Below are positions 1 through 45,034 of a stretch of 45,034 nt of DNA, one piece after another. Below the pieces are notes generated by a model that was not told the origin of the DNA, ran no database searches, and saw only the letters and a list, made by a program, of their open reading frames with translations. The stretch is taken from IMG/VR virus record IMGVR_UViG_3300045988_055078, positions 1 through 45,034 of that record. The stretch is one strand, 5' to 3'. Both the position numbers and the translations under genes were made by a program. This stretch comes from a virus. Numbering within the stretch: the stretch's first letter is position 1; each line of letters opens with the position of its first letter.

Positions 1-107
1 GGACAGGTCGGCCCCGGACAGGCTGGCCCTGGACAGGTCGGCCTCGGACAGTTTGGCCCCGATCAGTTTGGCCCCGAACAGTTTGGCCCCGATCAGTTTG
101 GCCCCGA
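1..107. repeat. Terminal direct overlap identical to 44928..45034 (circular-contig signature)
   Basis: First 107 nt and last 107 nt compared base by base and found identical. Confidence 0.9.
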
Positions 108-225
108 ACAGTTTGGCCCCGGACAGGTCGGCCTCGGACAGGTTGGCCTCGGACAGGTTGGCCCCGGACAGGTTGGCCCCGGACAGGTTGGCCCCGGACA
201 GGTTGGCCTCGGGCAGGTTGGCCTG
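1..225. repeat. 15-bp tandem coding repeats (pentapeptide array, left part)
   Basis: 15 consecutive 15-bp units such as GGACAGGTTGGCCCC and GATCAGTTTGGCCCC, read directly. Confidence 0.95.
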
Positions 226-324
226 CATACCCACCCAACCATCAACGTCCTTATCCAACCAATGCTGGTGATTGCGCAAAATCTCGCTCAGTTGCGCTTG
301 CGTGTATGTTTTTAACTTAGCCAT
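1..324 (-). CDS. Pentapeptide-repeat protein, N-terminal part (gene crosses the circular junction and continues at 44927..44454)
   Basis: ATG at 324 ([30 protein letters not shown]..) followed by 15 consecutive A(N/D/K)L(S/F/I)(G/E)-type pentapeptides. The frame ends on a codon boundary at position 1 and is in phase with ORF 44454..44780 once the 107-bp overlap is removed (798 nt in total). Confidence 0.85.
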
Positions 325-514
325 CTTCCAGCATCCTTTCCAGATTCAGCAGCTCCTGCCGCAGCATGATGATCTTGCGTTTCAGGGCGGTCTTGCTGTG
401 GTTTTTATTCAGGTAATTTCCGTTATAGCCATCACCGCCATTCGCCAGATAAAGTGTAACGTTCTCCTTCAGGTCCTCAAACAAGAAGCTTACAAACTGT
501 AACTGTCTTTTCAA
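317..514 (-). CDS. Hypothetical small protein (65 aa)
   Basis: ORF in the same-strand gene chain. Its stop overlaps the pentapeptide gene start by 8 nt. No recognisable motif. Confidence 0.5.
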
Positions 515-1195
515 TTTTCAATTCCTCCCCACTGTTCCGCCATGGCCGCCGCGATGCCGGGGAATGTTTTCGCTCGATTTTTAGCTCTGTCTGTGGTAAA
601 CATACCTTTGTGCTGTTCTCCGTGTTTATGGCTGTAGCTTCCGCTTGGACACCATGTTGCTGTCGGCTCAACAATATTGGTCGGCTCCAACGGCTGGACA
701 CCACGCTCCCACAACAAGGTTTTTTTGCTAAAAGGGTGCCCGTATTGATAGGGCTGTATGGCTTGGGTTGGCTCTGGATACTCAAAGACTTTACTCGGCG
801 TCGGATTCTCAATCACAACTTTTTCACAATCCGCTTTCCAAATAGCTAAAAACAGCGCTTTGCCGCACAAGCCCTCATAATACCGCTTGATATTGAGCTT
901 GCCGCCCCTATACAAGTGCCGCGCTCCGGCGTTGCTGGTTTTGGTGCAGGGCGGGAAAGCAATAATCATATCCCACCGACCGACGTCATGCGCCTGCCCG
1001 TCCATGGTGGTCACCGTGCCTCCCTCGATGGCTATTAGCGCGTCGCCCAGAATATGCCATTCCGGATGGCCGCCGGATGGCCGCCGGATGGCCGCCGGAT
1101 GGCTCCTGGATGTCGCATGAGTAGGCTTCATGCCCTCGTTCCCGGAAAGCCTTGCACACGGTCTGCGATTCTTCGCAGGCTATCAAAACTCGCAT
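511..1195 (-). CDS. Phage-type DNA (cytosine-5) methyltransferase, frame broken inside an 11-bp tandem repeat (N-part 986..1195, C-part 511..1131)
   Basis: N-part MRVLIACEESQTVCKAFRERGHEAYSCDIQ. C-part carries DMIIAFPPCT (PC catalytic motif), VVIENP (ENV-like motif), QPYQYGHPFSKKTLLW and TFPGIAAAMAEQWG. The two parts are in different frames and join in the repeat at 1062..1103. Confidence 0.75.
1062..1103. repeat. 11-bp tandem repeat CCGGATGGCCG, 3 perfect copies plus 9 nt of a fourth
   Basis: Read directly. It sits exactly at the frame junction of the methyltransferase. Confidence 0.95.
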
Positions 1196-1197
1196 TT

Positions 1198-1635
1198 TTA
1201 GCAGTCGCCTCCATTTCTCTTATCAAACTCTACGTTGATCTTCGGCACCCACGTATTGCTCAGTGCACTTTCCACGCCCGTAAAAAAGCTATCGACAAAT
1301 TTATTGTAATTTACTTTTTTAGCCAACTCCGTTCTGATTGCCTGGGTAATTTCCGGTTTTCGTTCATTTACAAGTGCTTGCAATTCCTCACGAGTGATTT
1401 CCTCAATCGCTTGCCTGACGTGGAACTCCAACAATGTATATTCATTATCACTGGAATATCTAGAAACTTTCCCGTTTTTATCAACTTTCGTAGACAAAAC
1501 CATTTTTACGATCTGGCTCACGATTTCGTTTTTCCCGTTTAAGGATTCCGAAATTCCCATCATAACGGTTTGTTTTACTGCTTCCGCCAAATAATCCTGA
1601 TCGATGTTCAAATCCAGTCCTACAATATTTGCCAT
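1198..1635 (-). CDS. Hypothetical protein (145 aa)
   Basis: Start MANIVGLDLNIDQDY preceded by AAAGGAAA. Lies in the replication-module operon. The longer ORF start at 1704 would overlap dnaC-like coding. Confidence 0.6.
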   Translation of the reverse strand: MANIVGLDLNIDQDYLAEAVKQTVMMGISESLNGKNEIVSQIVKMVLSTKVDKNGKVSRYSSDNEYTLLEFHVRQAIEEITREELQALVNERKPEITQAIRTELAKKVNYNKFVDSFFTGVESALSNTWVPKINVEFDKRNGGDC

Positions 1636-1657
1636 TTTAATTTCATTTCCTTTCTCG

Positions 1658-2494
1658 TTATAATCCCAATTTCTGCCGCATTCCCGCCCATGCGTCCGCT
1701 GCACCGGCTCTTCTGCGGCTCTTCCCGGTGACCTGGATAGGCAGACACCGCTCGATTAGGCGGTCATAGATTCGCTGCTTGGCAATGTCCTGCTGCTGCC
1801 CCAGTTCGGCGGTGGACAGGTTGGTGGTCACCACCATGGGCACCCCCGCCGTGTAGCGGGCATTTACGACCTTGTAGACCATCTCGTCCATGTAATCGGT
1901 TTTGCGTTCGATCCCGAGATCGTCCAGCACGAGCAGATCGTACTTGCACAGGTGGGCCAAATACTCCGCTTTGTCCTCAGCTGACCACAGCTCGTCCGAA
2001 ATCGTAGCGAAGTTTGTCATTTTTCCCCGGAAACCGGCATCAATTATGGCATTTGCGATGCACCCGGCAAGAAACGTTTTTCCGGTGCCGACCGGTCCGT
2101 AAAGCAGCAAGCCCGTCCCGTTTCGCAAGTTCTCGGAAAAGTTATCCGCATACTTCCAGCAAGCCTGAACAATCTTCTGGTCACCGGTTTTGTCATCGGC
2201 CGCGAATGTGGCGTTTATCAGATTTTCAAACCCACGGAAGCATATTTCGCGCCTTCTCTTGATTTCTGAACGCTTTTCCTGATTTTTCTGGACATCGTAC
2301 TCCGTTGGGCAATTACACCAGCACTTGACTTTCATGGGCATTGCACCCGGGAATGGTGGGTTGATGATTGTTTCGCGTTTTCCACCGCAGATCGTGCAGT
2401 GCTTCAGGCCGTCTTCCGCCAGATACTCGGTGTCCGGATCGGCGGCTCGTGCTGCCCTTTCCGCAAGTGCTTCCAACACTCCTCCGTCATTCAC
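1658..2494 (-). CDS. DnaC/IstB-like AAA+ helicase loader with N-terminal Cys-rich region
   Basis: Walker A LLLYGPVGTGKTFLAGCIAN and Walker B DLLVLDDLG. N-terminal CTICGG..CWCNC. ATGA overlap with the upstream organizer gene. Confidence 0.85.
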   Translation of the reverse strand: MNDGGVLEALAERAARAADPDTEYLAEDGLKHCTICGGKRETIINPPFPGAMPMKVKCWCNCPTEYDVQKNQEKRSEIKRRREICFRGFENLINATFAADDKTGDQKIVQACWKYADNFSENLRNGTGLLLYGPVGTGKTFLAGCIANAIIDAGFRGKMTNFATISDELWSAEDKAEYLAHLCKYDLLVLDDLGIERKTDYMDEMVYKVVNARYTAGVPMVVTTNLSTAELGQQQDIAKQRIYDRLIERCLPIQVTGKSRRRAGAADAWAGMRQKLGL

Positions 2495-3366
2495 GTCTTA
2501 CCCTCCATTGCTGCCATAAAGGCCAGGTCTTCCTCGCTTACCGGTGCATTAGCCGCACCTTTGTGGCTGTTTTTGTCTCCGTTGTAGTTTCCATCAAGCA
2601 CTTTGGGGAAGTTATTCGGGCGGATGAACCAGTCAAACGTGATGTTAAAGCCTTCTTTTGTTCGCCCCATCAGGAAATCTGACGTCCGGACATTCTCAAT
2701 GGCCTTCAGAATGGCGTCAAGACCGTAGTCGTTTACGCGTTTTTTCAGGTAAGTACTGCGTTGCGAGTTTTCAACAATGCGTGTAATTTTACAAACACCA
2801 AGGGAATTCCATGCGTCTGTCACGATTTCTCGCACGGTTTTTTTCTTTTTCCCATCGGAATCCAAACTCGACCGTGCCACGGAGTGGGACGAACTGGACT
2901 CCGTTAGGAGGCCAGTTAAATCTAACCTATCCTTACCTAACCTATCCTTACCTAACCTAACCTGTGTATCCAAATTGGATACAGACTGTATACACTCTGT
3001 ATCCAGATTGGATACAAGAGCCTTGTCTTGTGTGTATGTGCCATCCTTTGCAATACTCAATTGCGCTTTTTCGTCCACACATTTGGTCGGTTTATATCGG
3101 TCCTTCTGGATGTAATTATGCAGCCGCCAATGTCGGATTACGATAACGCCGCTGTCAAAGAGAATGACATACTTTTTCGTAAGCAAAATCTTGAGATCGT
3201 CGTTTGTTGCCCCGATTTGACGCATAATGCTTCGCGGATTGTTGACGAATCCGTCATCATCGGCCAGCATTCCAAGCGTAAAATACAGGATTCTGGAGCT
3301 GGTAGGCATATCCAGGAAATCGTCGGATAAGACAATCGACTTGGAAAACATTCTCCGATCAGCCAT
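2491..3366 (-). CDS. Phage replisome organizer / DnaD-like replication initiator
   Basis: N-terminus MADRRMFSKSIVLSDDFLDMP..LYFTLGMLADDDGFV and C-terminus ..DFLMGRTKEGFNITFDWFIRPNNFPKVLDGNY are typical of replisome-organizer families. Start at 3366 chosen for its spacing from GGAGAGGGG. Confidence 0.8.
   Translation of the reverse strand: MADRRMFSKSIVLSDDFLDMPTSSRILYFTLGMLADDDGFVNNPRSIMRQIGATNDDLKILLTKKYVILFDSGVIVIRHWRLHNYIQKDRYKPTKCVDEKAQLSIAKDGTYTQDKALVSNLDTECIQSVSNLDTQVRLGKDRLGKDRLDLTGLLTESSSSHSVARSSLDSDGKKKKTVREIVTDAWNSLGVCKITRIVENSQRSTYLKKRVNDYGLDAILKAIENVRTSDFLMGRTKEGFNITFDWFIRPNNFPKVLDGNYNGDKNSHKGAANAPVSEEDLAFMAAMEGKT
2926..3016. repeat. Iteron cluster inside the organizer gene (candidate phage replication origin)
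   Basis: Two perfect 15-bp tandem copies of CCTATCCTTACCTAA (2926-2955). Two 19-bp inverted repeats TGTATCCA-N3-TGGATACA at 2965-2983 and 2998-3016, 33 bp apart. Palindrome TGTATACA between them. Confidence 0.6.
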
Positions 3367-3781
3367 CCGGTCCATCCCCCTCTCCGGAAAGCCGGACGAT
3401 GACGCAAGGTCGGGTTCCGTACCGTTTGATGACGGTCAAATCGGTGACCGCCGCATCGTCCTTGTAGGCAATTCCGTTAAGCGAATCAAGGACAATCTTT
3501 GCGATATTGTCCAGATCAGGCTTCACCATCGGCAAAAGGCACCCATCAGCCGCCGTTTCACGTTTTTTCTTGCTCCATGAGTGCGGGATCGGGAAAACGG
3601 CAACAATGCTTGCAGAAATCGGCCCGTCAAACACGGTTCCGTGCGCTTCGGCGTGGTAAGCCCATGCCACCATCTTCTCGTAATCCCGGGTTTTGGCTGG
3701 CGTGTAGGCGTAGCCGTTCTTTGTGAATCTCGGGCGCTCCTTGCCTTGCGGTGCGCCGGGGATCGTGAACTCAACAGTCAT
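3359..3781 (-). CDS. rusA: RusA-family Holliday junction resolvase
   Basis: MTVEFTIPGAPQGKERPRF.. and KPDLDNIAKIVLDSLNGIAYKDD are RusA motifs. Start is at 3781, or at 3820 if extended. Confidence 0.85.
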   Translation of the reverse strand: MTVEFTIPGAPQGKERPRFTKNGYAYTPAKTRDYEKMVAWAYHAEAHGTVFDGPISASIVAVFPIPHSWSKKKRETAADGCLLPMVKPDLDNIAKIVLDSLNGIAYKDDAAVTDLTVIKRYGTRPCVIVRLSGEGDGPDG

Positions 3782-3797
3782 TCCGTCACCCGCCTGC

Positions 3798-4235
3798 TTA
3801 GAACGGAAAACCGCCGTCAAAATCGGTTATCGGATCGAAATTCTGCGATTGCATCTGCGGGTACGCAGCCGAATTGCCGCTCTCGGACGCAGAGTGCCTT
3901 TGTGCGGAGTTTTCTTTTGCTCCGCAGAAATAGACAGCCTCCACAAAAATCTCCGCGCTACGGCGCTTCTGGCCGTTCTTATCCGTCCAATCCCGGATTT
4001 GCAGCCGACCGGTCAGGGAGATCATGCGGCCCTTGGAGAAATGCTTCTCGACGACCTCCGCCGTGCTGCCCCAGGCCACGCACTCGATAAAGTCAACCTC
4101 TTTCTTCCCACTCTGCTTGTCAGCAAAATCCCGCTCACAGGCCACAGAGAAACTGGTAACAGCCTTGCCGGAACCGGTTCTCCGAAGCTGTGGGTCAGAA
4201 GCAAGTCTGCCCATAATCGATATACTATTCAGCAT
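3798..4235 (-). CDS. ssb: Single-stranded DNA-binding protein
   Basis: OB-fold N-terminus MLNSISIMGRLASDPQLRRTGSGKAVTSFSVA and acidic C-terminal tail ..DFDGGFPF. Confidence 0.9.
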   Translation of the reverse strand: MLNSISIMGRLASDPQLRRTGSGKAVTSFSVACERDFADKQSGKKEVDFIECVAWGSTAEVVEKHFSKGRMISLTGRLQIRDWTDKNGQKRRSAEIFVEAVYFCGAKENSAQRHSASESGNSAAYPQMQSQNFDPITDFDGGFPF

Positions 4236-4878
4236 CGTTGTCCCTCACTTTCCTGTAGTATGTTGATTTTGCAATTCCAGCAATCTTGCACGCTTTGTTT
4301 ACGGAATACCCGGAATCCAAAAGGCTTTGAATCCCGTTAAGATCGATTTCTTTGTAAGAAGGGTGGTTATGCTTATCCGAAAATCTTTCTTTTGCTCTGC
4401 TGGATATAAGTTCCTTGGTTTTTTCGTTTTGCTTTGTCCCAGAATGGTGCATTGCCGTGTGCGCCCCAACTGTCATAAGGCATAAATTTTCTATCCTGTT
4501 GTCTTCTTTATTGCCATTAAGGTGGTGTACGCAGCAACCTCTTGGAACTGAAATACCAGTTCCGCTCTCAAAAACAAGGATGTGTTCCAACACATACCCA
4601 CCGGAATCAGCTCTTGGGTGGTTTGGTGACATAACCTGGATATAGCCTTTCGATGTTTTCTTTCTCCCGCCCTTCCAGTTCGGCGCTTTTTCACCTTTCT
4701 GGCAAAGAGAGCGGTTCTTAAATGCCACATTCTTGTCCCTCGACAGGCCTAATTTGTGGGCCTTTTTGTATATCGCAACCGCTGATTTATCCGGGAATAT
4801 ATCAGCAAGTTCCTGGTTTGTTGAGTGTTCGTAGCGCTGTTTAAGCGTTGCAACCTCATTGTCAGACCACTTGTTCAT
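4225..4878 (-). CDS. HNH homing-type endonuclease with C-terminal HTH
   Basis: CCVHHLNGNKEDNRIENLCLMTVGAHTAMH (HNH). C-terminal SVNKACKIAGIAKSTYYRKV (HTH). Start MNKWSDN at 4878, preceded by 160 bp of non-coding DNA. Confidence 0.8.
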   Translation of the reverse strand: MNKWSDNEVATLKQRYEHSTNQELADIFPDKSAVAIYKKAHKLGLSRDKNVAFKNRSLCQKGEKAPNWKGGRKKTSKGYIQVMSPNHPRADSGGYVLEHILVFESGTGISVPRGCCVHHLNGNKEDNRIENLCLMTVGAHTAMHHSGTKQNEKTKELISSRAKERFSDKHNHPSYKEIDLNGIQSLLDSGYSVNKACKIAGIAKSTYYRKVRDNDAE

Positions 4879-5038
4879 TTTTAATTCTATCGGAAACCTC
4901 CTTTTTTGTGATACGCTTTCCGTCAAGCCGGATGGTGTATCCGGCTGACAGAAGGTCCATTTCAATTTCCGGGGGATACCGGCAGCCGCTATTGGACTGC
5001 ATAAGAATTTCTCCGGAATGTCCGTGTACTGTGTACAT

Positions 5039-5866
5039 TTACGGTTGCTCCAACGTTGACGATGCGTCAATGACTTCGCCGGTTTCATGGTCTACATCGA
5101 CATATTCCGTCATATCAGGAATCTCGCTCATGTCGGAAGAAATGTCCGTTTTTGTGGTTTCGTCCATGGCAATTCCGCGCACGAAATCAGACTTGAGCGG
5201 CGCATATTTCAGCACCTTTTTCAGCACAGTTTTCTTCGCCATTTCGTCAAAATTCGTTACCCACGGACCATTTCCATAGCTTTTGCTGAACTTTTTCGCA
5301 TGAGCGCGGACTTCCTCAATGCTCATGACCTGAAAACCGTAGCCGCCGTCCTTTGTCTTGAACATGGCATAGTACGCAATGGGAGCGCCACGGTCTGTTT
5401 TCGCCGGTACATGACGCAGCTTTGGGTCAAGCCCAAGTTCATACTGGAACTCGTCATTCTCATAGACAGTGTGTGCCTGAATGATGGACACTTCGCCGGA
5501 GCGATAGGCCAGATCAATCAGGCCCTTATAGCCAAGCTGGAAGCTGCATTCCAGTTTCCCGTGGTTCCGAAACGGAATCAAGAAGGCCTGTTGCAAGGGC
5601 GTATTTGGCTCGAGACCAAGCTGTGCAGCCGTCATCATCGCGCCGAGGAAAGACTGCGGAGTACATTCTTTCAGAGTAGGGTTCGCGCTTAACGCCGACA
5701 GAGTGATTCGGCTGAACCGCTCCGGGGTCATCACGGAAGGAAGAGCTGCCTTGATCGCAGGCTTCATGACCTCAATGTAGTCCTGAATACTGCTGGGGGC
5801 TTTCTTCTGCTTTGTCGCCATCTTGTTCACATTGGCGGCGGCTGCGTTCTGGATCATATTTTCCAT
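5039..5866 (-). CDS. recT: RecT-family single-strand annealing recombinase
   Basis: PERFSRITLSALSANPTLKECTPQSFLGAMMTAAQLGLEPN...FQLGYKGLIDLAYRSG, adjacent to a YqaJ-type exonuclease. Confidence 0.85.
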   Translation of the reverse strand: MENMIQNAAAANVNKMATKQKKAPSSIQDYIEVMKPAIKAALPSVMTPERFSRITLSALSANPTLKECTPQSFLGAMMTAAQLGLEPNTPLQQAFLIPFRNHGKLECSFQLGYKGLIDLAYRSGEVSIIQAHTVYENDEFQYELGLDPKLRHVPAKTDRGAPIAYYAMFKTKDGGYGFQVMSIEEVRAHAKKFSKSYGNGPWVTNFDEMAKKTVLKKVLKYAPLKSDFVRGIAMDETTKTDISSDMSEIPDMTEYVDVDHETGEVIDASSTLEQP

Positions 5867-5869
5867 ACG

Positions 5870-6811
5870 TTAATCAGTCTCCTTTTTGAACCTGAAAGTT
5901 CTGCTTTCAGTTGATTTCATGTATTTGTTAGGAATTTTCCCGTGGTCTTTTTCGAAACTTTTACGGTCAAAGGTCATGCGTGTCTGCGACTTCCACGAGA
6001 CAGAAAAGTTCCCTGCCGTTCCACGCTCAGACGCCCCCATGGCTTCCATGATCCGGGCTTGAGCCGCAGTTTTTTTCTCGTCAAGTTCCTTGATCTGGCG
6101 GTTGCACTCGTCGATAATCATCAGATCAGCCGTATAGCCGGTCAGATCGACCGTGTCAGCATCCGAGTCACCGACGGGGAATTCTGCGTTCAGTGCGTCG
6201 ATGGTGGATTTCGCACCGTCAACGTCCGGAGGAGTGTCGGTTTTCACCATCTCCCAGAAGGCTTCTTCGGCACACCGTAGTGCTTCCAACTCCGCCTCGT
6301 CGCGCTCGATGCAGAAAACCTTGAATTCTACGCCAAGAACGAGAACGGCGAGGTACCATCGGTCCAGCCCGGACACGAGTAAGTAATGACAGCTCTGGCA
6401 ATAATAGTTAGCCGGAAACTCTCCGTTCTTGAATTTGCTGAGATGCAGTGCATTACAGGTCTTGATCTCAAGCCCGGCACGCTCGCCGACGATCAGCCGG
6501 TCATAATTGGCGTGAGCATACGGCATATCGTCCCGGAAAATGGTAGCGTTTTCTCTGCGGACCTTCTTGCCGGTCGCTTCCATAAACCGGTGTGCAACGT
6601 AGTCCTCAAGGTCCGTACCGAGGCGTACCGCCTCCTTCTGCGACACGTCCTCCGGGATGACCTTCCCCGTTTTCTCCGCCCACAGGGCATACAGTGACTT
6701 GTAGGGATTCAGGCCGAGGATCGCGGCTGCATCAGACCCGCCAATGGTAGTGGCGCGGAGATTCATCCATTCTTCCTTGCTCATGTTGCTGGTTGGTACT
6801 TTGCGAATCAT
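5870..6811 (-). CDS. YqaJ/lambda-Exo-like recombination exonuclease
   Basis: SKEEWMNLRATTIGGSDAAAILGLNPYKSLYALWAEKTG and GLEIKT (PD-(D/E)XK). Start at 6811 follows GGAGGAGGTGGAG. Confidence 0.85.
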   Translation of the reverse strand: MIRKVPTSNMSKEEWMNLRATTIGGSDAAAILGLNPYKSLYALWAEKTGKVIPEDVSQKEAVRLGTDLEDYVAHRFMEATGKKVRRENATIFRDDMPYAHANYDRLIVGERAGLEIKTCNALHLSKFKNGEFPANYYCQSCHYLLVSGLDRWYLAVLVLGVEFKVFCIERDEAELEALRCAEEAFWEMVKTDTPPDVDGAKSTIDALNAEFPVGDSDADTVDLTGYTADLMIIDECNRQIKELDEKKTAAQARIMEAMGASERGTAGNFSVSWKSQTRMTFDRKSFEKDHGKIPNKYMKSTESRTFRFKKETD

Positions 6812-6993
6812 CACTCCACCTCCTCCGTCATCGCTTCGATGCAGGTCAGGCAATAGCGTTCATCATACTTCCGGATGTACACGCAGGAATCGTCCTGAAT
6901 GTGCCGTCCGCACCGGGCGCAGATGGGGCGATTGTTCAGCCAAACATCCGCTCTTTTCTGCTGGATTTCCCACAGGTCATAAGAATCTTCCAT
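6811..6993 (-). CDS. Small zinc-ribbon protein (60 aa)
   Basis: MEDSYDLWEIQQKR..CARCG..CLTC. RBS AAGGGGG upstream of the ATG at 6993. Confidence 0.6.
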   Translation of the reverse strand: MEDSYDLWEIQQKRADVWLNNRPICARCGRHIQDDSCVYIRKYDERYCLTCIEAMTEEVE

Positions 6994-7007
6994 AAAATTA
7001 CCCCCTT

Positions 7008-7214
7008 TTACTTTGTACCAGAACGTTTTTTGGCCTTGTTGATGGCCTTGTAATGCTCTGCCCGGACCCCCACGGTGAACGTGTTGGCATCGCACATCCG
7101 CCGCCGGTATCGGCTGAATTCCTGGTAGGCCGCGCACGTCATGTGGCAGTTTTCTGATTCCGTCACCCGCCGGTTGGTGCAGCCTTTACACGGTGAATCA
7201 AGCATTGCCGTCAT
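7008..7214 (-). CDS. Hypothetical Cys-rich protein (68 aa)
   Basis: ORF in the operon chain with CKGC..C..C motifs. Confidence 0.5.
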   Translation of the reverse strand: MTAMLDSPCKGCTNRRVTESENCHMTCAAYQEFSRYRRRMCDANTFTVGVRAEHYKAINKAKKRSGTK

Positions 7215-7488
7215 CCTTGCCGGGCGCCGGCATCACGATACAGTAGCTCCCGTCGGCCATCTTGGACTTACATTGCCACACGGGGCTGCCCGGCACGGAA
7301 ACCAGCGAGATAAAAAGGTGTTTGAAAGCCGACGCCATCATCGGGTCATTGTTATGGATTCCGGAGTAGATATCGTGGACAACCATAGCCAGCTCTGCCA
7401 GCAGCTCATCACCGGCACCTTCGCACTGGATGATGCTTTGATCCTTATCCTTGTTGATGTCGATTTTAAGCACACTGCTCACCTCCAA
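7198..7488 (-). CDS. Hypothetical protein (96 aa)
   Basis: ORF in the chain, with overlapping start and stop relative to its neighbours. Confidence 0.5.
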   Translation of the reverse strand: MEVSSVLKIDINKDKDQSIIQCEGAGDELLAELAMVVHDIYSGIHNNDPMMASAFKHLFISLVSVPGSPVWQCKSKMADGSYCIVMPAPGKDDGNA

Positions 7489-7804
7489 AGTACCGGCCCA
7501 CCCGGTAGAGCATCAGCCCGGCACAGCCGATCACCGTTGCGAGGGCCACCGGCAGGCCGTAGACGCTGGTCAGAATCACGAGGGCCATGGTGGCCGTCAG
7601 CCGGGCGCAGTCCCGGGTGAGGCGATTCATCCGCCGTTCCGCTTTCTGCGCTCTCCGGGCCGCTGTGGCCTTGGTGGTGGTGTCTCTGGCCGCCTTGGCC
7701 TCAAACATCCGGGTCAGCGTGGCACTCTGCACCGCGTCCTCGTCCAGATGCAGCGCCTGAGCGCCGGTTTCTCCGACTTTTGCAATGTAAATACCCTTTT
7801 CCAT
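7466..7804 (-). CDS. Hypothetical protein with C-terminal transmembrane segment
   Basis: The hydrophobic stretch LTATMALVILTSVYGLPVALATVIGCAGLMLY follows a basic region. Confidence 0.5.
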   Translation of the reverse strand: MEKGIYIAKVGETGAQALHLDEDAVQSATLTRMFEAKAARDTTTKATAARRAQKAERRMNRLTRDCARLTATMALVILTSVYGLPVALATVIGCAGLMLYRVGRYFGGEQCA

Positions 7805-7914
7805 TGTGATTTTGCATCCTTTCTGCGTTGAATTGTTTCATTTGAGCGGTACCCCGTACCGCTTTTCATACCAAGTTTCGTACTGTTTGAAATGGTCCGG
7901 CGTCCGCAGCCACA

Positions 7915-8208
7915 TCATGGTTTCTCGGATGATGTATGGAAGCTGCGGTCTGATAAACGGATCAGCTCCATGGCCCGCAGATACCGCTGACAGATCAGAT
8001 ACGAGCGGTCGATCAGCTCCCGTGCCTTTTTCCCCAAGGAATACCCGCTCATCGCAAGCGACATTGTTTCCTTGCATGTCGTACACCCCTCCTTTTCAAG
8101 CTGGCGGATCAGCCAGACGTAAGTCAGTTTCTCGTTTTCGATTGTGGCACGGATTGCGCCGATCTTTTTGACATATTCCGCAGTTTCTTCCGTGTGATAC
8201 CGTCTCAC
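7915..8208 (-). CDS. Hypothetical protein, possible HTH regulator
   Basis: KLTYVWLIRQLEKEGCTTCKETMSLAMSG looks HTH-like. Its 3' part overlaps another protein-like frame (7838..8086). Confidence 0.45.
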   Translation of the reverse strand: MRRYHTEETAEYVKKIGAIRATIENEKLTYVWLIRQLEKEGCTTCKETMSLAMSGYSLGKKARELIDRSYLICQRYLRAMELIRLSDRSFHTSSEKP

Positions 8209-8214
8209 CGCACA

Positions 8215-8958
8215 TCACCAGAACAGCATAAGCCGGAATGCCTCTCGACCTTTCGGCGTTACGAACGTCTGTGTACCACTCCATCCGGTGGCGCTGTTGT
8301 AGCTTTCTTTGACGGAGAAATACCCGTCATTCCGGCTTTCCGTGGGCAGCAGGCTACCTTTCTGCGTCCGGTACAGGAATTTCTTTTCCATCAGGAAGTC
8401 CATGAACTGCTTCGGCGGAATGCCGAGGACTTTTGCCGTCTCCCGGAAGTTAAGCAGAAGATTTCGCTCGATGCAGGCGTCAAAGTAGTCCGCCTTCGGC
8501 TCCATGATCCGGTTTTTCACGGTCAGATCGGCAATTTGGGCGTCACGCTCGGCGATTTTCTGCTGCGCAATGAGCAGGGCCTTGGCCATCAGTTCTTCGG
8601 GCGAAAGGGTTTCCTGTCCGACGATGTACCCGCCGGTCTTCCGGATACTGGGCAGCACCTCGGATGTGATCCACTTGCGGAAGTGCCGGGCCTCCGGCTT
8701 GTCCGAACGCAGAATCACGCTATACAAGCCGGATTCGTTGATGATGGTGGTGGACTGCGTTCTGCCGAGGGAATCGGTGAGGTGAGCCTGACTCACCTCA
8801 TCACCATCGAGCCGTTCAGCGACCCGAGCGGGTGTTGTCAGACCCAGCACGTCACACACGTCTTTCAGCACGAACCACGGTTCATTGTCCCGCTGCACGG
8901 TTCGCACCCGGCAGTCCTTGTAATAAAAAATCTGAGTTGCGGTTGCTTCATTTTCCAT
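8215..8958 (-). CDS. Antirepressor, Bro-N domain plus KilAC domain
   Basis: FVLKDVCDVLGL..INESGLYSVILRSDKPEARHFRKWITSEVLPSIRKTG (Bro-N). C-terminal ..FRETAKVLGIPPKQFMDFLMEKKFLY (KilAC-like). Confidence 0.85.
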   Translation of the reverse strand: MENEATATQIFYYKDCRVRTVQRDNEPWFVLKDVCDVLGLTTPARVAERLDGDEVSQAHLTDSLGRTQSTTIINESGLYSVILRSDKPEARHFRKWITSEVLPSIRKTGGYIVGQETLSPEELMAKALLIAQQKIAERDAQIADLTVKNRIMEPKADYFDACIERNLLLNFRETAKVLGIPPKQFMDFLMEKKFLYRTQKGSLLPTESRNDGYFSVKESYNSATGWSGTQTFVTPKGREAFRLMLFW

Positions 8959-8985
8959 TTGTGTTCCTCCTTAATTCATTTTTAA

Positions 8986-9014
8986 TTGCGTTTAATGTCT
9001 AATCATGCTACAAT
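8986..9014 (+). promoter_or_regulatory. Sigma-70-type promoter for the 9038 gene
   Basis: TTGCGT, 17 nt, TACAAT, with TGC immediately upstream of the -10 box. Confidence 0.5.
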
Positions 9015-9037
9015 CCCCGATGAAAGGGGGTGAAGAT

Positions 9038-9505
9038 ATGGGAAGATATGTCAATGTCTGCCTGAACGGTCATTGGTCCATTTCTGGGCGTTTATTGCAA
9101 AATGAACAATACTGCGAAAAGTGCGGCCAGAAAATTATCGATAAATGCCCTTCGTGCGGAGCATTTATTAAAGAACTGGGTCAGGCAAGCATTGTATCGG
9201 TCGGGTTCCAGGAATACGAACTCGCAGCATATTGCAAGAAATGTTCCAAAGCCTATCCGTGGACGCAGTCTGCGTTAGATGCTACAGCAGAGATAATCTT
9301 GGCAGAAAACCAGCTAAGCGATTCCGACAAGAAAATGCTGATTGCATCACTGCCGGACATCATCGCAGATACGCCCAAAACAGAGCTGGCAGCAATGCGG
9401 CTTAAACGCGCCGCCGCATCAGCGGGTAAATTTACCACAAAAGCCATGTTGCAGTTTGCAATTGACTTCGGTGGTAGCGTCGCGCTAAAAGCATTAGGAT
9501 TGTGA
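9038..9505 (+). CDS. Zinc-ribbon protein, lysogeny-module accessory gene (resembles DUF2321 by recollection only)
   Basis: MGRYVNVCLNGHW..CEKCG..CPSCG..CKKCS. RBS GGGGGTG. Has its own promoter and opposite orientation to the early operon. Confidence 0.7.
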   Translation: MGRYVNVCLNGHWSISGRLLQNEQYCEKCGQKIIDKCPSCGAFIKELGQASIVSVGFQEYELAAYCKKCSKAYPWTQSALDATAEIILAENQLSDSDKKMLIASLPDIIADTPKTELAAMRLKRAAASAGKFTTKAMLQFAIDFGGSVALKALGL

Positions 9506-9673
9506 CTGCTTTTCGATCAGGAACAGCCGGTAGCCAGGACATTCTGCCTGTCCACAGCAATACGGAGCTTTTTTGATCCAGCAGTTGCATTCATACCGCA
9601 ATTTAGCCCGGCAATTCCGGCAGAAGTTGGCGTCATCGCTAACTTCTGCTTTGCATATGGGGCAAACCACCAT
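9494..9673 (-). CDS. Small double-CxxC zinc-ribbon protein (59 aa, below the ORF-track cutoff)
   Basis: GGAG, 7 nt, ATG at 9673. Translation MVVCPICKAEVSDDANFCRNCRAKLRYECNCW..., stop at 9494-9496. Confidence 0.5.
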   Translation of the reverse strand: MVVCPICKAEVSDDANFCRNCRAKLRYECNCWIKKAPYCCGQAECPGYRLFLIEKQSQS

Positions 9674-9702
9674 GAACCCACTCCTTTGTGATATCGATTT
9701 CT

Positions 9703-9921
9703 TTACAAGCCGAGTTTCTCTTCGGCCTCACCGCACCATTTTGCCGCCTCCGGCCAATTGGTCGCTGTGGCGATCAGGGCACTGTAGACGCCTTGAAGCA
9801 TAGCCTTTTGGTATTCCTTCCGATCGAAGTCGTCCTCAAAGTCCTCGTTCTCCACCATTTGCGTCAGGCGGCGGCTCACTTCGCCGTAAACGGCCTCGAT
9901 CTGCTCCTTCGTGTACCCCAT
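9703..9921 (-). CDS. Hypothetical protein (72 aa)
   Basis: First ORF downstream of the cro-like gene. No motif recognised. Confidence 0.55.
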   Translation of the reverse strand: MGYTKEQIEAVYGEVSRRLTQMVENEDFEDDFDRKEYQKAMLQGVYSALIATATNWPEAAKWCGEAEEKLGL

Positions 9922-9938
9922 GCTTTCACCTCACTTCG

Positions 9939-10124
9939 TTATTTAACTAACACTGACGTGTTTACACCGAGATGCTTGGCGATTAAAACAACGGTGGATA
10001 AATTAGGTTCTCTGCCAGACTTCCATGCGGTTACATTACTCCGGCTTAAATTAAGTGCGGTACAAACCTCCCACGGTGTGGTTCCCTTTTCTTTGCAAGC
10101 ATCTATAAAATTTTTGTAAAACAT
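9939..10124 (-). CDS. Cro-like XRE-family HTH regulator
   Basis: TPWEVCTALNLSRSNVTAWKSGREPNLSTVVLIAKHLGV. RBS AAGGAGGTG. Divergent from the cI-like gene. Confidence 0.8.
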   Translation of the reverse strand: MFYKNFIDACKEKGTTPWEVCTALNLSRSNVTAWKSGREPNLSTVVLIAKHLGVNTSVLVK

Positions 10125-10157
10125 ATCATCACCTCCTTGACAATTCCTTATTGGGGG

Positions 10158-10186
10158 TTGACTAGTTCGCTTGAACGTACTATAAT
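10158..10186 (+). promoter_or_regulatory. Rightward promoter of the switch (towards the cI-like gene)
   Basis: TTGACT, 17 nt, TATAAT. Confidence 0.6.
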
Positions 10187-10235
10187 AATCATGCTAACGA
10201 ACACTGTAGTGCATTTCCGCGAACCTTATAGCCAT

Positions 10236-10264
10236 ATATTAGTACTCGAAAGAGAACTTGTCAA
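10236..10264 (-). promoter_or_regulatory. Leftward promoter of the switch (towards the cro-like gene)
   Basis: On the minus strand: TTGACA, 17 nt, TAATAT. Lies downstream of, and facing, the rightward promoter. Confidence 0.6.
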
Positions 10265-10322
10265 CCTCAAAGTTTGCGGTGATGCACAATTCGGCAATAT
10301 TGCCAAAAACAGGAGACTGTGT

Positions 10323-10685
10323 ATGTGCATTATTTACAACAACATTCAAGAACTGTGCCGTGAAAGAGGGATAAAGCCCGGAAGAATGTGTACAGATATA
10401 AAAATAAGCAAAAGTATCCTAACTGGGTTAAAAAATGGGACCAAGAAAAACATCCAGTCTGACACGGCCCAAAAAATCGCTGATTATTTCGGAGTTCCTA
10501 TTGATCGTATATTGGGGAAAGTTGATGTAGCCAAAAGTGAACTAGTAGAAAAAGAAAAAGCCTCGGGGACTGCAATTGCCCCCGAGGAAATAGATCGATA
10601 TTTTCAAATGCTTACTCCTGAGAATCAGGCCTATGTAAAGTCTGTGATTGCTGATAAAATAAGAGAGCAGCTATCAGAGAAGTGA
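10323..10685 (+). CDS. cI-like XRE-family repressor
   Basis: AGGAG, 7 nt, ATG at 10323. HTH NIQELCRERGIKPGRMCTDIKISKSILTGLKNGTKKNIQSDTAQKIADYFGV. Confidence 0.8.
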   Translation: MCIIYNNIQELCRERGIKPGRMCTDIKISKSILTGLKNGTKKNIQSDTAQKIADYFGVPIDRILGKVDVAKSELVEKEKASGTAIAPEEIDRYFQMLTPENQAYVKSVIADKIREQLSEK

Positions 10686-10934
10686 TTATTTCTCGATTCT
10701 CGTCATTGAGCTGTTCGTACATTTCCTTAATTTCACTTTTCATCATTTCGTCCCCTTTTTTGATTCATTCGGGCAATCGCCCGGTCCCCCGACGCCACCG
10801 GAAGACCGGGCTGCCGCATGGATGGTGCCGTCCCTCGCCGGACTGCACCATAAATCTAACTCATTTTGTAGGGTAAACACAAGATACAAAATAGACATTT
10901 CACATACCATTTTGGAAATTGAGAGGAAAAAATT

Positions 10935-11615
10935 ATGGATGACACGGACCGAAGTACAACCACCCGACAAACAATACCGGATTTCGACAATATCAGGGCC
11001 GCGCTAAGGCAAACTAAATCACAGCAAGGCAAAACCAATCAGGACATTGCAGACGGGGCTGGTCTGCCGCTGTCTTATGTCGGAAAATTCTTCTCCGGGC
11101 AGGCTGCATCTGCCAATGTGTGCAGCGTCGCGGCAATATGTGCTTATCTCGGTGTCTCCATGGACGAGTTGTTCCAGTTGCGGAGGATCGGCATAGAGGC
11201 TGAATTGTCTCAGGAAATTGAATACATGAATCTGGAACTGGAACACAAAGAAGAAACCATGCAGATCATGCAGGGCCAGGTCGATTTGCTGAAAGAGAGC
11301 AGCCGGATTATGGAGCGGGGATTGCAGCAGAAAGAGGACGCTATCCTGGCGGCAAACCGGAATTGGCGTCCGCTGACATATGGATTGTGCGGGATGTGCT
11401 CTCTGCTGACCATTCTTCTGATGACGTACATCATTCTGGACTATCAGCATCCGAAAATCGGCTTGATTCGTGCCGACGGTGTTGCACCGATTGTTTATAT
11501 CTCGGCGTGTGGAATTGCATTCGTTATCCTGTTTATCGGTCGCGCCATGGTAAATCGACGGTTACAAAGGAAAGAAAATGGAAGGAAAGCCGGACATGAA
11601 CATAATTCCCATTGA
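10935..11615 (+). CDS. Membrane-anchored HTH protein (XRE-like HTH, coiled coil, two TM helices)
   Basis: KTNQDIADGAGLPLSYVGKFFSG (HTH). EIEYMNLELEHKEETMQIMQGQVDLL (coiled coil). LCGMCSLLTILLMTYIIL and IVYISACGIAFVILFIG (TM). Overlaps the integrase start. Confidence 0.7.
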   Translation: MDDTDRSTTTRQTIPDFDNIRAALRQTKSQQGKTNQDIADGAGLPLSYVGKFFSGQAASANVCSVAAICAYLGVSMDELFQLRRIGIEAELSQEIEYMNLELEHKEETMQIMQGQVDLLKESSRIMERGLQQKEDAILAANRNWRPLTYGLCGMCSLLTILLMTYIILDYQHPKIGLIRADGVAPIVYISACGIAFVILFIGRAMVNRRLQRKENGRKAGHEHNSH

Positions 11616-13269
11616 CCTTTCAGCACTGACCGACGCAGAAAAGGCGCTGTTTTTTGAATATCGGGACGTTTTGTCTGCATCATGGACGGAAGTGGTGTGC
11701 TTCTACTTGCGCTATTCATCTGATCGGCAGACTGAACAGTCCATAGAAGGTCAGTTGCGAGACCTGCTGATGTACTGCCGACTACACGCTTACCGGGTGG
11801 CTGCCATCTATGTGGACCGGGCCATTTCTGCCCACGCCAGCATGGAAAAAAGACCCGCTTTCCAGATGATGCTTGCAGACAGCGCAACATCAGTGTGGAA
11901 AACGGTCCTTGTTTATAAACTTGACCGGTTTGCTCGGAACCGGGAGGACAGCATGGTGGCCCGAATACGGCTCCGGAAAAACGGCTGCCGTGTAGAATCC
12001 GCGAAAGAGAACATTTCCAAAAATCCGGAAGGAATCATTCTGGAATCCGTCCTTGAAGGAATCAACGAGTATTATTCGGAAGAACTGCGCCAGAAGGTCA
12101 TGCGCGGGAACCGGGAGAGCGCCATGAAGGGACAGACCCTCGGTGGTGTGACGCCATTCGGCTACAAGACGGAGAACAAGAGGCTGGTGCCAGACCCGAT
12201 GACCGCGCCGGTGGTGCAGGAAATCTTCACTAGATACGCCGCAGGTGATCGTCTGGTATCCATTGCAAGAGACCTTAACCAGCGCGGATATCGCACGACA
12301 AAGGGCCATCCATTCGGGAAGTCCAGCTTCAAGACCATCTTCCGGAACACACGATATATTGGGGTGTACAAATATATGGACATCACAAAAGAAGACCCAT
12401 CGCTGCGGATCGTCAGCGACGAGCAGTGGGAAGCAGTGCAATCCAAACTTTCTGACACCGCAAGCGCACCGGGGCGTGGGAAAGCACGGAATCCCTATCT
12501 TTTATCTGGGAAACTGTTCTGCGGTCATTGTGGCGTTCCAATGGTCGGAGAATGTGGCAGAGGACGGCATGGCCAGACGTACTACTATTATTCGTGTGCG
12601 AACCGGAAGGGCAAGAAGTCCTGCGACAAGAAGCCAGTGCCGAAGGAATGGATCGAGCACATTGTGGCGGAAGATGCTGCAGCACTGCTGACGGACGATT
12701 TTATCGAGGATGTCGCAGAAAAAGCGGCGCAGCAGTCCGAGGCGGACTTCCGGGCGAACACTAGAATTCCAGCCCTTGAATCTCAGATTGCCGACATTGA
12801 CAGCAGGATTCGGAACCTGACGAAAGCAATCGAGACATCCGGTTCCGCCCTCGATGTGCTTGTTAGCAGGCTGCAAGAACTGACCACGCAGAAAAGCGCC
12901 CTTGAGGCAGAATTGCGGTCAGAATCCGCTGGGGTAATTCACCTGACAAAGGAAATGGTGATTTTCTTCTTGGAGGGTGTGCGGGACAAAATCATTCAGC
13001 CGGAGAACCGGGACGCTATTCTCATACGGATGTTTGTCAACTCTGTAATGCTATACGATGATGGACCGGGATTTTTCAAATTTGAAACAGCCTATAATCT
13101 CACTGGAATTCCGCAAAAGACATATAAAATACCAATAAACAGCGCCTCTGCCGAATTACAAAAGTGTTCGGATTTCGGGCGGAGTGGAGTACCATTGGAT
13201 GCAAATTCGAACCAGATTCAAGTTGTCGGTTTGATTTTTATCCAAACCAAAAGACACGCCTTGCCGTAA
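11578..13269 (+). CDS. Large serine recombinase (integrase)
   Basis: FYLRYSSDRQTEQSIEGQ (catalytic Ser), recombinase domain, zinc ribbon CGHCG..YYYYSCANRKGKKSC, C-terminal coiled coil. The start may be 11596. Confidence 0.9.
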   Translation: MEGKPDMNIIPIDLSALTDAEKALFFEYRDVLSASWTEVVCFYLRYSSDRQTEQSIEGQLRDLLMYCRLHAYRVAAIYVDRAISAHASMEKRPAFQMMLADSATSVWKTVLVYKLDRFARNREDSMVARIRLRKNGCRVESAKENISKNPEGIILESVLEGINEYYSEELRQKVMRGNRESAMKGQTLGGVTPFGYKTENKRLVPDPMTAPVVQEIFTRYAAGDRLVSIARDLNQRGYRTTKGHPFGKSSFKTIFRNTRYIGVYKYMDITKEDPSLRIVSDEQWEAVQSKLSDTASAPGRGKARNPYLLSGKLFCGHCGVPMVGECGRGRHGQTYYYYSCANRKGKKSCDKKPVPKEWIEHIVAEDAAALLTDDFIEDVAEKAAQQSEADFRANTRIPALESQIADIDSRIRNLTKAIETSGSALDVLVSRLQELTTQKSALEAELRSESAGVIHLTKEMVIFFLEGVRDKIIQPENRDAILIRMFVNSVMLYDDGPGFFKFETAYNLTGIPQKTYKIPINSASAELQKCSDFGRSGVPLDANSNQIQVVGLIFIQTKRHALP

Positions 13270-13290
13270 CGGTGGGCGTGTCTTTTATAT
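13249..13290. terminator. Bidirectional hairpin at the integrase stop (terminator and/or attP candidate)
   Basis: AAAAGACACGCC, 14 nt, GGCGTGTCTTTT: perfect 12-bp arms, with a T-run on the plus strand. Confidence 0.6.
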
Positions 13291-13301
13291 GTTTGTGCGT
13301 T

Positions 13302-13610
13302 TTATTTTTTGTACATCCCCTGCAGCACGCCAACCTCCGCCGCATCATCGATCATCCGGCGGTGTAAATAATCGTACAGGGCCAGCATTTCCGCCGGAGG
13401 TTCGCCGTGCATCCGCCGGTGATTTTCGATCCGGCGCACGACGTCTTTGTGCAGCATGTTCATGTGGTTCATTTCCTCCCCGGACAGCCGGTAAAACATC
13501 TCCGCCGTCTCCGGGTCCTTGGTCTTGTATTCGATGGCCAGCTTTGCATAGGTCCGGGCATCTTCCAGCTCGTCCTCAACGTGCTCCATCAGCAGTTTGA
13601 TCTCGTGCAT
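13302..13610 (-). CDS. Hypothetical all-helical protein (102 aa)
   Basis: ORF convergent with the integrase. E/H-rich helical sequence. Any ferritin-like resemblance is only a guess. Confidence 0.55.
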   Translation of the reverse strand: MHEIKLLMEHVEDELEDARTYAKLAIEYKTKDPETAEMFYRLSGEEMNHMNMLHKDVVRRIENHRRMHGEPPAEMLALYDYLHRRMIDDAAEVGVLQGMYKK

Positions 13611-13612
13611 AG

Positions 13613-13948
13613 TTACGCCTCCTTGATGTAGCGGTATAGCTTGTCAACCTCGGCACGGTCTAGCGACAGTGCGCCGACAAACGGGATGGCAAATTCCAGC
13701 GGACCGGTGACCTTCGGCGCAAAGGCGTTGTACAGCGCGTCGATGTCAATCTGACCGTCCTCGGTCAGCACACCCAGCATCTGCACCGCCGGGATAGATT
13801 TTATCTTGTCTATGATTTTCGGGGCCTGTGCGGCGTACAGAGCCGCCACACCGGACACGGCAACAGCTTTCCATCCGGGAAGATGAGGCACCAGCTCCCG
13901 GTCTAGATACGCCGTCGCGCCGTTGATGGCCCGCTCGATCGTTACCAT
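13613..13948 (-). CDS. Hypothetical protein (111 aa)
   Basis: RBS GGAGGGAA upstream of the ATG at 13948. Confidence 0.55.
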   Translation of the reverse strand: MVTIERAINGATAYLDRELVPHLPGWKAVAVSGVAALYAAQAPKIIDKIKSIPAVQMLGVLTEDGQIDIDALYNAFAPKVTGPLEFAIPFVGALSLDRAEVDKLYRYIKEA

Positions 13949-13972
13949 AGGATTCCCTCCGTTCCGTTAAAT

Positions 13973-13998
13973 GGCGGGGCAGCGATTGCCGCCCCGCC
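13973..13998 (-). terminator. GC-rich hairpin downstream of the 14008 gene
   Basis: GGCGGGGC, 10 nt, GCCCCGCC, followed on the minus strand by ATTTAA (weak U-run). Confidence 0.45.
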
Positions 13999-14007
13999 GG
14001 GTGGTGT

Positions 14008-14472
14008 TTAGCCGCCGGTGCTGGGGGTAGTCGTGGGGGCCGTCCACGAGTTGTATCGGGCCATCGGCTCCGGGCACACGTTGTTGATGGGGATGACGGT
14101 CTTGGTCAGGCCGGACAGCGTGGCCAGCTCCTGCTGCATGCAAGAGATGTTAGCGGTGATCTGGCTGTTGACTACGGCCTGGGCGGAAATCTGCCCCTCC
14201 ACGCCGCGCAGCCGTCCATCGACGTACTGGTACAGTTGGAGCATTTTCTGGTCGGTGTAGGTGTTGGCGTCCCGGAACTTGACTTCCGCCTGAAGTTCCG
14301 CAATCTTCGCGTCCTTGCTGGCATCATACCGGGTGATAGCGTGGTCGCCCTCGCAATTGCCGTTGACCGCCAGAGGGTTGCCGTTGCCCAGCATTCCCAG
14401 CAGGGACGTGATACCGCCGATGTAGCCGCCGATTCCGCCGACGCGATCCGCTGCGGTAAAGTTAAGAGCCAT
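14008..14472 (-). CDS. Hypothetical protein (154 aa), moron-like
   Basis: RBS ACGGAGGAC. Gly-rich N-terminus, coiled-coil middle, Thr/Pro tail. Bracketed by hairpins on both sides. Confidence 0.6.
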   Translation of the reverse strand: MALNFTAADRVGGIGGYIGGITSLLGMLGNGNPLAVNGNCEGDHAITRYDASKDAKIAELQAEVKFRDANTYTDQKMLQLYQYVDGRLRGVEGQISAQAVVNSQITANISCMQQELATLSGLTKTVIPINNVCPEPMARYNSWTAPTTTPSTGG

Positions 14473-14530
14473 GAGTTTGTCCTCCGTTTATAAAATTTAA
14501 GGTGGCCACCTCATGGCTTTATAATAGCAA

Positions 14531-14570
14531 AAATCCCGGCCAGCAGATTCTCATCTACTGACCGGGATTT
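14531..14570. terminator. Bidirectional rho-independent terminator
   Basis: AAATCCCGG, 22 nt, CCGGGATTT, flanked by an A-run and a T-run. Confidence 0.6.
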
Positions 14571-14593
14571 TGTCAAAAAATGCTCACGCGGAA

Positions 14594-14830
14594 TCAGAAT
14601 TCAATATTTCTAGGGAGAATTTTGCTGTATTTCTGCACGGAAGCATACTGATTCTTTAACTTTTTAATCCGTCTGTTAAGCGTGGCGAGGGAAATGTTAC
14701 AGGCGTCGCATTGCCTGATCTGACTCCATCCTGCGGCCCGGGTGCGGAGGATTTTCTCATCCTCCGGCGTGACAATCGCCAGCCGGAGGAATTCCTCCAC
14801 ATAGACCCGGTTCCACGGGATGCGGTTCAT
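14594..14830 (-). CDS. Small sigma-70 region-4-like / HTH regulator (78 aa)
   Basis: MNRIPWNRVYVEEFLRL..ILRTRAAGWSQIRQCDACNISLATLNRRIKKLK. Confidence 0.55.
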   Translation of the reverse strand: MNRIPWNRVYVEEFLRLAIVTPEDEKILRTRAAGWSQIRQCDACNISLATLNRRIKKLKNQYASVQKYSKILPRNIEF

Positions 14831-14837
14831 TATGTCG

Positions 14838-15548
14838 TTACTTACCCAGCAGCTTCGCCCAGGTTTTCGGGCCGCAGATGCCGTCGGCATCCAGACCGTT
14901 GTCCTGCTGGAATTTCCGGATGGCCTTCACGGTGGCGTCGCCGCAAATGCCGTCGGTGCCGTACCAGCCGATGTCGTAGCCCCGGTCCTTCAGGGCCGCC
15001 TGAAGCGTTCTGACGGCGTTTCCTTCGCTGTATTTTTCGACCATGATCGTTTCTACCATGATGGTTTCCTCCTTGTTCTGTGCGGGTGTAGGCTTTACGG
15101 CGCCGCCCTTGATGCGGTCAAACGGGAAATTTTTGCCCGGGCAAGCGGTGCCCTCTACGGATACCAGCTTGTGGGTGGTTACGACGGCCTTGGGATACTT
15201 GGCCTTGAGATAGGCCACCAGTTCTGCACCTGCCTTGATCTGAGCCTCCGGCATGGTGTCCGTTTCAAAATTTCCTTCAAAGCAGACGCCGATGCTGTTC
15301 CAGTTCTGGCCCTGCACATGGGCACCAATGGTGCCTTCCGGTCGGCCACGGTAGACGCTGCCGTCCTTGCGGACAAAAAAGTGATACCCGATGCCCGCCC
15401 AGCCGTTGGCAACGTGCCAGCGGTGGACGTCATCGGCGGTGCAGCTGGACGCCGCCGCATGGTGCAAGATGATCTTATCGGTGGCCTGCCGTTTGCTCAG
15501 GCTGCCGTGCCACTGGTAGGATTTTTCGATGATGTGCATGTTACTCAT
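14838..15548 (-). CDS. Endolysin: N-acetylmuramoyl-L-alanine amidase (amidase_2/PGRP) with C-terminal PG_binding_1 domain
   Basis: IILHHAAA..HVANGWAGIGYHFFVRKDGSVYRGRP..GAHVQGQNWNSIGVCFEG. C-terminal RTLQAALKDRGYDIGWYGTDGICGDATVKAIRKFQQDNGL. Confidence 0.9.
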   Translation of the reverse strand: MSNMHIIEKSYQWHGSLSKRQATDKIILHHAAASSCTADDVHRWHVANGWAGIGYHFFVRKDGSVYRGRPEGTIGAHVQGQNWNSIGVCFEGNFETDTMPEAQIKAGAELVAYLKAKYPKAVVTTHKLVSVEGTACPGKNFPFDRIKGGAVKPTPAQNKEETIMVETIMVEKYSEGNAVRTLQAALKDRGYDIGWYGTDGICGDATVKAIRKFQQDNGLDADGICGPKTWAKLLGK

Positions 15549-15807
15549 CCTTTCTCAGCTGCTTGCCGATCTGGTTCGCGCCGGTGGCTGCCAGACCGGA
15601 AGCTGCGCCAATCGCAGCGGCGGTGATGGGGTCCTTGGCCGGGAAGTCCGGCATCCCGATGTACAGCGCCACGATACCGACGAGCAGGCCGGTCACGCCA
15701 CAGCAGATGGGGATCCATTTGTTGTCGATGCCGGACGCCTTGACGATGGCCCCCATCAGATAGGCCACGACCATAATCGCGGCCACGTTTGCAATGCCAA
15801 AATCCAT
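15541..15807 (-). CDS. Holin (two to three TM helices)
   Basis: 88 aa, hydrophobic (VAAIMVVAYLMGAIV, GLLVGIVALYIG), charged C-terminus, overlaps the endolysin start. Confidence 0.8.
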   Translation of the reverse strand: MDFGIANVAAIMVVAYLMGAIVKASGIDNKWIPICCGVTGLLVGIVALYIGMPDFPAKDPITAAAIGAASGLAATGANQIGKQLRKDE

Positions 15808-15917
15808 ATTTATTTCCTCCTTTGTTGATGTTGACTTTGAACTAACTTGGAACTAACTTGCATACAACTTGCGACTTAAAACACACGGGAAACGCACATG
15901 TGCGTGTTATCGTCTGC

Positions 15918-16469
15918 TCAGTTCATATTGCCCACCAACTCCACATAAATCCCTACCAGGGCACTAAGGGCGTGGTATACGGGGTTCCCCGTGTCCCTTG
16001 TACACTTGTACAGCACGCCGCCCTGCGTGTAATACTTGCCGTTTTGCAGCGCCATGTTGCCATTGTAGGGGATGGGATCGTACTGCGTCCCGTCGTGGGA
16101 TTCACAGATTTCCTCCCAGAGACTTTCTGTGCCGGTTTCGCCGGGCGCCCAGTTATCCTGGGAAGTATGTTCCTGGCGGAGCTTCCAAAGGCGGTCGTTG
16201 CGGGTTGCTTTATAGCCAACCGGGCAGCCATTGGCGGAGGTGTAGGCCTTGCCCGATTCCCACTCCGGATAAAAGGCAATCATCCGCAAAGCCGTTGCGT
16301 CGTCCACGGAAAGCGCATTGATTTGCTGGCGGATGAGCATTTCGCTCACCTCGCCGATTGTGAGAGGACGGTGCCTTTCTTTTGCATCATAACGGGCCTG
16401 TGCTTCTTCCATTTCAGCGATTTCTTCGGCGGTCATTTCGCGGATTACGCCGTTTTCGTAGATTTTCAC
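15918..16469 (-). CDS. Tail-fibre-associated protein with CBM5/12-like carbohydrate-binding motif
   Basis: WESGKAYTSANG..LWKLRQEHTSQDNWAPGETGTESLWEEI resembles the chitin-binding type-3 signature. Lies between the fibre and the holin. Confidence 0.5.
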   Translation of the reverse strand: MKIYENGVIREMTAEEIAEMEEAQARYDAKERHRPLTIGEVSEMLIRQQINALSVDDATALRMIAFYPEWESGKAYTSANGCPVGYKATRNDRLWKLRQEHTSQDNWAPGETGTESLWEEICESHDGTQYDPIPYNGNMALQNGKYYTQGGVLYKCTRDTGNPVYHALSALVGIYVELVGNMN

Positions 16470-16473
16470 ACGC

Positions 16474-17979
16474 TCACCTCGCTAATATTTTTAACTTTGT
16501 ACCACTTGGCATTTCTGGCACAATCCTAAATACTGACCCGATTTGCCCTCGCGGCTTTGCTTGAGTACAAACATTAGTTTGCTGCCCGACACCGCTTGAG
16601 GGTCCAAAAGCGATGATTGAATTGACAATATTGCCGTCTCTGTCGAGCCAAGCATGCGCGGTATATCGCCACGGGTAAGCAGTCGAGCCTAGCTGTGCAT
16701 AATATAATCCAGCAGTGGATATTGGTGATTCTGAGCCTTGACCAGGTATCACGGCATCTACCTTCGGCATTTCAAATTGTACAACGACTTCGGAATAGCC
16801 TATAAGAGACACCGATTGACTGATTGACGCTGCTACTGTAAGTGTCAAATCTACAAGGGTTATCCAATCGCCACCACCGCCTCCAGGCATATCCACCGGC
16901 TCCCACTTGGTCGGCTTGCCGGATGCGTCCACGGCGGCAATCTTGGCGATCTGTCCGACCGACGCGCCGGTGATGTCCATGCCCGCGCCATCCTTACCGG
17001 CGGGGCCTTGTGGGCCGGTATCGCCCTTTGCACCAGTCGCACCACGCGACGGCTTGCCGGTGTCGGTATCGCCCAGATACCAGTTTCCATTGTCGCCGAT
17101 GGTAGGCGTGATGCCGTCCACGCCCGCGGGGGTGACATCGGCCCAGTCGTAATAGCGTATGTTGGAAAATCTGGGGCTTACCTCGAAGCAAGAAAACTGC
17201 AATTGGGTGGAATTATTCACCGTTATTCGGCGGAAAGCTGTGTAATAGGTGCTCGTGGCAGGCTCTGAGTTGCAATAATAGTAATAGCCACCATACAGCA
17301 GAATTGTGGTTTTGTATTGCGCCTCAGTAATCAGAGTGTCGGTATTGTAATCGGATAGCGTCAATAAATTATTGTCGCCTTCAACCACTTTTACGATACG
17401 GGCGGCGGGGGTGACACCCCATCGATAGCCACCGTTTTCGGTGTCATATTCCACGCCCAAAACTCTATAGCAGTCTGCATATGATACCTCCGGCAGCTCC
17501 GATCCGCCCATTGCCACGTCCCCCCAGCTCCGGCCTCCCTTGCCGTCGGTAAGCAGTGCCTGACCCGCTGTGCCGTCCTTAGACGGCTCGGATATCTTCC
17601 TAGACAGCTGGGACACCAGCTGCGCGTACACGTCCGCAGGAGGCTCCACGGGCACACCGGAGGCGTCCCGGGCGCTGGGGAGGCATACGAACATCGCGCC
17701 GGTGGTGGTGCGGACGTCCCCGGCCATCAGACCGATGACGCACCGCCGGGTATTGTAGAGGGCCGGAAGCTCTGCGTCCGTGCCGGTAAACTGGACGGTG
17801 TACGGGTTCGGAGAATTGTCCACCCGGACCAGCATGGTTTTTTCGTTGTACTCCGCCCACTCGTCATCCAGGTCCCAGTGGACGGTATAATCGCTGTTTC
17901 CGCAGACGATGTAGGTGTCGTCCCCGGTGGCGATTTTCTGCCGGACGGTAATGTTTTTGACCTTGTAAGTATTAGCCAT
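16474..17979 (-). CDS. Tail fibre / receptor-binding protein with collagen-like Gly-X-Y stretch
   Basis: GKPSRGATGAKGDTGPQGPAGKDGAG. Its position follows the baseplate genes. Confidence 0.75.
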   Translation of the reverse strand: MANTYKVKNITVRQKIATGDDTYIVCGNSDYTVHWDLDDEWAEYNEKTMLVRVDNSPNPYTVQFTGTDAELPALYNTRRCVIGLMAGDVRTTTGAMFVCLPSARDASGVPVEPPADVYAQLVSQLSRKISEPSKDGTAGQALLTDGKGGRSWGDVAMGGSELPEVSYADCYRVLGVEYDTENGGYRWGVTPAARIVKVVEGDNNLLTLSDYNTDTLITEAQYKTTILLYGGYYYYCNSEPATSTYYTAFRRITVNNSTQLQFSCFEVSPRFSNIRYYDWADVTPAGVDGITPTIGDNGNWYLGDTDTGKPSRGATGAKGDTGPQGPAGKDGAGMDITGASVGQIAKIAAVDASGKPTKWEPVDMPGGGGGDWITLVDLTLTVAASISQSVSLIGYSEVVVQFEMPKVDAVIPGQGSESPISTAGLYYAQLGSTAYPWRYTAHAWLDRDGNIVNSIIAFGPSSGVGQQTNVCTQAKPRGQIGSVFRIVPEMPSGTKLKILAR

Positions 17980-18256
17980 CTTTCGATCCTTCCTCGTGCG
18001 CCGCCTCGTTCAGGTGCTTTTCCAGCCGGTTCAGCGCGTCCTTGCACGGGCCGTTGCAGCCGTTTTCGATCAGCCCCTGCAAGGCACCCTTCAATCCGTA
18101 GCAGATCAGCGTCTGCTCCTTTTGGATTTTGCGGATGATCTTGCTCTGCTCCTTGTCATGTTGGATGAACTTGACAAAGGTTGCAATCAGCCCCGCCAGG
18201 CAGCCGAGAGACCCGACTACCTCAGCCGCTTTGATGATAATTTCGATGATATCCAT
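17972..18256 (-). CDS. Small membrane-anchored protein (94 aa)
   Basis: N-terminal hydrophobic AEVVGSLGCLAGLIATFV. Overlapping start and stop with its neighbours. Confidence 0.5.
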   Translation of the reverse strand: MDIIEIIIKAAEVVGSLGCLAGLIATFVKFIQHDKEQSKIIRKIQKEQTLICYGLKGALQGLIENGCNGPCKDALNRLEKHLNEAAHEEGSKDG

Positions 18257-18271
18257 GCGTTTTATCTATCC

Positions 18272-19996
18272 TCACTTCCACCGGCCAATGGCCAGAAAAT
18301 GCACCTGCACACCGGACACGGCTTGCGCGTTGGGCCGGATCAGCGCCACTTTCCCGGTATTTGCTGCGGTGGGGCTGGTGTAGTTTCCTAAGCCGCTACC
18401 CCACGGGTTGCTCACCTCCCGCAGCATATGCGGCGGCGCAACGAACTTAAACGGGAACGCCTCGCCAGAGGTGATGGTGCCGGAATACCAGCTGCCCCAT
18501 GCCGTGAAATCAGACTGCGCAATATTGACGGCATCCGTGCTGCCCCAGCACACCGCCAGGCCGCTGGCATATTTGCGATAGGTCCAGATGCCAGAGGTAC
18601 CGGAATCCGTCATGGCGTCCTGCTCCACGCCTGCCAGCAGGAATGCGACGTTGATGTTGAATTTATCCTTGCCCCAGTTGGCGATGGGGACGCCAGCCAT
18701 GATGCGGCCCGTGACCGTCTTGGATTGCAGCAGGTCCACGGCTTCTACGTCGATGCTGTAGTCATTGCGATAATCCAGATCGGCAATGTCCACCGTGCAG
18801 CTATAGGTATTGCCGCTGATCGTCGGAGCGATGGCCGTCCAGTCATCCGCCCCACTTAGCTTGTAATGCAGCAGCAGGGTATTGACCGAAAGTCCAAAAT
18901 TGCCATTGAACCACTGGCCGGAAATCTCAAGCCGCCCAGAATTGGCAGCCGGATTTGGACGGTAGGCCTTCATAATATTGCACGTCAAACCGATATATGA
19001 GACCAACGCCTTTTCGACGGTTTTCTGCGTGGTGTATCCACGGCTGTCTGTCGCCGCGAAGGTCACCTTGTTGGTGTTGACGTTGGCAATGGTGTAGGTC
19101 GTACCGCCGACGGGGAACGACGTCCCGAGGATCGTTTTCTGCTTGATCGTCGCGCTGTTTTTCGCCGTCGCCGTAAAGGTGCCGGATGCCGTGGAGCAGT
19201 ACCGCACCAGCGTGTCAGCGTCGCCCGTCAGCGCCAGCGTCGCCTCGTTGGTGTCCTGCACGGTGGCCGTGATATCCGGGGCGCACAAGGCCGGGGAAGC
19301 CGTCACGGTAAACGTTGTGGTTTTCGCGTCGCCGATCTTTGTATTTCCGGAATAGGTTGTACAGGTCAGCGTACACTTTCCGGTTGCCGCATTGGGAATC
19401 TGCGCATAAAATCTGTCCGGCACCGCAAACAGAATTGTCGTATTGGACAGTTTGACCGCCGAAGAAACCGGATTGCCGGAACCGTCGATGTACCCGGTCA
19501 GGCTGCCAAACTTGTACTGGATCGTGTGCGTAAAGGCAGATGCTTTGCGGTTGACCACCACGGTGGACCGGCTACCGATGTTGGCGTCCGTGGCCGCGAT
19601 GGTGGACGCCCGAGGGATCGGCGGCAGGGTGATGCTCTGCTCACCGCTGATCGTGCCGATGTAGGTCCCGGAATATGTGACATTCAGCCGCTCGGAACCG
19701 CCGATCTTACCGGACCATGTGCCGTCCGCATTGTGGGTGACGGTGACCGTCTTGGTGCCAAGATGCACCGTGCCGCCGCTGGAATCGTAGATAGCCGGGC
19801 CGGTCCAAGTTACCTTGTTGCGGCCGACCCAAACGGAGCAGTCATCCGTACCGGCCCCGACTTGCAGGCCGCCGTGGTGCAGGTACAGTTTGATGGTCAC
19901 CGGGGTGGTGTTCTTCTCGATACTGTATTGCCCGATGGTGTAATCAACAATCAGATATAGGGAAGAAAACTGAGTTTTTACGTTAAAGGACGGCAT
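18272..19996 (-). CDS. Minor structural / baseplate-fibre protein (574 aa, beta-rich)
   Basis: Thr/Ser/Gly-rich beta-type sequence. Lies directly after the Tal-like gene. Family not identifiable without a search. Confidence 0.65.
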   Translation of the reverse strand: MPSFNVKTQFSSLYLIVDYTIGQYSIEKNTTPVTIKLYLHHGGLQVGAGTDDCSVWVGRNKVTWTGPAIYDSSGGTVHLGTKTVTVTHNADGTWSGKIGGSERLNVTYSGTYIGTISGEQSITLPPIPRASTIAATDANIGSRSTVVVNRKASAFTHTIQYKFGSLTGYIDGSGNPVSSAVKLSNTTILFAVPDRFYAQIPNAATGKCTLTCTTYSGNTKIGDAKTTTFTVTASPALCAPDITATVQDTNEATLALTGDADTLVRYCSTASGTFTATAKNSATIKQKTILGTSFPVGGTTYTIANVNTNKVTFAATDSRGYTTQKTVEKALVSYIGLTCNIMKAYRPNPAANSGRLEISGQWFNGNFGLSVNTLLLHYKLSGADDWTAIAPTISGNTYSCTVDIADLDYRNDYSIDVEAVDLLQSKTVTGRIMAGVPIANWGKDKFNINVAFLLAGVEQDAMTDSGTSGIWTYRKYASGLAVCWGSTDAVNIAQSDFTAWGSWYSGTITSGEAFPFKFVAPPHMLREVSNPWGSGLGNYTSPTAANTGKVALIRPNAQAVSGVQVHFLAIGRWK

Positions 19997-21408
19997 TAGA
20001 CGATCTCACCTCCCACATAGAATAGGGCCGTTTCGTTTCCGCCGTAGTCCTCAAGCCGGGAATTGTTGCCGATAATCAGATAATTTCGGACCTTGACGTC
20101 GGTAGCAATGACACCGTCGGAATTGGCGACCAGCATTGGATCATCACCGCGCATGACGTAGGTGCCGTCATACTTGATGGTAGTGGAAATGTCCTGATCC
20201 GACTGGGAGACGCGGAAACCGTCAGCGTTAAAGGTGTAGCCGTTGGAGGTGGTGACCTTATCAACGCCGTTATCGATAATCCTCTGTACCTGGATTGTCG
20301 CGCCTTCCACAGTCATTTCGAGACTGGTCAGACGGCCTTCGGCATCCCGGTTTTCAACCTTTAGCCCGTCGATGTCTTTTTTGATGGATAAAATTTTACC
20401 AGGAATGTTCTTGTATTCCTCTGAAGCCACCGCAGCCTTATCTGCATAGTTTTCATCGCCTGTGCTTGTCAGTGCCGTTCCGGACGAATCCATATGCACT
20501 TGCATGACATAGGTGGTTGACACATTGCCGGAAGCGTCCGTTATCGTGATGATATCACCAGGATTTACAACGCCGGTGCGCTTCACCGCACATTCCAACG
20601 GAACATAGGAAATACCTTTGAGTTTATTATACAACGATTCAGCGATAGTCAGCAACGTCTCTTTCCCCAACTGCGCCGCCAATCCGTTTTGGGAGATTGC
20701 AAAAACATTTCCATCCGCATTTTGCGGGTAAATAACACCAATATCGTCAGTTTCCTGCTTGAATTGAACCCTTTGAATGTTCTGCGTGTAGTAGTCTTTC
20801 CTATTCAGGCTGTCCAGCATATATTGCAGGGTGGATTCCTTGTCAAGCGCAGAAACCGTCACATCGGACTGCTTGTACCACGCGAATTGCAACAGACCAT
20901 CCTCTGTACAGGAAACAAAGCATCCCGCCAACTGCGCCGCCCAGCTTACAATCTGTCTGGAAGTGACACCGTCCGCGTAAAACGCCTGCAACTCCAAATC
21001 TTCGTGGTCGAAACTCGCGGGAACCATGGTGACACCGGCAATTTCGCAAGCGTACCCAACCAGAGTGCGTACCGTCATTGGAAAAAGCGCCTGGTTGTTT
21101 GACAGCCATTCCGAAAAATCGACAGCCAACTTCGCTTTACTGTCGTACGCTGTGAACCGGCAAGACGTCTTGGAGGCAATCGTCGGAGGCTCCGCGTAAA
21201 AGATGCCCTTGACCGTTTCTACGTCGTCTTCGACCTGAATATACTGTAGCCGGTCACCGGCGGTGACGGTGGCACCCGATAGAAACATTTCAACTTCAAT
21301 GGATGCCGCCGTCGTATCACCGACGGATAAATTTGTTTCGCTATTGCATTCTGCCGTGTATTTTAAGGCAATAATGGAGGAAGAATCAATGACGGTGCCG
21401 CCTTCCAT
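19996..21408 (-). CDS. Tail-associated (Tal-like) baseplate protein
   Basis: 470 aa. Position is Dit-like, then this gene, then fibres, downstream of the tape measure. Confidence 0.65.
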   Translation of the reverse strand: MEGGTVIDSSSIIALKYTAECNSETNLSVGDTTAASIEVEMFLSGATVTAGDRLQYIQVEDDVETVKGIFYAEPPTIASKTSCRFTAYDSKAKLAVDFSEWLSNNQALFPMTVRTLVGYACEIAGVTMVPASFDHEDLELQAFYADGVTSRQIVSWAAQLAGCFVSCTEDGLLQFAWYKQSDVTVSALDKESTLQYMLDSLNRKDYYTQNIQRVQFKQETDDIGVIYPQNADGNVFAISQNGLAAQLGKETLLTIAESLYNKLKGISYVPLECAVKRTGVVNPGDIITITDASGNVSTTYVMQVHMDSSGTALTSTGDENYADKAAVASEEYKNIPGKILSIKKDIDGLKVENRDAEGRLTSLEMTVEGATIQVQRIIDNGVDKVTTSNGYTFNADGFRVSQSDQDISTTIKYDGTYVMRGDDPMLVANSDGVIATDVKVRNYLIIGNNSRLEDYGGNETALFYVGGEIV

Positions 21409-21449
21409 GACAAGCTTATTCTGTAAGATAGGTCATTCCTCCCTCTCCA

Positions 21450-21824
21450 TTATTTTTCAATGACATTGATGCTGATATCAGTATATATCGTCTCTCCGAA
21501 TGCGTATGTGTATACATTATAGGAGCAGTTCGACGCATAGGCGTTCATTGTGATGGTCTGCCCTCGATCTGGAAACGTGAATGAGAACTCCTTCCCCTGC
21601 ATCAAATTAAAGATGAAGTTCAGTTCCGTTTCCGTCATTGCTTTCCATTTCAGATTCACCTTCCGGACGTCACGGCGGACCCAATCGATATGGATCACGC
21701 CGTCTTCCGTCCGCCCGCTGCTGGACCCTGCAATATTCTCATGCTGGATAGTGATTCCGTTGCTCGGCTCATAGATGGCCGTGGAGCCAACCTTCCACCG
21801 GCTATCAATTTTATTGATTGTCAC
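21450..21824 (-). CDS. Distal tail protein-like (124 aa)
   Basis: Immediately follows the tape measure gene. Call is by synteny only. Confidence 0.5.
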   Translation of the reverse strand: MTINKIDSRWKVGSTAIYEPSNGITIQHENIAGSSSGRTEDGVIHIDWVRRDVRKVNLKWKAMTETELNFIFNLMQGKEFSFTFPDRGQTITMNAYASNCSYNVYTYAFGETIYTDISINVIEK

Positions 21825-21842
21825 TGGCGGTACCTCCTAGCA

Positions 21843-24800
21843 TCAAAAATCCAGCAGCGGGTTTCGCCCGGTTCTGACCGTTTCGCTTCGTGCCTGCTCG
21901 ACCACAACCTCAAACAGCGTCTTCCCGTTCACCTTTGCGGTTACGACTTGGCCGCCGCCGTTTCTGCCGCCGCCTTCGCCCATGGCTGCTGCAACCGCAC
22001 GGTAGACGCCATCGGAAACAGCTTCTACGATCTGGTCGTTGTTTGCGACGGCTGTTCTTCCGCCAATGGAACCGACCATTTCGGGGCCGGCCTCTCGCGC
22101 GACAAACAGCTGCCCTGCATCCAGGAAGCCGCCGTCCTTCAGGTACGGTATTTGCGGTACGGAGATATTGGATAGGTTACGGAACGGGCGAATGCCAAGA
22201 ATCGTAGCAGCACGAAGTTTGGAAAGCGCATAGTTAATTCCATTGAACGGCACAGCCACTACATTATTTATGCCGCTAATCAACTTGTTCACAACATACT
22301 TGAACGCAGTGAGAATTCCGTCTCTGATATTTGCGAAAATTTCGCCACCAATGGAAAATACCTTTACGACTCCGGCCCACGCTTTGGAGAACGTGTCCTT
22401 GAAGAAAGACGCCACATTGCTGAAGACTTGTTTCACCGCCGACCATGCCGTCTTGGCACCACTAACAAAGCCGTTCCAAGCGCCGGTAAAGGCCTGAGAA
22501 AGCGGATGAATTACAGTCGAATTGAACCATGCGGCAGCTTTGCCCCATATGGCCTTCGTGATATCCCATAAGCCGGAAATCAATACCCCAACGTTGTGAA
22601 ACACATCCTTGGTTGTTTTCCATATGCTCCCAAGCAGAGATGCAACCCAGTTTACAGCAGGGGAAAAGACTTCTTTTATTTTTGCCCATGCCGCAACAGC
22701 AGGCGCAGTGATGTTGTTCCATGTGTTGACTGCCCATTCGGATATGCTCGACCACAGACCGGAGAAAAAGTCGGCTATTGGGATAATGACGTTGTCGTTG
22801 AACCAATTCCCCGCCTTCGCAAACAGCGCTTTGACGTCATCCCATTTAACAACAATGACGGTTGCAAGGGCGGCAACTGCTGCGACGGCAGCGGGGATCC
22901 ATGAGCCTGTCACAAGGGAAATTCCGGCTCCAATTGCCAAAATTCCAACAGAAAGCGCAGCCAAAGCTTGGTCGGTCAGCGTTCCGGTCTCGATGAATTC
23001 CTTCATCGACGCAACAACCATACCGAAGCCGGAAACAATAAAACCGACAGCTGCGCCGATTGGGCCAAATGCCACGGCCAGACCGCCTATGGCTGCGGTT
23101 GCACCAAGAATCATTCCGGTCAAATTATTCCAATCGATTCCGTTCTGAAAAGCCGTCCACCAATTTGTCGCGTATTCTATCGCGCCGCCCACTGTGAGCG
23201 CAATCCCTGCAATTTTGGTAAAATCCGACGTGAACGCTCCCACGATTCTCCATGTAAGGAACGCCGCGCCCACTGCCAACGCAACATTCTTGATGTCATC
23301 CAGATGATCGATGACCCATGTCACGAACGGTTCCAGCTTTGCTCTGATCTTATCGACATTCCCAGAGATAGCATCGCCGAGGAAATCGTAGCTAATCGGA
23401 TCGATGTCAAATCCTCCACCACCGGCGCTAACGCCAGAGCCACTACCGCCGGAAGAAGCGTCCGGAAGGACATTCAGCTCATCGAACGGAGCCAGATAGG
23501 CGCTCAGCTTTTTGGCTGCACCGGCAGCTCCATCCATGTTATCCTCAATGGCGCCGGAGCCAGATACCGCAGAACCAATGGATTTCTTCCAATCCGGCGT
23601 TTGCAGTGTTACGCCGAACAGGCTAGCAATCGCCGTGATGATCTCACGGATTGCTTGCGCCACCGCGATACACACTGGCAGCACATTTGTCAAAATCGGA
23701 ATGAAAATATTCCCGATTTCTCGTGCGACAAGTTCAAGTTGCGCACGAAGAATCCGTAGCATATTGGCCGGGTTCTCCAGCGTCCGTGCCATGTCACCCT
23801 GTGCGGCAGTGACCTGGGTCAGAATCGCGTGATACCGCAGCTGGGATTTCTCTGCCTGCGTCATGTCCGAAACGCTCTTTTCGATGCCGAGGTTCAACGC
23901 CTCCTGTTGCAGTCTGGCGACTGACAAGTCGTAACCTAGGTTTCGGAGTGGTTCCAATTCGCCGGAAATGCCAGACTGTACTTTCTGCATTGCCTCTGTC
24001 ACGCCGATGTTGTAGAAGGAAGACAGGTCGTAGCCGAGCTGTGTCAGGTTCTGGGACATGATTGCGGCCTTATCCGCTGCCACGCCGAAACCTGTGATGA
24101 TTGTGTTGAACACGCCCTGCTTCTGCATCCATTCCGCAGGATCAATACCCATGACGGCAGAAACCTTTTGTGCGTATTCGTAGGCCGCCTGTCCATAATC
24201 GCCCATAGAGACGGTAAACAGGTTCAGCGTTTCCTGGTACTCAGAGGCACGATCAATTGCACTGCCTAACAATCGTCCGATACGCATCAATGTGGCAACA
24301 GAAAAAACGCGCTGAATCAGGCCGAAACTATTCGCCCACGATTGGTTTCTACCAGTAGATTTGGACACGGTCTGGTTATACTTTTCCGTTGTCGTGATAA
24401 GTTTCTGTATCCGGATCGGAAGCGCCGAAAACCCGTTGGAAACTTTCTGCATTTCATCCGCGAACGGTTTCATCGCCGATGCTAAATCCTGCATTTGCTG
24501 TGAGAACTTGCCCATATCGGTATTGTCCAGCTCCTGCATAATCACCGGCAGCTTTTCAAGCTGTTTGGTAAAAGAGGACAGATTGGACCTACCAATCTCA
24601 GACAATGGATGCAACCCGTCAGCAAGTGCCGTCAATTTGCTGCTGGTTGTTTCATCTATGCCGCTGATCGCCTGATTGATCGCGGAAAGCTGATTGCCGA
24701 TGGAAGACGAGATTTTCAGATTCCCTACTTTTGATTGCATCTGGTCAATGGACGCGCCGATCTGCTGCATTTTGATCTGAAAGCTACCAGTATTTATCCC

Positions 24801-25007
24801 ATTAAGCGTCTTATTGATAGACGCGATTCCTTGCGCGACGTTGGAAAGAGACTTTGCTGATCCGCTTGTGGCAGACCGCAGCTTCTTCAGATCATCGGCA
24901 AGGGCCAGTAACCCTTTGGATGCGTCGGCACTGTCGTTCGTGATTTGGAACTGAATGCCCTGCATTTCTACGTTATCCGCCGTTTTTCTCACCTCCCGCT
25001 TTCTCAA
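21843..25007 (-). CDS. Tail tape measure protein
   Basis: 1054 aa. Helical N-terminus, core ..MSQNLTQLGYDLSSFYN..ELEPLRNLGYDL.., Gly/Ala-rich TM-like central region. Exact start uncertain (TTG 25007 or ATG 24965). Confidence 0.9.
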   Translation of the reverse strand: MRKREVRKTADNVEMQGIQFQITNDSADASKGLLALADDLKKLRSATSGSAKSLSNVAQGIASINKTLNGINTGSFQIKMQQIGASIDQMQSKVGNLKISSSIGNQLSAINQAISGIDETTSSKLTALADGLHPLSEIGRSNLSSFTKQLEKLPVIMQELDNTDMGKFSQQMQDLASAMKPFADEMQKVSNGFSALPIRIQKLITTTEKYNQTVSKSTGRNQSWANSFGLIQRVFSVATLMRIGRLLGSAIDRASEYQETLNLFTVSMGDYGQAAYEYAQKVSAVMGIDPAEWMQKQGVFNTIITGFGVAADKAAIMSQNLTQLGYDLSSFYNIGVTEAMQKVQSGISGELEPLRNLGYDLSVARLQQEALNLGIEKSVSDMTQAEKSQLRYHAILTQVTAAQGDMARTLENPANMLRILRAQLELVAREIGNIFIPILTNVLPVCIAVAQAIREIITAIASLFGVTLQTPDWKKSIGSAVSGSGAIEDNMDGAAGAAKKLSAYLAPFDELNVLPDASSGGSGSGVSAGGGGFDIDPISYDFLGDAISGNVDKIRAKLEPFVTWVIDHLDDIKNVALAVGAAFLTWRIVGAFTSDFTKIAGIALTVGGAIEYATNWWTAFQNGIDWNNLTGMILGATAAIGGLAVAFGPIGAAVGFIVSGFGMVVASMKEFIETGTLTDQALAALSVGILAIGAGISLVTGSWIPAAVAAVAALATVIVVKWDDVKALFAKAGNWFNDNVIIPIADFFSGLWSSISEWAVNTWNNITAPAVAAWAKIKEVFSPAVNWVASLLGSIWKTTKDVFHNVGVLISGLWDITKAIWGKAAAWFNSTVIHPLSQAFTGAWNGFVSGAKTAWSAVKQVFSNVASFFKDTFSKAWAGVVKVFSIGGEIFANIRDGILTAFKYVVNKLISGINNVVAVPFNGINYALSKLRAATILGIRPFRNLSNISVPQIPYLKDGGFLDAGQLFVAREAGPEMVGSIGGRTAVANNDQIVEAVSDGVYRAVAAAMGEGGGRNGGGQVVTAKVNGKTLFEVVVEQARSETVRTGRNPLLDF

Positions 25008-25470
25008 ATCTTTTGTTGATAGAAACCATCATCATTTCCATGATTTGTTTTGCTTTATTGTCGTTTTTTTGCTGAGGCGTCTCGGCCACTTTGGAAGGAG
25101 AAGTAGTCTGATGCGTATTTCCGTAAAGCCCGATAGGACGATCTCTGTACGGAAGCGGCTTTGTGCCTTTTTTAGCGAAATCGTGCAAAACTGGGGAGGC
25201 GTCAAGAATCGCTTCATAAATATAAGCGCCCTGAACCCACAGGTCCTGTTCCCGCAACTCCTGCTTTAGGCGGAATGCCTCGCGGTACGCCTTTACGAGC
25301 CACACATCCTGTTCCCAAAACTGCTCGTAGGTCATGCCAATGGTCAGATATTGTGGGAATGCCTTTTTGAATGCCTCAGTGTAAGCAAAACGGGGGATGG
25401 GGTCGTCCCCATCCCCCTCCTTATCGGGAAGAAGCTCGCTTACTCCTCTACTTCCCAGCCCGGGTTTTTT
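24973..25470 (-). CDS. Tail assembly chaperone T-part, expressed as G-T fusion by -1 frameshift
   Basis: The -1 frame is open from the slippery site at 25470 through the annotated ORF 24973..25335 with no stop. Confidence 0.7.
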   Translation of the reverse strand, partial: KKPGLGSRGVSELLPDKEGDGDDPIPRFAYTEAFKKAFPQYLTIGMTYEQFWEQDVWLVKAYREAFRLKQELREQDLWVQGAYIYEAILDASPVLHDFAKKGTKPLPYRDRPIGLYGNTHQTTSPSKVAETPQQKNDNKAKQIMEMMMVSINKRFEKAGGEKNGG

Positions 25471-25778
25471 GCGTCTTCGCCGTCGTCCTCGTCACCCAGC
25501 AGCGACGCATATGTCTCGTAGTACATCTCGATCAGCTTATTGATAAGCTCCGCGCGGTTGCTCAGTCCGGCAAAAATCTTATCGATCGTCTCGGTCTTCA
25601 CCTTGTCGTGATTGGCAAGGAATGCACCCCGGAACAGCATGGGGATCATGGTGACCGGTTTGTCGGTGACTTCACTGATGACAAAGCCGTTCCGCTCCAG
25701 AATGGATGCGGTCTTTCGGGTGAACTCCAGTGCGTACTTCTTACCGTTGATCGGACTGGTAACATTGATTTTAGCCAT
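25440..25778 (-). CDS. Tail assembly chaperone (G-like)
   Basis: 112 aa, acidic C-terminus, between the major tail protein and the tape measure. Confidence 0.8.
   Translation of the reverse strand: MAKINVTSPINGKKYALEFTRKTASILERNGFVISEVTDKPVTMIPMLFRGAFLANHDKVKTETIDKIFAGLSNRAELINKLIEMYYETYASLLGDEDDGEDAKNPGWEVEE
25464..25470 (-). other. -1 programmed ribosomal frameshift slippery heptamer A_AAA_AAC
   Basis: GCA AAA AAC in the zero frame, 8 codons before the chaperone stop. Confidence 0.7.
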
Positions 25779-25831
25779 TGCTAATTCCTCCTAAGTAATG
25801 TGCGGCATTGTTATTGCACGCGGTTCAAATG

Positions 25832-26263
25832 TTATTCCGTCTTCAGGGTGATCGGGGTAGACGGAGCGATGGAAATATTCATGCTCACAACTTCGTTGAC
25901 GCCGCCGCCGGTGGGATAGGCGGTCAGCTGGCCGCTGAACTCAAACTTTCCGTCAGCGCCAGACGGCGTCAGAGTACCGCCGGATTCCGTACCGCCAAAC
26001 CAAACTGCGTAGTCTTCGGTCTTACCTTCCAGCGCGACCAGCTTCTGGTAGTCCGCCAGGGTGTAGTTCGCTGTGAAACTCATCGCATCCAGAGACTGAA
26101 TACCGGCGATAAAGGTCTGCATTTTGTCAGACAGCGTGGTGGTTTCCAGCATTTCCGGATCGCCGCCGAGATCAGGGAACTCCTTGATGTCAATCAGCTT
26201 CTCGTAGGTGGTGCCAGAGGTTCCCTTCTTCATGAGGAAAACCTTATAGGTGGAGATAGCCAT
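25832..26263 (-). CDS. Major tail protein
   Basis: 143 aa, MAISTYKVFLMKKG..YEKLIDIKEFPDLGGDPEMLETTTLSD (TP901-1/phi13-like pattern). Synteny agrees. Confidence 0.8.
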   Translation of the reverse strand: MAISTYKVFLMKKGTSGTTYEKLIDIKEFPDLGGDPEMLETTTLSDKMQTFIAGIQSLDAMSFTANYTLADYQKLVALEGKTEDYAVWFGGTESGGTLTPSGADGKFEFSGQLTAYPTGGGVNEVVSMNISIAPSTPITLKTE

Positions 26264-26288
26264 GCTCTATATAACTCCTTTCGTAAAA

Positions 26289-26690
26289 TCAGATTCTGTA
26301 CATCTTTTCGCCATCCGTCGCCGCCTGATACCTCACGTTCAGCCTGTAGATGGTGGCGTCATTCATGTTGGGAACAGGCGTCATAGACAGTCGCGTGAAG
26401 TTCATTCTGTAGAACAAATTATCTACAAATCTCATGATTTCACGGCAATTCGACTTCTTTTCGTCGGAATTGTTGGAGTAAATGTTCACCTCATACAAAA
26501 CCGTAGCGAATCGTTCCGTGTCGCTGCTGTCCATTCTTGCCTTGACGGTGTAATTGTCCTGCTCGACAATCGTCAGGAGAGGAAGTTTCGGGGGAGATTT
26601 TACATAGGCCCCGCGCACGGTCAGGCCGGGAAACTTTTCCCGCGCTGCTTTGGCAATAGGGGTATAAATCTGTTTCTCGATGTCAATCAT
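26289..26690 (-). CDS. Tail terminator / tail completion protein
   Basis: Called by synteny: it precedes the major tail protein. Confidence 0.55.
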   Translation of the reverse strand: MIDIEKQIYTPIAKAAREKFPGLTVRGAYVKSPPKLPLLTIVEQDNYTVKARMDSSDTERFATVLYEVNIYSNNSDEKKSNCREIMRFVDNLFYRMNFTRLSMTPVPNMNDATIYRLNVRYQAATDGEKMYRI

Positions 26691-27178
26691 CGGAATACCT
26701 CCTCAACGATTCTCGGCAGCTCTTGCTCGATTGTTTTTCTGGCTTCGTACATTGCCATAGCCGGAGGATTGCCGTAGGTGTGCCCACCACCGGCTTCCTT
26801 CGGTATCCACCAGCCGTTCGGGTCATCCCAGTGACCTTTTCCATCCGGATAGGTTCCCGGCCCCATGCCGAACTCAGCGGCCTCAGGATGACCTGCGCCG
26901 TATGTGATGCCGCTGCCGAACTCGATGAACAGGACGGATTCTCCGTCAGCCTTTACCCTATAGCCGTTCGGGATCGCCTCGACGGACACATTCGCATCCG
27001 ACATCCCGTCATAAAAGGCTCTGGCAAACCGGAGAGACGCAACGGTAGCGCCTAGTTCGGCCATTCGCCTGGTCAGCTCCTTGGCCTTTTCTTCCTGCCA
27101 TTTTCGGTATTCGGTCAGCTCTTTCTGCATCTTTTCAATGCCGCTCACAGACAATGGGACCCGGATTTTACGAATCAC
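26687..27178 (-). CDS. Head-tail joining protein (HK97 gp10-like)
   Basis: Called by synteny. ..VLFIEFGSGITYG motif. Confidence 0.55.
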   Translation of the reverse strand: MIRKIRVPLSVSGIEKMQKELTEYRKWQEEKAKELTRRMAELGATVASLRFARAFYDGMSDANVSVEAIPNGYRVKADGESVLFIEFGSGITYGAGHPEAAEFGMGPGTYPDGKGHWDDPNGWWIPKEAGGGHTYGNPPAMAMYEARKTIEQELPRIVEEVFR

Positions 27179-27552
27179 GAGACGTTCACCTTCCGAATTG
27201 CGTACGAGATCGAATTGATGGATTTCGCCACGCGCTTGACGATATAGTCATACAGAGGGCGGCGCTCAGGTACGCTGTACTCCGGCTCTTTATCGACAAA
27301 CAGGACGGTGTCCTCGTCGATGGGGCAGGTCATGTCATCCGTGACAATCACTTTGTCATATTCGGCCAGATTCCCGAACTGTTCCGTCTGCGCCGTTCCG
27401 GTGGCTGCGGAGATGTTGGCTCTGAACGCCACAGCGTCCTTATAGGCCGTGCTTTCTTCGCCGGTCTCATAGCCATCACCGTCCACAATCGCGGCCCCTG
27501 CATCGTACAGCAGGTACCAGAATGTCCGCTTGTTGCGCTCCATGATCTTCAT
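27175..27552 (-). CDS. Head closure / head-tail adaptor protein
   Basis: Called by synteny. Confidence 0.5.
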   Translation of the reverse strand: MKIMERNKRTFWYLLYDAGAAIVDGDGYETGEESTAYKDAVAFRANISAATGTAQTEQFGNLAEYDKVIVTDDMTCPIDEDTVLFVDKEPEYSVPERRPLYDYIVKRVAKSINSISYAIRKVNVS

Positions 27553-27875
27553 ATTGCACCGCCTCCAAGAGGCTGGACAAATGGAACGACATCCCTGAGC
27601 ATAGAAGGCGGCACGTCTCCGCTCTCATAGGTCCGGGAAACTCCGTTTTCTGCGTGCCCAGTTTCGCCTTCGGCACCGCGCTTATTAAGCAGATATGCCG
27701 CAATTTCGACTTGCAGATATCCATACTGCTCTGGGACGCAGTTTTCATACGGACGGTACGGGAAGGCTTTTCGGCAGATTTTACTAGCGGCAACGGCCAG
27801 ATAGGCGGAAACCGTGCTTTCGTCCGTTTCTCCGGTCATTGTTTTAACAAGGTCATTTTTTTCAGATTCCAGCAC
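27549..27875 (-). CDS. Head-tail connector protein (gp6-like)
   Basis: Called by synteny: first gene after the capsid gene. Confidence 0.55.
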   Translation of the reverse strand: MLESEKNDLVKTMTGETDESTVSAYLAVAASKICRKAFPYRPYENCVPEQYGYLQVEIAAYLLNKRGAEGETGHAENGVSRTYESGDVPPSMLRDVVPFVQPLGGGAI

Positions 27876-27902
27876 GGTTTCTCACCTTCTTATGTTCGTT
27901 TT

Positions 27903-28922
27903 TTAGGAACCGGCCGCGGTCTTGAAGTCAGCCGCATTCGCCACAAACACGCTACGGCTGTAAGCAGGCTTCGTGAAGGTCTCGGCAATGCCGGTGAACT
28001 TACCGTGGAACCACTCGGGACCGTGGTCCAGGCCAATCTGGCCGAACAGCTGATACTTTTCTCCAGCTCCGGTCTTTGCCAGCTGCTCCAGGAAGAAATT
28101 GCCCTTGCCGGGGACAGGCTGATACACGGGAGCCAGAACGTCCAGATTCAGCAGGAAGGCCGTGCCGGAGGGCAGGCATTCGCCCAGATACAGGTAAACC
28201 AGACCGATGGGGGTCAGGACGCTGGACAGTTTGATGCCGTTGATCTCGCGGGCGGCGGGGACAACGGTAAGACCGTTCTGTACGGCGTCAGCATTGATCT
28301 GGAACATGGTCACAGCGTCGCACCACAGCACAAGTCCATCCTGCGGGGCGTTGCTCTCGTAGACCTTCTTTACCATGTCTGCGATATCCCACAGACCAAG
28401 CGGCTTGGTGGCCATTGCAATGGTGTTCGAGGTGATGGCGGTAGCCAGGCCTCTGGTCTTGTTGATGGTAGCGTCAGTCGTGGCCTTGTTGTAAACGCCG
28501 TTGATGAAGGTGTACTCGATGTCCCGACGGATTTTCTGCATCTTCGCTGCGACCTGGAAATCCAGTTCGTTCATGGGATTTGCCTGCTGATTGGCAATGT
28601 TGATGCCGCTCAGGGTGCCCATGTTGGACATTTTGGCGTAGGAAATGCCGACGGCTTCCTGGAAAATCTGGGTGACATTGGTCTTCTGCTCCCGGGTCAC
28701 CACGGATGCGTCGGGGGCGGTCAGAGATGCAGTTTCGGAAATAGCAGGCTGCGAGCCGGTGCCGCCGCCGGTATATTCCTGCCCTGTGACAAACTCAACA
28801 TGGTTCGTGGTTTTGGCTCTGCCGCCAATTGCGGAACTCAGGGGGCAACGTGTATTGCCCTTGTTGAACAGCATCCCGGAGTAGTTCAGGACGCTGAAGC
28901 TGGTAGCAAACTGATTAGCCAT
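27903..28922 (-). CDS. Major capsid protein
   Basis: 339 aa, directly after the scaffold gene, with a strong RBS. Confidence 0.8.
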   Translation of the reverse strand: MANQFATSFSVLNYSGMLFNKGNTRCPLSSAIGGRAKTTNHVEFVTGQEYTGGGTGSQPAISETASLTAPDASVVTREQKTNVTQIFQEAVGISYAKMSNMGTLSGINIANQQANPMNELDFQVAAKMQKIRRDIEYTFINGVYNKATTDATINKTRGLATAITSNTIAMATKPLGLWDIADMVKKVYESNAPQDGLVLWCDAVTMFQINADAVQNGLTVVPAAREINGIKLSSVLTPIGLVYLYLGECLPSGTAFLLNLDVLAPVYQPVPGKGNFFLEQLAKTGAGEKYQLFGQIGLDHGPEWFHGKFTGIAETFTKPAYSRSVFVANAADFKTAAGS

Positions 28923-28939
28923 ACTGGTATCAATCTCCT

Positions 28940-29521
28940 TTACTTGGTGTTCTGCGTAGCCTCCATTTCGGCTTGCAGACGGGTGTAGTAGGCGGCAGCG
29001 GTTACATCGCCCTTAAGATTCGCTTCTTCAATGGCCTTAGCGTAATCCGTGCCGCCGCCCTGAGCGCCAAAAGCGCCACGGGGCGTTCCTTTCAGTTTCT
29101 CTGCAACCACCTTTTTGGCGTATTCTTCGAGAAACTTCTGCTGATTGGCAAAAACTGTCGCCGTATCTCCGGATTCGAGGGCTTCCGCTGTCTCGGAAGC
29201 CAGCTTTTCGTCGTATCCCTGTGCGGTAAACTTTGCGGTATACTCGGAGATGGTCTTTTCCTTGCGGAGAGATTTCAGCTCCTGCTCCATGTTGGACCAC
29301 TTTTCGGCTTCTTCCTGCTGCTTGCGCTGCTCGTCGCTCAGAAGCTCGTTATGCTTCCGTTTCCAAGCGGCAGCCTCAGAATTCGCCTTGGACAGCGCGG
29401 CCTTCTGTCTTTCCAGCTCGGCTGCGTTATCTTCATACTCAAACGCTTCCAGGGCAGCCAACTTCTGCTCGGCATTCATGCCTTCGTATCCTTCGATTTT
29501 CGTAACGTCAATTTTTGCCAT
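28940..29521 (-). CDS. Scaffolding protein
   Basis: 193 aa, highly charged coiled coil (AELERQKAALSKANSEAAAWKRKHNELL..), immediately upstream of the capsid gene. Confidence 0.75.
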   Translation of the reverse strand: MAKIDVTKIEGYEGMNAEQKLAALEAFEYEDNAAELERQKAALSKANSEAAAWKRKHNELLSDEQRKQQEEAEKWSNMEQELKSLRKEKTISEYTAKFTAQGYDEKLASETAEALESGDTATVFANQQKFLEEYAKKVVAEKLKGTPRGAFGAQGGGTDYAKAIEEANLKGDVTAAAYYTRLQAEMEATQNTK

Positions 29522-29631
29522 AATGTTCCTCCTGCGTTTGTTTTAGCGGTTCACTCCGCTATGGTTTCTGTTTTTTGTTTGGTTTTCTCCAAATTGCGTT
29601 TTTGATATGGCAGCTTCACTGCTGCCGTTTA

Positions 29632-29707
29632 TGGCGGGCGGAGCAGGATTCGAACCTGCGACGTCGTGATTAACAGTCACGCGCTCTACCGTCTTAGCTA
29701 TCTACCC
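29632..29707 (-). tRNA. tRNA-Asn (anticodon GTT)
   Basis: 76-nt cloverleaf folded by hand: acceptor GGGTAGA/TCCGCCC (one A-C mismatch), D arm GCTA/GAGC, anticodon arm CGTGA-CTGTTAA-TCACG, T arm GCAGG-TTCGAAT-CCTGC, encoded CCA. Confidence 0.85.
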
Positions 29708-29790
29708 ATTGGCCCCGGTCCGCTGTTGAGCAGTAGCGGAAAAAACAAGCAGCGTGCCGACACATGGTGCTCTCTGTCCGGGTGTTTGAT

Positions 29791-29866
29791 TGGAGCCGCC
29801 AGACGGAATCGAACCGTCAACCTTCCGATTACAAATCGGATGCACTGCCAATTGTGCTACAACGGC
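29791..29866 (-). tRNA. tRNA-Thr (anticodon TGT)
   Basis: 76-nt cloverleaf: acceptor GCCGTTG/TGGCGGC (three G-U pairs), D arm GCAC/GTGC, anticodon arm TCCGA-TTTGTAA-TCGGA, T arm GACGG-TTCGATT-CCGTC, encoded CCA. Confidence 0.85.
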
Positions 29867-29872
29867 GAATAA

Positions 29873-29917
29873 ACAAAAAATGGGCTGCCGATACCATTCC
29901 TGGTATCAACAGCCCAT
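29873..29917 (-). terminator. Long hairpin plus U-run between portal and tRNAs
   Basis: Minus strand: ATGGGCTG..GATACCA-GGAA-TGGTATC..CAGCCCAT followed by TTTTTTG. Confidence 0.6.
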
Positions 29918-29946
29918 CGGCTCTTAGCTGCCACTTCAGGCAACCG

Positions 29947-30105
29947 TTATCTATTTAAGCATTTTCTTGTAATTGCAATGACCTTGATCTCTCCGTGCTC
30001 CACGCGCAATTCAACAACCTTCCCCTGCCGGATCGTGTTATTGATAAGCTGAATCTGTTCATCCGTCAGATTCAGGCGGCGCGCCGGATTGACTTCCTGT
30101 TCCAC
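29947..30105 (-). CDS. Possible small ORF (52 aa, GTG start) overlapping the portal 3' end
   Basis: GGGGGTG, 5 nt, GTG. Translation (M)EQEVNPARRLNLTDEQIQLINNTIRQGKVVELRVEHGEIKVIAITRKCLNR has protein-like composition. Confidence 0.3.
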   Translation of the reverse strand: MEQEVNPARRLNLTDEQIQLINNTIRQGKVVELRVEHGEIKVIAITRKCLNR

Positions 30106-31498
30106 CGGATACACCCCCGTTTTGATTGGCCCGCTGAGCGGCTTCCCGCTCCTGCTGGGCCATATATTCCATGCTCATGCGATAAGCAAGCTGCGGATCG
30201 GAAAAGAGGCCGCTGTGCGTGAACGCAAGCTCCGGCGCAATTTTCTCACACCCGAGCATCATGGTCAAAACGCTTGCCTTCTGCGCGATGTTCTCATAAT
30301 TTCGGCGGGTAAACCGGATTTCCAGTGCCGACAGCTTCAGGCTCAGGTTCCCCATGTCCTGACAGATTCGCAGCACCAGCTTCAGGAATTCCTTCTCGGA
30401 TTTCTTAAATACCAGTTCTGCGTCTTTGGCTCTCGCTTCGGCGGCAGACCAGCCGTCCCGCATGATGACCGCAGACCCGGTATCAGAAGTGGAGGACCCG
30501 CCGTTTCGATTTGGCATCCCGCAGATGGTCAACACGGTGTTATACATGCTGTCCACGAGCGTCTGCGTCTGCGTTTGGTTCATCTCGGACGTCAGATACT
30601 GGATTTCCGCTTTCAAGGTGGAATCAATATCTTTGAACTTGATGCCGCCCAGGTCCCGCAGCTTTTCGAAATCGTCTTCCGAAATGTCCACGTTGTGAAA
30701 AAGCATCAGCGCCTGAACGAACTGTTCCACGCCGTCAATCCGGTTGCTCTCCACCATATTGATTGCATCCAGCAGAGGAATGACGATTTCAAAAGCGCCA
30801 AGCCTCGCCTGATTGGCGGGGTATTCGATAATCGGAATGCCGAAAATCTGATCTTCTGCGTGGATAACTGACCATGTATTCCACACCTCGTAGTATCGGT
30901 TCTCCGTCCAGCAGGAAAAGACGATGGTCCCATCCTCCCGCAGAACGTAGCGGACGGCCATCATTGGCTTGTGTCCCAGCCCCACAGAGTAAATAACGAA
31001 GGTATAGCGCGGATCAAGCGTGAAGATTTCAAAGGGCGCTTCGTCTGCGTCTACGTCCGCCAGCGCATCCGGCAAAACCATCCGATATGAGGTGCCGCAG
31101 ATGTTTCCCCAATCGACCAGCTCTTTGTCTTTGGTTGGCTTGTCCTCAGAAAGCATATAATCGTTCAGATGCAGGACCTCGGAAGCAATGATGTCATCGC
31201 TGCCACGGCTGACATATTGGATCGGTTCGCCGATCTGGTAGCCGGTCTTAAACGAGACAATCTCGTTGGCCCGGTTCTCCACGACTTGGTTATTGATCTC
31301 CGGTCGGACCTGCTTCTCCCGATAAAGGATCGGCTGATCCCCTCGGTAGTACCAATACAGATAATCGATATCTGCCTGATTCATCAAATGGACAGTCTGT
31401 GCCTTTTGCAGCACGTCAATCACGTTGGCATCCGTGATTTTCGGCACTTCCGTATAAATAACCCGGCGTCCGAACAATTTACGGCTCTGCAACGGCAT
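30059..31498 (-). CDS. Portal protein (SPP1 gp6-like)
   Basis: DYLYWYYRGDQPILYREKQVRPEINNQVVENRANEIVSFKTGY.. Start at 31498 follows GGAGGTGAA. Confidence 0.9.
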   Translation of the reverse strand: MPLQSRKLFGRRVIYTEVPKITDANVIDVLQKAQTVHLMNQADIDYLYWYYRGDQPILYREKQVRPEINNQVVENRANEIVSFKTGYQIGEPIQYVSRGSDDIIASEVLHLNDYMLSEDKPTKDKELVDWGNICGTSYRMVLPDALADVDADEAPFEIFTLDPRYTFVIYSVGLGHKPMMAVRYVLREDGTIVFSCWTENRYYEVWNTWSVIHAEDQIFGIPIIEYPANQARLGAFEIVIPLLDAINMVESNRIDGVEQFVQALMLFHNVDISEDDFEKLRDLGGIKFKDIDSTLKAEIQYLTSEMNQTQTQTLVDSMYNTVLTICGMPNRNGGSSTSDTGSAVIMRDGWSAAEARAKDAELVFKKSEKEFLKLVLRICQDMGNLSLKLSALEIRFTRRNYENIAQKASVLTMMLGCEKIAPELAFTHSGLFSDPQLAYRMSMEYMAQQEREAAQRANQNGGVSGGTGSQSGAPPESDG

Positions 31499-31725
31499 TT
31501 CACCTCCATTTATGGATTCTATCTTCACATTTATCATTTTACCACGCAAGCAACGCTTTGTATAGATAACAATAGTTAATTAAATCCATGCCATTAAACC
31601 ATAACAAAGATTATATTTACATTTCAGCCGTAAAATGATATAATTCAGGCGTGGTTGTTGAGTGTTTCATAAATACCTCCTATTCCGATTTTCTACCTTC
31701 CTATTACCCCTTTTCTTTGATGGGT

Positions 31726-31773
31726 CCCCCTGACGCGCCGGTCTTTTCCTTTCCTTCCGGTCGTGTCAGGGGG
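31726..31773 (-). other. 16/17-bp GC-rich hairpin with purine-rich (GGA-containing) loop
   Basis: Minus strand: CCCCCTGACACGACCGG-AAGGAAAGGAAAAGA-CCGGCGCGTCAGGGGG, with no following U-run. Confidence 0.6.
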
Positions 31774-31790
31774 ATTCTCGCATAGATATA

Positions 31791-31825
31791 AAAAGAGCGC
31801 CCCGGTATTTCCAGGACGCTCTTTT
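31791..31825 (-). terminator. Rho-independent terminator after the 31841 gene
   Basis: AAAGAGCG, loop, CGCTCTTT, followed by a T-run on the minus strand. Confidence 0.65.
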
Positions 31826-31840
31826 GCTGTGAAGGTTTAC

Positions 31841-32056
31841 TTACTGCACTTCTTCGAGTGCATCCGCAATGCTTTTGATCTGCTCCGTGACAGATGTCAG
31901 CACATTGCAGTACATATCGTACCGGAGAGCACTGAGCCGCAGCATATCCGCCTCGTCGTCATATTCCATCTCAAACATATCCGAAAGCATCGTAGCCGTG
32001 GACTGTGCAATTTTGACGCTTACCCAGATATCGTCCAGTGTTGCCGTCTTCGTCAT
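31841..32056 (-). CDS. Hypothetical acidic protein (71 aa)
   Basis: ATGA-type overlap with the ant stop. No motif recognised. Confidence 0.55.
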   Translation of the reverse strand: MTKTATLDDIWVSVKIAQSTATMLSDMFEMEYDDEADMLRLSALRYDMYCNVLTSVTEQIKSIADALEEVQ

Positions 32057-32763
32057 GCCTTCTTATCCTCCCTCAGAAACTTATTCAGGAAAAACGCCTG
32101 GCCCTTGCCGGTGACCTTCGGGGTCTTGCTGACCGACGTATGGCCGTCGCTATGGCTGATGACCGTCTCTTTGATCCGGAAAAGCCCCTGCTCCATGCTG
32201 GACTGCGTCGGCATATTGTAATCCGTTCCGTTGCGCTTGATTAAGTACCCGTTGTCCCGCATCCACTGGAACAGCCGCCGCTCGCCCATGCCGACGCCGT
32301 TCTGCCGTAGAATCTTTGCCAGCTCACCAATCAGAACCGTGCTGCTGGATGCCGCCACACTGTCAGCGAACAAGACCTTCGGGGCATCGGCTTGGACTTT
32401 GGATTCCAGGGTCTTAATTCTCCGATCTGCAATCTGCAAGGCTCTTGCCATGACCTTTTCAGGGCTATTCCAGTCCCGTTCCAGCTGTAGGAAGTACTGT
32501 CGTGCCATCTTTCCTTTTTCATTGCGCTGGAGCATACAAATCTCCTTTGCCATGTCGATGGTGACGGCGGCATCCTGTCCACGGCGGCCTCCGGTACTTT
32601 CGGTCAAAAATGTCCGAAAGTCCTGCCCTTCCGAAAATCCAAATTCGCACATTCTCTGAAACCAATGCCGGAAATCCGTGCTGACGTCCAGAAACTCATG
32701 CAACTCTCTTGCGGAAACAGCGGGCTTCTCCCCGCTGTAATCAACCTTGATTAAATCTGTCAC
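32053..32763 (-). CDS. Antirepressor, AntA-like N-terminal domain plus KilAC-like C-terminal domain
   Basis: VSARELHEFLDVSTDFRHWFQRMCEFGFSEGQDF..IDMAKEICMLQRNEKGKMARQYFLQLE, then ..LIGELAKILRQNGVGMGERRLFQWMRDNGYL. GTG start after AAGGAG. Confidence 0.85.
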   Translation of the reverse strand: MTDLIKVDYSGEKPAVSARELHEFLDVSTDFRHWFQRMCEFGFSEGQDFRTFLTESTGGRRGQDAAVTIDMAKEICMLQRNEKGKMARQYFLQLERDWNSPEKVMARALQIADRRIKTLESKVQADAPKVLFADSVAASSSTVLIGELAKILRQNGVGMGERRLFQWMRDNGYLIKRNGTDYNMPTQSSMEQGLFRIKETVISHSDGHTSVSKTPKVTGKGQAFFLNKFLREDKKA

Positions 32764-32787
32764 AAATTAGCTCCTTTCAAAATTCAT

Positions 32788-32816
32788 TTGACAAGGAACC
32801 GAATCTAATGTACAAT
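32788..32816 (+). promoter_or_regulatory. Near-consensus plus-strand promoter inside the RHH-ant intergenic region
   Basis: TTGACA, 17 nt, TACAAT. Confidence 0.6.
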
Positions 32817-32822
32817 GAATTT

Positions 32823-32897
32823 TAGATAGGGTTTCCCTGTCGCTGTTTTGAGGGATTGACGAACTGTGGTAGGGGCTGTCAATCCCTTATTTCTTTT
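32823..32897 (+). ncRNA. Predicted ~75-nt antisense sRNA (promoter to intrinsic terminator)
   Basis: Predicted start ~7 nt after the -10 box. Terminator GGGATTGAC-17 nt-GTCAATCCC (32852-32886) followed by TTATTTCTTTT. Antisense to the ant leader and the 3' end of the RHH gene. Confidence 0.45.
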
Positions 32898-33066
32898 CCA
32901 ATTCGGTCTTTACCCTTTGGATTCCAAGCCGGATGATGTCACTTTTTGTTTTTCCAAGCTTTTCACAGCAGAAATCTAAATCTTTCATTGTCTGCTGGTC
33001 AGCTCTTATTTTCAGCTGAATGTCCTTTGGGCTTTCGACCTTTGGCCTGCCTGTACGGGGCGACAT
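32887..33066 (-). CDS. Ribbon-helix-helix (Arc/CopG-like) protein, 59 aa (below the ORF-track cutoff)
   Basis: GAGGTGA, 4 nt, ATG. MSPRTGRPKVESPKDIQLKIRADQQTMKDLDFCCEKLGKTKSDIIRLGIQRVKTELEKK. Paralog of 33941..34126. Confidence 0.7.
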   Translation of the reverse strand: MSPRTGRPKVESPKDIQLKIRADQQTMKDLDFCCEKLGKTKSDIIRLGIQRVKTELEKK

Positions 33067-33084
33067 TAAATCACCTCACTTAAT

Positions 33085-33124
33085 GTGTACACGCTTATTA
33101 TAGCGTGTACACACAAAATGTCAA
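33085..33124 (-). promoter_or_regulatory. Promoter with flanking palindromic operators for the 59-aa RHH gene
   Basis: Minus strand: TTGACA, 16 nt, TATAAT. The -10 box is bracketed by GTGTACACGC and GCGTGTACAC, each containing the palindrome GTGTACAC. Confidence 0.6.
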
Positions 33125-33149
33125 GTTCTTTCTTGAAATTATTGATTCT

Positions 33150-33431
33150 CTACCAGCGGCGGAACTTCTTGGCAGAGGGGAGCTTGCTGGAAAGCACAAG
33201 GGAATAGAGGCCGGATTCATTGATAAGTGCAATGGGTGTCCCGTTGACGGTGAACGAATCGTTCACCGTTTTATCTTCTTCATCTACATGGTCACGGACA
33301 GCTTTCTGTGGATTGCTGTATCCCAGCACCTGCGCTACATCCTTTCCGGCCAGCCAATATTCGCCATCAATCTCAACTCTGCGAATAGAGCCAAATTCCT
33401 CGTTTCTAAATACCTTGATTTCGTTGTTCAT
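33150..33431 (-). CDS. Bro-N domain protein, ends abruptly after the conserved ..KKFRRW
   Basis: FGSIRRVEIDGEYWLAGKDVAQVLGY..INESGLYSLVLSSKLPSAKKFRRW. The paralog at 8215..8958 continues past this point. Confidence 0.8.
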   Translation of the reverse strand: MNNEIKVFRNEEFGSIRRVEIDGEYWLAGKDVAQVLGYSNPQKAVRDHVDEEDKTVNDSFTVNGTPIALINESGLYSLVLSSKLPSAKKFRRW

Positions 33432-33542
33432 AAATTTTCCTCCTTGATTTTTTCCCGGAGGAATGATAAACTATATGTACCATCCCTCTGGGTTGGTGTT
33501 GTTTGGAGTGTCCACAACTTCTTGGCGGGAGAGTGGACACTC

Positions 33543-33791
33543 TCACTGTTCTTCGGAATCTCCGAACATCTGCTTCTGAATCTGTTCAAGCAATGCCTGC
33601 GCCTGATTCAGCTGTTCACGGCTAATAGCGTTTTCTGCCATGAACTCCGGCTTCCCGGAATCTCTGTCACGGTCATCCAAAATAAGCTTCGTGATGTAAT
33701 CCTTGTACGTCAAATCCAGGTTCGCAATTCGTCTGCGAACGAACTTATACAGCGTTTCGTCCACACGGATAGAAATCGTCTTATCTGCCAC
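33543..33791 (-). CDS. Ribbon-helix-helix-like protein (82 aa, GTG start)
   Basis: AAAGGAGG, 7 nt, GTG. (M)ADKTISIRVDETLYKFVRRRIANLDLTYKDYITKLIL. Upstream minus-strand promoter TTTACA, 17 nt, TAGAAT. Confidence 0.6.
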   Translation of the reverse strand: MADKTISIRVDETLYKFVRRRIANLDLTYKDYITKLILDDRDRDSGKPEFMAENAISREQLNQAQALLEQIQKQMFGDSEEQ

Positions 33792-33876
33792 TTTTGTGCC
33801 TCCTTTCTGCAAATATTCTATCAAAAAATCCCGATTTTGTAAAGTTAATTTATATTCACGAAAACCCCCTTTTTGG

Positions 33877-33930
33877 AATCCAGAAGAAACGATTGAAATA
33901 TTATCGTTTCTTCTGGATTTTCTTGTTTTT
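33877..33930 (+). terminator. Perfect 17-bp hairpin with T-run on the plus strand
   Basis: AATCCAGAAGAAACGAT, 9 nt, ATCGTTTCTTCTGGATT, then TTCTTGTTTTT. Confidence 0.5.
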
Positions 33931-33940
33931 CGGAACCGAA

Positions 33941-34126
33941 TTATTCGGATTTCCGCTTTTCTTTTTCCAAAAGAAGATGAACTCCACGTCTGACAGCTTC
34001 TCCTTTTGTGATTTCATTCCGAAAACAGTATTCTTGAAGTTTTGCTTCTGTTTCGGAATCAAGCCTAACGCTGAAGCTGAAAGATTTGGGGTTATCCACT
34101 TTCGGTCTCCCAGTACGAGGGGCCAC
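33941..34126 (-). CDS. Ribbon-helix-helix (Arc/CopG-like) protein, 61 aa
   Basis: GAGGTGA, 4 nt, GTG. MAPRTGRPKVDNPKSFSFSVRLDSETEAKLQEYCFRNEITKGEAVRRGVHLLLEKE. Confidence 0.75.
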   Translation of the reverse strand: MAPRTGRPKVDNPKSFSFSVRLDSETEAKLQEYCFRNEITKGEAVRRGVHLLLEKEKRKSE

Positions 34127-34138
34127 ATTATCACCTCA

Positions 34139-34184
34139 CTTTTTGTAGCACATTTAGTATAATATATGTATTACAAAAAGTCAA
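34139..34184 (-). promoter_or_regulatory. Promoter plus inverted repeat for the 61-aa RHH gene
   Basis: Minus strand: TTGACT, 17 nt, TATACT. A 9-bp inverted repeat CTTTTTGTA / TACAAAAAG spans it. Confidence 0.55.
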
Positions 34185-34192
34185 GCATTATT

Positions 34193-35854
34193 TTAGAACG
34201 GCCTTGCAAAAACCGAAATCCGGTTCCCGTCCAGCGACCGCACCATGTTCATTGCCATGGTCAGACTGTCCGGTGCATCGTCATGAGCCGTTTTCTTGAA
34301 CATCGTGTATGAAAACACATTCTGCATAAACAAGGAGTAGGCCTTGCTGCGCTTTCCACTCTCCAAAAACACCATGTTCTCCCGAATATCCGGTGCTTTA
34401 TCGAAGATTCTTTGGAACTTTGCCTTATCCGTTGGAGCTGCTTTTGTGGTGATATTCAGCCGATATCCCTTTGCCTTCAGCTGTTCCTCCACGCCCTCTT
34501 TGTAGTCCATCGTTGCTTTGGTGGCTTCAAATTGTGCAGCCTGCACATTGTGCTTCATAATAGCCGACACCAGCAGCGGCTGTGTGACGCGCTTATCTCC
34601 GTCATCATACACGACGTCGTGAACGTAAATATCGTTGCCATACTGATAGCATACCGGAGCCGCCACAAAGTCACCGCCTCCAAACGCCGGATCAACGGCC
34701 ATGAAGATTCGGTCCGGCTCTCCATCCGGCAGGGTTCCGTTATAGTACCGGAAATCCGCAGGGCTGAACAAAGCGCCGTCTCTTTCGATCGGCTGCCCCA
34801 TATACTGGGCGGTCCAGGAGGCCATATCGTTATTCCGTTCAAATGACGCACGCCGCTGCCGATAATATTCCGTACTGAATCCGACACCGTATTCATAGCA
34901 GAACTGACTTTCGTCATTTTCATCCAACGCCGGTAGATTCATGATCTCGAAACGCCGGTTACGGAACTTTTCATCGTTTTGCAGCAGTTCCATTCGGATA
35001 CCCGCCGGGTCCACCATGGACCATCTGGTGCCGCACCACAGAATTTTCGCCTTTTCTTTTGCACGAGGTAACAGATTGTTGTCCACTTTAGACCATGCCG
35101 ACATCAGCCGGTCCTTGTTCAATGCTTCCTCAATGCCGCCGATCAGGTCGTCCGAAATTTCAAAACCGTTGCAGTCACAGGCTCCGTTCAGCGTCCCGTA
35201 TAAGGAACGGCATGTAAGCGACGGATACCTTTTCCTCCGGTCAATGTTCAGCGTTTCGTCTTTTGCGTTGGTTTCCACCAACTTTGCGTTTGGAAAAACA
35301 TCCCGCCACAGATAGGTTGTCGGGTCTTGCAGAATCTCCAGGACGCCACGATAGAACGCTGCTGTAATCACGTCAGAATAGGCCGAATACAGGTTCGACG
35401 CCTCGCTATTGCGCCCGATCAGCCACGTTGTAAAGAACATGAGAATTGACGTTTTACCGACCCGCGGCGGCATCGAAATAAACAATTCATCCAGCTTATC
35501 ATCCGCCAGCCTTTGTAAATTCTGTACCACTTTCCCCATAATCCGTTTTCTCGGCAGATAAAACCGTTCTGATGCCTTCCGGTCAATTTCCAAATACGTC
35601 AGATAGCAGTCAAAATCATCCGGCGCTTCAAACAGCAAGCTTTTCCGCCACAGTTCATAGAAACTGCTCTCCTGCCCGTTCTCCGCCTGCGCCAGAATCT
35701 TACCTCGCAGCAAGTTGTTTGTCTTGTGAGCCGCTGCATGGTCCTCTGACGCCCAATCCCGGCACAAAGAAAACAAGTCCTGATAGGCATCATAATCCGC
35801 AGGCAGACGCGCTATCGCTTTCAGAATCGATTCGGAAATCCTTTCGTAATCCAT
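34193..35854 (-). CDS. terL: Terminase large subunit
   Basis: Walker A ELFISMPPRVGKTSILMFF. C-terminal nuclease-like region. Start at 35854 follows AGGAGG. Confidence 0.9.
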   Translation of the reverse strand: MDYERISESILKAIARLPADYDAYQDLFSLCRDWASEDHAAAHKTNNLLRGKILAQAENGQESSFYELWRKSLLFEAPDDFDCYLTYLEIDRKASERFYLPRKRIMGKVVQNLQRLADDKLDELFISMPPRVGKTSILMFFTTWLIGRNSEASNLYSAYSDVITAAFYRGVLEILQDPTTYLWRDVFPNAKLVETNAKDETLNIDRRKRYPSLTCRSLYGTLNGACDCNGFEISDDLIGGIEEALNKDRLMSAWSKVDNNLLPRAKEKAKILWCGTRWSMVDPAGIRMELLQNDEKFRNRRFEIMNLPALDENDESQFCYEYGVGFSTEYYRQRRASFERNNDMASWTAQYMGQPIERDGALFSPADFRYYNGTLPDGEPDRIFMAVDPAFGGGDFVAAPVCYQYGNDIYVHDVVYDDGDKRVTQPLLVSAIMKHNVQAAQFEATKATMDYKEGVEEQLKAKGYRLNITTKAAPTDKAKFQRIFDKAPDIRENMVFLESGKRSKAYSLFMQNVFSYTMFKKTAHDDAPDSLTMAMNMVRSLDGNRISVFARPF

Positions 35855-36508
35855 CCGTACTCCTCCTTTACAAAATAAAATGGGCCGCTCATGCGTAACG
35901 CAAAAGCGACCCTTTGGCCTTTCTCCCACCTGCCGTGGAAGATTGCTATCTCGTTTTTATTCTATCATGTTATTGCTTCGATATCAACACGCGCCCGCAG
36001 GGCGCTTTTATAAAATTTATTTTGCCCTTTTTGTTTTTTCGCGATTTTTTCGGGGACCGCTTTTTGTTGGCGCGAGTGGTAGGAGGGTGTGCCGCGCGCC
36101 TGGGCCCGGCCCTATATCCCCCGCCCCCGGGTGGCCAGATTGGCGCGGAGGCCGGAGCCGCAGCCCCGTGCGGTATCTTCGGGGCGCTCCGCTGGCTGCA
36201 AAGTGCCGCCGGGCAATGTGTCCGCGCATGACGCACACATACAAGGACAGACAGCAAACGCGATTCCGCGAACGCAACAAAATCAAATTTTGGTTGCGTT
36301 AGAATGGGCAAATATATCTTTGTAAATGGCATTTTATGCGTAAATGTTCGGAGAACTCCGTGTATGCGGGTGTTTTCGCGTCCGTCTATTGTGGACCGGT
36401 ACTCTGTCCGCGCATCGTGGAAAATGTGGCTATTATGTGCGCTGCAAAAACACATAGAAAACCGAACCGCAGCCCGGAAAATAAATCAAAAAAATCTTTG
36501 AAAACCTC

Positions 36509-36537
36509 TTGACGAATGGGACAGCCCATGCTATAAT
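36509..36537 (+). promoter_or_regulatory. Near-consensus promoter of the reversed cassette
   Basis: TTGACG, 17 nt, TATAAT. Confidence 0.65.
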
Positions 36538-36571
36538 AAAGCCATCCCAGAGGAAAGGAGGCCAAAGGGGA

Positions 36572-36718
36572 ATGACAATGCAGGAATTAAGCCGCTTGAT
36601 CTTGGGGCTTCAAGCTGCCGGGTGGAACGGTGACGAGATCAACAAGCTGCTTCTGTGGATCGAAAGCGGCGACGAGCATTACAAGCCCACGAAGGACGAA
36701 CCGAAACCGAAAGCATAA
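36572..36718 (+). CDS. Hypothetical small protein (48 aa)
   Basis: AGGAGG..AAGGGGA upstream of the ATG. MTMQELSRLILGLQAAGWNGDEINKLLLWIESGDEHYKPTKDEPKPKA. Confidence 0.55.
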   Translation: MTMQELSRLILGLQAAGWNGDEINKLLLWIESGDEHYKPTKDEPKPKA

Positions 36719-36761
36719 ACGGCGGGCCGGGAAACCGGCCCAGCCCGAAAGGGGGCAGAGA

Positions 36762-36929
36762 ATGCCAGACAGCAAAGCCAAAAGCGCATGGGAGCGGGAA
36801 AACGTGTTAAAAATCACGCTCAAGATTAACCGCAACCAAACGCCGGAGCTTTTCGCCCTACTGGAAAAGGCCGAAAGCAAATCCGGAGCCGCGCGCGAAC
36901 TCATGCAAAAAGCAATTAAAAGGGAATAA
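36762..36929 (+). CDS. Small RHH-like protein (55 aa)
   Basis: AAAGGGGG upstream of the ATG. ..NVLKITLKINRNQTPELFALLEKAESKSGAARELMQKAIK fits a strand-helix-helix pattern. Confidence 0.55.
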   Translation: MPDSKAKSAWERENVLKITLKINRNQTPELFALLEKAESKSGAARELMQKAIKRE

Positions 36930-37066
36930 AAAGCCCGGCCAGCGCTGGAACCGCCGACCGGGCAACCCCGAAAACGTTTGAAAAACCAACCTTCGCAGGA
37001 ATCCGGGGAAAACAATTATACCCGGGATTCCTCCGAAAGTCAAGAAATTTATGGAGGAATTGAAAA

Positions 37067-37654
37067 ATGGCTAATCTTTACAATCTCGACGGAATCGTTA
37101 CCGAGCTGAAGAAGCGCAACGCGCAGGACCGCGCAATCCTGGCCGCATGGGAGTCGGTAACCTATCCCACCAAGAAGGACGGAAAGCCCTTCGCACGGAT
37201 GGCGCAGAACATCAGCGGCGCGAAGTACGCCGCCGAGGCCTACACCCTGCAGCCGGGTGAAATGGCAGTAACCGTCACCACCTGGGGCGCTGATTATGGC
37301 GTCGGCTACGTTTCCGACGATCTCCACGCATACACCACCGCCGACCGCATGACGGACGCCCAGCAGGGCAAACCCGGCAATCTGCTGCCGAAGGTGCCCG
37401 GCCTAAAACAGATTTATCTTTTTGACCTGGACGACATCAAATCCGCCATCGCGGCACGGTGTGACCAGCTGCGGCAGCGGATCGCCACCCGGGAAAACCA
37501 AATCAAGCAGGCGCACGCGGCCTATAGCACATTCTATGCGGCTTACGGGGCTGCCCTGGATCAGCTCGCAGCCATGACAAGCAAGGACTTCGGCGGCGCG
37601 ACGCTCTACCATGCTATTCTGGATACCGTCACCGCGCGGTATCCGCACTGTTGA
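37067..37654 (+). CDS. Hypothetical protein (195 aa)
   Basis: GGAGGAA, 7 nt, ATG. No motif recognised. Confidence 0.65.
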   Translation: MANLYNLDGIVTELKKRNAQDRAILAAWESVTYPTKKDGKPFARMAQNISGAKYAAEAYTLQPGEMAVTVTTWGADYGVGYVSDDLHAYTTADRMTDAQQGKPGNLLPKVPGLKQIYLFDLDDIKSAIAARCDQLRQRIATRENQIKQAHAAYSTFYAAYGAALDQLAAMTSKDFGGATLYHAILDTVTARYPHC

Positions 37655-37673
37655 AAGGGGGGAAACGGTCCCA

Positions 37674-37742
37674 ATGTGGTTTTTTATTGGCGTTATCGCC
37701 TTTTTCGTTGGCATTTTTCAAGCGTTGCTTCGCAAAAAGTAA
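37674..37742 (+). CDS. Possible hydrophobic micro-protein (22 aa)
   Basis: MWFFIGVIAFFVGIFQALLRKK: one TM helix plus a basic tail. The RBS-like AAGGGGGG is 11 nt upstream. Confidence 0.3.
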   Translation: MWFFIGVIAFFVGIFQALLRKK

Positions 37743-37766
37743 TCAGATTTTAAGGAGGTTTTGACA

Positions 37767-38024
37767 ATGGCAAAATATCGCATCAACTACCACACCGGCG
37801 CGGGGGATTTCGAATTTTCCGGAACCCTCGCCCAGGCACAAGCCGCAGCCGATGACGACGCAGCGTACACGCAAGCGCCTATCACCATTCACGACGCCGA
37901 AACCGGCGAAGAGGTTTCCCGCCGCAACTGGTACGGATCCGCTTACGACCCCGACACCACCCCGGAAGATGACCCGATTTGCTTCGGTGATTATGGATAC
38001 TATAGCGATTGGATCATCTGGTAA
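37767..38024 (+). CDS. Highly acidic small protein (85 aa)
   Basis: AGGAGG, 8 nt, ATG. 16 Asp/Glu against 4 Lys/Arg by hand count. Confidence 0.65.
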   Translation: MAKYRINYHTGAGDFEFSGTLAQAQAAADDDAAYTQAPITIHDAETGEEVSRRNWYGSAYDPDTTPEDDPICFGDYGYYSDWIIW

Positions 38025-38028
38025 ACGC

Positions 38029-38067
38029 AACCCCCGGATGCCTGACGGCTTCCGGGGGTTCTTCTTT
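38029..38067 (+). terminator. Rho-independent terminator closing the reversed cassette
   Basis: AACCCCCGGA, 12 nt, TCCGGGGGTT, followed by CTTCTTT. Confidence 0.7.
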
Positions 38068-38464
38068 GCCCTGCCCATTGTGGCGGGGCTTTTCTTTGTT
38101 TCCGTGTGGCGGCTCTGGTGGCCTTGTGCGGCGTTTTGTTTTCTGGTATGTAATTTCATGGGCGCGCGGTTTTCTTCGTTCTTGCGGCCACTGGTGACGC
38201 GCGGCGGTATGTCTGCACCGTTTCCATTGGTGCGTTGCGTCCGTGGTGGGTCCGTATCCTTGTTTTCTTGCGCGCCTTGTCAAGTTATGCCCCGGAGATT
38301 TTCGCCGCTTCTGGGGCCGCTGAGGGGCCGACGCGCTCCGGGTCCATTCTGGCCAGCCCACCCCACCACGCCAGACCGGCAGCCGGGGCCGTTGTGGTGG
38401 GTGGGGGTGGCACGCCCGCGCAGATTTTACGTTGCCGGGCGGTGAGCAGCTGGCCCTGTCTGAC

Positions 38465-38815
38465 AAAGTCGATGGCCCTGTTGGAATCTTCGAAAATGAA
38501 AGTCGATAAAGGAATCCCCGGAAAGTCGCTGGACCTTCCGGGGATTTGCTGTCTAATAAAGTCGCTCAGAGTTTCCGACCGCAAACTGGGCAGAAATTGA
38601 AAGTCGCGGTTACTTGCTTGCCGCTCGATGGCAGAATAGAAAAAGTTTCCGGTACCGGCACGGCGTCTCTGCAAAAGTCGCAGTCAATCCGATAGTCGCC
38701 CCGATCCATCTCGTTCATGATTTCTTCAACATCACCGAACGGGACCGGCGGGCGGCGCAGTTTGGATACTTCGTCGCAAAGTCTCTCCACAGCGGCACAA
38801 AGTCGGTCTTTGCTT
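38465..38815 (+). repeat. Cluster of seven same-orientation AAAGTCG boxes
   Basis: Perfect heptamers start at 38465, 38499, 38522, 38558, 38600, 38674 and 38809. Degenerate copies at 38692 and 38778. Confidence 0.8.
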
Positions 38816-38865
38816 TCGTCATTGGGCGCGGCGCAACGTCCTTCTGAATACAATCCTTCGTGCAT
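38566..38865 (-). CDS. Hypothetical zinc-ribbon protein (99 aa)
   Basis: CDFC..CPVCG at the C-terminus. Start overlaps the terS stop. Confidence 0.6.
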   Translation of the reverse strand: MHEGLYSEGRCAAPNDESKDRLCAAVERLCDEVSKLRRPPVPFGDVEEIMNEMDRGDYRIDCDFCRDAVPVPETFSILPSSGKQVTATFNFCPVCGRKL

Positions 38866-39413
38866 TATTCGCTCGTCCCTTCTGCGTCAACGATAGTCGC
38901 TCCGCCTGCTTTCATGTCTTCCAGATACTTCCGCCGCAGCGCTTCCGGGTCTTTCTGCTCACCTAAGGGGTTATCCGGCTTCAAGACCACCTCTTGCTGG
39001 TCTGTGTAGTTCATGTTGTTTTTCATCAAAAAAATTCCGGCGACGGGGTTAATCTTGCCATTTTGCATGAAATCTTCCATCTGAGCGTTGATAAAATCCC
39101 GTGCTTTTTTGATGGTGCAACGCACAGAGTCGCTTAAATCCCTGCTCCTCGGCTGATTATTGCACCATCTCCACAGGGTCATCCTGTCCACCCCGAACGC
39201 CAGTGCAAGCCCGGCGAACGTCGGTTTCATATCGTTTTTCCCGCACAGGCTGAAATAGTCGATGCACCGTTGCTGCACTGCTTCCAGGCTATCCATGTTT
39301 GGCTTTTGCCATTTCATGATTTCCAAGGAATGGTTGATGTACTTGGTGTTGTCTCCCGGCTCCAGGTCAGGCACCTGATAGGGCTTCTTTTTAAGCTTTT
39401 TCCCTTCTGTCAA
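38865..39413 (-). CDS. terS: Terminase small subunit
   Basis: N-terminal HTH KPTFAGLALAFGVDRMTLWRWCN. 182 aa. TTG start 7 nt after AGGAGG. Confidence 0.75.
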   Translation of the reverse strand: MTEGKKLKKKPYQVPDLEPGDNTKYINHSLEIMKWQKPNMDSLEAVQQRCIDYFSLCGKNDMKPTFAGLALAFGVDRMTLWRWCNNQPRSRDLSDSVRCTIKKARDFINAQMEDFMQNGKINPVAGIFLMKNNMNYTDQQEVVLKPDNPLGEQKDPEALRRKYLEDMKAGGATIVDAEGTSE

Positions 39414-39420
39414 AGTCGTT

Positions 39421-39526
39421 TTCCTCCTTTACTATTTACATAGATTTATATTTTTTATTATAATACATACACACAACAAAAATAATAAGAATATTATATT
39501 TATATATAATAAATAAGATATCTAAA
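39421..39526. repeat. AT-rich island (copy 1), upstream region of terS
   Basis: About 100 bp of almost pure A/T in a GC-balanced genome. Imperfect direct repeat of 40301..40400. Confidence 0.7.
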
Positions 39527-40261
39527 TTATTCAGACCCGCCCGGTGGTTTGGCTTCTGCTTTGGCGAATAAGCTATCCATATTCCGGAAGACGCGCCTGA
39601 GCCTCCAGACCGTTGAGAAATACATGGGTGTATACCAATAGGCTTTCGGGTCATCTCCATGGCGCATTGGGTCTGTCAGGCTGTCCCCGATCTTGACGTA
39701 CCCGGCACACCCGAGAAGTGACAGCTGGATGTAGCACATCATGCCGGTGGTAAAGTCTAAGTCCTGCGCCGTTACCAGAACATGATTCTGCCAATTCAGT
39801 GGGCTTTTGGCTTCATAAAGCTGCGTCTCGATCTGGTTGACAGCTGCAATTAAAGTCGCACCCGCTCCGCAAGCACAGTCATTCAGCGTGACGAAACCGT
39901 CACGGTTGATCTGCTCCACGACGTTGCCGGTTGTCAGTTCTGCCATGCAGCGGCAAACGTCGTATGGCGTGAAAAACTGTCATTTCCAATGATCCCCGAG
40001 GCCGAGTTCCATGTATACACTGCCGAGGAAGTCCTGGTTCCGGTCCGCCTCAAAGGCATTGACAACGTCCGCCGCCAGTTCTGGGAATACCATGCGTTCT
40101 TCCTTGTCGTACCTCTTGACGATTTCCAGATACGTTTTCTCTCGGTCTGCCTTCCAACGATGGTCCACCGCGTTGGAAATTGCTGTCGCGTACATGTTGA
40201 TAAAGTCGATCCATACCTGCCACAGCGGGAACCTTTTGGACAGACTGCGAAACCGATTCAC
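39527..40261 (-). pseudogene. N6-adenine DNA methyltransferase-like gene interrupted by an in-frame TGA and lacking motif IV
   Basis: ..FLGSVYMELGLGDHWK-TGA-QFFTPYDVCRCMAELT..LNDCACGAGATL (motifs X and I). The stop at 39980-39982 is in frame with both ORFs. No (D/N)PP(Y/F) motif downstream. Confidence 0.65.
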
Positions 40262-40300
40262 AAAATCCGTTCGTTTCTGGTCTGTGATTCTCGTAATTGC

Positions 40301-40400
40301 CCCTCCTTTCGCTATTATAGCATAAATCTAAGAATATATAAACACATAATATACATACAGCATAAATAATATAAATATATATAATATCTTATCTTAGATT
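40301..40400. repeat. AT-rich island (copy 2), upstream region of the methylase-like gene
   Basis: Starts with CCTCCTTT like copy 1. Contains a minus-strand TATAAT next to AAAGGAGG. Confidence 0.7.
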
Positions 40401-40462
40401 ATGCAAATATTGGACCTGACGGGCGGCAGCGCCGATCTGATGCCGCCGCCCTGCAATCCTGG

Positions 40463-40804
40463 TCATAACGCCTCAATCGCCTTAATTTCTTTGCTCAACC
40501 TTTCATACGCTTCCTTTATTTTCTCTGCCGATTCTGGCGTCGCTTCTTGCATCGCTTTTTGCGCCGCTTTTTGTGCCGCCGAAGATAGCGCCTCAATAGC
40601 TTCGTGCAGTTTTTTCCATGACGTGGACGCATATGACATCATTTTATCCAAATCGGCAATGGCAGCATCGAGTTCTATTCTTTTCTTCAGCTGGACTTCT
40701 TTTTGATATTCCCGGTGCCGGAATGTCCGGTTGACCCTGCGCCGGTCCGCCTGACTGTTTGGCGTGAAACCTGTTTTCTGTCCAAGTATCCGGGGCTTGC
40801 TCAT
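40463..40804 (-). CDS. Hypothetical helical protein (113 aa)
   Basis: ORF in the chain, followed by the GC hairpin GGGCGGC..GCCGCCC. Confidence 0.55.
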   Translation of the reverse strand: MSKPRILGQKTGFTPNSQADRRRVNRTFRHREYQKEVQLKKRIELDAAIADLDKMMSYASTSWKKLHEAIEALSSAAQKAAQKAMQEATPESAEKIKEAYERLSKEIKAIEAL

Positions 40805-41319
40805 TGTTTTGCCCTCCTCGTGTCATACCGGCATACCCCTGGGCAATCGGCTGTCGGGCATCTGGCGCCTCTTACCGGGCAGATCGCATTGACGCACATC
40901 TCATCCTTGCGCCACCCGCATTCTTGGCTGTCGTCGCCGCTGGTGCCCTGTAGACGCACAAGTTGCCGTTTGTATTCTGCCACGCGTTCTCTGTTCGGTT
41001 CATAAACGCATCTATTCCAGCGGTCAGCCAGCTCCCGATTGATTCTATCGCTTCTCGCGTCCAACTTCTGCGAGCTATTGGCGATTTTGATATTGCACGG
41101 TCCATACGGTTTGGTCTCGTCCGGCCTGGATATAAAAGCCCCGACCGTCCATCCGTTATCCAACGCACAGCGAATAAACGGATTTGGGCTGTCTTTCCAT
41201 GCCGGAACGCAGTTTCTGCGGATCAGATTGCGCCAACGCTGAACAATCAACAGCACCTCTTCCGGGAACAGCTCGTCCTTGAAGTCCTCCGTAGCCTTAT
41301 CGACGATATTGTCTACCAT
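40801..41319 (-). CDS. Hypothetical protein with Cys-rich C-terminus (172 aa)
   Basis: ORF in the chain. CGWRKDEMCVNAICPVRGARCPTADCPGVC. Confidence 0.55.
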   Translation of the reverse strand: MVDNIVDKATEDFKDELFPEEVLLIVQRWRNLIRRNCVPAWKDSPNPFIRCALDNGWTVGAFISRPDETKPYGPCNIKIANSSQKLDARSDRINRELADRWNRCVYEPNRERVAEYKRQLVRLQGTSGDDSQECGWRKDEMCVNAICPVRGARCPTADCPGVCRYDTRRAKQ

Positions 41320-41346
41320 TTCGCGTTACCTCCTTCGCTTCAGTTC

Positions 41347-41742
41347 CTAGCTGTGCAGTTCCCCGCCGTGCGTGTCTATGTAGCTCTTTAACTTGCCGTA
41401 TGAGGCCCACGGTGAGCCGCTGTAGACCGTAACTGCAAGTACAGCTAACTCATCAAGGGTAAAAGCGTGCTGCCGTCCTGAGCCGCTCAGCAGCTCCTCG
41501 GGCGTGGTGTGCAGTGCGGCCGCAAGCGATTCCAGGTGATCCCCTTTGGGGCGCGTGGTGCCCTTGATCCAGCTGTAGACCGTGGCGTGCTTAACCCCGA
41601 CCGCCCTGGCCCCCTCGCAAATCCCGCCGCATTCTGCGAGCCTGGCCTTGATCTGGCAGCCCAGAGGATCGCTCGTCACGATAGAGCATCTACCTTTTCT
41701 CACGGTCCCGCCTCCACTTGCGCAGCGCCTCTCCGCAGGCAT
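41347..41742 (-). CDS. HTH DNA-binding protein (start probably internal, near 41679-41697)
   Basis: ARLAECGGICEGARAVGVKHATVYSWIKG is HTH-like. The annotated 5' end overlaps the upstream gene. Confidence 0.55.
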   Translation of the reverse strand: MPAERRCASGGGTVRKGRCSIVTSDPLGCQIKARLAECGGICEGARAVGVKHATVYSWIKGTTRPKGDHLESLAAALHTTPEELLSGSGRQHAFTLDELAVLAVTVYSGSPWASYGKLKSYIDTHGGELHS

Positions 41743-41851
41743 CCAGCGTCATGACAATCAACGTTGCTGCGGCGATGGTCGCTGCAACCATGCCTCCGAT
41801 CAGCGCGATGACGCCGATCCAACCTAACAGTTTAAGCAAAATCATCCCCAT
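41690..41851 (-). CDS. Small membrane protein (53 aa)
   Basis: GGAGGGA, 6 nt, ATG. MGMILLKLLGWIGVIALIGGMVAATIAAATLIVM. Confidence 0.55.
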   Translation of the reverse strand: MGMILLKLLGWIGVIALIGGMVAATIAAATLIVMTLDACGEALRKWRRDREKR

Positions 41852-42126
41852 CAGCTGTCCCTCCGCTCCCCATAGCTGCAAAAGTCGGTATCTTTAACGA
41901 CAAACATCCCACTCATGCCGCAAATTTGCGTCCCGTTTACACCTGTCACCCAAGTGCATTGCCCGATACACTCCCGGCACCTCACCACCGGCACGGCGTC
42001 CACGGTGGGGGCCTTATCAACCGATCTTCGCATATCCCGAAACGGTACGAGCAGCAGCCCATCCTCGTACACCCCGTACTCAAATCTTAAGTCCAGCTTA
42101 TTGGCATCAATCAGCCTTTGTTCCAT
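41851..42126 (-). CDS. Hypothetical Cys-containing protein (91 aa)
   Basis: GGAGGTG, 6 nt, ATG. MEQRLIDANKL..APTVDAVPVVRCRECIGQC shares a motif with 42676..43422. Confidence 0.55.
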   Translation of the reverse strand: MEQRLIDANKLDLRFEYGVYEDGLLLVPFRDMRRSVDKAPTVDAVPVVRCRECIGQCTWVTGVNGTQICGMSGMFVVKDTDFCSYGERRDS

Positions 42127-42141
42127 CTTCCACACCTCCTA

Positions 42142-42225
42142 CTAATTTTCCAAATAAAGCCAAAAGAACCATGCCACAAAAATGATCGTGACCATCATGC
42201 CCATAAAAGCCCATCCGTCCATCAT
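42142..42225 (-). CDS. Possible hydrophobic micro-protein (27 aa)
   Basis: MMDGWAFMGMMVTIIFVAWFFWLYLEN. The ATG overlaps the upstream TGA (ATGA coupling). Fills an otherwise empty 86-bp gap. Confidence 0.4.
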   Translation of the reverse strand: MMDGWAFMGMMVTIIFVAWFFWLYLEN

Positions 42226-42686
42226 GGCCTCCACGTTATCGTAACGCGCAACTGTCTTCCCAGCCACGCAAGCCCAATATTTGTCAGGTGATATTCGGTC
42301 CCACGTTCATTTTTGTAAATACGGAGCATGTCATATGGCAGTTTATCAAGGATTCTGTTGCCGCCCGGGACGTCCGTGTAGTAGTTGCGGTATGCCCGGT
42401 AAAACGCTTTCCCGTGCCTGTGGTAAGGGCGCTTATAATCCAAGCCGACCATGTGTTTGCATATCTCAATGGCGCGGAGCAGCTCATCTTTTGTCAGGGA
42501 CATTTCGATGCCCATATCACGCCCCATATTACCAAGGGCGGTGTCGTGGGCATCGGACCTTTTTTCGGCCCAGCTTCGGGGATGTTTGCATCCAAGGCCC
42601 CCATCTTCACGGACGATCCCATAGCGGCCTTCCGATTCCGGGCAAACATCTTCCGGGTCGGACAGTGGGCAGCAATCACATCTCAT
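42222..42686 (-). CDS. Hypothetical protein (154 aa)
   Basis: GGAGGTG, 6 nt, ATG at 42686. MRCDCCPLSDPEDVCPESEG... Confidence 0.55.
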   Translation of the reverse strand: MRCDCCPLSDPEDVCPESEGRYGIVREDGGLGCKHPRSWAEKRSDAHDTALGNMGRDMGIEMSLTKDELLRAIEICKHMVGLDYKRPYHRHGKAFYRAYRNYYTDVPGGNRILDKLPYDMLRIYKNERGTEYHLTNIGLAWLGRQLRVTITWRP

Positions 42687-43422
42687 TGTCGGCACCTCCA
42701 GTCTCTTGCAAATACTCACACCACGGGACGCACTGCCACAAAACGGGGCAGTCTGCTTCGTAGTGGGTAACATCGGTAACGTAGCGCTGTGCATATACAA
42801 ACACCCAGCCTTTTCCATTCCACGCCACCACTTCCGGGCGGAAGGGCGAGAACGGGTTATCCTTGTACCAGCCCAAAACAGGCACGTTTTTCTCCGGCAT
42901 CCGCACATCTACCGGAATCCCCCTTGACTGTTCCAACGCCTCCATGCCCATCCGGCAGGCTTCGTTTACCTCTTCCATGCCATCATAATGTTCCCGGTGG
43001 TCGGGGTTCAGAATTTCGATTGCTCGTTCAATCGTCATGTTTTTGCCTCCGTCCTCGTCGTTCTCCATCTTCGCCCCGCAGTTGGGGCAGTATTTCGACA
43101 GAACAAACTCGTCGTTGCAGTCATACACGGCTTCCTCTTTGCAGACAGAGCAGATATATCCACCAATCGGGTCTCGTCCTGCAACTGCGGGGTCCCATCC
43201 GGTCATCTCGCTTTCCCGGATAGGTATCCACCGCCCATGCACCACTGGCGCAACGTCAACGGCTGGGCGGTTCTTGATAAACGACTTAATCGCGCCAATA
43301 GAAGCGAGCTTGTCTCCCACCGCAAACGCTTCACGCCGTTCAATCTCTTGGAGCGCCGCTTCACGCTTAATGTATTCATCCATTGTCAATTCTCCTGTCA
43401 GATCATAAAAAACCATTTCCAA
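42676..43422 (-). CDS. Hypothetical zinc-ribbon-containing protein (248 aa)
   Basis: ..RPAVDVAPVVHGRW..CSVCKEE..CPNCGAKM. Confidence 0.6.
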   Translation of the reverse strand: MEMVFYDLTGELTMDEYIKREAALQEIERREAFAVGDKLASIGAIKSFIKNRPAVDVAPVVHGRWIPIRESEMTGWDPAVAGRDPIGGYICSVCKEEAVYDCNDEFVLSKYCPNCGAKMENDEDGGKNMTIERAIEILNPDHREHYDGMEEVNEACRMGMEALEQSRGIPVDVRMPEKNVPVLGWYKDNPFSPFRPEVVAWNGKGWVFVYAQRYVTDVTHYEADCPVLWQCVPWCEYLQETGGADNEM

Positions 43423-43616
43423 AGCAGCGGGTGCCGCCGGATGCGCTGCACAAGCAGCTGCGCCACCGCCGCATTGACGTTTTCCCAGTTCCCAGTGTCA
43501 ATAACATAGGCATCCGGCGACACCAGCAGCTCCTGCATCAGCACAGAGAAGTCAAATCCACTCAGCCAGCCCTGCACCTTTGCTTTGTTCAGGATTTCCC
43601 GTTTTATGTCAGCCAT
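43398..43616 (-). CDS. Hypothetical protein (72 aa)
   Basis: GGAGGAA upstream of the ATG at 43616. Confidence 0.5.
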   Translation of the reverse strand: MADIKREILNKAKVQGWLSGFDFSVLMQELLVSPDAYVIDTGNWENVNAAVAQLLVQRIRRHPLLWKWFFMI

Positions 43617-44163
43617 TTTCCAATTCCTCCACATAGCACCAGCTTTGCGGTGCTTTAGTAATCGCCGCTGGAATCATGCAATTTTCATCATAGATACAGG
43701 CTGTGCTTTCGTACCCGCTTTTGCTGCATGATTTGCATTTTTTCCAAGTGTGAAATTCTATCAGTTCCTTCGGCTTATCGTAGATTTTAAGGTCGGAGAT
43801 GTGCCAGCCGTAGCCCATTTTCCCATTGCCGAGATAATCAATTATTTGCTTGTCTGTCATGCCAGTGAACGGAAAATCTCTTTGCGCCATCCGATGGCTG
43901 GGGTCAGAATACTCAACACTTATTGGGATGGTCGCATAGCACATAAATTCGCCAATGACTTTGCCTCCGCCATAAAACTGCGGATTTGGATAATCCGTTG
44001 CAATAAAGTCCTCGTGCGGGTACTTCGGCAGCGTGCAGTAGATATAACACTTAAACGGTGTTTCCAGCTTCGGGCGGGTCTTTCTGACCTCCACAGTCTT
44101 CTCGCCGCTGGCGATTTTTCCCGCCCATTCCGGGCGGATGCTGAGCAAAACTGCCTTAGCCAT
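43609..44163 (-). CDS. ASCH-domain (PUA-like) protein with C-terminal Cys cluster
   Basis: [31 protein letters not shown] matches the typical ASCH N-terminus. Confidence 0.7.
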   Translation of the reverse strand: MAKAVLLSIRPEWAGKIASGEKTVEVRKTRPKLETPFKCYIYCTLPKYPHEDFIATDYPNPQFYGGGKVIGEFMCYATIPISVEYSDPSHRMAQRDFPFTGMTDKQIIDYLGNGKMGYGWHISDLKIYDKPKELIEFHTWKKCKSCSKSGYESTACIYDENCMIPAAITKAPQSWCYVEELENG

Positions 44164-44461
44164 CCCGTTTTATCTCCTCTCCGAAGTACCACCGCACCCG
44201 GTCCCGGATGTCTGCCGGAATAGAGGGCTTGAGCGCCCTAGCCCAGGCAAGCACCCGCCATATCGGGTTATCCTTGCCGATGTTGTCGAACTCTGCCCGG
44301 TCTGTATCGTACCAGCCGTATGTGATCTCAATGTCGCCCTTGTGGTCAAGCATCTCCCCGGAAGGCAACGGGTCACTGTCCTGCATTGCCTCCAGGATGA
44401 TGTAATAATCTCCGCTTTCCGGCGGGGCGATTGTGCCTTTAATCCAGTTTACCTCAGCCAT
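44156..44461 (-). CDS. Hypothetical protein (101 aa), DUF551-like by recollection
   Basis: ORF in the chain. [18 protein letters not shown] pattern. Confidence 0.5.
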
Positions 44462-45034
44462 TGTACTCTACTGCCTCCTGTCGGTTGATGAAAAAGTGGA
44501 TTCCTGCGGCGCATTCCAGGAAACGGTTATCGCAGAAATCCGGGACGGAAACGGTCTCTCCGACCCTGTATAAAAACTCCTCGTCTCTGTTGCTTGTTAC
44601 GACATCAACATCAGCCTTAGTCCCATCCGGATTCTGGATTTCCAATACGATAGCCTTATCGCACCGGCACTTCCTGCCAGAGGACGAGCTGCGTTTTGCA
44701 TCTTCTGGGATCAACAGCTTTACGATATATCCACGGGCTTTTTTCCAGCCGGTAAAAGAGCCGTTATCCGGGCAAGCCATCGGGACATACGGGATGTTTT
44801 TTGCCCTGGACAGGTCGGCCCTGGACAGGCTGGCCCTGGACAGGTCGGCCCTGGACAGGTTGGCCCCGATCAGTTTGGCCCCGGACAGGCTGGCCCTGGA
44901 CAGGTCGGCCTCGGACAGGTTGGCCCTGGACAGGTCGGCCCCGGACAGGCTGGCCCTGGACAGGTCGGCCTCGGACAGTTTGGCCCCGATCAGTTTGGCC
45001 CCGAACAGTTTGGCCCCGATCAGTTTGGCCCCGA
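44454..45034 (-). CDS. Pentapeptide-repeat protein, C-terminal part (repeats plus ~108-aa non-repeat domain)
   Basis: The frame of ORF 44454..44780 stays open upstream through the repeat array to the window end. The C-terminal domain ends ..[19 protein letters not shown]. Confidence 0.85.
44808..45034. repeat. 15-bp tandem coding repeats (pentapeptide array, right part)
   Basis: 15 units read directly. The last 107 bp duplicate positions 1..107. Confidence 0.95.

Follow-up and report, generated by a model that had tools for sequence, protein, structure and literature searches.

The stretch of DNA analysed here (the window; IMG/VR record IMGVR_UViG_3300045988_055078, 45,034 bp) is a complete circular phage genome. 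Its first and last 107 bases are identical, indicating that the genome is circular, with 44,927 bp of unique sequence and a GC content of 52%. The phage is a temperate-type gut phage. A short gene resembling C5-cytosine methyltransferase genes lies on the minus strand, and its reading frame is broken at a perfect 11-nt tandem repeat (Table 1). In the gene tables of related contigs, the neighbors of the methylase gene form a lambdoid replication and recombination module (YqaJ, RecT, SSB, RusA and a DnaC-like protein); none of the adjacent genes is for restriction or specificity. The ORF upstream has a longest form of 168 aa; gene callers take a later start that gives 145 aa. Downstream of the methylase gene in the window are a 65-aa ORF and a pentapeptide-repeat gene.

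Table 1. Features of the disrupted methyltransferase gene in the window.
Feature	Position	Strand	Basis
Whole disrupted gene, short (~220 aa) orphan C5-cytosine-methyltransferase-like protein, phrog_757	511..1195	-	ORFs and one-unit rebuild
N-terminal frame, 69 aa, MRVLIACEESQ...EPSGGHPAAIRRPSGMAYS...	986..1195	-	ORF list
C-terminal frame, 206 aa, ...SGGHPEWHILGD...PPCT...ENP...; form reported by gene callers	511..1131	-	ORF list
Perfect 11-nt tandem repeat, frameshift site; coding strand GCCATCCGG followed by 3 x CGGCCATCCGG	1062..1103		Tandem Repeats Finder, frame count
Poly-G site of most close relatives (GAG GGG GGG CAR); here interrupted, GAG GGA GGC ACG (GAGGGAGGCACG)	1015..1026	-	Codon comparison
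PPCT, motif IV-like Pro-Cys, putative catalytic cysteine	943..954	-	P75, C76 and T77 invariant in alignment A1
ENP, motif VI-like (ENV in canonical C5-methyltransferases)	802..810	-	E122, N123 and P124 invariant in alignment A1

We found that the number of repeat units determines whether the gene is open. Tandem Repeats Finder reported the array with a period of 11, 3.8 copies, 100% matches and the unit CCGGATGGCCG. The array is 42 nt long, spans codons 31-45 and contains three exact tandem units; only four sites elsewhere in the 45 kb window match the unit with one mismatch. A perfect 42-nt array with an 11-nt period is not a chance occurrence and is therefore a product of duplication. We rebuilt the gene with 0-7 full units and obtained a single ORF only with 1, 4 or 7 units (220, 231 and 242 aa, respectively). 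The gene in the window, with three units, is thus out of frame. The preliminary description of this DNA had placed the split between the two methylase frames within an 11-bp repeat present 3.8 times, and had counted one or four full copies as in frame and three as out of frame. The ORFs, Tandem Repeats Finder and the rebuilt genes agree with this account, and seven copies are in frame as well.

The two parts of the gene were otherwise well preserved. In tblastn searches, segments 1-37 and 24-220 of the protein fell in different frames. Both frames are open and overlap by 146 nt. In the 69-aa ORF, residues 1-37 are authentic (beta1, the motif I region and beta2) and the remainder is an out-of-frame tail. 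The ORF outside the repeat is intact, with no decay, indicating that inactivation was recent or is reversible. Each 11-nt unit contains CCGG and GGCC, so that expansion adds both kinds of site inside the methylase gene itself; CCGG and GGCC are common targets of C5-methyltransferases and restriction enzymes.

Judged by its predicted fold and motifs, the protein is an atypical, C5-methyltransferase-like putative enzyme. The one-unit reconstruction (220 aa) matched phrog_757, 'DNA methyltransferase' (E 9e-53). This family is large (>8000 close matches; 4899 clusters at 50% identity) and occurs in many cultured phages, where it is annotated as DNA or SAM-dependent methyltransferase. In tblastn searches against annotated phages, members were found in Vibrio, Flavobacterium, Cellulophaga and Clostridium scindens phages; identity was at most 53%, and these searches gave no close annotated relative or host. 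A blastn search against annotated phages gave one weak, unannotated match. There were no matches to Pfam (including PF00145) or NCBIfam models at E<=0.1, and matches to USP6 at E 0.46 were taken as noise. Sequence and profile searches of the PDB gave spurious matches only.

An AF2 model of a 94%-identical homologue (P0001; pLDDT 77, pTM 0.77) was compared with the PDB using Foldseek, and the top 50 matches were all C5-methyltransferases. The best was M.HaeIII (1dct; E 1.9e-5, TM 0.46), and others included DNMT1, DNMT3A/B and 3g7u, the enzyme of prophage CP-933R. In an alignment of 30 homologues (A1), the Pro-Cys and E-N-P residues at the places of motifs IV and VI were invariant. The protein thus resembles M.HaeIII, M.HhaI and DNMT enzymes in predicted fold and in these motifs. 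It differs from them in being only ~220 aa long, in having no sequence-level match to PF00145, NCBIfam models or PDB entries, and in the absence of the FxGxG of motif I; in its place the N-terminus has VLIACEESQ, of which A6 to Q11 do not vary in A1. The earlier assignment of the gene as a C5 DNA methyltransferase is borne out by fold and motifs, though no Pfam model matches, and we infer enzymatic activity for the intact form.

We found that the repeat lies in a part of the protein in which length appears to be constrained. In the P0001 model, the tract corresponds to the loop that joins beta2 (residues 23-28) to beta3 (residues 40-42) in the cofactor-binding half. S33, G34, W39, H40 and I41 are invariant in A1. 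Among 95 family representatives (50% clustering) that could be parsed reliably, the loop was 11 residues long in 91 and 9-10 residues long in four; it was never longer. A fourth unit would add 11 residues and double the length of the loop. The preliminary description had proposed that gain of a single unit would switch the gene on. Such a gain does restore the frame, but it lengthens a loop that never exceeds 11 residues in the representatives, and a four-unit "on" protein is doubtful on these sequence comparisons. One of the two in-frame states nearest to the present allele, that with four units, thus probably encodes a defective protein, so that the one safe on state would be a single unit, which is two steps away from the allele in the window.

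Expansion of the repeat was specific to this lineage. All of the 120 best homologous proteins had a single motif of the S-G-G-H-P-E-W-H type with no insertion. Related viral loci had one copy in 79 of the 79 cases in which the site was found (80 loci surveyed). These loci, like the closest protein relatives, typically encode the motif as GAGCCGTCCGGCGGGCATCCnGArTGG, an imperfect repeat. Comparison of homologues for repeat number, a check that the preliminary description had put forward, therefore went against a recurrent switch at this site: none of the ~200 homologues examined had an expanded repeat. A pattern for at least 2.8 copies had no match in IMG/VR or in metagenome contigs. The lone match among genome contigs was in a Streptomyces contig and was taken as a chance match in GC-rich DNA.

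We found one phage with what appears to be the unexpanded form. The exact one-unit 29-mer was absent from IMG/VR. A gapped pattern identified a single contig, L216 (ERZ1034998 NODE_192, assembled with SPAdes), in which an uninterrupted ORF of 222 aa carries GAGCCATCCGGCGGCCATCCGGAATGG, corresponding to one unit. At its start, this methyltransferase ORF is identical to the window gene at 188 of 200 nt. L216 shares the proto-repeat but has a single unit and an unbroken gene, indicating that the tract in the window arose by expansion. Beyond its first 200 nt, the L216 gene (reverse-complement positions 95-763) has a strongly diverged middle (PPCTYL..., VENPVP) and a C-terminal stretch of ~18 residues that differs at one position. 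The mosaic structure of the gene suggests recombination within it between subfamilies.

The disrupted allele was the common one in assembled sequences. The exact 206-aa product, which fixes the number of units at three, was recorded on 25 contigs, and was present in all 22 that were read. For three of these contigs the sample was shown; all were gut metagenomes of a Fiji cohort (FijiCOMP, PRJNA217052; runs SRR2187451, SRR2187452 and SRR2187971), a single cohort with much strain sharing, so that the 25 contigs may represent few independent lineages. Two contigs, L082 and L083, were 99.98-100% identical to the window and had three units. We looked up the exact predicted products of alleles with 0 to 10 units among ~15 billion proteins. 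Matches were confined to the products of three units and of two units (for the latter, a 49-aa N-terminal and a 164-aa C-terminal protein). Products of 0, 1, 4, 5, 6, 7, 9 and 10 units were absent, and exact look-ups of the 1-, 4- and 7-unit products thus found no on allele of the window phage. The cluster representative of the 164-aa fragment is a PAPS reductase unrelated to it in sequence, which we took as a clustering artefact. The recorded alleles of the window phage were off in 26 of 26 assemblies (25 with three units and one with two); these are consensus alleles of assembled contigs, and samples may contain minority on alleles. The 65-aa neighboring protein is recorded on 26 contigs, but it and the methylase product come from different source sets, so the agreement with 25 + 1 was not taken as a closed count.

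The two-unit allele came from a single contig (L084; ERZ27229757 k119_159493), which is also off. This contig is 45,023 bp long, equal to the window minus 11, and starts at the same point as the window. Over 11,195 aligned bases there were no mismatches, and the one gap was an 11-nt unit. Taken at face value, this contig hints that mutation is far more frequent in the tract than around it. However, by the arithmetic of de Bruijn graphs, an assembler taking the shortest path through the tract at k<=31 would lose exactly one unit. The two-unit contig has the length of such a collapse product and so does not prove heterogeneity. The tract may have been collapsed by the assembler, or the contig may come from assembling the same material again.

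Based on these results, we lean towards the notion that the window carries a null allele made by slippage, fixed or at most slowly switching, and revertible in principle. This lineage encodes the conserved P-S-G-G-H-P as CCA TCC GGC GGC CAT CCG G, a proto-repeat in which two synonymous codon choices (CCA and GGC) create a 9-nt direct repeat at 11-nt spacing. Replication slippage would then have added two 11-nt units, taking one full unit to three (+22 nt), so that the first 37 codons and the 183 that follow no longer share a frame. The 69-aa product is without the catalytic P-C and ENP motifs, and the 206-aa ORF is without the invariant N-terminal cofactor-binding segment. Neither fragment would be expected to work, so the phage most likely makes no active enzyme, and this null allele would be the consensus state in every assembly found. 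Loss of two units, or of one from the two-unit form, would restore the wild-type protein, and the mechanism would be the same as that of simple-sequence-repeat phase variation. The repeat, its frames, their recurrence across assemblies, a relative's one-unit allele of ancestral type, the fold and the motifs are observed; we infer the inactivity of the split form, its reversibility and any benefit of the off state. Against a simple null allele, the two-unit form with no mismatches over 11.2 kb hints at a mutation rate well above background, as a true switch would have.

We found a different mutable tract in the relatives of this gene. Forty nucleotides downstream of the 11-nt repeat, the codons for E-G-G-Q contain a run of seven G residues (G7) in most close relatives (L002-L081, L087-L206 and L217-L221 were compared at this site). 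In 72 unique intact genes, GGG was used at Gly51 in 85% and at Gly52 in 93%, compared with 0-51% at 14 other conserved Gly columns. This bias indicates that the homopolymer is maintained. The tract is lost both in the window and in L216, which has AAG GGC GGC ACG at the site.

The length of the poly-G tract varied among contigs. We sampled 120 IMG/VR contigs using a pattern that allows G6-G11. In this sample 89 contigs were in frame at the tract (83 of them G7), and 29 of 118 (~25%) were out of frame (G6 in 9, G8 in 15, G9 in 3, G10 in 1 and G7 in 1). In the non-G7 alleles that were checked, the reading frame was open both before and after the tract. Two pairs of contigs had identical 620-nt gene flanks and different tracts (L076 with G6 and L078 with G8; L019 with G7 and L072 with G9), and several further pairs differed by two mismatches or fewer. 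The same 170-aa downstream product was found behind G6 in three contigs and behind G8 in two, in independent ENA and Logan assemblies from five samples. From these sequence comparisons, the poly-G tract in the relatives has the signature of a contingency locus and resembles a true on/off switch. In the literature searched, this family of gut-phage methyltransferases was nowhere described as phase-variable. One homologue (P0045) is out of frame from about residue 18 to residue 50 and is back in the frame of the family from the poly-G site onwards; perhaps a second frameshift in the G tract compensates for a first one, or the sequence contains an error.

The poly-G tract bears on whether the 11-nt tract might itself be a selected, reversible on/off switch that yields mixed methylated and unmethylated progeny, perhaps in place of the lost poly-G switch. 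We regard this as possible and rather unlikely. The repeat has the form expected of a switch: its unit is not a multiple of 3 and occurs more than three times, it is placed towards the 5' end of the ORF, and the gene is otherwise intact. One-, two- and three-unit states have all been seen at the orthologous site. Relatives keep the G tract by codon choice, with about a quarter of contigs out of frame there, and the window lineage and L216 both have the proto-repeat and no poly-G. It is plausible that the family's retention of the tract reflects selection for switchability, and the 11-nt repeat could be a functional replacement. On the other hand, every one of the 26 recorded alleles is off, compared with ~75% on at the poly-G tract of relatives, and the sole length variant within the lineage is the contig that is just as long as a collapse during assembly would make it. 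No other homologue examined has the repeat, the nearest upward in-frame state probably gives a defective protein, and three to four units make a short tract; for a tetranucleotide tract of three units, the switching rate is only 0.5-2 x 10^-6 (PMC5909438).

A broader form of the same idea is that the family is a phage contingency gene by virtue of poly-G, and that the window lineage lost the G tract and convergently evolved an 11-nt switch of unprecedented kind 40 nt upstream. Switching would then hedge between restriction of unmethylated DNA and Type IV cutting of methylated DNA, and would give virions of mixed epigenotype. We consider this conjunction improbable.

A survey of bacterial mod genes took repeats of at least three units, with unit lengths of 1-9 nt (PMC5909438). 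The tract in the window (11 nt x 3.8, 100% identity) is within an ORF, has a unit that is not a multiple of 3 and has at least three units, as simple-sequence repeats of this kind do. Its unit is longer than any in that survey, which agrees with the earlier remark that the unit is unusually long. Two other features of contingency loci were not found here. On and off alleles did not occur together in the lineage, the one-unit allele being present only in the mosaic gene of a different phage (L216). The 11-nt repeat did not recur in orthologues (120 proteins and 79 viral loci), whereas the poly-G tract does recur in relatives.

The preliminary description had likened the locus to the phasevarions of bacteria. 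As in those systems (Type III mod and Type I hsdM/hsdS; Atack et al. 2018, PMC5909438), a non-triplet repeat is found towards the 5' end of a DNA-methyltransferase ORF, the frame is open or closed according to the number of copies, and the mechanism would be slipped-strand mispairing. However, phasevarion enzymes are N6-adenine methyltransferases of Type III or Type I systems on bacterial chromosomes, with units of 1-9 nt (mostly 1-5) often present in 10-40 copies, and for these, switching has been measured and regulons have been shown. The gene in the window is an orphan, C5-like and phage-borne, with 3.8 copies of an 11-nt unit and all sampled alleles off. The likeness does not extend to the enzyme, which is not a Type III or Type I mod or hsd product, and by the usual definition the locus is not a phasevarion. 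The slippage logic itself fared better: expansion from a one-unit proto-repeat (L216) and a two-unit version in an otherwise identical contig are in keeping with it, but fast switching is unproven.

Contingency loci have also been described in phages, including poly-G tracts in receptor-binding-protein genes of Fletchervirus (Sorensen 2021), homopolymers in T2/T4 and poly-G in a Bordetella phage methylase (bioRxiv 10.1101/2025.10.21.683753). These are likewise hypermutable repeats in phage ORFs that give reversible frameshifts and mixed progeny, and the poly-G tract of the relatives would be exactly such a locus. The phage loci known so far are homopolymers and mostly belong to genes with which virulent phages recognize their hosts, whereas the tract in the window has an 11-nt unit and belongs to a gene for DNA modification in a gut phage of temperate type. 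Ordinary frameshift pseudogenes that arise by tandem duplication at short direct repeats resemble the window tract in being lineage-specific, perfectly homogeneous, fixed in the sampled population and absent from homologues. The window tract differs from them in that it expanded twice, a second length variant is recorded, the remaining ORF is undecayed and the family keeps a mutable tract elsewhere.

We found it very unlikely that the off allele is an artefact of assembly or sequencing that hides an in-frame copy number and an intact gene. Multi-k de Bruijn assemblers can collapse tandem repeats, and just as k<=31 drops exactly one unit, a true four-unit tract would by the same arithmetic collapse to three at k 32-42. 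However, the 42-nt tract is shorter than both the reads and the final k-mers (119-127), which makes an artefact very unlikely. The identical three-unit sequence and product appeared on 25 contigs, from separate runs, and the SPAdes contig L216 provides an assembler-independent one-unit form in another phage.

It is scarcely credible that the gene works as it is, by programmed +1/-2 ribosomal frameshifting in the repeat or by complementation between the 69-aa and 206-aa fragments as a split methyltransferase: both frames are open over the 146-nt overlap and natural split C5-methyltransferases such as M.AquI exist, but inspection of the sequence revealed no typical slippery site or stimulatory element, a frameshifted product would carry ~11 extra residues in a length-invariant loop, the fragments would divide the cofactor-binding half between beta2 and beta3, and no other family member is so organized.

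Phase-variable methyltransferases are well known in bacterial pathogens, and contingency loci of phages are only beginning to be described (bioRxiv 10.1101/2025.10.21.683753). If the poly-G signal in this family is true, modification of their own DNA would be switched stochastically by many temperate phages of the gut, which matters for host range, for evasion of restriction and for the epigenetics of prophages in the human gut. The poly-G switch in the relatives is the more valuable lead. The 11-nt tract is itself a modest one, a lineage-specific knockout by slippage as we read it, and would illustrate either a switch born from synonymous changes in a conserved peptide or slippage simply killing a gene.

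Some further features of these genomes were observed. In poly-G relatives, the end of the methyltransferase gene overlaps by 4 nt with the next gene, which is of the PAPS-reductase family (PF01507, 290 aa; L217 1710-2582, L219 800-1672). This arrangement hints at a two-gene DNA-modification module. At the ends of the window (1-223 and 44803-45033) there is a 15-nt tandem repeat, GGACAGGTTGGCCCC, with ~15 copies at each end. The two arrays are parts of one pentapeptide-repeat gene (PF00805, 265 aa in L082) cut by the contig break. Sister contigs vary in length from 44.8 to 45.3 kb. A second 15-nt tandem repeat, CTAACCTATCCTTAC, is present in 2.8 copies at 2922-2963, in frame within a 294-aa minus-strand ORF (2491..3375). 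It encodes LGKDR-LGKDR, and its length could vary without a frameshift.

Follow-up and report, generated by a model that had tools for sequence, protein, structure and literature searches.

The silence of a prophage depends on antirepressors, and to our knowledge the way in which these are controlled has been worked out for just a few phages, all of them Gram-negative systems (P22, P1, and N15). In the immI region of P22 (RF00262), the arc gene, which encodes the ribbon-helix-helix (RHH) protein Arc and ends at 15022, is followed by the antirepressor gene ant, starting at 15091, and the antisense RNA sar (15021-15090, terminator 15021-15058) is transcribed from Psar (15097-15125). Sar covers the whole intergenic region and, thus, masks the RBS directly. 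Protein and RNA also act as two joint control layers in plasmid pMV158/pLS1 of Gram-positive hosts, where the RHH auto-repressor CopG is co-transcribed with repB from a single strong promoter and the short countertranscript RNAII, produced from the convergent promoter PctII, targets the inter-cistronic region (PMC5717011). Plasmid pT181 has a countertranscript-driven attenuator (RF00242), for which PMC3753616 cites Novick 1989 and Brantl and Wagner 2000, and PMC5415839 states that the antisense RNAs of pT181 and pIP501 induce transcriptional attenuation.

The locus considered here belongs to a window of 45,034 nucleotides, which is the whole stretch of viral DNA that was analysed, and includes an antirepressor gene (ant) located between the terminase and portal genes and preceded by a small putative RHH gene (Table 1). 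The anatomy of the locus, its conservation, the strand that is structured, and the co-evolution of the leader segments A, A', and A'' have been computed. To the reading proposed here, namely a compact RHH/countertranscript/leader-switch cassette of ~0.3 kb, widespread in Firmicutes phages, in which an antisense RNA would refold the mRNA leader and close the RBS, we assign a probability of about 0.6.

Table 1. Features of the RHH-ant region, with positions in the window.
Feature	Position	Strand	Basis or remark
-35 box TTGACA of the antisense promoter P_as	32788-32793	+	sequence scan
-10 box TACAAT of P_as	32811-32816	+	spacer of 17 nt; promoter 11/12 consensus
Predicted antisense RNA, ~75 nt	32823-32897	+	ends predicted from promoter and U-run
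SL1, 5' stem-loop GAUAGGG UUU CCCUGUC	32825-32841	+	folding of the predicted RNA
SL2, terminator stem-loop, 13 bp	32849-32889	+	RNAfold
SL2 core, 9 bp, GGGATTGAC with GTCAATCCC	32852-32860 with 32878-32886	+
Terminator T-run/U-run TTATTTCTTTT	32887-32897	+	complement of the RHH stop and C-terminal E-K-K codons
Match to covariance model R1	32811-32898	+	58.4 bits; sole match in the window
Arm A GACAGGGAAACCCUAUCUA	32823-32841	-	purine-rich, SD-like, exact complement of the antisense RNA 5' part
Arm A' CAUUAGAUUCGGUUCCUUGUCAA, anti-SD	32788-32810	-	pairs with A (helix H2) or A'' (helix H3)
Segment A'' UUUGAAAGGAGCUAAUUUGUGA	32760-32781	-	holds the SD and the ant GTG start
SD of ant, AAGGAG (+ strand CTCCTT)	32771-32776	-
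Start codon of ant, GTG	32761-32763	-
ant, 236-aa antirepressor, AntA and KilAC domains	32053-32763	-	Pfam AntA 1.8e-24, ANT 2.3e-37
RHH ORF, 59 aa, putative ribbon-helix-helix repressor, invariant N-terminus MSPRTGRP	32887-33066	-	family alignment
RHH-ant operon promoter	33085-33124	-	-35 TTGACA 33124-33119, -10 TATAAT 33102-33097, 12/12
Palindrome GTGTACAC, two copies	33085-33092 and 33105-33112		either side of the operon -10; presumed RHH operator

An earlier sequence-only reading had proposed a near-consensus promoter, a 9-bp hairpin, and a U-run that together would form a discrete ORF-less antisense RNA gene of ~75 nt, opposite the RHH-ant intergenic region and overlapping the last RHH codons. 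All these elements are present at the coordinates given, and the existence of a discrete gene is further supported by the conserved promoter position, the covarying stems, the strand-specific G:U pairs, and the AAA bias detailed below. RNAfold lengthens the hairpin core to 13 pairs, two of them G:U, with AACUGUGGUAGGGGC as the apical loop and the complement of the RHH stop codon in the stem base. As had also been noticed, the U-run exists only on the plus strand, the sense strand past the hairpin reading TCAAAACAGCG, without a U-run. Transcription would start at P_as, itself a predicted promoter, and the RNA ends are predictions as well, the 5' end being placed at the seventh nucleotide past the -10 box and the 3' end within the U-run. 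Folding of the predicted 75-nt RNA yields two stem-loops with -30.1 kcal/mol and z = -4.5, and 0/200 shuffles are as good. The first of them, SL1, is an extra part of the RNA added to the earlier description, and contains a U:G pair that is possible on the + strand only. A GTG ORF of 37 aa (32866-32979) starts inside the hairpin and extends beyond the terminator.

Promoter-like and terminator-like sequences are common enough (3.9 and 3.1 sites expected per 3 kb, respectively) to raise the question of their chance co-occurrence. However, when both strands were scanned for linked units (promoter of at least 10/12, then 10-70 nt, then a hairpin with 8 or more bp and a T-run), 3 were found in the whole 45-kb window versus 0.03 +/- 0.18 expected from first-order Markov simulations, and >100 independent homologous loci of differing sequence have the unit in an identical position. 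The promoter-terminator observation is real and not due to chance, an explanation that the comparative data already refute and that retains practically no probability.

The 59-aa protein encoded upstream matches PHROG 876, annotated as 'transcriptional repressor' (E = 1e-14), and its putative assignment to the RHH proteins relies on a Pfam RHH_1 match under the gathering score (E = 0.0036) and on weak PDB profile matches to the RHH proteins ParG (E = 0.21) and CopG (E = 0.88), the single-sequence AlphaFold model, with two helices and no strand, being uninformative for an obligate RHH dimer. The two palindrome copies around the operon -10 box are presumed to be the operator that the RHH protein would bind. 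In 87/88 homologues, the RHH start is preceded, beginning ~60 nt away, by a sense promoter that scores 9/12 or better and has repeats around its -10 box.

Among the loci compared, which comprise ~120 unique elements, the element is conserved by its architecture and not by its sequence. Of the homologous regions, 53/54 unique viral and 73/89 genomic ones have a TTGnnn motif at the equivalent place, 83-121 nt past the RHH stop, and the homologues keep a TAnnnT motif at 17 nt (rarely 16 or 18) from it, in most cases with a TG-extended -10 box. Nearly all of them are also predicted to form a small hairpin at the 5' end. The carriers include Clostridia, Negativicutes, phage phiCD211 of Clostridioides difficile, and phages and satellites of Streptococcus. 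In phiCD211 (NC_029048), the RHH gene occupies 24695-24871 and an anti-repressor gene begins at 24994; cultured carriers further include phiCDIF1296T of the same host, Streptococcus mitis phage MismyG, and strains with Javan prophages. A search of 400 kb with R1 returned 60 matches, all opposite the RHH gene strand and at positions consistent with RHH stops. By contrast with this shared layout, blastn of the intergenic region against the retrieved loci matched nothing but the RHH 3' end. The intergenic region was covered by no record in an INPHARED blastn search with the locus as query, and no description of the cassette was found in literature searches. The upstream regions of Ant homologues (L001-L080) mostly lack the element, which travels with the RHH gene and not with ant. 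Across the structured leader of ~120 nt, the RHH gene is followed in homologous cassettes by cargo genes for Rha, Bro-N, ORF6N, or AntA/ORF6C proteins, or for proteins of 45-95 aa without family assignment. A type I/II toxin-antitoxin module, in which the downstream product would be a small hydrophobic toxic peptide or a toxin with translational coupling to an RHH antitoxin, was considered and rejected, the cargoes being antirepressor-type DNA-binding proteins or those small proteins. The 55-aa ORF of a second cassette has a single homologue in IMG/VR, and hhalign found no relationship between it and the RHH profile.

Selection acts on the structure as it forms in the antisense RNA. A MAFFT alignment of the RNAs is 54% paired and out of structural register, and the R1 alignment reaches just 65% paired because stem and loop lengths vary; owing to this poor register, analyses were performed per sequence, anchored at the stop codon, with swapped and shuffled controls. 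The terminator span of the homologues has -27.5 kcal/mol on the antisense strand versus -19.5 on the sense strand (p = 2e-9), and the median uninterrupted stem measures 12 bp versus 9 bp, respectively (p = 7.5e-14, 90 cluster representatives), p-values that are inflated because homologues are related sequences. Moreover, the same span holds 200 G:U pairs as antisense and 26 as sense, and the YUNR loop motif occurs in 71/90 antisense loops versus 36/90 sense loops. Pairing is kept although the 90 representatives have 81 distinct stem sequences. Covariation in homologous loci, which the sequence-only reading had suggested looking for, is seen on the covariance-model alignment, where the score is 0.361 versus 0.194 in shuffles, with 0/500 as high. 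The coding sequence is biased in the same region: the last 4 RHH codons include 137 AAA and 18 AAG, versus 356 and 191 in the rest of the gene (Fisher p = 4.5e-9, inflated by the same relatedness), and the last 12 coding nt of RHH genes are 68% A.

The sense strand of the window also folds significantly (z = -3.4) and the G:U pairs of H2 favor neither strand, as would be expected if there were no antisense RNA and the hairpins were cis structures of the sense mRNA, such as an RHH 3' stabiliser or a protein-binding leader, with the promoter hexamers as by-products. That explanation is very improbable, given the difference of ~8 kcal/mol and the excess of G:U pairs in favor of the antisense strand, a U-run restricted to that strand and kept by the AAA codon bias, and -35 and -10 boxes at 17-nt spacing with TG extensions kept across diverged loci. 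The lack of strand bias in H2 may reflect a role of its inverted repeat at the DNA level.

The leader between the RHH gene and ant contains three segments of which the middle one, A', can pair with either of the others, and the DNA of A' is at the same time the spacer and -35 box of P_as. In the window, the A:A' duplex has -20.3 kcal/mol (z = -6.2), the A':A'' duplex has -14.9 (z = -3.0), and the A':A'' hairpin, covering the SD and the start codon, reaches -18 kcal/mol. The family means are -17.8 for matched H2 partners versus -8.5 for swapped ones and -6.3 for composition-preserving shuffles, and -13.4 versus -9.1 and -6.8, respectively, for H3, which as a hairpin has -12.4 versus -7.8. The complementarity of A' to A and to the SD/start region corresponds to z = -5.3 and -3.1, respectively, versus composition-preserving shuffles. 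The SD core lies wholly inside H3 in 71/74 loci, and H3 extends over the start codon in about half of the loci. H2 is the more stable helix in 61/74 loci. In about 13/74 loci, and in the window, H3 equals or exceeds it in stability, so that much of the RBS may be closed there before any RNA binds. For the window leader, the MFE fold contains H3 and the centroid contains H2, that is, two alternative folds. When the region covered by the RNA is blocked, the accessibility of the SD falls from 0.42 to 0.29 in the family and, for the window leader, from 0.25 to 0.03, but swapped controls drop as well, from 0.55 to 0.39, and, thus, this result supports co-evolution of leader and SD more than the switch itself. 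Direct pairing of the RNA 5' region with the SD region was also considered and rejected; its weak excess (-10.0 versus -8.4 swapped, and -7.3 in the window) was attributed to the resemblance of A to A''.

The sequence-only reading had correctly placed the RNA short of the ant RBS and had concluded that only transcriptional interference or processing could operate. This restriction is not supported, since a co-evolving leader with anti-anti-SD, anti-SD, and SD segments allows indirect closure of the RBS by an RNA that binds upstream, as in pT181-type control. Accounts in which the antisense RNA is real but acts through convergent transcriptional interference, or through RNase III cleavage of a ~70-bp duplex, by which the ant portion of the mRNA would be cut off or made unstable, with no leader refolding, seem rather unlikely. 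They would benefit from the fact that P_as, like the RHH promoter near consensus, converges with it over ~270 bp, and from the full complementarity of the RNA to the RHH 3' end and ~75 nt of leader, because of which the RNA could be an RNase III substrate, and such effects could also run alongside the switch. Nevertheless, they leave unexplained why A' is complementary both to A and to the SD/start region of the following cargo, and why the SD lies inside H3 in nearly all loci.

In the leader-refolding reading, the antisense RNA probably shuts the downstream gene by refolding the mRNA leader over the RBS. The strong promoter with its flanking repeats would produce the RHH gene and the cargo, here ant, on one transcript, and the RHH protein would auto-repress it. 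The convergent sigma-70-type promoter in the intergenic leader would yield the untranslated countertranscript of ~75 nt. Pairing of A with A' would leave the SD free, whereas pairing of A' with A'' would bury the SD and start codon. The RNA, whose perfect complementarity takes in the first leader hairpin and arm A and leaves out A' and A'', would probably dock through its conserved YUNR-containing loop and sequester A, so that the leader would be pushed into H3 and ant translation blocked. Auto-repression by the RHH protein and the antisense RNA would together place a double lock on the antirepressor. Where a U-run trails H3, transcription may also terminate; such a run is present in L166, L226, L143, L157, and L158 and absent in other loci, although these counts are confounded by helices reaching over the start codon, and the window sequence past H3 reads UAAUUUGUG. 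That the RNA represses the cargo is our inference, as is the assignment to translational block or attenuation.

The opposite direction, in which the RNA would be a positive regulator, is improbable. H2 together with the U-rich -35 complement (UUUCAA) would then terminate the sense transcript between the RHH gene and the cargo, and the RNA, which would disrupt H2, would act as an antiterminator; many homologues do have UUUUCAAG or UUUCAAG directly past H2. However, H2 loops are long (9-13 nt), the U-tracts are short (3-5) and there is none in the window (GUCAAAUGAAUUUUG), and the direction would be contrary to all three known analogues. Moreover, the freed A' would close the RBS and, thus, the cargo would gain nothing from antitermination.

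In a broader reading, which we hold tentatively and at slightly below even odds, the cassettes would form a previously unrecognised, very widespread, and portable family, carried by phages, prophages, and satellites from streptococci, Clostridia, and Negativicutes, frequently as tandem arrays, and characterized by dual-use DNA, an origin shared with pT181-type RNAs, and gating of antirepressors and small proteins. One part of it is that a single DNA stretch would serve as spacer and -35 box of the antisense promoter and as the anti-SD arm; another is that the C-terminal lysine codons of the RHH gene would double as the terminator U-tract; and a third is that small proteins without family assignment would be gated besides classical antirepressors. 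The RNA part could share descent with pT181-type countertranscripts because the loop is near-identical and Rfam matches exist below threshold.

If the leader-refolding reading is true, the cassette would be the Gram-positive counterpart of P22-type antirepressor control and, being present in >100 loci from abundant human-gut Clostridia, phiCD211, and streptococcal prophages and satellites, could shape prophage induction and superinfection immunity in communities of medical relevance. For RNA biology, it would represent a new antisense-RNA family, without an Rfam match at threshold, and an economical design in which promoter DNA doubles as anti-SD RNA and coding sequence as terminator tail. It may also connect, in evolutionary terms, the countertranscripts of plasmid copy control with the immunity regions of phages, and its many distinct stems, if orthogonal, would offer a ready library of regulators like those engineered from pT181.

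The similarity to P22 sar, to which the sequence-only reading had pointed, stands as a functional analogy but not as homology, which was not found: there was no Rfam sar match at the gathering threshold in the window and none at E <= 10 in 32500-33300, BLASTP gave no alignment of the RHH protein with Arc, and the best alignment with P22 Ant had E = 6.2. As in P22 immI, small repressor and antirepressor genes lie under one promoter, with auto-repression suggested here by the repeats, an untranslated antisense RNA of ~70 nt would arise from the intergenic region, its terminator overlaps the repressor stop codon, and the module stands among late/structural genes. However, Psar lies inside ant and sar spans the intergenic region to 1 nt before the ant start, whereas in the window the promoter lies between the RBS and the RNA, which falls 46 nt short of the SD, and the host here is Gram-positive.

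The cassette resembles pMV158 in its Gram-positive host and in having a predicted convergent-promoter countertranscript complementary to the repressor-target intergenic region. A putative RHH repressor, co-transcribed with the target and acting on its own promoter, would add the protein layer. The cassette differs from pMV158 in that the cargo of pMV158 is a Rep protein and the CopG profile match here is marginal. RNAII, of ~50 nt and with one hairpin, reportedly blocks repB translation, its 5' tail pairing near the initiation region (work associated with López-Aguilar, 2015), and we know of no three-part switch described for it. In the inc18 plasmids pIP501/pAMbeta1, the repressor CopR acts together with RNAIII, which makes transcription of the regulated gene end prematurely within the leader. 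They share with the cassette the combination of a protein repressor, putative in the cassette, and an antisense RNA that would or, in the cassette, may induce such termination, but CopR is not known to be co-transcribed with its target or to be an RHH protein.

The comparison with pT181 extends to the RNA itself. The Rfam model ctRNA_pT181 gives a weak full-length match in the window (32810-32902, 28 bits, E = 0.17) and full-length matches of 33.6-45.3 bits, with the expected position and strand, in 7/12 related elements, all under the gathering score of 56, with pT181 itself at 105.6 bits. Unlike the cassette, pT181 is not known to have a co-transcribed RHH gene, and its target is a rolling-circle plasmid rep gene and not a phage AntA/KilAC antirepressor cargo. 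Moreover, the RNA-bound competitor of the anti-SD corresponds here to the 5' region of the RNA and not to the main hairpin arm, and the spacer and -35 box of the antisense promoter themselves make up the anti-SD. The U-run past H3 is frequent but not universal and, therefore, a translational block may replace or accompany termination. In both systems, the antisense RNA has two stem-loops and ends in a terminator, the promoter lies in the leader before the target RBS, and the apical loops are nearly identical (CAAACUUUGGUCAGGG in pT181 and AACUUUGGUCGGGG in the family). The pT181 leader has three mutually complementary segments, I (AAGGAGUCGCUCAC) being SD-like, III anti-SD, and IV the SD before the start codon, and three such segments are found here, with H2 and H3 exceeding swapped and shuffled controls in the window and in the family. 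As in pT181, an RNA bound to the upstream segment would let the last two pair.

Opposite the junction between the gene for a 59-aa putative ribbon-helix-helix (RHH) repressor and the antirepressor gene ant, which lies downstream on the same transcript, the plus strand carries a promoter, a hairpin and a T-run, and all of the surrounding genes are on the minus strand. The description of this unit in the sequence-only reading is confirmed: linked promoter-to-terminator units number 3 in the whole window against 0.03 expected, the 9-bp core reported there (32852-32860/32878-32886) lies inside the terminator hairpin, and the U-run is indeed confined to the plus strand, the hairpin on the sense strand being followed by UCAAAACAG. 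The predicted RNA has a folding energy of -30.1 kcal/mol (z = -4.5), and its T-run is complementary to the RHH stop codon and to the E-K-K codons of that gene.

Features of the antisense unit, the sense leader, the neighbouring genes and the second unit in the window
Feature	Position	Strand	Remarks
Antisense promoter	TTGACA 32788-32793; TACAAT 32811-32816	+	17-nt spacer; 11/12 vs sigma-70 consensus
Predicted antisense RNA	start near 32823; end near 32897	+	75 nt; starts ~7 nt past -10, ends in T-run
Small 5' hairpin of antisense RNA	32825-32841	+	predicted fold
Terminator hairpin (SL2)	32849-32889	+	13 bp, then TTATTTCTTTT
Arm A	32823-32841	sense mRNA	purine-rich, SD-like; exact complement of antisense RNA 5' part
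Arm A'	32788-32810	sense mRNA	pyrimidine-rich; same DNA as promoter spacer and -35
Arm A''	32760-32781	sense mRNA	SD and start-codon region of following gene; complementary to A'
RHH ORF, 59 aa	32887-33066	-	weak RHH_1 match; PHROG 876 'transcriptional repressor' match
ant, 236-aa AntA/KilAC antirepressor	32053-32763	-	
RHH promoter	33124-33097	-	12/12; upstream of RHH gene
Palindrome GTGTACAC	33085-33092 and 33105-33112		two copies flanking RHH-promoter -10
Second unit, promoter	TTGACT at 37043; TATAAT 37020-37015	-	
Second unit, terminator	36963-36933	-	12-bp GC-rich hairpin and U-run, directly past 55-aa ORF stop
Second unit, mutually complementary segments	GCAGGAATCCGGGG 36995-37008; CCCGGGATTCCTCC 37022-37035; SD GGAGGAATT 37053-37061		three segments

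Retrieval of homologues with the RHH protein as the query provided 80 loci from IMG/VR and another 80 from GTDB species genomes (loci are designated by L-numbers). According to the genome records, the hosts are mainly Oscillospiraceae (Faecalibacterium, Ruminococcus), Lachnospiraceae (Blautia, Dorea, Acetatifactor), Peptococcaceae, Christensenellaceae and Negativicutes; among cultured phages, the cassette is also carried by C. difficile phiCD211 ('transcriptional repressor' and 'anti-repressor', with a 122-nt gap), Streptococcus phage MismyG and the Streptococcus satellite Javan171. The RHH N-terminus, M(S/A)PRTGRP, is invariant, and TTGnnn-17(16/18)-TAnnnT stands opposite the RHH gene in 53 of 54 unique viral downstream regions, with a -10 that is usually TG-extended and a -35 placed 83-121 nt (mostly 91-102) past the RHH stop. 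In the independent genome set, a strict filter (promoter of at least 9/12 at a distance of 80-125 nt) retained 73/89 RHH genes, and the total amounts to 118 unique antisense elements in 90 sequence clusters. Their primary sequence is unconserved, blastn matches being those of the RHH 3' end alone, and the architecture is kept. At E <= 0.01, a covariance model of the terminator hairpin gave 60 matches in 400 kb, each opposite an RHH gene at a position fitting the RHH stops, and its sole match within the window spans 32811-32898. The element tracks the RHH gene and not ant, as most Ant homologues are without it and the downstream gene varies.

On the sense strand, a promoter of at least 9/12, with its -35 ~60 nt ahead of the RHH start codon, is found in 87/88 loci, and repeats lie on both sides of its -10 across homologous loci; in the window, the GTGTACAC palindromes look like an operator. 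Promoter, RHH gene and leader form a regular control cassette, roughly 0.3 kb in length. Tandem arrangement is frequent, with two or three cassettes per array (L162, L163, L167, L168, L177, L180, L210, L237, L095, L245), and each cassette has its own promoter, its own operator-like repeats and divergent RNA stems. Among 74 representative genes downstream of the leader (the cargo; ant in the window), the long ones are antirepressor-type (Phage_pRha, Bro-N, ORF6N, and AntA with ORF6C or KilAC), and for the short ones (45-95 aa), which could encode small antirepressors or something else, no Pfam or PHROG family was found. By eye, many short cargoes of L081-L240 (e.g., L109, L118, L139, L158, L162) share a C-terminal F..GF..A..LL-like motif.

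G:U pairs are key to identifying the strand under selection, since the complementary strand has a C:A mismatch wherever they occur. Over the RNA span, 48 unique sequences have 200 G:U pairs in the antisense orientation vs 26 in the sense one, and mean folds of -27.5 vs -19.5 kcal/mol (Wilcoxon p = 2e-9), while the median uninterrupted terminator stem, anchored at the stop codon, is 12 bp vs 9 bp (p = 7.5e-14); these and the other p-values are inflated because the homologues are related sequences. The check on covariation proposed in the sequence-only reading was favourable: the stem sequence is distinct in 81/90 representatives, and the covariation score of the model alignment, in which only 65% of the cells pair owing to variable stem geometry, was 0.361, higher than in any of 500 column shuffles (0.194) or any slid register. 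The motif AACUUUGGUCGGGG (in the window, CUGUGGUAGGGG) recurs in the apical loop, and a YUNR U-turn signature is carried by 71/90 antisense loops vs 36/90 sense loops. Moreover, the final 12 coding bases of the RHH genes are 68% A, and lysine AAA:AAG is 137:18 in the last four codons vs 356:191 in the rest of the gene (p = 4.5e-9); the protein tail is constrained to encode the terminator U-tract. Together, G:U bias, stem length, covariation, loop motif and AAA bias show, at the level of sequence comparison, that an antisense transcript with a functional terminator is under selection. It is very probable that the antisense RNA gene is real in the evolutionary sense and that the observation is correct.

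Every family member has an inverted repeat around the antisense-promoter -10, whose two arms in the sense leader are A and A'; A' also complements A''. The A:A' duplex (H2) gave -17.8 for matched arms, -8.5 for arms swapped between loci and -6.3 for composition-preserving shuffles (mean z -5.3; z < -1.64 in 73/74 loci), and the A':A'' duplex (H3) gave -13.4, -9.1 and -6.8, respectively (mean z -3.1; z < -1.64 in 60/74 loci), or -12.4 vs -7.8 swapped when H3 was folded as a hairpin. H2 is more stable than H3 in 61/74 loci. In the window, the duplex energies are -20.3 for H2 and -14.9 for H3, the H3 hairpin (-18 kcal/mol) buries AAGGAG and GUG, and the MFE and centroid structures computed for the full leader correspond to one alternative fold each. 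G:U pairs in H2 do not favour either strand, so its inverted repeat may act at the DNA level.

The sequence-only reading held that the antisense RNA could not occlude the RBS, which does not stand: the SD core lies wholly within H3 in 71/74 loci, with the start codon covered too in about half, so A':A'' pairing can bury the RBS and occlusion is therefore possible, though it would be indirect. On the most economical reading, the nascent leader would fold H2 first and leave the RBS open; the countertranscript would then dock on the first leader hairpin and spread over arm A, and the released A' would close the RBS. When the RNA-covered region was forced unpaired, mean SD accessibility in 38 loci decreased from 0.42 to 0.29, a drop also seen in swapped controls (0.55 to 0.39), and that of the window, where H3 is already competitive with H2, from 0.25 to 0.03. 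Some loci (e.g., L166, L226, L143, L157, L158) have a U-run after H3 and others lack it, hence the effect may be attenuation or translational block. We put the probability that the predicted RNA closes the cargo RBS indirectly, in the manner of pT181, and/or causes attenuation at about 0.6. RNase III cleavage and transcriptional interference may add to the switch effect; duplex-dependent decay or transcriptional interference acting alone seems rather improbable. A positive role through antitermination at H2 is also unlikely, given the long H2 loops, the short U-tracts and the fact that a freed A' would shut the RBS anyway.

Other elements were noticed in the window. The second promoter-to-terminator unit, 36930-37043 (-), between the plus-strand ORFs 36762-36929 and 37067-37654, shares the layout of the RHH-ant unit in the opposite orientation; its 55-aa protein had no Pfam match, no profile similarity to the RHH family and only one IMG/VR homologue. 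A third, 35882-35987 (-), with a 10/12 promoter-like site (35987-35959) followed by a hairpin and T-run (35912-35882), lies just upstream of the probable large terminase start; it may represent a leader, an attenuator or a small RNA. The M(S/A)PRTGRP family has a second RHH gene in the window, 33941-34126 (-), which is without an antisense unit and is followed by a perfect 17-bp hairpin (about 33873-33915) with a T-rich tail on the plus strand. Then comes a sense promoter, 33843-33815 (-), of the following gene, for which a weak NikA-like match was obtained. Two tRNA genes, 29635-29707 and 29794-29866 (-), which match Rfam tRNA at 63-66 bits, lie a short way downstream of the portal gene. The related locus L196 matches the S. 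aureus TEG147 cis-regulatory RNA of Rfam at 1918-1979 (-), below threshold (33.4 bits vs a gathering score of 56.1) and probably by chance.

Regulation by a repressor together with a countertranscript is a long-known principle. The parallel with P22 sar drawn in the sequence-only reading holds for the logic of immI, where the terminator also overlaps the repressor stop codon (arc end 15022; sar 15021-15090; sar terminator 15021-15058), and for position: the window cassettes (31841-34126) have the large terminase gene (34193-35929) on one side and the portal gene (30059-31549) on the other, and those of MismyG (L244) adjoin a minor capsid gene, among structural genes and outside the lysogeny module, as in P22. 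However, the window element had no match to Rfam sar, no protein similarity to P22 Arc or Ant was found, and only in P22 does Psar lie inside ant (15097-15125) and sar cover the RBS, which the cassette RNA misses; the cassette is thus an analogue of immI, not a member. The window element and 7/12 tested relatives gave full-length matches to Rfam ctRNA_pT181, correct in both strand and position, at 28-45 bits, below the gathering score of 56 (pT181 itself, 105.6). The pT181 leader has the same three-part design (I, AAGGAGUCGCUCAC; III, GGGUGAGCGAUUCCUUAA; IV, UUAAGGAGUCG, then AUUUUUUAUG), with the ctRNA promoter between target and III, and a nearly identical recognition loop (CAAACUUUGGUCAGGG, 4120-4140 of pT181, L241, vs the family's commonest AACUUUGGUCGGGG; window SL2 32862-32876), which may reflect common descent or convergence on a fast-pairing U-turn loop. 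The element appears, from its sequence, to work like a pT181 countertranscript, but it scores below threshold and its cargo is a phage gene. Full-text literature searches found no description of an RHH-antisense cassette, and two overlaps are apparently undescribed, namely a promoter doubling as an anti-SD and a coding sequence doubling as a terminator tail. The cassette would represent an RNA family that is both widespread and undescribed, and its proposed mechanism is clear and can be tested in tractable hosts. The remaining parallel is pMV158, in which the RHH auto-repressor CopG is co-transcribed with the target and a convergent countertranscript is present (PMC5717011), and the cassette combines the protein layer of P22 and pMV158 with the RNA logic of pT181.

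Follow-up and report, generated by a model that had tools for sequence, protein, structure and literature searches.

The stretch of viral DNA analysed here (the window; 45,034 nucleotides, IMG/VR record IMGVR_UViG_3300045988_055078) carries a cassette of small genes that, judged against its relatives, appears to be one version of a hypervariable accessory slot common to dozens of related phages. We propose, with a probability of roughly 55%, that a group of temperate gut siphophages shares, in reverse orientation between terS and terL, an accessory (moron) slot that is transcribed autonomously, gated by an antisense RNA and filled with arms-race cargo, and that the locus is one such slot. The proposal draws on the architecture of the sequence, its conservation, the diversity of the cargo and the absence of known homologues. 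Within it, the conserved leader offers a guilt-by-association handle on the cargo genes.

The phage is temperate, encoding a large serine recombinase, HTH repressors and a Bro-N/ANT protein (8215–8958); a repressor is encoded at 10935–11615. Pfam and PHROG matches confirmed that both terminase genes lie on the minus strand with a gap between them, as the original prediction had stated; the gap measures 3010 nt. The borders of the slot and the elements beside them are:
34193–35854, minus strand: terL, large terminase, left slot border (PHROG 38, 3.9e-54; PF22530, 1.1e-5)
35959–35987, minus strand: promoter-like site TTGATA-17-TAGAAT with a TG extension, immediately 5′ of terL (consensus match)
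35991–36005: palindromic, terminator-like hairpin GCGCCCGCAGGGCGC, left limit of the reverse cassette
38090–38460: GC-rich spacer, 57–65% GC, without a credible ORF (composition)
38466–38805, plus strand: AAGTCG direct-repeat array, seven copies plus TAGTCG variants, candidate pac/TerS-binding site
38566–38865, minus strand: 99-aa zinc-ribbon ORF, co-oriented with terS (PF13240, 0.0017, under the curated cut-off)
38865–39413, minus strand: terS, small terminase, right slot border (PF16677 GP3_package, 5.3e-11; PHROG 606, 1.3e-11)

The site at 35987–35959 probably acts as a sigma-A-like promoter for terL. A counterpart is present at the matching position in L001, L006, L008, L009 and L010, in each of which it comes after the palindromic hairpin, and the GCGCCCGCAGGGCGC hairpin (GCGCCCGAAGGGCGC; GCGCCCGAAGGGTGC in L006) is kept at the equivalent place in L006, L008, L009 and L010. 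GC-rich, ORF-free DNA of about 0.5 kb lies on either flank of the cassette. In the spacer at 38090–38460 the indel lengths relative to L009 are not multiples of three, and L053 and L055 have just junk-like ORFs in its place. The AAGTCG array accounts for 7 of the 25 matches in the window (both strands counted), all in one orientation within 340 nt, and a cluster is also found 3′ of terS in L001, L006 and L009, which is consistent with a pac or TerS-binding site. The 99-aa ORF, which had been left out of the original prediction, shares 1 nt with the terS stop (TAATG); homologues occupy the equivalent place in L009, L027, L028, L001 and about 35 terS relatives, and none was found in L006 and L010. 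An orphan N6-methylase is encoded just 5′ of terS.

The original prediction took terS and terL to be normally adjacent. That premise fails for this phage group: the two are adjacent in none of the 57 relatives in which both were found, where gaps of 3.5–6.5 kb hold at least 19 types of content. A conserved leader runs reverse to terS in 53 of 63 relatives and comprises a promoter that matches the consensus, a second promoter that converges on it in antisense and has a terminator of its own, and a hairpin with decoy-SD and anti-SD arms located 5′ of the true SD. Across this set it precedes at least seven unrelated first genes, orfC being one of the seven.

The cassette itself is made up of the following elements:
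36230–36500: conserved non-coding block 5′ of P1 (alignment of the window and L009 with the otherwise different L006 and L008)
36509–36537, plus strand: P1, cassette promoter TTGACG-17-TATAAT with a TG extension (11/12 consensus score)
36572–36718, plus strand: orfA, 48 aa (SD present)
36762–36929, plus strand: orfB, 55 aa, basic, pI 9.8 (SD present), RHH-like in sequence pattern only
37067–37654, plus strand: orfC, 195 aa, core cargo, a large uncharacterised family (SD GGAGG at 37053–37057)
37674–37742, plus strand: orfD, a possible 22-aa hydrophobic peptide, MWFFIGVIAFFVGIFQALLRKK, with a basic tail (SD present)
37767–38024, plus strand: orfE, 85 aa, 16 acidic and 4 basic residues, pI 4.05, optional cargo (SD present)
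38029–38060 and 38068–38089, plus strand: tandem intrinsic terminators closing the cassette (both kept in L009)

All five predicted ORFs exist with an SD before each, and together with the near-consensus promoter and the double terminator they bear out the description of a self-contained plus-strand unit between terS and terL. The layout is more than chance, since it recurs in L001, L006, L008, L009 and L010; there, P1-like promoters scoring 11–12/12 lie 5′ of the orfC homologue and plus-strand terminators lie 3′. P1 was detected in 50 of 52 leader-bearing relatives. The first terminator hairpin (38029–38060) is 14 nt long and 93% complementary, and analogous cassette-end terminators are present in L001, L006, L008 and L010. 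For the block at 36230–36500 we found no conserved ORF and no Rfam match, and its folding z-scores are merely -1.1 and -1.7. The further claim that late transcription must cross the cassette to reach terL is unsupported, given the strong minus-strand terminator inside the cassette (36963–36933) and the conserved sigma-A-like promoter immediately 5′ of terL (35987–35959).

Substitutions relative to relatives are concentrated at third codon positions (positions 1/2/3: orfA, 0/0/4; orfB, 7/3/11; orfC, 20/12/36; orfE, 7/7/23), indicating that these four ORFs code. For orfD, which is 95% identical in L027 and L028 and missing from most relatives, the substitution count is too small to indicate coding. 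The orfA protein is 100% identical in L009, L027 and L028; orfA and orfB are confined to the closest relatives, and the homologues of orfB form 11 clusters, all close. The orfC family is far larger, with 65 clusters at 90% identity and 480 at 50% identity (E<=1e-3), whereas orfE homologues fall into only 5 clusters. Searches of Pfam, PHROG, NCBIfam, PADLOC, PDB and BFVD returned no matching entry for the cassette proteins, in agreement with the earlier statement that the five products carry no recognisable motif. For orfC, the profile searches (Pfam, PHROG, NCBIfam, PADLOC) gave no family and just coiled-coil noise, and Foldseek found nothing at E<=0.001 in either PDB or BFVD for its AlphaFold model (pLDDT 93.2).

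Comparison with related phages also supports the suggestion that the cassette behaves as a mobile unit, its cargo being swappable as judged by an indel of orfE, the many types of gap content and the contexts of orfC. orfE is kept in L027 and L028 and is precisely absent from L009, where 37747–38009 is missing and terL is 96% identical to that of the window. Conversely, orfC of L008 is 83% identical to that of the window while terL is just 40% identical. Against relatives, protein identity is 82–88% for orfC, 100% for orfA and 96% for the 99-aa ORF (81% in L009), and orfC nucleotide identity falls to 68% at 37500–37600; orfC is diverging faster than its neighbouring genes. In L024 and L025 an orfC homologue sits in a same-strand cluster of small genes immediately 5′ of terS, and in L004 and L005 in arrays with ArdC-N, RadC, GmrSD_N and DUF8033. 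The L004 and L005 arrays resemble conjugative elements. Taken together, these contexts suggest that orfC behaves as mobile cargo. P2, the antisense promoter described below, was not found with the distant orfC homologues, which suggests that antisense control is a property of the slot and not of the protein.

The leader between orfB and orfC contains four further features:
36925–37008, minus strand: predicted sRNA, cis-antisense and about 84 nt long, with a single stem-loop ahead of its intrinsic terminator (stem 36963–36933, U-tract)
36989–37040, plus strand: leader hairpin, inverted repeat of 20 nt, 85% complementary
37015–37043, minus strand: P2, antisense promoter TTGACT-17-TATAAT, convergent with P1 (consensus match)
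37053–37057, plus strand: true SD of orfC, GGAGG, 3′ of the leader hairpin

This second, antisense promoter inside the cassette (37043–37015) had been left out of the original prediction. A promoter at the P2 position is present in L009, L027, L028, L006, L010, L008, L001 and L031 despite a differing intervening spacer, and P2 was detected in 44 of 52 leader-bearing relatives. P2 and the downstream minus-strand terminator are kept in nine loci with six different hairpin stem sequences. The terminator of the predicted sRNA, in which 10 of the 12 pairs are G-C, runs into TTTTTATT; the sRNA folds with -39.5 kcal/mol (z -3.98), and its L006 equivalent, with different stem sequences, reaches z -6.4. 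Across relatives the predicted length is 60–125 nt.

The 5′ arm of the leader hairpin carries the SD-like decoy AGGAAT (36997–37002), which pairs with the 3′ arm bearing the anti-SD ATTCCTCC (37027–37034), and the loop contains the P2 -10 element. This pairing is preserved in relatives across six different stem sequences. When the decoy arm was blocked in constraint folds, the anti-SD paired with the SD in the window, L009, L028, L006, L008, L001 and L031; the 8-nt anti-SD match has p ~0.01, and the 9-nt SD duplicates in L008, L001 and L031 have p ~0.004. Covariation was counted over 41 distinct L001-type leaders with 500 shuffles as the null. The anti-SD:SD helix is 97.6% paired, with U-A replaced by C-G in three sequences (equalled by 1 of 500 shuffles), and the sRNA terminator helix is 97.9% paired, with C-G replaced by G-C in four sequences (equalled by none). 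For the decoy:anti-SD hairpin, covariation in L001-type leaders was not above the shuffles. Two observations count against a switch: the unconstrained fold of L008 already pairs the anti-SD with the SD, and L010 keeps P2 and the hairpin, yet its arms misfit the decoy/anti-SD logic. Consensus matches and folds are the basis on which P1 and P2 activity, the sRNA and the RNA switch are predicted.

From these elements the following mechanism can be drawn. Host RNA polymerase would read P1, a near-consensus sigma-A promoter, phage factors being unneeded, and the decoy 5′ arm of the leader would mask the anti-SD 3′ arm so that the true SD of the first main gene stays free. P2 would yield a short, terminated antisense RNA whose sequence complements the decoy arm and the stretch 5′ of it, leaving the anti-SD arm uncovered. 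Pairing of this sRNA with the mRNA would then release the anti-SD, which would sequester the true SD, and convergent transcription from P1 and P2 may add interference. The net effect would be a burst of cargo protein when the DNA enters an sRNA-free cell, followed by a damped steady state, for example in the lysogen. In the window the cargo would be orfC, orfA and orfB being insertions that separate P1 from the switch and orfD and orfE additions on the 3′ side; in relatives, six or more other unrelated proteins lie behind the same leader. The fixed position and hypervariable content of the slot, together with the settings in which orfC homologues occur, lead us to infer that its cargo proteins are arms-race effectors that act on arrival. 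As they have no known homologue, it is solely this context that points to such a role, which would most likely be counter-defence or anti-immunity.

Prophage-expressed defence is the main alternative, and we consider it possible, though rather unlikely. Here orfC, or another cassette protein expressed from P1 in the lysogen, would block superinfecting phages, and the 99-aa ORF, made with the late genes, would neutralise the effector during the phage's own lytic cycle, as for Tab/anti-Tab. The layout is that of phage JBD26, set out below, including the 1-nt overlap with terS; the phage is temperate, and prophage defence islands typically show variable cargo at a fixed hot spot. The two partners are not an obligate pair, however, since many relatives have the 99-aa ORF without orfC, and L006 and L010 have orfC and not the 99-aa ORF. 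Moreover, no sequence similarity to Tab or anti-Tab was found, PADLOC identified no defence system, the orfC homologues 5′ of terS in L024 and L025 have no room for their own promoter, which is odd for a lysogen-expressed defence gene, and a repressing antisense RNA poorly fits constitutive expression.

The original prediction had favoured an anti-CRISPR/aca-type or anti-restriction operon, with orfB as an RHH autorepressor (the Aca analogue) and the acidic orfE as a DNA mimic. We regard this as unlikely. The strong host-type promoter, the variable cargo and the orphan N6-methylase just 5′ of terS would suit such an operon, as would a small, basic orfB with a beta-strand, helix, loop-with-glycine, helix pattern. 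Nevertheless, orfB gave no RHH or HTH match in Pfam or PDB profile searches, and hhalign comparisons with Arc and with the RHH protein of the window gave a probability of 0.3. Being restricted to the closest relatives, orfB is not a conserved marker of the locus; the conserved element appears instead to be the RNA/promoter leader. As for orfE, which is missing from L009, acidity (pI 4.05) is the sole remaining evidence for a DNA mimic: its model (pLDDT 77) is beta-rich and aromatic-rich and has no PDB match at E<=0.001, hence none to any solved DNA mimic, the highest-probability match being T4 Dmd (E 0.89). What survives of the earlier interpretation is a self-contained, swappable accessory unit between terS and terL, and not the acr/aca analogy, the DNA mimic or the crossing by late transcription.

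Very unlikely is an immI-like anti-immunity unit, in which orfC would work like an antirepressor, disabling the repressors of resident or related prophages, with orfB and the antisense RNA restraining it in the way Arc and sar restrain P22 Ant. The order of strong promoter, small basic protein, intercistronic antisense RNA and effector is the same, and, as with the P22 'ant moron' (PMC2629481), the insertion lies in the late region and differs from one relative to the next. Yet orfC has no ANT, KilAC or Bro-N similarity, and the window already encodes a Bro-N/ANT protein elsewhere. Six other unrelated proteins lie behind the same leader, orfC also occurs in conjugative-element-like arrays, and the predicted sRNA, unlike sar, has no overlap with the RBS. 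Hardly probable at all is a type I-like toxin/antisense-antitoxin or abortive-infection unit with a toxic orfC or orfD and the sRNA as antitoxin: type I systems are usually built around a cis-antisense sRNA that represses translation by switching the leader structure, and orfD is short and hydrophobic with a basic tail, but orfC is a 195-aa soluble protein whose homologues occur without the sRNA, orfD lies 3′ of orfC, outside the switch, and is missing from most relatives, and one leader serves seven unrelated proteins.

Among known systems, the closest in layout is that of the Pseudomonas phage JBD26. The published account of it (PMC10884400) describes Tab as a moron on the reverse strand, located between terS and terL and expressed from its own promoter, and anti-Tab as a self-immunity gene co-oriented with the late operon and overlapping terS by one base. 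Both phages are temperate, and in both the interval between terS and terL holds an opposite-strand gene served by its own promoter, a second gene in late-operon orientation overlaps terS by exactly one base, and the region varies among close relatives. The two differ in that they share no sequence similarity, Tab is described there as a single 83-aa gene whereas the window has a five-ORF operon of predicted function, orfC and the 99-aa ORF can occur apart, and an antisense RNA with a leader switch is predicted in the window whereas the sections consulted note none for Tab. In the P22 immI 'ant moron' (Pant-arc-sar-ant), control of ant lies with Arc, Mnt and the antisense RNA sar (PMC2629481). 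Like the window unit, it is an independently expressed, highly variable moron within the late region, with a strong constitutive promoter followed by a small protein (RHH in P22) and then the effector, and with a small antisense RNA from a convergent intercistronic promoter (predicted in the window) (PMC2629481). The window unit, by contrast, is oriented against the late genes, its orfC is no homologue of Ant and its orfB is RHH-like by pattern only; the predicted sRNA does not reach the RBS and would work by way of an anti-SD switch instead of direct RBS pairing, and the same leader serves many unrelated cargo genes.

The slot also shares with aca-marked anti-CRISPR operons a fixed genomic position, a strong promoter and variable small cargo of unassigned fold beside a conserved, expression-damping regulatory element. 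In the window, however, this conserved regulator appears to be the RNA/promoter leader rather than a protein, and the cargo proteins, lacking matches to known families and solved structures, match no solved Acr either. Plasmids and type I toxin-antitoxin systems have antisense-RNA leader switches, among them bsrG/SR4 and the pT181 and IncB copy-control RNAs, in which a cis-antisense RNA binds the leader away from the RBS and refolds the mRNA so that translation is blocked. The window resembles them in a cis-encoded antisense RNA, here predicted, that acts on the leader at a distance from the RBS; the known examples regulate replication proteins or small toxins, whereas the platform described here would serve a phage accessory slot with exchangeable cargo.

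The terminase genes terS and terL, both on the minus strand, are truly separated in the window, by 3010 nt. The plus-strand cassette that lies between them contains five ORFs, each with an SD, which encode proteins of 48 (orfA), 55 (orfB), 195 (orfC), 22 (orfD) and 85 residues (orfE). The host-type promoter and the terminator of the original prediction were likewise recovered. The promoter, P1, is promoter-like in sequence, with a TG extension and a score of 11/12, and the terminator hairpin is followed by a second terminator, which closes the unit. Three further features had been missed: a 99-aa zinc-ribbon ORF that is co-oriented with the terminase genes and shares one base with the terS stop, GC-rich ORF-free DNA of ~0.5 kb on either side of the cassette, and a second promoter within the cassette on the opposite strand, P2. 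The features of the region are as follows.

34193-35854, minus strand: terL (PHROG 38, 3.9e-54)
35987-35959, minus strand: promoter-like TTGATA-17-TAGAAT with TG extension, directly following a palindromic hairpin, some 100 nt upstream of terL
36509-36537, plus strand: P1, TTGACG-17-TATAAT
36963-36933, minus strand: strong intrinsic terminator downstream of P2
37043-37015, minus strand: P2, TTGACT-17-TATAAT, promoter consensus just upstream of the orfC SD
38029-38060: terminator hairpin of the cassette
38068-38089: second terminator of the cassette
38546-38513, minus strand: hairpin just after the 99-aa ORF
38566-38865, minus strand: 99-aa zinc-ribbon ORF
38865-39413, minus strand: terS (PF16677 GP3_package 5.3e-11; PHROG 606)

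Comparison with close relatives revealed an excess of substitutions at third codon positions in orfA (0/0/4 for the three positions), orfB (7/3/11), orfC (20/12/36) and orfE (7/7/23), while substitutions in orfD are too few to judge coding. The putative orfD product (37674-37742, plus strand; MWFFIGVIAFFVGIFQALLRKK) would consist of one hydrophobic helix ending in a basic tail, in which it resembles small membrane peptides or type I toxins, and the ORF is kept in the related loci L027 and L028.

It had also been proposed that late transcription must cross the cassette antisense to reach terL. This is not supported: the minus strand bears the hairpin after the 99-aa ORF, the strong terminator and, close to terL, a promoter-like site from which terL may be read. 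The palindromic hairpin and promoter-like pair upstream of terL is found also in L009, L006, L008 and L010, and an equivalent promoter is present in L001.

We collected 63 IMG/VR loci in which terS mostly shares 77-87% identity with that of the window. The expectation that terS and terL are contiguous in related phages was not borne out: the two were adjacent in none of the 57 loci in which both genes were found (0/57). The gaps in these relatives measure 3.5-6.5 kb and that of the window (3.0 kb) is therefore the smallest. A leader comprising P1, a predicted antisense sRNA unit and a hairpin lies in reverse orientation to terS in 53/63 loci; 52 of these leaders are of the type found upstream of orfC in L001 (79-98% identity) and the one in L101 (the L010 contig) is L010-type. 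P1 could be located in 50/52 leaders and a predicted P2 in 44/52. The gene that comes first downstream of the leader varies, with seven unrelated proteins encoded across the loci.

First gene after the leader in related loci
211-aa protein: 21 loci
131-aa protein: 19 loci
130-aa protein: 4 loci
66-aa protein: 4 loci
114-aa protein: 2 loci
acidic 127-aa protein: 2 loci
orfC: 1 locus

That a common leader precedes seven unrelated first genes indicates that the expression platform is conserved and the cargo exchangeable. None of the six non-orfC families matched Pfam, the 211-aa protein had no PADLOC match, and neither it nor the 131-aa protein had a significant PDB sequence match. Among the other slot occupants, Pfam and PADLOC scans recognized zinc ribbons, short serine recombinases and a weak OB fold of the tRNA_anti-like type, and nothing else. 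The 131-aa protein (MAIYDKITAELEARKDR..., in L056 and 18 other loci) has homologues with 44-56% identity among cultured phages of Parabacteroides and Eggerthella (OP172819, OP172820 and OP172808 in GenBank), so this accessory gene crosses phylum-level host boundaries.

A moron carries its own promoter and terminator and varies among syntenic relatives. Here P1 and the two terminators are predicted from sequence, in a layout kept in relatives, and the variability comprises at least 19 types of gap content (37 gaps analysed plus the window), the seven cargo families and an indel, orfE being precisely absent from L009. The cassette is a real moron, ordinary in kind. Its slot is unusually well defined, being hypervariable, leader-marked and, by prediction, antisense-gated, and we found no description of it in the literature examined.

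Short serine recombinases (Resolvase + Recombinase, about 250-380 aa) recur in the gaps of relatives, with none in the window gap, and might drive cassette turnover or inversion. They are co-oriented with terL, beside the reverse cassette, at the following positions.

L001: 4190-4951
L010: 3422-4198
L055: 10542-11681
L083: 3682-4515
L092: 9189-9965
L006: 2292-2657 (a 121-aa Resolvase fragment only)

As to the cassette being a mobile or invertible element, its content does vary among relatives, but flanking inverted repeats were not found: when the left flank was compared with the reverse-complemented right flank in six loci, none convincingly passed a shuffle test (15/200 for the window, 2/200 for L006, worse for the remaining loci). 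L010 contains a 51-nt inverted repeat (4213-4263 and 4695-4745, 73% complementary), which joins divergent promoters flanking a non-coding block and not the cassette ends; this suggests a common regulator or a common origin of the two promoters.

In the window, orfA and orfB lie between P1 and the remainder of the leader, and orfD and orfE follow orfC. P2 and its terminator predict an RNA of ~84 nt with a folding energy of -39.5 kcal/mol (z -3.98). The arrangement is predicted in nine loci in all, as the position of P2 and the downstream minus-strand terminator are repeated in L009, L027, L028, L006, L010, L008, L001 and L031. The P2 -10 element falls in the loop of the leader hairpin, the arms of which have wholly different sequences between loci while their complementarity is kept, giving six stem versions. 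The 5′ arm is a copy of the SD region in most of these versions, with 9-nt duplicates in L008, L001 and L031 (p about 0.004 each), and would serve as a decoy SD. An anti-SD forms the 3′ arm; that of the window is ATTCCTCC at 37027-37034 (p about 0.01).

When the leader was folded with the part complementary to the sRNA blocked, the anti-SD paired with the true SD in the window, L009, L028, L006, L008, L001 and L031; when folded unblocked, the decoy:anti-SD hairpin formed and the SD was free. There are two exceptions, as L010 does not fit and L008 shows anti-SD:SD pairing in both states. Pairing of the anti-SD:SD helix stands at 97.6% across 41 distinct L001-type leaders, and its one variable pair changes from U-A to C-G in three sequences, which 1/500 shuffles reached. 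The terminator helix is 97.9% paired in the same leaders, four of which have G-C in place of C-G (0/500 shuffles). No covariation was found in the decoy hairpin within this set. These structures derive from per-sequence folds and a closer alignment; in MAFFT/RNAalifold of the divergent leaders the stems were misaligned. Rfam at the gathering threshold returned only the two tRNAs in the window and nothing in nine related loci, and at an E-value threshold only terminator look-alikes in the cassette. A non-coding block of ~270 nt upstream of P1 (36230-36500), which includes the hairpin AACGCAACAAAA...TTTTGGTTGCGTT, is conserved between the window and L009 and the otherwise different L006 and L008; it contains no ORF, has no Rfam match and gives weak fold z-scores.

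The most likely mechanism, with a confidence of roughly 0.55 for anatomy and regulation, is that host polymerase would read the cassette from P1, cargo translation would burst on arrival of the phage DNA, and the sRNA would then trigger the anti-SD switch and damp cargo expression. We found no description, for phage morons in the literature examined, of an antisense RNA through which an anti-SD is released from a decoy SD. If the predictions hold, this would be an added regulatory design.

As the original prediction had remarked, the products lack recognizable motifs: orfA, orfB, orfC and orfE have no match in Pfam, PHROGs, NCBIfam or PADLOC. The sole widely conserved product is orfC, whose family forms 65 clusters at 90% identity and 480 at 50% identity (E<=1e-3), all stand-alone proteins of about 180-200 aa with the motifs W..V..TKKDGKPF and YDLDDIK. 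The AlphaFold model of orfC is confident (pLDDT 93.2): an N-terminal helix leads into a beta domain, which is followed by a helix of 50 residues and a final helix. Foldseek searches of PDB and BFVD gave no match at E<=0.001 and a profile search of PDB gave none. Prefoldin_2 was matched by 21/90 family members (best 5e-5), which we regard as coiled-coil noise, and a scan of the 90 members yielded nothing beyond it. Searches of GenBank phages and PLSDB plasmids were negative, two pattern scans of GTDB representative genomes recovered a single short relative on an uninformative 1.9-kb contig, and the source names of cluster members are all "hypothetical". Since the family is widespread in metagenomes and has a confident model with no structural match, a function for orfC would annotate many genes.

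The contexts of orfC bear on its role. It is found close to terS or terL, in the opposite orientation to the terminase genes, in L001, L006, L008, L009, L010, L011, L014, L017, L019 and L026, in same-strand small-gene clusters just upstream of terS in L024 and L025, where there is no room for its own promoter, and in arrays with DUF8033, GmrSD_N, RadC and ArdC-N/MPTase in L004 and L005; GP88 and DUF8033 are recurrent neighbours. In L008, orfC is 83% identical while terL is only 40%. The divergence of orfC outpaces that of orfA and of the 99-aa ORF, and identity dips at 37500-37600. These contexts, the cross-locus identity and the fast divergence argue against a packaging role, and as sequence observations they fit a mobile, fast-evolving accessory protein that would act during infection.

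The original prediction of an acr/aca and DNA-mimic locus fared less well. The 55-aa orfB shows a strand-helix-helix pattern by eye, but had no HTH or RHH match in Pfam or PDB profiles, and hhalign against Arc and against the window's own RHH protein was negative. It is also confined to window-type loci; the element shared across loci is the non-coding leader. The 85-aa orfE, which has five homologue clusters, is strongly negative as claimed (16 D+E, 4 K+R, pI 4.05), but its similarity to a solved mimic was not upheld: the model (pLDDT 77) is beta-rich and nothing in PDB matched it by Foldseek at E<=0.001, the highest-probability match being T4 Dmd (E 0.89). Neither orfC nor orfE showed similarity to known anti-CRISPRs in Pfam, PDB-sequence or Foldseek searches. 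Given these negative searches and models, nothing but charge and layout still speaks for the DNA-mimic and acr/aca proposals.

Two small RHH-type genes lie in the window directly downstream of terL (33941-34126 and 33543-33824, minus strand). One matches PHROG 876 (transcriptional repressor, 8e-15) and the other weakly CopG and NikA; regulators between terL and the portal gene are unusual. The portal gene (30059-31549, minus strand) is followed just downstream by tRNAs Asn-GTT and Thr-TGT (29632-29707 and 29791-29866, minus strand). On the other side, just upstream of terS, the window has its N6-adenine methylase gene in two parts (39527-39946, 139 aa, and 39980-40261, 93 aa, minus strand), while in L009 it is an intact single gene of 221 aa; a pseudogene or a sequencing error is the probable explanation. 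The window ends (1-223 and 44803-45033) each consist of about 15 copies of the 15-nt tandem repeat GGACAGGTTGGCCCC, in which a related IMG/VR contig also ends, and the window probably represents a complete circular phage genome (about 45 kb), with the assembly break falling in this repeat.

Seven same-strand AAGTCG repeats occur within 340 nt at 38466-38805 (plus strand), out of the 25 that the whole window contains on its two strands, with variants at 38693 and 38894. The array covers the 3′ side of terS together with the 99-aa ORF and may be a pac or TerS-binding array; L001, L006 and L009 have comparable clusters 3′ of their terS. The position of the slot beside this candidate pac may serve to place the cargo in the DNA that is among the first to enter or be expressed.

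Judged from context, counter-defence or anti-immunity is a somewhat more likely function of the cargo than a prophage-expressed defence. A more tentative proposal, which we consider possible but rather unlikely, is that the leader is an RNA-based counterpart of Aca, a portable "burst-then-damp" platform that marks a hypervariable counter-defence locus of gut phages, and that at least seven unrelated cargo proteins, the orfC family included, are new anti-defence or host-takeover effectors. The genes for aca have served as association markers for finding anti-CRISPRs. If the predictions hold, the leader would similarly be a sequence handle for harvesting, by association, arms-race proteins of uncultured gut phages. 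Read conservatively, the terS-terL "junction" of this phage group is a hypervariable island of 3-6.5 kb.

Among known systems, the Ocr/ArdA-type DNA mimics share with orfE its strong negative charge, without a match to a solved mimic. In contrast to type I toxin-antitoxin systems, the antisense-controlled gene here, orfC, encodes a soluble protein of 195 aa, and the hydrophobic orfD lies downstream, outside the switch. A closer likeness is to Tab of JBD26, an opposite-strand moron that lies between the two terminase genes terS and terL, has a promoter of its own and blocks tail assembly via the tape measure protein; the partner of Tab, anti-Tab, has a one-base overlap with terS (PMC10884400). 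Position and reverse orientation are the same in the window, as is the presence of a promoter of its own, here predicted, and the 99-aa ORF likewise has a one-base overlap with terS. However, the orfC loci L006 and L010 do not have this ORF, many loci that do have it carry no orfC, and in BLASTP of Tab and anti-Tab against all cassette proteins the best E was 0.68.

The "ant moron" of P22, which is highly variable among P22-like phages, comprises, besides a strong promoter, Arc (an RHH protein), the antisense RNA sar and Ant as the effector (PMC2629481). The predicted convergent-promoter antisense RNA between a regulator gene and an effector gene recalls this immI (arc-sar-ant) arrangement. 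The two differ in that sar overlaps the effector RBS, whereas the sRNA here would start ~59 nt upstream of the ATG, run away from the SD and act via the anti-SD rather than on the RBS; moreover, orfC is not of the Ant family and has no ANT or Bro-N match. With acr-aca loci the cassette shares a conserved regulator and variable cargo, but the conserved regulator here would be an RNA.
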